Positions 1 to 64,000 of a stretch of 64,000 bases of DNA are shown in pieces; within the stretch, counting starts at the first letter, position 1; every line of letters begins with the position of its first letter. The notes beneath the pieces are model-generated. The model did no database searches. It was given only the letters and a program-made list of their open reading frames with translations, and was not told where the DNA came from. The DNA is taken from assembly GCA_030141605.1 (NCBI GenBank), contig JAQGDQ010000324.1:145125-209124 (forward strand). Reading direction: 5' to 3'. This DNA comes from Tubiluchus corallicola. Lineage: Eukaryota; Animalia; Priapulida. The position numbers were made by a program, and so were the translations under genes.

Positions 1-517
1 GGCTTTGAGTGTGTAAAACAAAGAAATCAAGCTAGGTATGAAGATCAGCTAATCACATAAATGTAATTTACTTATGTACCTTTCCTCATACAAAATAGTA
101 CGTAATGTGTCTGCTATGTTCCTTTTTTTCATGTGCAGGTTTTCTTAAATTACAAGCTACTTAACTGCCTTAGATGGATACAACAATTGTTTAATACTCC
201 AGCACTAATTTTTACTAATCCATATATTACAGAATGTCTAATTCTCATAGAAGAATTTCAACTGCATTTATAGTTTATTGCAACTACATCTGTGCCAACT
301 GCAAACTGCGGGAAATCCGTATTAGATGTTCTATTTAATCTGTTGCATCGTCATAAAATAACAAACTCGTTACCAAGGGATACAGCGGTTAGTTGTAGGT
401 TACCTAGGATCTGGGTTTCTTGGATAATGCAAACAGCAAAATGAGACCATAAGGTGCCAGGCACTCATCAAATTTAAGAATCGTTCCTGAAGGAAGGGTA
501 CAAGCTGGACCTGTGAA

Positions 518-866
518 ATGGATCGTAAGTAACATTACCTGTTAGCTTTACTACTTTGAATACCTAATATAAGCTTGTCTATTTGCTAACTTTATCGTTG
601 TCACTTGTACACTTACAGAAGCACAAGTTATTAAATTCACAACTACTTTCAGAAAGAGTTTTTGGTTTGCAGGACCAAGATCTGCCAGTAGTTCCAGGAG
701 GAGACGTTCTAGGGGAAGACGGAGGTCACCACAAAGGCGCCACCGCAGTCAAAGTGGCAGATCCAGAACTAAAAGATCTCAAAGTCGTAGAAAAAGCAAG
801 AGCAGAATACGCAAGGCCAGGCCAGGTACGAAGCCAGGAGGAATATCAAATTGCAAAGTACAGTAG
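518..866 (+). CDS. Arg/Ser-rich protamine-like small protein with C-terminal CaaX (copy 1, 66 aa); join(518..524,673..866)
   Basis: ATGGATC|gtaagt donor at 525 and ttgcag acceptor ending 672. Spliced product MDRPRSASSSRRRRSRGRRRSPQRRHRSQSGRSRTKRSQSRRKSKSRIRKARPGTKPGGISNCKVQ* (21 Arg, 6 Lys, 14 Ser). AATAAA at 1202. Same structure in three paralogues. Confidence 0.85.
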
Positions 867-2289
867 AAAAGAATGGAACCTAAAAGAGCCTAAATACCTA
901 AACCAGTCATACCATTTTGCCAAGTGATTCCATCTGCAAAAATTGGACATAGTTGGAAATATGCGGTTTTTCCCAATATATTTGCTTGCAAGAAAGAGTG
1001 ACAAAAAATTCGATTGTTTCACCCATGAAATAGTGTGCGGTCCAGTGCTGAGAAAAGTAACACAAAAGCTTATTCAAGATGCGATAAGCACTTCTATACA
1101 CAACAGACAGTGTACTTATGGACATCTAAATCAGTTAAAGATGTGACTTCCGTTTTAAAATAGAAACCATGAACTATACTTAAGTTTATAAAACATAGAA
1201 TAATAAATGAAAAATGGAACTTGTTGTTATAAATTTCTGATTTTTAACTCATATATCTGATGTGTTTATTCCTACCAGTAGGAAAGCCAGTAATGGCTGT
1301 TTTTGCTTGGTTGCAGAAAATTCTGACTTTTTGTCCATTTCTTTGTTTTTTTTTACTTTTTTTATTTCCAACATCTCAGCCTACAAGGAATTTGTCAACT
1401 ATTCGATTTAGGAGATGGGCATGTGACAGTGGTTCAGGTGTTTTATATTTTTTTAACCTAAGTACACGGCCAAAGTGATAAAAAAAATTGCGGAAGCCAT
1501 TAGAATTCTAGTGGGTAATATTATTTAAAGGTACTTTCACACATACTGTGTTTCATTTTGGTTAAATTACCACGACGCAGCAGGTGAGAGAGCAAACAGA
1601 ATAGAAACAAAAGCAAAATGTCTGACATTTGTTATCATGGACATTGTAACCACACAATTAAGTTTGAAACAAAGTGCCCCCAGGTTAGATCAAGCCAAAA
1701 AAAGGAAACTATATTGCAGCTCATTCACAGTTAAGCCTTAACACAACTCAATCGCCATTTCATCATTTTCATTTTTAAGCTTTTCAAACACTATCATATT
1801 TTTCATTTCATCTCACTTTCGAGCATAGTTTCAAGGCTTTATACATTTGGTAATTTTCAATTAAGGCACGACGTTAAATTTTCTTACTGGCTTAACTACA
1901 CGAGCAGATCTGACTGTTTGGCAGTTGCAAAAACCACAAAAGGAAAATCTAGTTGGTAAATTCATTTCCACGAAATTCTTCAAAACATTCTGTTTGATTT
2001 GTCTTCCATTATTCCATGAAATGGCTATCGGAGAGAACAAGTTAAAAATAAAATGAGAAACAGAAGAACGAATGATGTTGAAAAAGCGAAACTAAGATCT
2101 ACAAGTGATGGTATCTACATTTTTTAACTTGGTTTCAGGATTTGTGATTTTGCCATGGCTGCCAACACTAGAATAACTTGCTAAGAAGATTACAAATTGG
2201 AAATCACTGTTATTCAATTGTGATGTCATCAATTTCAAATGTCGTTCTTAATTTGTTAACTGATCTAAGGGTACAAGCTTGGGTGATCA

Positions 2290-2520
2290 ACGAAGCGTAA
2301 GTAACTTGGCATGTCTCCACTAGTATTTTGTCTGCCTAGTTTAGTCTACACTGTCTATTTGATAATGTATTTTTTGACACTGTATATTTAATTGTCTACT
2401 TTGTATATTTTACATACCACTTGCACACGTACAGAATCACAAGTTATTGTTTTATTTTCACAAAGCGAATTTTCACCTTACAGGACCAGGATCTCCCTGC
2501 AGTTCTAAAAGCAGGTGCTA
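2290..2520 (+). pseudogene. Start-less, truncated paralogue of the RS-CaaX gene
   Basis: ACGAAGC|gtaagt replaces ATGGATC|gtaagt. Homologous intron to ttacag (2483). Exon 2 starts GACCAGGATCTCCCTGCAGTTCTAAAAGCAGG and is cut after ~35 nt by the upstream region of the next copy. Confidence 0.65.
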
Positions 2521-2618
2521 CAAGCTGGAAATTATCATTGTTCAATTGTGACTTCATCAAATTCAAACGTCATTCTTAATTTGTTAATCGAAGGAAGGGT
2601 ACAAGCTGGACTAGTGAA

Positions 2619-2741
2619 ATGGCTCGTAAGTAACACTGCCTGTCAGCTCTAGTGTTTTATCTACCTAATCTAGTTTACTTTGTCTATTTGCTAGCCTTAT
2701 CTCTGTCACTTGTACACCTATAGAACCACAAGTTATAGTTT
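2619..2741 (+). pseudogene. Orphan first exon (ATGGCTC|gtaagt) with a partial intron of copy-3 type
   Basis: Matches 5062-5185 and is interrupted at the duplication junction (~2742). Confidence 0.6.
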
Positions 2742-2959
2742 GTGCAAACTGCGGGAAATCCGTATTAGATGTTCTATTTAATCTGTTGCACTGTCATAAA
2801 ATAATAAACTCGTTACCAAGGATACAGCGGTTAGTTCTAGGTTACCTAGGATTTGGGTTTCTTGGATACTGCAAACAGCAAAATGATACCATAAGGTGCC
2901 AGGCACTCATCAAATTTAAGAATCGTTCCTGAAGGAAGGGTACAAGCTGGACCTGTGAA

Positions 2960-3314
2960 ATGGATCGTAAGTAACATTACCTGTTAGCTATACTACTTTG
3001 AATACCTAATATAAGCTTGTCTATTTGCTAACTTTATCGTTGTCACTTGTACACTTACAGAAGCACAAGCTATTAAATTCACAACTACTTTCAGAAAGAG
3101 TTTTTGGTTTGCAGGACCAAGATCTCCCAGTAGTTCCAGGAGGAGACGTTCTAGGGGAAGACGGAGGTCACCACAAAGGCGTCACCAAAGTCAATGTGGC
3201 AGATCAAGAGCTAGAAGACCCCGAAGTCGTGGAAGAAACAAGAGTAGAACACAAGTGGCCAAATCACGTAAAGATCCATATACAGAGGTCGATCCAAATT
3301 GCAATATACAGTAG
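2960..3314 (+). CDS. Arg/Ser-rich protamine-like CaaX protein (copy 2, 68 aa); join(2960..2966,3115..3314)
   Basis: ATGGATC|gtaagt ... ttgcag|GACC. Product MDRPRSPSSSRRRRSRGRRRSPQRRHQSQCGRSRARRPRSRGRNKSRTQVAKSRKDPYTEVDPNCNIQ*. AATAAA at 3643. Confidence 0.85.
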
Positions 3315-4737
3315 AAATCACTGAAGGAGCCTGAAAGAGACTAAATGCCTAAAACCAGTCATACCATTTTGTCAAAAGATTCCATCTGCAAAAATTGGAC
3401 ATAGGTGGAAATATACGGTTTTTTGCTTGCAACAAAGTGTGACAAAAAATTCATTTGTTTCACCCATGAAATAGTGTGCTGTCCAGTGCTGAGAAAAGTA
3501 ACACAAAAGCTTATTCAAGATGCGATAAGCACTTCTATACACAACAGACAGTGTACTTATGGACATCTAAATCAGTTAAAGATGTGACTTCCGTTTTAAA
3601 ATAGAAACCATGAACTATACTTAAGTTTATAAAACATAGAATAATAAATGAAAAATGGAACTTGTTGTTATAAATTTCTGATTTTTAACTCATATATCTG
3701 ATCTGTTTATTCCTACCAGTAGGAAAGCCAGTAATGGCTGTTTTTGCTTGGTTGCAGAAAATTCTGACTTTTTGTCCATTTCTTTGTTTTTTTTACTTTT
3801 TTTATTTCCAACATCTCAGCCTACAAGGAATTTGTCAACTATTCGATTTAGGAGATGGGCATGTGACAGTGGTTCAGGTGTTTTATATTTTTTTAACCTA
3901 AGTACACGGCCAAAGTGATAAAAAAAATTGCGGAAGCCATTAGAATTCTAGTGGGTAATATTATTTAAAGGTACTTTCACACATGCTGTGTTTCATTTTG
4001 GTTAAATTATCACGACGTAGCAGGTGAGAGAGCAAACAGAATAGAAACAAAAGCAAAATGTCTGACATTTGTTATCATGGACATTGTAACCACACAATTA
4101 AGTTTGAAACAAAGTGCCCCCAGTTTAGATCAAGCCAAAAAAAGGAAACTATATTGCAGCTCATTCACATTTAAGTCTTAACACAACTCAATCCCCATTT
4201 CATCATTTTCATTTTTGAGACTTTTTCAAACACTATCATTTTTTTTTATTTCATTTCATCTCACTTTCGAGCATAGTTTCAAGGCTTTATACATTAGGTA
4301 GTTTTCAATTAAGGCACGACGTTAAATTTTCTTACTGGCTTAACTACATGAGCAGAACTGACTACTTGGCAGTTGCAAAAACCACAAAAGGAAAATCTAG
4401 TTGGCAAATTCATTTCCACGAAATTCTTCAAAATATTGTGTTTGATTTGTCTTCGATTATTCCATGAAATGGCTATCAGAGAGAACAAGTTAAAAATATA
4501 ATGAGAAACAGAAGAACGAACAATGTTGAAAAAGCGAAACTAAGACCTACAAGTGATGGTATCTACATTTTTTAACTTGGTTTCAGAATTTGTGATTTTG
4601 CCATGGCTGCCAACACTAGAATAACTTGCTAAGAATATTACAAATTGGAAATCACTGTTATTCAATTGTGATGTCATCAATTTCAACTGTCGTTCTTAAT
4701 TTGTTAACTGATCTAAGGGTACAAGTTTGGGTGATCA

Positions 4738-4968
4738 ACGAAGCGTAAGTAACTTGGCATGTCTCCACTAGTATTTTGTCTGCCTAGTTTAGTCTACACT
4801 GTCTATTTGATAATGTATTTTTTGACATTGTATATTTAGTTGTCTACTTTGTATATTTTACATACCACTTGCACACGTACAGAATCACAAGCTATTGTTT
4901 TATTTTCACAAAGCGAGTTTTCACCTTACAGGACCAGGATCTCCCTGCAGTTCTAAAAGCAGGTGCTA
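4738..4968 (+). pseudogene. Start-less, truncated paralogue of the RS-CaaX gene
   Basis: Near-identical to 2290-2520 (ACGAAGC|gtaagt; ttacag|GACCAGGATC at 4932). Confidence 0.65.
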
Positions 4969-4996
4969 CAAGCTGGAAATTATCATTGTTCAATTG

Positions 4997-5004
4997 TGAC
5001 TTCA
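4997..5004 (+). promoter_or_regulatory. CRE-like octamer upstream of copy 3
   Basis: TGACTTCA 65 nt before the ATG. Equivalent sites: TGAGGTCA at 11192, TGACTTCA at 2549, TGATGTCA at 2221. Each is followed by TCTTAAT. Confidence 0.4.
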
Positions 5005-5061
5005 TCAAATTCAAATGTCATTCTTAATTTGTTAACCGAAGGGTACAGCTGGACTAGTGAA

Positions 5062-5423
5062 ATGGCTCGTAAGTAACACTGCCTGTCAGCTCTAGTGTTT
5101 TATCTACCTAATCTAGTTTACTTTGTCTATTTGCTAGCCATATCTCTGTCACTTGTACACCTATAGAACCACAAGTTATAGTTTCACAACTACTTTCAGA
5201 AAGAGTTTTCACTTTTCACTTTGCAGGACCTAGATCTCCCAGTGGTTCCAGAAGCAGGCGTTCCAGGGGAAGACAGAGGTCAACAGAAAGACGTCACCGT
5301 AGTCGAAGTGGCAGATCAAGAGCTAGAAGATCCCAAAGTCGTGGAAGAAGCAAGAGTAGACCCAAAGTGGCCAAATCAGGTGATGCATGGCGAAATATCA
5401 ATCCAGGTTGCAATATACAGTAG
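5062..5423 (+). CDS. Arg/Ser-rich protamine-like CaaX protein (copy 3, 67 aa); join(5062..5068,5227..5423)
   Basis: ATGGCTC|gtaagt ... ttgcag|GACC. Product MARPRSPSGSRSRRSRGRQRSTERRHRSRSGRSRARRSQSRGRSKSRPKVAKSGDAWRNINPGCNIQ*. AATAAA at 5761. Confidence 0.85.
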
Positions 5424-6724
5424 AAATGACTGAAGACGCCTAAAAAAGACTAAATGCCTAAAAACCAACCATACCATTTTGTCAAAGAATGCCACCTGTA
5501 AAAATTGGACATTACTGGAATTTTCCCCCTTAATGTTTGCTTGCAATAAGAAATGACAAAAAACAAATTGTCTTACCTCACTGCAAAGTCGTGTAGTCCA
5601 GGACTGAGAAAAGTAACTCAAAAGTTTACTCAAGACATAAGAAGCATTTCTTCCATACACCAAAGACAGTACGCTTATGGACATTTAAATCAGTTAAAGA
5701 TGTGAATTCCATTTTAAAATAGAAACCATGTACTACACGTAAGTTCATAAAACATAGAATAATAAACGAAAAATGTTCTATTGGAACTTGTTGTTATAAA
5801 TTTCTGATTTTTAACTCATATGTCTGATCTGTTTATTCTTACCAGTAGGAAAGCCAATAAAGGCTGTTTTTGCCAGGTTGCAAAAAATTCCGACTTTTTG
5901 TCCATTTCTTTGTCTTTTTACTTTTTCTATTTCCAACATTCCTGCATACAGGGAATTTGTCAAGTATTCGAATCAGCATATGGGCATGTGACAGTGGCCC
6001 AGGTGTTTTAAATTTTTTTCTTACCTAAGCATACAGCGAAATAGATAAAAAACTGCAGAAGCTACGAGAATTCTAGAGGGTAATACTATTCAAGGGTACT
6101 TTCACACATGCTGTGTTTCACTTTGGTTAAATTATCACCACCCAGCAGGTAAGAGAGCAAACAGAATAGAAAGTCAGACATTCATTACCAAGCAGCCAAT
6201 TAAGTATGAAGCAAGATGATTCATACTTACTTCGAGTCCAGATTTCATTAAGGAAGCCATGAAATTTAATAAAATTAGTGTGACATTTTAAGTTACAGTT
6301 AGCTCTTTTAATCAAAGAAAACTTGTTTTTACGTTAAATTAGACTTTTAAGGGAAAATATACAAAAAGAGCAATGACATACTCCTCTCCTCACAATAGAA
6401 ACAAAATGAATAGATTGATTGTAGAAGAATACACAAAAATAATTTCGCAAGGTTCTTGCGCATCAATGCTATCTCTGCTTTGACGTCGTTCCCGAAAGTA
6501 ACCGGTTTTCATTTTCTTCCTGCTGTTTTTCTTACTTCTTCAAATTCTGTTTATTTTCACATCAAGGTCCCAGATAGCTCAGCAGTGTATCACAGTATTA
6601 TTTTGGTCAATCAGTCTGACGAGTAGTCTGACGAGAAACTACACAGGATGACTTAGAGTTTAGTGAACATAGCATATCAATTTTTAATGCATAATCAAAG
6701 TGGTAACGGTCGTTGTTGTCATTA

Positions 6725-7010
6725 CCAGATGGAATAGTTTAATGGTAAATGTCCACTTTCCATCTGGAAGGTTGTGAGTTCAATACTGTGGCCAGTTAAT
6801 ACTGAAATACTTTAAAAATGGTACAGTGCTGTTGCCCTGCCTGGCAGGTAGTATTTAGGGTAAAAGTGGGGTAATAATAGTCTCTTTTATGTAGTTGTAG
6901 TTTGTTATTTACAGTCGGAGATAAAAGCCTCAGGCTGGCAGGCTTGCGTTGTCTGTTGAATTTAAAGCTGACTTTAAATAAAGGTTATTGTTATTATTAT
7001 TATTATTATT
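6725..7010 (+). mobile_element. tRNA-derived SINE, MetaSINE-like
   Basis: A box (TAGTTTAATGG), B box (GAGTTCAATAC), core AAATACTTTAAAAATGGTAC..GCTG, then AATAAA and a (TTA)n tail. Confidence 0.55.
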
Positions 7011-9083
7011 TACATGTGTGTTTTATATTTATATTATGGGAATTATCCAAAAAACTATATTAATGTTTTTCAAATTTCAAAACGTTAAGCCATGCTTACT
7101 TTTCTGTGCTACACTACACTATACCGCCAAGGCACATTACACTATAGTTTATTACACATAAGTGCCAAAATGCACGTAGCTTTATGCATCCCAATCTTGT
7201 AATTTGCTGCCAATTAGTCCATTCATTGTTAACACCTGTAATCAGTACTTGGACAGGTGAGTTAATCAGCTCGTTATATGAAAAAGTAACGAAACGTTAT
7301 GTCGCAGGTTACAAAAGCCAAGCATGAAGGTTTCGTTCTTGAAGACTTGCAGAACAACTGGTTTTTGAAGTCATAATGATTTAAAGAAAAAGAGAATATA
7401 TTTCGTACGCTGATCTATTCCATATATGGTAAAAAGTATTCTTTTTAACATCTGTAATAATGCCAAGGCATTTGTGATAATTAAATAGTAGATTAACAAT
7501 TTGATTACTGGCTGCATAGCCTAGCTAGTGATGACATCACAATTGAACATAATTTTCAACAGCACAAACATTCCACGAGCGTGCTGCATATCATTGCGAA
7601 ATCAAAACTGACGCACAGTGCTACTGTACAACAATCAGTATTACATAAAAGAACTCAGAAAATTTTAAGTCTAAAATTCAAATTTCAAGTTTAGCGCTAT
7701 GCTCATGTACGAGTTCTCGAACACGTGCACTACATCGCAACTGAATATCCTCTGAAGTGAGAGGTATGGAGCTTGTTTTTATGCAATGCGTTTCCGTGAC
7801 TGGGAAGCTGAGCTATGAGAACGCTTTTTATATCATTATTCTAAATACGGCGCAATGCAAGTTAACTTATTGGAAAAATCAAGGTTGGGCTTATTCTAAT
7901 GTACGGGGAAATTGGTTGAGAGTTTCAGCAATAAAAGTCCGATAAGCAACTCGTGTTTTTAATCACTTTAAAATCGCCTTCATTTCGTACCTGAGCGTAA
8001 TATTGTTGAACGAGTAATGACAGTGCGTCCTGATTTTTGATCTGTTTATTCTTACCAGTAGGAAAACCAGTAATGGCTGTTTTTGCTTGGTTGCAGAAAA
8101 TTCGGACTTTTTGTCCATTTCTTTGTTTTTTTTACTTTTTTATTTCCAACATCTCAGCCTACAAGGAATTTGTCAACTATTCGATTTAGGAGATGGGCAT
8201 CTGACAGTGGCCCAGGTGTTTTATATATTTTTAACCTAAGCACACTGCAAAGTGATAAAAAAATTGCGGAAGCCATTAGAATTCTAGTGTATGTATTATT
8301 TAAGGGTACATTCACACATGCTGTGTTTCATTTTGGTTAAATTATCACGACGTAGCAGGTGAGAGAGCAAACAGAATCGAAACAAAAGCAAAATGTCTGA
8401 CATTTGTTATCATGGATATTGTAACCACACAATTAAGTTTGAAACAAAGTGCCCCCAGTTTCGATCAAGCCAAAAAAGGAAACTATAATGCAGCTCATTC
8501 ACATTTAAGTCTTAACACAACTCAATCCCCATTTCATCATTTTCATTTTTGAGACTTTTTCAAACACTATCATTTTTTTTATTTCATTTCATCTCACTTT
8601 CGTGCATAGTTTCAAGGCTTTATACATTAGGTAGATTTCAATTAAGGCACAACGTTAAATTTTCTTACTGGCTTAACTACAGGAGCCGAACTGACTATTT
8701 GGCAGTTGCAAAAACCACAAAAGGAAAATCTAGTTGGTAAATTCATTTCCACGAAATTCTTCAAAACATTCTGTTTGATTTGTCTTCGATTATTCCATGA
8801 AATGGCTATTGGAGAGAACAAGTTAAAAATATAATGAGAAACAGAAGAACGAATAATGTTGAAAAAGCAAAACTAAGAACCACAAGTGATGGTATCTACA
8901 TTTTTTAACTTGGTTTCAGGATTTGTGATTTTGGCATGGCAAAATACTAAAGCTAAAAACACTAGAATAACTTGCTAAGAAGATTACAAATTGGAAATCA
9001 CTGTTATTCAATTGTGATGTCATCAAATTCAAATGTCGTTCTTAATTTGTTAACTGATCTAAGGGTACAAGCTTGGGTGATCA

Positions 9084-9314
9084 ACGAAGCGTACGTAACT
9101 TGGCATGTTTCCACTAGTATTTTATCTGCCTAGTTTAGTCTACACTGTCTATTTGATAATGTATTTTTTGACACTGTATATTTAATTGTCTACTTTGTAT
9201 ATTTTACATGTCACTTGCACACGTACATAATCACAAGTTATTGTTTTATTTTCACAAAGCGAGTTTTCACCTTACAGAACCAAGATCTCCCTGCAGTTCC
9301 AAAAGCAGGTGCTA
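9084..9314 (+). pseudogene. Start-less, truncated paralogue of the RS-CaaX gene
   Basis: ACGAAGC|gtacgt; ttacag|AACCAAGATCTCCC at 9278; truncated like the other two. Confidence 0.6.
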
Positions 9315-9386
9315 CAAGCTGGAAATTATCATTGTTCGATTGTGACTTCATCAAATTCAAACGTCATTCTTAATTTGTTTCTCCCT

Positions 9387-12300
9387 AATTGACATTTTTC
9401 CCAAGATGTTTGTTTGCAACAAAAAGTGACAAAAAATGACTTGTTTCATCCGTGAAACCGTGTGCAGTCAAGAGCTGAGAAAATAAGTCAGAGGAATATG
9501 CAAAATGTAAGCAGCACTTCTTTCAAGTACTATAGACAGTACACTTAACAGAGAAACTGTTATGTTAAAAATGATAATGAAAATAAAGAAATATTTTTAA
9601 TTATTGAAACTTGCTGTTATACTTTCGATTTATATTTCAGACATTCTTTAAATTTAAAAATTAAGTTTTCCCTTTTAAGGTCGAATATTTTCTTCAAAAT
9701 GCTCTCAATTGTAACTGGCCTCGTTTATCGCCACCAAGTTTGTAATTGAGAGAACAAGTTAAAATGATGATGACGGTTTTAATAAGAAAACAAAAAAAAG
9801 AGAAGAACAAGGAATGCTGAAAAAGCAAAATGATGAACTTCAGGTGATGGTTGAAGATTACAAGTGTTATTTCAAAAAAGATTTAAATGTTTAAGCTAGG
9901 TACGGAGCTTGTTTTTGTGCAATGTGTTTCCGAGATATAAGCGCTGGAGCCCATCTAACTACTAGCAAATAGCGATTTGCGTGTAACAATGAAGAGCTAG
10001 CCACGAGAACACAAAATTATGTTTCTGTATTAATAATTCTTTCATGCCTTTCACGCAAAACATTCTTGAAAAAATAGCCTGTTCCCTTTCAATATTTTAA
10101 AAAATAGATTGCTTTAAGTTGCGGATTGGGTCCGGCTTTCTTTTAGTCCAAGTATGGCTACAGATTAACCCTTTCACTTCAGAAGACGGCACACTGCCCA
10201 CATTTTTCGTGTAAAAGACGGAAGGCGATAAACTGCCGCCAGAGCTCAGCACTATGCGCAGTCACTCAGGTCTGTTTATTTCACTGCTATGGCCATGAGA
10301 ACAAGTTAAAATGATGATGACGGTTTTAATAAGAAAACAAAAAAAAAGAGAAGAACTAGGGATGCTGAAAAAGCAAAATGATGAACTTCAGGTGATGGTT
10401 GAAGATTACAAGTGTTATTTCAAAAAAGATTTAAATGTCTAATATGTAAAAATGAGAATGATACTGCAGCACTTGTGACGAAATGTGGAATGATAGAAAA
10501 ATATTGTGAAACTACAAAATTTTAAATGGAAACACCATTAAATCTGAAGAGACAGATGATTAACAAGAAGTGATTAATTATATTAAACTAGCAATGGAGA
10601 TGAGAAAATGCAGAGGTTTTGAACTTACAATGCACAATGAAGACTAAGGAAAACACTTAAAAGAAGAAGTTTGTGAGAGATGCTTTGTAATTTTTTTTAA
10701 ATATTTAAAGGACTTAATAGTGCCTGCTAGTTTAACAGAGTCGGCATAGAGAAGACCATGACAGTTATAAGTGGTGGTGGCATCACTTTTCTGGACAAGC
10801 CATAAAATGTTCAATTATGTTGCAATAAGATTCAAACTGTGTTTATTTTAATCGGCCAATTGATGTATTTTGTGTGATTGTAAGATATTTTTATGTATTT
10901 GTCAATCCTGTGTTTTAAAGAATATCCATTTCTCATAGAAGAATTTTAATCATACTTTTAGCTGATAGCAAACTATAGGAAGTTCGTATCAATTCTTCTA
11001 TAGTGCTGTCGTAAAATTCTAAATTCGCTACCAAGGATCACATTTATTATTATGTTACCTAACATTCTGGGCTTCCTACTTGGATATTTCAAACAGCAAA
11101 ATGAGAGCTAAAGATGCAAGACACTCTCTGTAGGAAGCTAAAGGCCTTAAAATAACTTGCCAAGGGACTGAAAATTAGCATTGTTCAATTGTGAGGTCAT
11201 CAAATTCAAATGTCATTCTTAATTTGTTAACTGAAGGAAGGGTACGAGCTGGACTAGTGAGAAATGGATCGTAAGTAACATTACCTGTCAGCTTTACTAT
11301 ATTTATTATTATCTACCTAGTCTAGTCTACTTTTCTATTAATTTTGCTAACCTTAACTTTGTTACTTGTACACTCATAGAACCACAAGTTATAGTTTCAC
11401 AGCTACTTTCAGAAAGAGTTTTCACTTTTCACTTTGCAGGACCTAGATCTCCCAGTGGTTCCAGAAGCAGGCGTTCCAGGGGAAGACAGAGGTCAACAGA
11501 AAGACGTCGCCGTAGTCGAAGTGGCAGATCAAGAGCTAGAAGATCCCAAAGTCGTGGAAGAAGCAAGAGTAGAGCTCGCAGGACTAAACCAGATGAGATC
11601 AAAAAGGCATATCCACCACACCATGCCCCACCTGGTTGCAATATATTGTAGAAATGATTGAAGGAGAGGTGCCTAAATCCTGTCGTAACACTTTGTAATA
11701 AAATCCTATCTGCAAAAATTGGAAATAATTGCAAATTGACATTTTTCCCAAGATGTTTGTTTGCAACAAAAAGTGACAAAAAATGACTTGTTTCATCCAT
11801 GAAACTGTGTACAGTCAAGAGCTGAGAAAATAAGTCAGAGGTATATGCAAAATGTAAGCAGCACTTCTTTCAAGTACTATAGACAGTACACTTAACAGAG
11901 AAACTCCGTGATGCTCATCAAGATGTACAAATGATAATGAAAATAAAGAAATATTTTTAATTATTGAAACTTGCTGTTATACTTTCGATTTATATTTCAG
12001 ACATTCTTTAAATTTAAAAATTAAGTTTTCCCTTTAAAGGTCCAATATTTTCTTCAAAATACTCTGAATTGTATTTGACCTCGTTTATCACCACCAAGTG
12101 GGTAATTGAGAGAACAAGTTAAAATGATGATGACGGTTTTAATAAGAAAACAAAAAAAAGAGAAGAACAAGGAATGTTGAAAAAGCAAAATGATGAACTT
12201 CAGGTGATGGTTGAAGATTACAAGTGTTATTTCAAAAAAGATTTAAATGTCTAAGCTAGGTACGGAGCTTGTTTTTATGCAATGTGTTTCCGAGATATAA

Positions 12301-13497
12301 GCGCTGGAGCCCATCTAACTACTAGCAAATAGCGATTTGCGTGTAACAATGAAGAGCTAGCCATGAGAACACAAAATTATGTTTCTGTATTAATAATTCT
12401 TTCATGCCTTTCATGCAAAACATTCTTGAAAAAATAGCCTGTTCCCTTTTAATATTTTAAAAAATAGATTGCTTTAAGTTGCGGATTGGGTCAGGCTTTC
12501 TTTTAGTCCAAGTATGGCTACAGATTAACCCTTTCACTTCAGAAGACGGCACACTGCCCACATTTTTCGTGTAAAAGACGGAAGGCGGTAAACTGCCACC
12601 AGAGCTCAGCACTATGCGCAGTCACTCGGGTCTGTTTATTTCACTGCTATGGGCATGAGAACAAGTTAAAATGATGATGACGGTTTTAATAAGAAAACAA
12701 AAAAAAGAGAAGAACTAGGGATGTTGAAAAAGCAAAATGATGAACTTCAGGTGATGGTTAAAGATTACAAGTGTTATTTCAAAAAAGATTTAAATGTCTA
12801 ATATGTAAAAATGAGAATGATACTGCAGCACATGTGATGAAATGTGGAATGATAGAAAAATATTGTCCAACTACAAAATTTTAAATGGAAACACCATTAA
12901 ATCTGAAGAGACAGATGATTAACAAGAAGTGATTAATTATATTAAACTAGCAATGGAGATGAGAAAATGAAGAGGTTTTGAACTTACAATGCACAATGAA
13001 GACTAAGGAAAAAACTTAAAAGAAGAAGTTTGTGAGTGATGCCTTGTAATTTTTTTAAATATTTAAACGACTTAATAGTGCCTGCTAGTTTAACAGAGTC
13101 GGCATAGAGAAGACCATGACAGTTATAAGTGGTGGTGGCATCACTTTTCTGGACAAGCCATAAAACTACTAGCAAATAGTGATTTGCGTGTAACAATGAA
13201 GAACTAGCCACGAGAACACAAAATTATGTTTCTGTATTAATAATTCTTTCACGCCTTTCATGCAAAACATTCTTGAAAAAATAGCCTGTTTCCTTTCAAT
13301 ATTTTAAAAAATAGATTGCTTTAAGTTGCGGATTGGGTCCGGCTTTCTTTTAGTATGGCTGCAGATTAACCCTTTCACTTCAGAAGACGGCACACTGCCC
13401 ACATTTTTCGTGTAAAAGACGGAAGGCGGTAAATTGCCGCCCGAGCTCAGCACTATGCGCAGTCACTCGGGTCTGTTTATTTCACTGCTATGGCCAT
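9387..13497. repeat. Second segmental duplication block
   Basis: 9387-10805 matches 11735-13165, and 13166-13497 matches 9958-10296. It includes an orphan copy of the copy-4 3' UTR. Separately, 7795-8028 matches 14002-14243. Confidence 0.85.
11264..11651 (+). CDS. Arg/Ser-rich protamine-like CaaX protein (copy 4, 72 aa); join(11264..11270,11440..11651)
   Basis: ATGGATC|gtaagt ... ttgcag|GACC. Product MDRPRSPSGSRSRRSRGRQRSTERRRRSRSGRSRARRSQSRGRSKSRARRTKPDEIKKAYPPHHAPPGCNIL*. AATAAA at 11942. Confidence 0.85.
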
Positions 13498-14653
13498 GTA
13501 AGAACATTGTGGAAAAGTTTAACAGCTACCGAATTAAGGTTGCTTTACAACAAGTAAGTTAAGCAGCTAATCAGTGTCTGAGGCCAGGTGTATTTCACAA
13601 TAGTGTACGGCATGGTAATATCCTTACACAAAATCACTTGTTGATGGTTGGTGAAACGTATGTTTAGTGGTTTGTTCTGTATTTCTTATAAAATTATTGC
13701 ATAATATGGATTAGTATTACGACTTCGGTGAAAATTGGTTTCTAAATATAAGTACGTGTTTATCTGTGAAGGTGTGCACGTGCGTGAGTGCATACAAGTG
13801 TGCACGCATGTGTGCACACGTGTATAAACAAAATTAATATTCAATATTAATGTTTAATAACAGACGACGATTTGTTTATATACAAGATTCTGTTTTAGTA
13901 ACGCACCACAAGATGTTATTGTCAAATGTGAAAATGCTATATGCTGCAGTTAAAAAGCAACTATGCAGCGAAATGGTTAAAAGAAGGATAAGATGATTAC
14001 TGACTGGGAAGTTGAGCTATGAGAACGCTTTTTATATCATCATTCTAAATACGGCGCAATGCAAGTTAACTTATTGGAAAAATCAAGGTTCCCACAAGGT
14101 TGGGCTTATTCTAATGTACGGGGAAAATTGTTGAGAGTTTCAGCAATAAAAGTCCGATAAGCAACTTGTGTTTTTAATCACTTTAAAATCGCCTTCATTT
14201 CGTACCTGAGCGTAATATTGTTGAACGAGTAATGACAGTGCGTGGTCAGAAAACGGAAAGCCGTGCAAGGTCAACGATGTAAAGGCATAACAAATTTTAC
14301 AAAAAATTAAACAGATTTTTGACATTTCTTTAGCAGCCTGGAATTTATTCAGCATGACGGAAGAAAGACTATAACTTTCTTTTGCATTTAAAAAAATTTC
14401 AATGCCTTGAAGTCTTGAATAATATACTTCTAAAAGTCTTTAATGACATACTAGAAGTTTGGAGTGTGCATGGTTAGTATACACACCGAGAGAAGGCCTT
14501 TAAATGTATACCAAGTGGAGAAGTTGTAATCTACCACACAGGGGGAGGTGGAAGGCACCTCCTCTAAAGTATAATTCGTTTAGATAGCTGGAATAATCAT
14601 TGCTTAATCAAATACTAAAACCTGTAGTCAAATTCGTAATTATAAATACTCAC

Positions 14654-53480
<38,827 letters not shown>

Positions 53481-55948
53481 TAGCAACCCTGCTAACAAAA
53501 TAAGAACTAAAATTAACGGCTAATAATGATTCAAGGTTAAGTGAACATAAATAACTTAATTAGCAGTTTGTTTCTAATTAACATTTAAATTCAAGAGTAA
53601 ACAGAATGAATTGGAAATCATCTCAATAGTAGCAACCACTGAATCCTTGGTCTGAAAAACACTAAATATCAGGCTTAACATATAACATATGCAGTTATAT
53701 TGAAGACCATATAAAATTACTTAACACTAAATTTTACATTACTTAAATTAAAATTAAAAAATCGATTCACACCCTTCACAGCCTTTCTTTGCTTTTCTAC
53801 TTTCAAACTATGTCAAAGCTTACAAAATTATACCACAAAAATTTTCCTCCTCCAAAACATACTTATGTAGTCATTGGTTATAAATAAAACACCATAGTCA
53901 CAAAAAATTAGATAGGCCCGAGTTAGCTCACAAGGCTGATATACATACTAGAACTAGAACAAACGGAAAATCATCGTTTTGTTGGAAAAATCATTAGATT
54001 GGCATTAATTGAGTATATATAATGAAATGTTAAGTAATAATCCAATAGCGCAGATAAAACAGACCTTCGGTTCATATCCACTAGATTTGTGTTAGACAAC
54101 AATAAAGATGGACCACTGCCTATGAATCATAGGCCTTCATGTTACAAATGTTACCAGCATTTCAGTAATTTCATTTCATCATTCAACAATTCAGAATTAC
54201 TGACAGCGATGACTGCACAATATTTTCCTTTTATTTGCAAGTCGCTCTTAATAAAAAAAAGTTCATGAAATGTCTTTTCGTCAGCGAAACTGTTCTTGCT
54301 ATTTGAGGGTTTTAGACTTACATCTGTTAATGTGAAAATAACCGAGAAAACATTGATGACCTTACTTCACTCTCAGCCAGTGTAACAGGATTTCAGCGCA
54401 TATATTCCATGATTTGCTAGCAAATTTCATTCTTTTTTAGATGTTGGAGAACAGAAATTGCAATGGTCAGAGTTATTCCCTCAATTTTTGGTAGTGTAGT
54501 TTATGTAAACTTCTCATGGTTTAAATTTTAGTTGCAAGTCTGTTCCTTTAGAACCGTTGTTATCCATTTTTCTTTTTGTACGTTGTGCAAGAGTGTTGTA
54601 ATAAGGCTAATGTTGAGTTCTTTTTTAGACTTATTCACTAACGTGATTTGTACTGGTTGCGCTAAACATATACAAATAAATGGTAAATAAATAATTCACT
54701 TGTCATTAGTCTTTTTCAGAAGTTTGTACTAGACTTCAAAATAAACATCTATAATGCATCATCAATAAACATCATCAAACATTAATAAAGTTTCTTCGTT
54801 TTGACATGTTTTTCCTGTACAGTTTTACTGCATCGCACAGGTAATAATGAATAAAGAACAATAGTAATCGGGCGAGCAGGTATGTGTTCTCAGCAAGGAA
54901 AATGCAAACACACTCTCGAATTTTCAAGTAGTTCGGGACCAAACGACAACAAAAGACGAATTTGCAATCAAAAACAAATAGGTCTATAACTAGTCAAGGC
55001 ATGTGTACAGTACAATTTGCTTGGCAATCTTGCAATCTATTTCATTCTTTTGAATTTACATTCTGCATATTATTATCATTACACAAATACAATTGCAGCC
55101 TCACATAGCTACCAACACACGAACTCTAGGAGTACCGATTTATTTTCTATCACTTATTTGCAGAACTGAATAAGTAAACAAATCACCTTTTATAAAACAT
55201 CTCACCTTAAAACCCCAAAGATAAGGTCAATAGCAGCTACTAGTATGCACTGTTATTATTTCAGCAATAAGTTGAAGATGGGTATTTGCTATCAAAACCC
55301 GCACGTGTTGACCCAGTTTGGCCGCATACTTTCTGAGCAAATTTCTGTAAACATTAACAATGGCGGGCAGAGATTTTGAAGGAGATTTGCTGGCAAATAT
55401 CAAGATCTCCGTACTTCCTGTTTAAATGTATGTTTAACATCCATTGTCCATTGGACTGGTGGCACATTACTGCGAGGAATGTACACAAATTAAACAATTT
55501 CAGCAGTGAGTCATGGAGCTAAGTGTCCCAAGCACACGGGAAAACAATTTACAGTATGAGAATATTCTAAAATTCTAGATTTGAACCCAAATAAAAAACA
55601 CAAAGAAAAATGAATAATTAACTAATATTTAAAATGTGAGAGAAGCAGGCTTGAGATAGTTAAAAATACTGAGGTATTTGTTTCGCACTATGCCACCATC
55701 ATGTTTACCAACATCAGTTCTTGACAAGACGACTGAGGCCAGATGTTGCATTACAAGTCTACAGAGAAAAAAGCTTAAATCTAGGTTGACTGCTTGTATA
55801 AAAATTAACACACTGGAAAAAACAAAATGAAAATGTGATGTCCTTAGAATAGAAAGTGATTTGCTGCAATTTACACTGCACGAAAGAAGTACATCTGCAG
55901 AAAATTGGATAACTTTATTATCCAAGACGTTGAACTTAAGAACATTAA

Positions 55949-56523
55949 AGCAAAACCATGCCCAACCTTAAACTGCAGGTCAAAACAATCTACTCTTTAA
56001 AATATTGAAAAGAAACATACTATTTTTTCAAAAATGACTTACATGAAAGAATTATTTCCACACAAACCCAATTACACCACTAGTTTTTTGCTGCTACATG
56101 CATTTCGCAATTTGTTAGTTAGACAGGCACTAGTGATTGCATTAAATTGGAAACACATTGCACAACAAACACCTGCTGTAACTCTCAGTTCAAATGTGTT
56201 AGTTTGCGACAAACTACACACGTTCGTCAACTAATGCGTGAGCACAGCCGTAAATTTGAAATTTTAATTTTTATCTTAAAACTTGCCCAGTTTTAGTACA
56301 ACACACAAAATATCTTACAGCAGCACTGCACTTCAATTTTCGCTTTCACAACACGTACAACATGCTCATGGAATATTTTTGCTGTGAAAATTGTGTTCGT
56401 TTGTGCTCGCCTGCTGTTAATTAAGTTTATGACCTATTTTTTAATTATCAGAAGCACTTTTGCAGTATTAATTGAGTTAAAATGTATGCTTTTTATTGGA
56501 CTTGAAAATCATCCCATCTTCCT
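55949..56523. mobile_element. TTAA-flanked MITE, inverted relative of 44218-44827
   Basis: ttaa|AGCAAAACC ... AAAATCATCCCATCTTCCT|ttaa. Confidence 0.7.
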
Positions 56524-59500
56524 TTAACAATGCTCAAAAACTAACATTGTGACTGAAATAGATAGTAACAGGCTATGAGATTATTAGGCTTGTTATGTTA
56601 CAAGTAGTGTACCACCTACATAAATAGAACACCATGATGAAAAGACTTTTAGAGTAAATTTTGGCCGCCTTCTTTTTCTGATTCTTATGGCTCATTTCTA
56701 ATAAGAGTTTGATAGTTTCGTAAAACCGATTAAACATAACAGCCACGACTACATATAAGTGCACCATACACTTAAGAGATAAATTTGTTGGCAATGTTAC
56801 TGTTTTGTGCCTGATGCATAACTCAGTTGACCAGAATGGATAACTTCATCCCATAGAGGTGTTTTTATCCTTACAGTCTGAGAAAGCTTAAGGTAGTATA
56901 CAATATCTATATAAAAAAATTATTTTATTATACGTATGACTACAGTGCTAGGTCTATGCCCATTGATATGAACTTGTTATACTTTGACGTGATACATAGA
57001 AGATGTGCATTTAGTCTTATAAATAGAACTTTAAATTATTTAATTTGTAAGGCAACATTACAGGGTGATATAGTATATACATCCATTACATGAAATTACT
57101 GGCGCACCTTACTGTACACGAATGTTTAATTTAATCAGTTCAGTACTGCGAGTCTCAGCCCACACTTCGCATTCTAATATTGTATAGCAGTGTAACTTTG
57201 TAAGTGTGTGTGTGTCATTTAGTTGTTATCTATAGATCTTTTAACCACATTTTGAATACGAACTAAATATTTGAATAAATGATGAATCAATCAATTAATC
57301 AATTAAAGGCCTAATTGTCCACAATTGGGGACCAGTCCCAAGGATGTTGAACTGGCTGATTATTGCTTATTCACAGTTCAATATGATTTATAACTGCAAA
57401 AACTAGTAAAATGTGGCTTAATAAAAGATCACTCATAGTCATATCATATTCACATAACAATTGCTAACTAGACGAAATAAAAATGGAGATTTGGATCTGG
57501 TGATGGTAAATTTGATTGCTCGGAGAGCCTTGAAGAAATAACAGTGAAATTGGACCGGATTTCAGCAAAGTGGCTGATTTTTGAACTGAATTAAACAGAC
57601 CGTACAGATGTGCCACAGTACAGTTACGGGGTCTAACATCAGTTTCCTGCTAAACTCAAAAGCGGGATCATCACTCGGTATCTTCAGTTCATTGGACAAG
57701 CAACAGAATGACCTTATTCTCATTATGCTCCTGTCACAGGTCTACAAAACTGAATCGCGATCAACCAAGGCTGAAAAAGCCAGATTTACACTGAGCACTG
57801 CTTACATGAATTACAATGTTTAATGAATTAAATAATATTCTCACAGAGAATTCATTAAAAATTAAACTTACAGCTCTAAATATAGATGTATTATGACTAC
57901 AGCCGTTCATACTTTCGTACACGATTCTCATTTCAGTAATTTCTACACAAACTCAAAATAATCAAGCTTTTACAACGCGGATCATTTACCTCTCCCTGTC
58001 GCCCTCTTGTGTGTATTTCTTAAAGAATTTTCGGTGTCGTCGTTACTCTTGACTGGTCATAGTAGCAGCAGCAGACAGCGTGAATTATGGAATCATAGGC
58101 ATTAGCCTCATTGAATTATTATACAATCCATTTTTCACAAAGTTTAATTACTGGCGTGATAACAGTACGCAATAATTATTGATTTTTGCACGGTTGCAGC
58201 TTACTTTTGCTAGCTGCAGGGCATACAGACTAGTCTTCTTCAGCTTGTTTTTAAAATTTTGAGACAGAATTTTTACACTACAAAACCTATGCCATTAAAC
58301 ATTCTCATTGTAGAGAGCTAGGTAAAAGTTTCAGAGAAATCGCAGTAAAAAAGCATAAACATGAATTATCTAATTACTACTACTACTGTTGTTTAATAAA
58401 CTCACGAAAAACATTACTTCCAATACAATAACTTTTTATTTAAAACATGAATAATGTTATAATAACCACAAAAGACAAAAATCAGAAACTTAATAAGCCA
58501 GAAACATGAATAACGTTATAAAAGGTGCAGTCTGTACATGTAATGATACAGCATAGTGTCAGAAACATGTTTAAAACAGAGCACATTATTAATAAACTAG
58601 TTAAGCACCGCTAAAGAAGCAACTTGACAGAAGTATTATTATTGTTTATTTCATTGTAATTAATCGACAGAATCTTTACTTGCAGTGAGAAACACTTTAG
58701 TATGGATATTTAAAGAGAAACTCTTTATTTAACATGCATATATGTAGGCCTTTAAAATTTATGATACTGCAATTAAGAAAATTTTAGCAACAGAACCTCT
58801 TTAACTAGGTTATTTCACTACAGTTTAGTTTACTTTAATAAGCAGCAGGCTTTATCAAGTCTAAAATACAGAAACAATTTTATTTCTATTAGACTCCATT
58901 TCATTAAGCTGTAGACTGTATCAGACTCAAAGCTTATTTAATTTAATATTCAATAACTTAAATTAATTCAGATTTATTAAGTAATTTTAAATGGTTTTGT
59001 CATCAAAACAACTAAAATTAGTTTATATTGCTCACAGTTCATTTAATTTGAATCAATCGTGTCAGCAGTGCTAATACATTATACACATTTAACCAATAAA
59101 TCAGTAAAATAAGTAAGCATAATTATTTAATTAACAAATAACTAATAACAATTGGCGAAATCAATAATAAGTGCATCATTGAAATATGAGACGAAAATAC
59201 ATAAATTTCCTACTGACACACGCAAATGCAATCTTAATAACGAAGATGTTATCTTTCTCACTATTTTTTTACACCACTGCAAAGTGCAAACTGTTAGTCT
59301 ACTGAATACAGTTGTTTTGACATACAATTGACTGTTTAACACATAAACAAATTAAAATCTACGTAACAAAATATACATAATAGATAGTCAATTATTAGAA
59401 TATTTGAGTAAAACCAACAACAGTCTGTATTTTTTATCCTACACTCTAGTAACAACAAAACATAATTTGATAATTCTATTTGAAGGCCATCAGTAGAACA

Positions 59501-60594
59501 CGCAGCTACTTCTACAGTGACAGGTGTCTATTTACATAGAACTATGCAATGCTTCATATTGAAAATATCAACACTCGTCTTGAATCATAAAGTACTAGAT
59601 CAACTTAACACAATACAACTAAAATGAATTGTGTGCTCCCATAACAAAATCATCCATAAGTCGGCAATTAAGTTTTTCTAGTTATTCACATATCCTGGAT
59701 CATTTTGATACCAAGTTCATCGCTTTATGTTATTTCTAAGTTCAGATAATCAACATTGAAGTTGAGAAGCAGGCTGCACACTGAAAAACATAAGCTTGAG
59801 AAAATTGCTGCTAAAGTCAGCCATTATTTTTTGTCGGGTCTCTGGAAAACACTTAGCAACCGTACGAAAGTGTGCTTGCTATGGACTTTACAAGAGCACA
59901 TTGAAGTTATGTTTAAATCCAGTAGGTGGATCTTTTTGACGAAGACCTGGTCTTGTCAATAGAAAAAACCAGAAGCAAAATGACTGCTTCCACGAACTAC
60001 TATCAGAGTTTGAGAACACAAGTTTTTTACAATTGCAGTCAAGTTTCTACTCAGAAAAGTTGAGTACGGGGTCATAAAATTACAGTTTTAGTATTTTTGG
60101 ACATTTTCTTGATAATTTGATGCTAGAATATAAAAGTCCAATATATTTAGCATTAGTTTTTACAAAAAACAAGAAATTGACATTTTACCAAATTTTGAGT
60201 GTATTCTACTTTGAAGTATCATATGGTAGTTTTAACTACGCCGACTTACGGATAGTTTTGTTTTGCAAGCACACAATTAATGCTGCTACTGTAGTACTGC
60301 GTGTTGTGGAAATGGCACATTATGCTTATTAGCTCGTTAGCAATGCATGTATTCAGGGCTCTACTGAAGATGTTAAGTACATCTGAATGATATTATCTGT
60401 ACTAAAATACTTGCAAAAAATCAGATCTTTCAAATGGAATGATTATTGAAACCAGTACAAAAGCTACCCATCTAGCAAACACTTAACGACTCGCACACTC
60501 TTTCTTTTTCTTCCTGTCACTCACTCACACTCTCTCACCCTTCACTGTTTTTCTTTGTCACACATATGCACACACAGATTTACCCGTTCATGCA

Positions 60595-60599
60595 TGCAT

Positions 60600-60672
<73 letters not shown>

Positions 60673-60710
60673 TCCTCACACACACCCTCTCACATTCTCT
60701 CTCTCTCTCC
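60595..60710. repeat. (GCAC)n(CA)n(CT)n microsatellite
   Basis: Directly visible. Confidence 0.92.
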
Positions 60711-62420
60711 CTTCACCCAAGAAATCATGTTTTTAATACTACTTTTGTGACTAGTTTGATAAGCATATCTTTAAGAATCCTAAGTAGTCTCCATATCAGT
60801 CTTTCTCAAGTGAAGTCGCTGATAAACCAACCTTCTCAGAATAAAACAAAAGTTAGCCAAACATTCCGCCACATCACAGCGTGGTGACTTTAACATAGTT
60901 TAATATTTGATACTTAAAGTGCAACATCAAATGCAGCACACAGCTTGATCGCTAACTGTTCAGTTTTTCAGAAACTGGAAAGTAAGAGTGACTTTTGTTA
61001 ATTGAACACAGTAACCACGCATTCTTTGCTATATAACTGCGTGTGAGTCCAGTGACTATAGAGCTAAAAAGTTAGTGAAGATGAGTTTTGACAGCAAAAC
61101 AGGTATCACAGAAGGTGAGAGACTTTCGAACTTACTACACCAAATATCCTCTCTTTTCTACAACGTGTATTAGTGAAATTTTACAAAACTAATTCTGAAG
61201 ATTGCATGAAACTGTAGAACAAGGATCATAGATAAGTGATACAACACTGCAAGCTGAACTGCATATTGTGCAACTTACTGTAAATCCAATTGCCTTATTC
61301 CTAACCTACACTGAGCATTACTTACATGTGCATAATTTCTCGTATCAGCAAAATTAATATCAATAAAACACATTATAGTTTATAGTGTCATTTACAGCAA
61401 TAAATCACTTTGCAAGCAACAGCTGTCGCCTGCTGTCTAATGTCACACATTGTCGCCACCCGGGCCCGGTAGTCGCACCCTCGTCTGCAGCTGATGGTCT
61501 CCTAATCCCAAGTCTCCTGCTGATGCGTCTTCAATTTGGTATCCGAGAGACTAAATAAGTAAAGAAAGCAAAATTTACAATTAAAGTTTGTTCAAAACTA
61601 TTCATTTTAAATTAAATGATTGCAGTTCTCATGACCAAACATTAATTTGTACTTTCCATGTTCTAAAGCTCGGCAATAATGTGCATTTCACTACATCAGC
61701 AAAAAATAATAATAATAATAATTATGCATCACAAAATTGAGTTATTTTTTCTGAAAAATGACTAATGTGGCATTTATGTAGCATCTGGATGCCGTATGCA
61801 TTTTGTGTGATACGAAATACATAAAATCAGTTTATATTGTTTTTCATGCACCCGTTTATCCAGCCTGCGTATGCGTTATTCTTTTCTGCATCTAATCCCA
61901 TTAATTTTTTTCTGCAGGCTGTTCCGCAGGTGAAAAACGCATACGCATATGCATCCAGGGGTGCAACATACGCACAACATTGCACACCACTGACATTATA
62001 ATAGGTATATTCAGAAATAGTTCGAGAGACACTAGAGAAATCAAGAATGTCGTTTTTGTAGAAGTACAGCACGACTGTTTGCAGGCATACTATAGAATAT
62101 ACAAGTGGTATGAAATTAGTAGCACACTACAGTGAGGTTAACGATAAATGATACGTGGCAATCATTTTGAATGATACAATATCACAGCTTGTAGCATTCA
62201 AACAAATTCACGTTGATTAGCAAACAAAAATAATATGAGGCAGATCAAAACTTGCACAAAATACAATATATTTGCCAATCACGATTAACCATTTTAGCTA
62301 GCTATTAACAGAAAACCTCATCAAAAGACAAATCTGCAGTTTGCAAACCTAAGAATTAAAATGAAGCATTCAGAAGCACAGTTTAGTATCAGTACTTATG
62401 CGTTTTCGGGCACTTATGTT

Positions 62421-63168
62421 TATTGTTCGAGGGACTCATTTCAAATCGCCACTCTTCTAGGTGTTGTTGTTGTTGTTGTTGTTGCTGTTGTTGTTGGGGG
62501 GATGACTTGAAAAAGAGCCTAAGGCTCCGTGAATTTGCAATGCACTGTCATGAAACTTCACACTAATATACTAGAACAAATTTCATATCGATTGACGGAG
62601 TCAGAGTTTCGGATTTGACATTTTGAATTCAAGATGTCCGTAAAACATTATTTTAGAAATGTCTAAAGCCTAAGTTTTCGCCAGTTTGCAATAGATTGCC
62701 GCGAAACTTTACTAGAACATACTATCTAGAACGAATTCCGCATGAAATGATGGAGTCGGATTTTCAATTTGCCATTTTGAACTCACGATGTTGGCGATGA
62801 CAACATTTTCGAAAAAGCTTAAGGCTCCGTCAATTCACATTGGATCATTATGAAATTTATAAAAATATAATAGAATAATTTTTGCACTGATTGACAGAGT
62901 TGGATTTTTGATCTGCAATCATGAATTTTAGATGGCAGCAATAACATCATAACAGAGACAAGTCTGAGTTCCACCAGTTTGTCATGAAACTCAACAGGAA
63001 GATACTAAAACGAATTCTGCATGGAGTGACAGGGCAGTATTTCTCGGTTTGCCATTTTAAATTCAAGCTTTAAATTAAATTCATTGGTGTCGGTTCTAAT
63101 CCATGATCTAATGTTTCAGCGAGTCCTCGACCAATAGGTTGAGTCACACTTGTCTTGGCAGCTCTTGT
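62421..63168 (+). mobile_element. Helentron-associated (HINE/DINE-1/pearl-like) non-autonomous element
   Basis: 5' TATTGTTCGAGGGACTC with subterminal inverted partner GAGTCCTCGACCAATA (63121). (GTT)n microsatellite near the 5' end, internal tandem subrepeats (TGACGGAGTC.GATTTT...CATTTTGAATTCAAGATG), short 3' hairpin. Confidence 0.6.
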
Positions 63169-64000
63169 GTAAATTTAAGATACAGAACTTGTCATTTTGT
63201 GACACTTACTTTAACATCAAGAACAATTTGCAAAGTGAAAATGCTTAAGAATAAGCCTTTTCACAGTTCCAGTGATTGATGATGATCCCATAAAAGGTCA
63301 AAGGTTAAGTGTACCAGACAATACATTTGTGTACACTTGACAACGCCACGCAGCCCATGCTATTGCAATAGTAACAGTTTTAGCAGCTAGCTAGAATCTT
63401 ACCTAGTTCATTTTTCTTGTTCCCAAGCAAGATCCTGCCAGTAAATCACTCTACGCACAGACTAATGCGTGATTAAGTAAAATATACATAAAACAAGTGG
63501 AGTTAGTGAAATAACGCTTTGCTTTACCCAAATGTCATGTGACGACTGTAGTTAAGATGCGCTGCTGTGGTACACTTAACCATTGAACTACAGCAACTGC
63601 GAGTGCGCACAATGAAACTATGAAAAGGCATAGGTAGATACAATTCTGCTTCTGAATAAACTGTCAACAGTTGAAAATTTGCACAAATTTTGCAATAGTA
63701 ATTTACTCAAACGTAACAAGAACTCAGCAAATGTACTCAACAAACAAAGCAGGCCGGTTACACAGAAAGAAAAAAAATCAATAATCCAGGTGCAAAAGGA
63801 CCAGGTAGCAAAAAAGTTCGAAGTAAAACACGAACAATGCAAAGAAACAATACAACGGAAATGCATCATGAAAGCCCGTAACATATAATGGTGAAAAGTG
63901 CTTACGCAGTTCTAGCTTAAGCTTGTGAGTCAAACTGAAATAAAATCACACCATCATATGCTACTAAATTAACTGCAGTACATTCACAATAATGTTAACA

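Follow-up and report, generated by a model that had tools for sequence, protein, structure and literature searches.

A tandem family of small Arg/Ser-rich, protamine-like proteins with predicted CaaX prenylation motifs in Tubiluchus corallicola

It is understood only in part how the condensation of sperm chromatin starts at the nuclear envelope and is shaped by it. Protamines in the strict sense contain 45–80% His+Lys+Arg and 10–25% Ser+Thr+Gly, and an H1 winged helix or H1-like precursor is found in many protamine-like (PL) proteins, but not in all. Prenylated ends occur on other nucleic-acid-related proteins, such as the farnesylated large hepatitis delta antigen, and Nap1 is an acidic chaperone.

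Protamines have masses of 3–10 kDa and protamine-like proteins of 6–40 kDa (PMC11607694, in the excerpt available). In partial sources, mammalian protamine 1 is reported to associate with the lamin B receptor (LBR) during spermiogenesis, and the RS domain of LBR is described as binding chromatin and being switched by SRPK1 (PMC5617974). The claim in the first-pass annotation that a basic import signal plus a CaaX box targets proteins to the nuclear membrane agrees with a GFP-NLS-CaaX chimera that is active there (PMC2947476, in part); the same excerpt reports no direct binding of Kugelkern to chromatin. A CaaX box combined with a polybasic run, including runs in which Arg replaces Lys, is also a standard plasma-membrane tag (PMC12633465, excerpt), and Nap1L1, ending in CKQQ, is a chromatin-related protein with a farnesylated end (PMC10320760, excerpt).

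The locus described here lies in a 64,000-nucleotide stretch of T. corallicola DNA (the window) and encodes four proteins of 66–72 amino acids. Their masses (7.7–8.4 kDa) and Arg content (29.9–31.8%) correspond to small, highly Arg-rich protamines, and with 34.3–40.9% Arg+Lys they also match the protamine-like class; the value of about 41% given earlier for copy 1 was recomputed as 40.9%. The whole proteins, with 35.8–42.4% Arg+Lys+His and 23.5–31.8% Ser+Thr+Gly, do not comply with the strict protamine limits; the corresponding values for the cores alone are 44.7–48.9% and 27.7–38.3%. They resemble the protamine and protamine-like sperm nuclear basic proteins in size, Arg richness, RS/RRRS-type serines, few acidic residues and tandem, fast-changing genes, and differ in a C-terminal CaaX that follows a weakly basic linker, the lack of an H1 winged-helix precursor, a lower total basic content and the lack of any matching record, the sperm role being only predicted. 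With LBR they share an RS tract joined to a membrane anchor, so that chromatin binding and SRPK1 switching might by analogy be possible; LBR itself, however, contains a Tudor domain and another globular domain and crosses the membrane eight times, compared with 7–8 kDa and a predicted lipid anchor here, and no homology is claimed. Lamin Dm0/B and Drosophila Kugelkern likewise combine a basic signal with CaaX, which is enough to act on the nuclear membrane (PMC2947476, in part), but the present proteins are without coiled coil or rod, and lamins and Kugelkern are not DNA-condensing polycations. The large delta antigen and Nap1L1 are both folded and larger, and neither is a protamine.

Gene structure and reading frame

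Four intact two-exon genes are arranged in tandem on the forward strand, with start codons at 518, 2960, 5062 and 11264. GTAAGT directly follows the 7-nt coding exon in each of the four, and TTTGCAG precedes the first base of every exon 2 (673, 3115, 5227 and 11440). In copy 1, coding exon 1 (518–524) is composed of ATG plus 4 nt, with G at +4 and a purine at −3, and is followed by a predicted phase 1 intron of 148 nt (525–672) and the coding part of exon 2 (673–866), which comprises the RS core (673–806), the linker (807–851) and CKVQ with its stop (852–866); the protein has 66 amino acids and AATAAA occurs at 1202. Copy 2 (2960–3314; 68 amino acids) has exon 1 at 2960–2966, a 148-nt intron at 2967–3114, the coding part of exon 2 at 3115–3314, CNIQ and stop at 3300–3314 and AATAAA at 3643. 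The same elements of copy 3 (5062–5423; 67 amino acids) are at 5062–5068, 5069–5226 (158 nt), 5227–5423, 5409–5423 (CNIQ and stop) and 5761, and those of copy 4 (11264–11651; 72 amino acids) at 11264–11270, 11271–11439 (169 nt), 11440–11651, 11637–11651 (CNIL and stop) and both 11697 and 11942. We infer splice junctions at 524/673, 2966/3115, 5068/5227 and 11270/11440 from these signals. Without splicing, every ATG runs into a stop after 4 codons; upstream of the ATG the frame is closed in copies 1, 2 and 4, and indels and stops vary there from copy to copy. These coordinates, junctions, lengths and C-terminal ends reproduce those of the first-pass annotation for the four intact copies, and a tblastn search with the filter off returned no fifth intact copy within the 64-kb window.

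The Arg/Ser frame is the sole open frame that has a start codon and a pN/pS below 1 (0.34–0.74 in five of the six copy pairs, the five with synonymous changes), which upholds its earlier assignment as the coding frame. That the locus is non-coding, or that an acidic open frame starting DQDL is translated, is very improbable. The acidic frame is open across exon 2 in all four copies, and an upstream TTTCAG would join the ATG of copies 1 and 2 to it, but it has no ATG of its own, its pN/pS is 0.9–2.5, and it stays open in 14–100% of trials after shuffling of the RS-frame codons. As the distance from the TTTCAG to the downstream acceptor is 20 nt in copies 1 and 2 versus 27 nt in copies 3 and 4, and as 7 nt at 5206 are absent from contigs of sequencing run X1, this stretch is probably intronic. 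The sequence comparison supports real genes under selection in the Arg/Ser frame, and it suggests that the proteins are made and that their tail matters.

Each protein is laid out as a basic RS core of about 47 amino acids, gap-free in all copies and 40–43% Arg, followed by a variable linker of 15–21 amino acids and a Cys at position −4. There are 11–16 RS/SR dipeptides and 1–4 acidic residues per protein. The linker is weakly basic (3–5 basic residues in the last 19–25 amino acids), with the last basic residue 6–11 positions ahead of the Cys and the bulk of the charge 15–21 residues from it. Three of the four copies have a single Cys, and copy 2 has a second at position 30. The N-termini, inspected by eye in the translations, are Arg/Ser-rich and have no hydrophobic stretch or secretion leader. 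Judged by composition, the proteins look disordered. Pfam returned no family for any of the four exon-2 products. No H1 winged helix or H1-like precursor was found (Pfam in all four, and the closed upstream frame in copies 1, 2 and 4), nor a coiled-coil or rod domain as in lamins or Kugelkern (Pfam, composition and length); Pfam likewise gave no RRM, and 66–72 amino acids leave no room for the RRM plus RS domain of SR splicing proteins.

A further reading, in which each protein is an RS domain by itself that binds RNA or SR proteins and, in the germ line or soma, ties RNP granules (germ plasm, chromatoid body or speckles) to a membrane, is improbable. Neither an RNA-recognition nor any other Pfam domain is present in the four copies, and the cluster is tandem and fast-changing, unlike the genes for splicing-related RS proteins, which are usually conserved and single-copy. 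The large delta antigen, a prenylated basic RNA-binding protein, would nevertheless provide an analogue. The number of RS/SR dipeptides also favours such a role, and RS domains are described, in sources available in part, as oligomerising and associating with RNA.

The same layout bears on an unlikely alternative, in which the proteins are plasma- or acrosomal-membrane polycations resembling K-Ras4B, the lipid and the Arg cluster binding acidic phospholipids and Ser phosphorylation releasing them. A prenyl motif next to positive charge is what the K-Ras4B tail has too, and the last basic residue does come within 6–11 positions of the Cys. Here, however, the charge is far longer, RS-patterned and mostly set back from the Cys by the weakly basic linker, whereas the polybasic run of K-Ras abuts its CaaX; long Arg/RS tracts are usually nuclear import signals, and there is no GTPase or other cargo domain needing anchorage.

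Conservation and predicted prenylation of the tail

The C-terminal ends of copies 1–4 are CKVQ, CNIQ, CNIQ and CNIL, each with Cys fourth from the end, an aliphatic a2 residue and an accepted X. CNIQ is the C-terminal end of Rap2A and CNIL the geranylgeranylated end of GBP2; the identification of CKVQ as the farnesylation motif of CENP-F is confirmed in literature accessible in part. In published yeast screens of the full set of 8000 CXXX ends, all three rate as prenylation substrates. CKVQ and CNIQ are positive in four of four predictors and CNIL in three of four, in addition to its membership of the positive training set. Ydj1 heat-map scores are 6.4 for CKVQ, 5.6 for CNIQ and 4.1 for CNIL (cut-off 3), and the Ras heat-map gives 18.1 for CNIQ and 14.8 for CNIL versus 16.8 for canonical CVIA. 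The E-score of CNIL at 37 °C is 0.024, which places it among the 137 of 8000 sequences below 0.2, the group containing canonical geranylgeranylated ends. From these motif screens CKVQ and CNIQ are predicted to be farnesylated and CNIL geranylgeranylated, and -aaX would probably be removed from CNIQ and CNIL, with CKVQ uncertain in this respect. Since yeast farnesyltransferase takes the majority of CXXX ends, a positive score is a weak sign of selection for prenylation.

The linker before the Cys is only 43–69% identical among copies, and its lengths (45, 51, 48 and 63 nt in copies 1–4) are all multiples of three; the 3′ flanks contain 13 gaps, 9 of them of other lengths. In copy 1 a +2 shift is compensated by one of −5, and the frame is regained just before the Cys. 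The 200 nt directly behind the stop are also conserved (70–91%), so conservation of the tail is perhaps partly shared history, and the motif represents one origin rather than four because the copies are homologous. CaaX-like ends occur at 43 of 5898 six-frame stop codons in the window (0.7%), or at 43 of its 251 ends with Cys at −4 (17%). When the four observed substitutions were randomised over the last 15 nt, CaaX and stop were kept with p = 0.03, and with p = 0.19 when Cys and stop were taken as already fixed; these substitutions do not by themselves separate prenylation from the keeping of Cys and stop. The selection on the motif proposed in the first-pass annotation is thus borne out for a Cys tail held in frame across a hypervariable linker, but not by the substitution pattern of the last 15 nt.

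Such a pattern could conceivably arise in ordinary Cys-bearing protamine-like proteins, in which the Cys serves disulfides or zinc and the CaaX appearance is incidental, with or without some prenylation; this we regard as a minority possibility. It requires no new biology. In marine invertebrates, insects and vertebrates, Cys turns up sporadically in sperm basic proteins; copy 2 has its second Cys, frame-keeping in the linker is expected here as well, and the retention of CaaX given Cys and stop is unremarkable (the p of 0.19). A single Cys in three of the four copies would, however, allow dimers only. The Cys stands exactly at −4, a2 is Val or Ile and X is Gln or Leu, a form taken by just the 43 of 251 ends noted above, and prenylation, which is predicted in any case for a cytosolic product bearing such ends, would leave the thiol blocked.

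The variable part directly before a fixed CaaX, the length of 66–72 amino acids and the tandem multicopy layout also recall precursors of fungal a-factor-type prenylated signal peptides, from which the linker of 15–21 amino acids with its prenyl-Cys would be cleaved and exported as a different peptide for each copy; CNIQ and CNIL are, moreover, predicted to be cleaved. The agreement is limited to size, CaaX and tandem layout, and we consider this hardly credible: the ungapped, Arg-rich core is unlike pheromone pro-regions, part of the copy 1 linker is frame-shifted, so that its sequence seems to matter little, and we know of no a-factor-like peptide established in animals.

Cluster history and searches for relatives

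Beyond what had been annotated, the intact genes are interspersed with three degenerate copies lacking an ATG and a single 5′ fragment, all on the forward strand. The degenerate copies, at 2290–2520, 4738–4968 (immediately 5′ of copy 3) and 9084–9314 with approximate ends, have ACG for ATG, donors after 2296, 4744 and 9090 (the last GTACGT), acceptors before 2484, 4932 and 9278 and a truncated exon 2, which in the first stops after about 12 codons. The fragment (2619–2741) retains the ATG, the donor and part of the intron, and is broken at the junction of a recent forward-strand tandem duplication of a 2.44-kb unit (300–5184), the two units of which, 300–2741 and 2743–5184, are 94.6% identical by self-BLAST and contain copies 1 and 2; part of a third unit is found at 8038–9379. 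The arrangement is consistent with tandem birth-and-death with fast coding change. Copies 1 and 2 differ at 15 of 134 core sites versus 51 of 2087 flanking sites (Fisher p = 4e-6), and gene conversion can account for much of this change, since 9 of the 15 sites have the same base in copies 2 and 3.

In a copy-1-like contig from run X1, 14 differences were counted, of which 10 fall within the 194-nt coding exon and 7 of those 10 change the amino acid (p = 0.009); 12 of the 14 were itemised, and the CaaX of this contig is therefore not certain to be intact. A low-depth X1 contig (2.2) is identical to 3302–3450, spanning most of the copy 2 CNIQ and its stop, and three further contigs align from 3352 on, with the Cys codon outside the alignment. 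A 586-nt X1 contig with 48 differences and 5 gaps relative to copy 2 over 2932–3252 looks like a further paralogue; on the assumption of a 3′ spacer equal to the copy 1 spacer, its stop would fall in frame. Run X2, presumed to be RNA, covers repeat stretches only and none of the four genes, and was left out of the evidence. A CRE-like TGANNTCA element is found 5′ of copies 3 and 4 and the degenerate copies; it was rejected as evidence of a testis promoter, being absent before copies 1 and 2. A formin gene of the FMN type neighbours the cluster and matches Priapulus caudatus at 68% (one match among 21 candidates; 0 of 18 in a second search).

Searches for relatives returned 0 of 452 candidates at E ≤ 0.01 in a profile search of a 5.8-billion set (lengths of 34–121 amino acids only), no HMMER match among 1.84 billion representatives, none among PDB sequences, and no usable match for copies 4 and 1 in the ESM Atlas (recognition 1521 and 1541; guide value 2300). 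Metagenome and viral contigs gave 600 pattern matches each, none confirmed; the exon-1/donor DNA motif had no match in metagenomes, and Rfam none over window positions 1–25000. These blanks weigh little because the sets hold few animals and the filters penalise biased composition. The earlier remark that no prenylated protamine family was known to its author still holds for the literature searched and for these sets, poor in animals as they are.

Possible role at the nuclear envelope

We prefer, with a probability of roughly 0.4, a reading in which the proteins are prenylated and protamine-like and hold spermatid chromatin to the inner nuclear membrane as it condenses. A sperm nuclear basic role is likely, with sperm expression assumed from composition and evolution alone; composition cannot prove it, as many unrelated proteins are RS-rich. 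By analogy with known systems, the Arg clusters would provide nuclear import and DNA binding, the lipid would insert into the inner nuclear membrane, and binding would be switched when an SRPK-type kinase phosphorylates the RS dipeptides, an arrangement equivalent to an LBR-type RS domain with the transmembrane part replaced by a lipid. Speculatively, cleavage in the linker as in prelamin A might leave a mature core of protamine composition. The lipid-anchored sperm protein proposed in the first-pass annotation gains from the selected RS frame, the in-frame Cys tail and the positive motif screens; its placement at the nuclear membrane is weakened by the polybasic, CaaX-bearing plasma-membrane signal of K-Ras type, which that annotation left out of account.

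More specifically, and tentatively, prenylated protamines may be lipid-anchored polycations that attach spermatid DNA straight to the inner nuclear membrane, nucleate its condensation there and contribute to the form of the sperm nucleus. Farnesylated paralogues would then be the weaker anchors and geranylgeranylated ones the stronger, and a linker cut of lamin A type might release the mature protamine. Should the proteins be ordinary cysteine protamines, the value of the locus falls to that of a new lineage-specific family. The locus also suggests that annotation probably overlooks prenylated basic micro-proteins, because a coding exon of 7 nt holds the start and the remainder is masked by low-complexity filters. 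If the tether reading is true, prenylation would be a new post-translational modification for the protamine-like class, and where a bridge between two proteins, protamine 1 and LBR, has been reported in mammals, a protamine-like protein that itself carries a lipid anchor would solve envelope attachment directly and with minimal means.

Gene structure and reading frame

The four intact genes of the tandem cluster (copies 1–4, plus strand, ATG at 518, 2960, 5062 and 11264) lie where the first-pass annotation had placed them. Each consists of the ATG plus 4 nt, a GTAAGT donor, an intron of 148–169 nt ending in TTTGCAG, and a single coding exon. Translation of the predicted spliced products, with junctions assigned from the sequence, gives proteins of 66, 68, 67 and 72 amino acids ending, as previously read, in CKVQ, CNIQ, CNIQ and CNIL. 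Without splicing, a stop is reached 4 codons after the ATG in all four copies. The frame is open further upstream of the ATG only in copy 3; 1- and 2-nt indels distinguish the copies here and copy 4 carries two in-frame stops immediately 5' of its ATG, so this stretch belongs to the 5' UTR and does not encode the end of some longer protein. AATAAA is found 329–338 nt 3' of the stop in copies 1–3, and 46 and 291 nt 3' of it in copy 4.

Three degenerate plus-strand copies (at 2290, 4738 and 9084) have ACG in place of ATG and lose exon 2 past about 12 codons, and a 5' fragment (2619–2741, plus strand) is cut off where the two units of a 2.44-kb tandem duplication meet. In the ATG-less copies (4738–5068; also 2290–2625 and 9084–9340) the donor and acceptor sites are still good, and each copy leads directly into sequence upstream of the following gene; such copies could serve copy 3 as spliced 5' UTR exons instead of being dead remnants. 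No fifth intact copy was found within the 64-kb window. As the cluster begins close to the window edge, it may extend beyond it and comprise more than four copies.

Besides the frame encoding the Arg/Ser-rich protein (RS frame), an acidic frame is open across exon 2 in all copies, with no ATG within its upstream open stretch. Among the five copy pairs having synonymous changes, pN/pS is 0.34–0.74 in the RS frame versus 0.9–2.5 in the acidic frame; the remaining pair, copies 3 and 4, shows a single difference and is not included. Shuffling of RS-frame codons (5000 trials) still left the acidic frame open in 14%, 59%, 56% and 100%, and this frame is thus largely a by-product of the RS-frame codons. 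That no RS protein is made at all is very improbable. In copies 1 and 2 a TTTCAG upstream of the main acceptor could splice into the acidic frame. It lies 20 nt from that acceptor in the first two copies, against 27 nt in copies 3 and 4, and contigs from DNA sequencing run X1 lack these 7 nt at 5206; the intervening stretch is therefore intronic.

Surroundings of the cluster

High-copy repeats at 6780–6930, 7375–7745 and 9898–10300, with very high X1 contig depth and several more copies in the window, break up the cluster. The first, which resembles a tRNA-derived SINE, has no match in Rfam. The 3' flank of copy 4 forms the start of a second local duplication (9387–10807 versus 11734–13165, 96% over 1.4 kb), and the coding part is gone from the upstream partner.

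The remainder of the window comprises repeats and one large multi-exon minus-strand gene (~21400–53519) directed toward the cluster. It includes a 754-codon open exon (51258–53519), and a weak DEP match (43980–44195), a proline-rich exon (37369–37836) and weak FH2 matches (32487–32885 and 25117–25398), all on the minus strand, identify it as a formin, which we take to be of the FMN/cappuccino type. The only protein it matches in the databases is one from Priapulus caudatus named 'mucin-19-like' (68% across two conserved blocks), apparently the N-terminal portion of the same formin. The source is accordingly an animal, probably an invertebrate one. No link between formin and cluster was found. 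The formin introns hold tandem arrays of 45-, 83- and 77/122-nt units (28824–29738, 19432–19914 and 45831–46365), and long (AAT)n, (CAG)n, (ACT)n and (GA)n stretches are numerous.

Core, linker and CaaX tail

The proteins are composed of three parts: a core of 47 residues (40–43% Arg) that aligns without gaps at 84–99% DNA identity, a linker with 43–69% identity, and a CaaX tail whose last 15 nt, stop included, are 73–100% identical. CNIQ is also the end of Rap2A, and CNIL that of GBP2.

The coding DNA of the cluster changes fast, with 15 of 134 sites differing between copies 1 and 2 in the core versus 51 of 2087 in the flanks (p = 4e-6). Gene conversion, instead of positive selection, is a real alternative explanation, because copy 2 equals copy 3 at 9 of the 15 sites and the first 143 aligned nt 3' of the stop differ by 11% between copies 1 and 2, as much as the core. 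A copy-1-like X1 contig shows 14 differences over 577–1101; among the 12 listed, 10 lie in the coding exon, 7 of which alter a residue. The cores of copies 3 and 4 (5227–5360 and 11440–11573) differ at 1 of 134 sites, with introns 87% and linkers 48% identical, and have probably undergone recent gene conversion limited to the RS core. A 586-nt X1 contig (aligned to 2932–3252 and from 875), ~85% similar to copy 2 and with a 3' end resembling that of copy 1, suggests a further paralogue outside the window, and copy number in the family probably varies.

The linkers measure 45, 51, 48 and 63 nt in copies 1–4, every one a multiple of three (a chance of about 1 in 27 for three independent length changes); of the 13 gaps in three pairwise 3'-flank alignments, 9 are not. 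One of six equal-scoring alignments of the copy 1 and copy 3 linkers has +2 and −5 nt changes with the frame restored directly before the Cys. Since a linker frameshift would reach a stop within 3–39 residues and leave the core intact, the kept frame points to constraint on the Cys tail itself. Selection on the terminal motif, as proposed in the first-pass annotation, is thereby upheld in part: for the CaaX residues proper, the four substitutions of the last 15 nt, if randomly placed, retain CaaX and stop with p = 0.03, p = 0.07 given the Cys and p = 0.19 given Cys and stop, and the copies share a single origin and are not independent occurrences. CaaX-like ends make up 43 of 5898 stops in the window, and 43 of 251 ends with Cys at −4. 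An ordinary cysteine-bearing protamine-like protein, in a class where Cys is sporadic (PMC11607694), is an unlikely reading, if one to be taken seriously.

Motif scores were taken from published screens covering all 8000 CXXX ends, and describe yeast enzymes, not those of this animal. CKVQ and CNIQ are positive in four of four prenylation predictors and CNIL in three, the last also belonging to the positive training set; cleavage is predicted by both predictors for CNIQ and CNIL and by one of two for CKVQ (PMC9231725). For CKVQ, CNIQ and CNIL, Ydj1 enrichment is 4.4, 3.3 and 1.1 (CASQ 1.6, CVIA 0.41, CDDD 0.16), Ydj1 heat-map values are 6.4, 5.6 and 4.1 (cut-off 3), and Ras-based scores are 5.9, 18.1 and 14.8 (CVIA 16.8, CDDD 0.5) (PMC10320760). 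Without farnesyltransferase at 37 °C, CNIL (0.024) is among 137 sequences under 0.2 with a canonical geranylgeranyl profile, and at 42 °C CNIQ is enriched (5.3) and CKVQ is not (0.05) (PMC11304957). CKVQ is employed as the CENP-F farnesylation motif in PMC4384735, in keeping with the earlier reading; none of the three motifs occurs in the main text of PMC11152559. The products are likely to be prenylated, if the protein is made. Yeast farnesyltransferase takes the majority of CXXX ends (PMC10320760), so a motif score says little on why the Cys is kept. A prenylated polycation could also act at the plasma membrane as K-Ras does (PMC12633465), which seems rather improbable, and a lipopeptide precursor like a-factor is hardly to be expected.

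Class membership and possible function

The products fall within protamine ranges for size and Arg and the protamine-like range for Arg+Lys, lie outside the strict protamine limits for both total basic content and Ser/Thr/Gly content, and lack an H1 domain. They are best filed as sperm nuclear basic protein (SNBP)-like and not as SNBP members, membership being defined by presence on sperm DNA. Searches with protein profiles and HMMER and of ESM Atlas, Pfam, PDB and metagenome and viral contigs returned no relatives. Nor did listings and abstract openings of the open-licence literature reveal a prenylated or CaaX-ended protamine, consistent with the earlier statement that no such family is described; older sperm-protein work is mostly in subscription journals.

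Precedents exist for each link of a possible mechanism. PMC2947476 describes NLS plus CaaX acting on the nuclear membrane, as the first-pass annotation had supposed; the RS domain of LBR binds chromatin and is regulated by SRPK1 (PMC5617974); and titles cited in PMC13327716 report protamine 1 phosphorylation by SRPK1 and its association with LBR. A membrane anchor for RNA granules, also conceivable for such a protein, is improbable. The gene family is real and its CaaX boxes are well formed. For its function we infer, with a probability of roughly 0.4, protamine-like proteins that would be prenylated in the cytosol, imported through their Arg clusters and anchored to the inner nuclear membrane, and would there bind and condense spermatid DNA under the control of RS phosphorylation.
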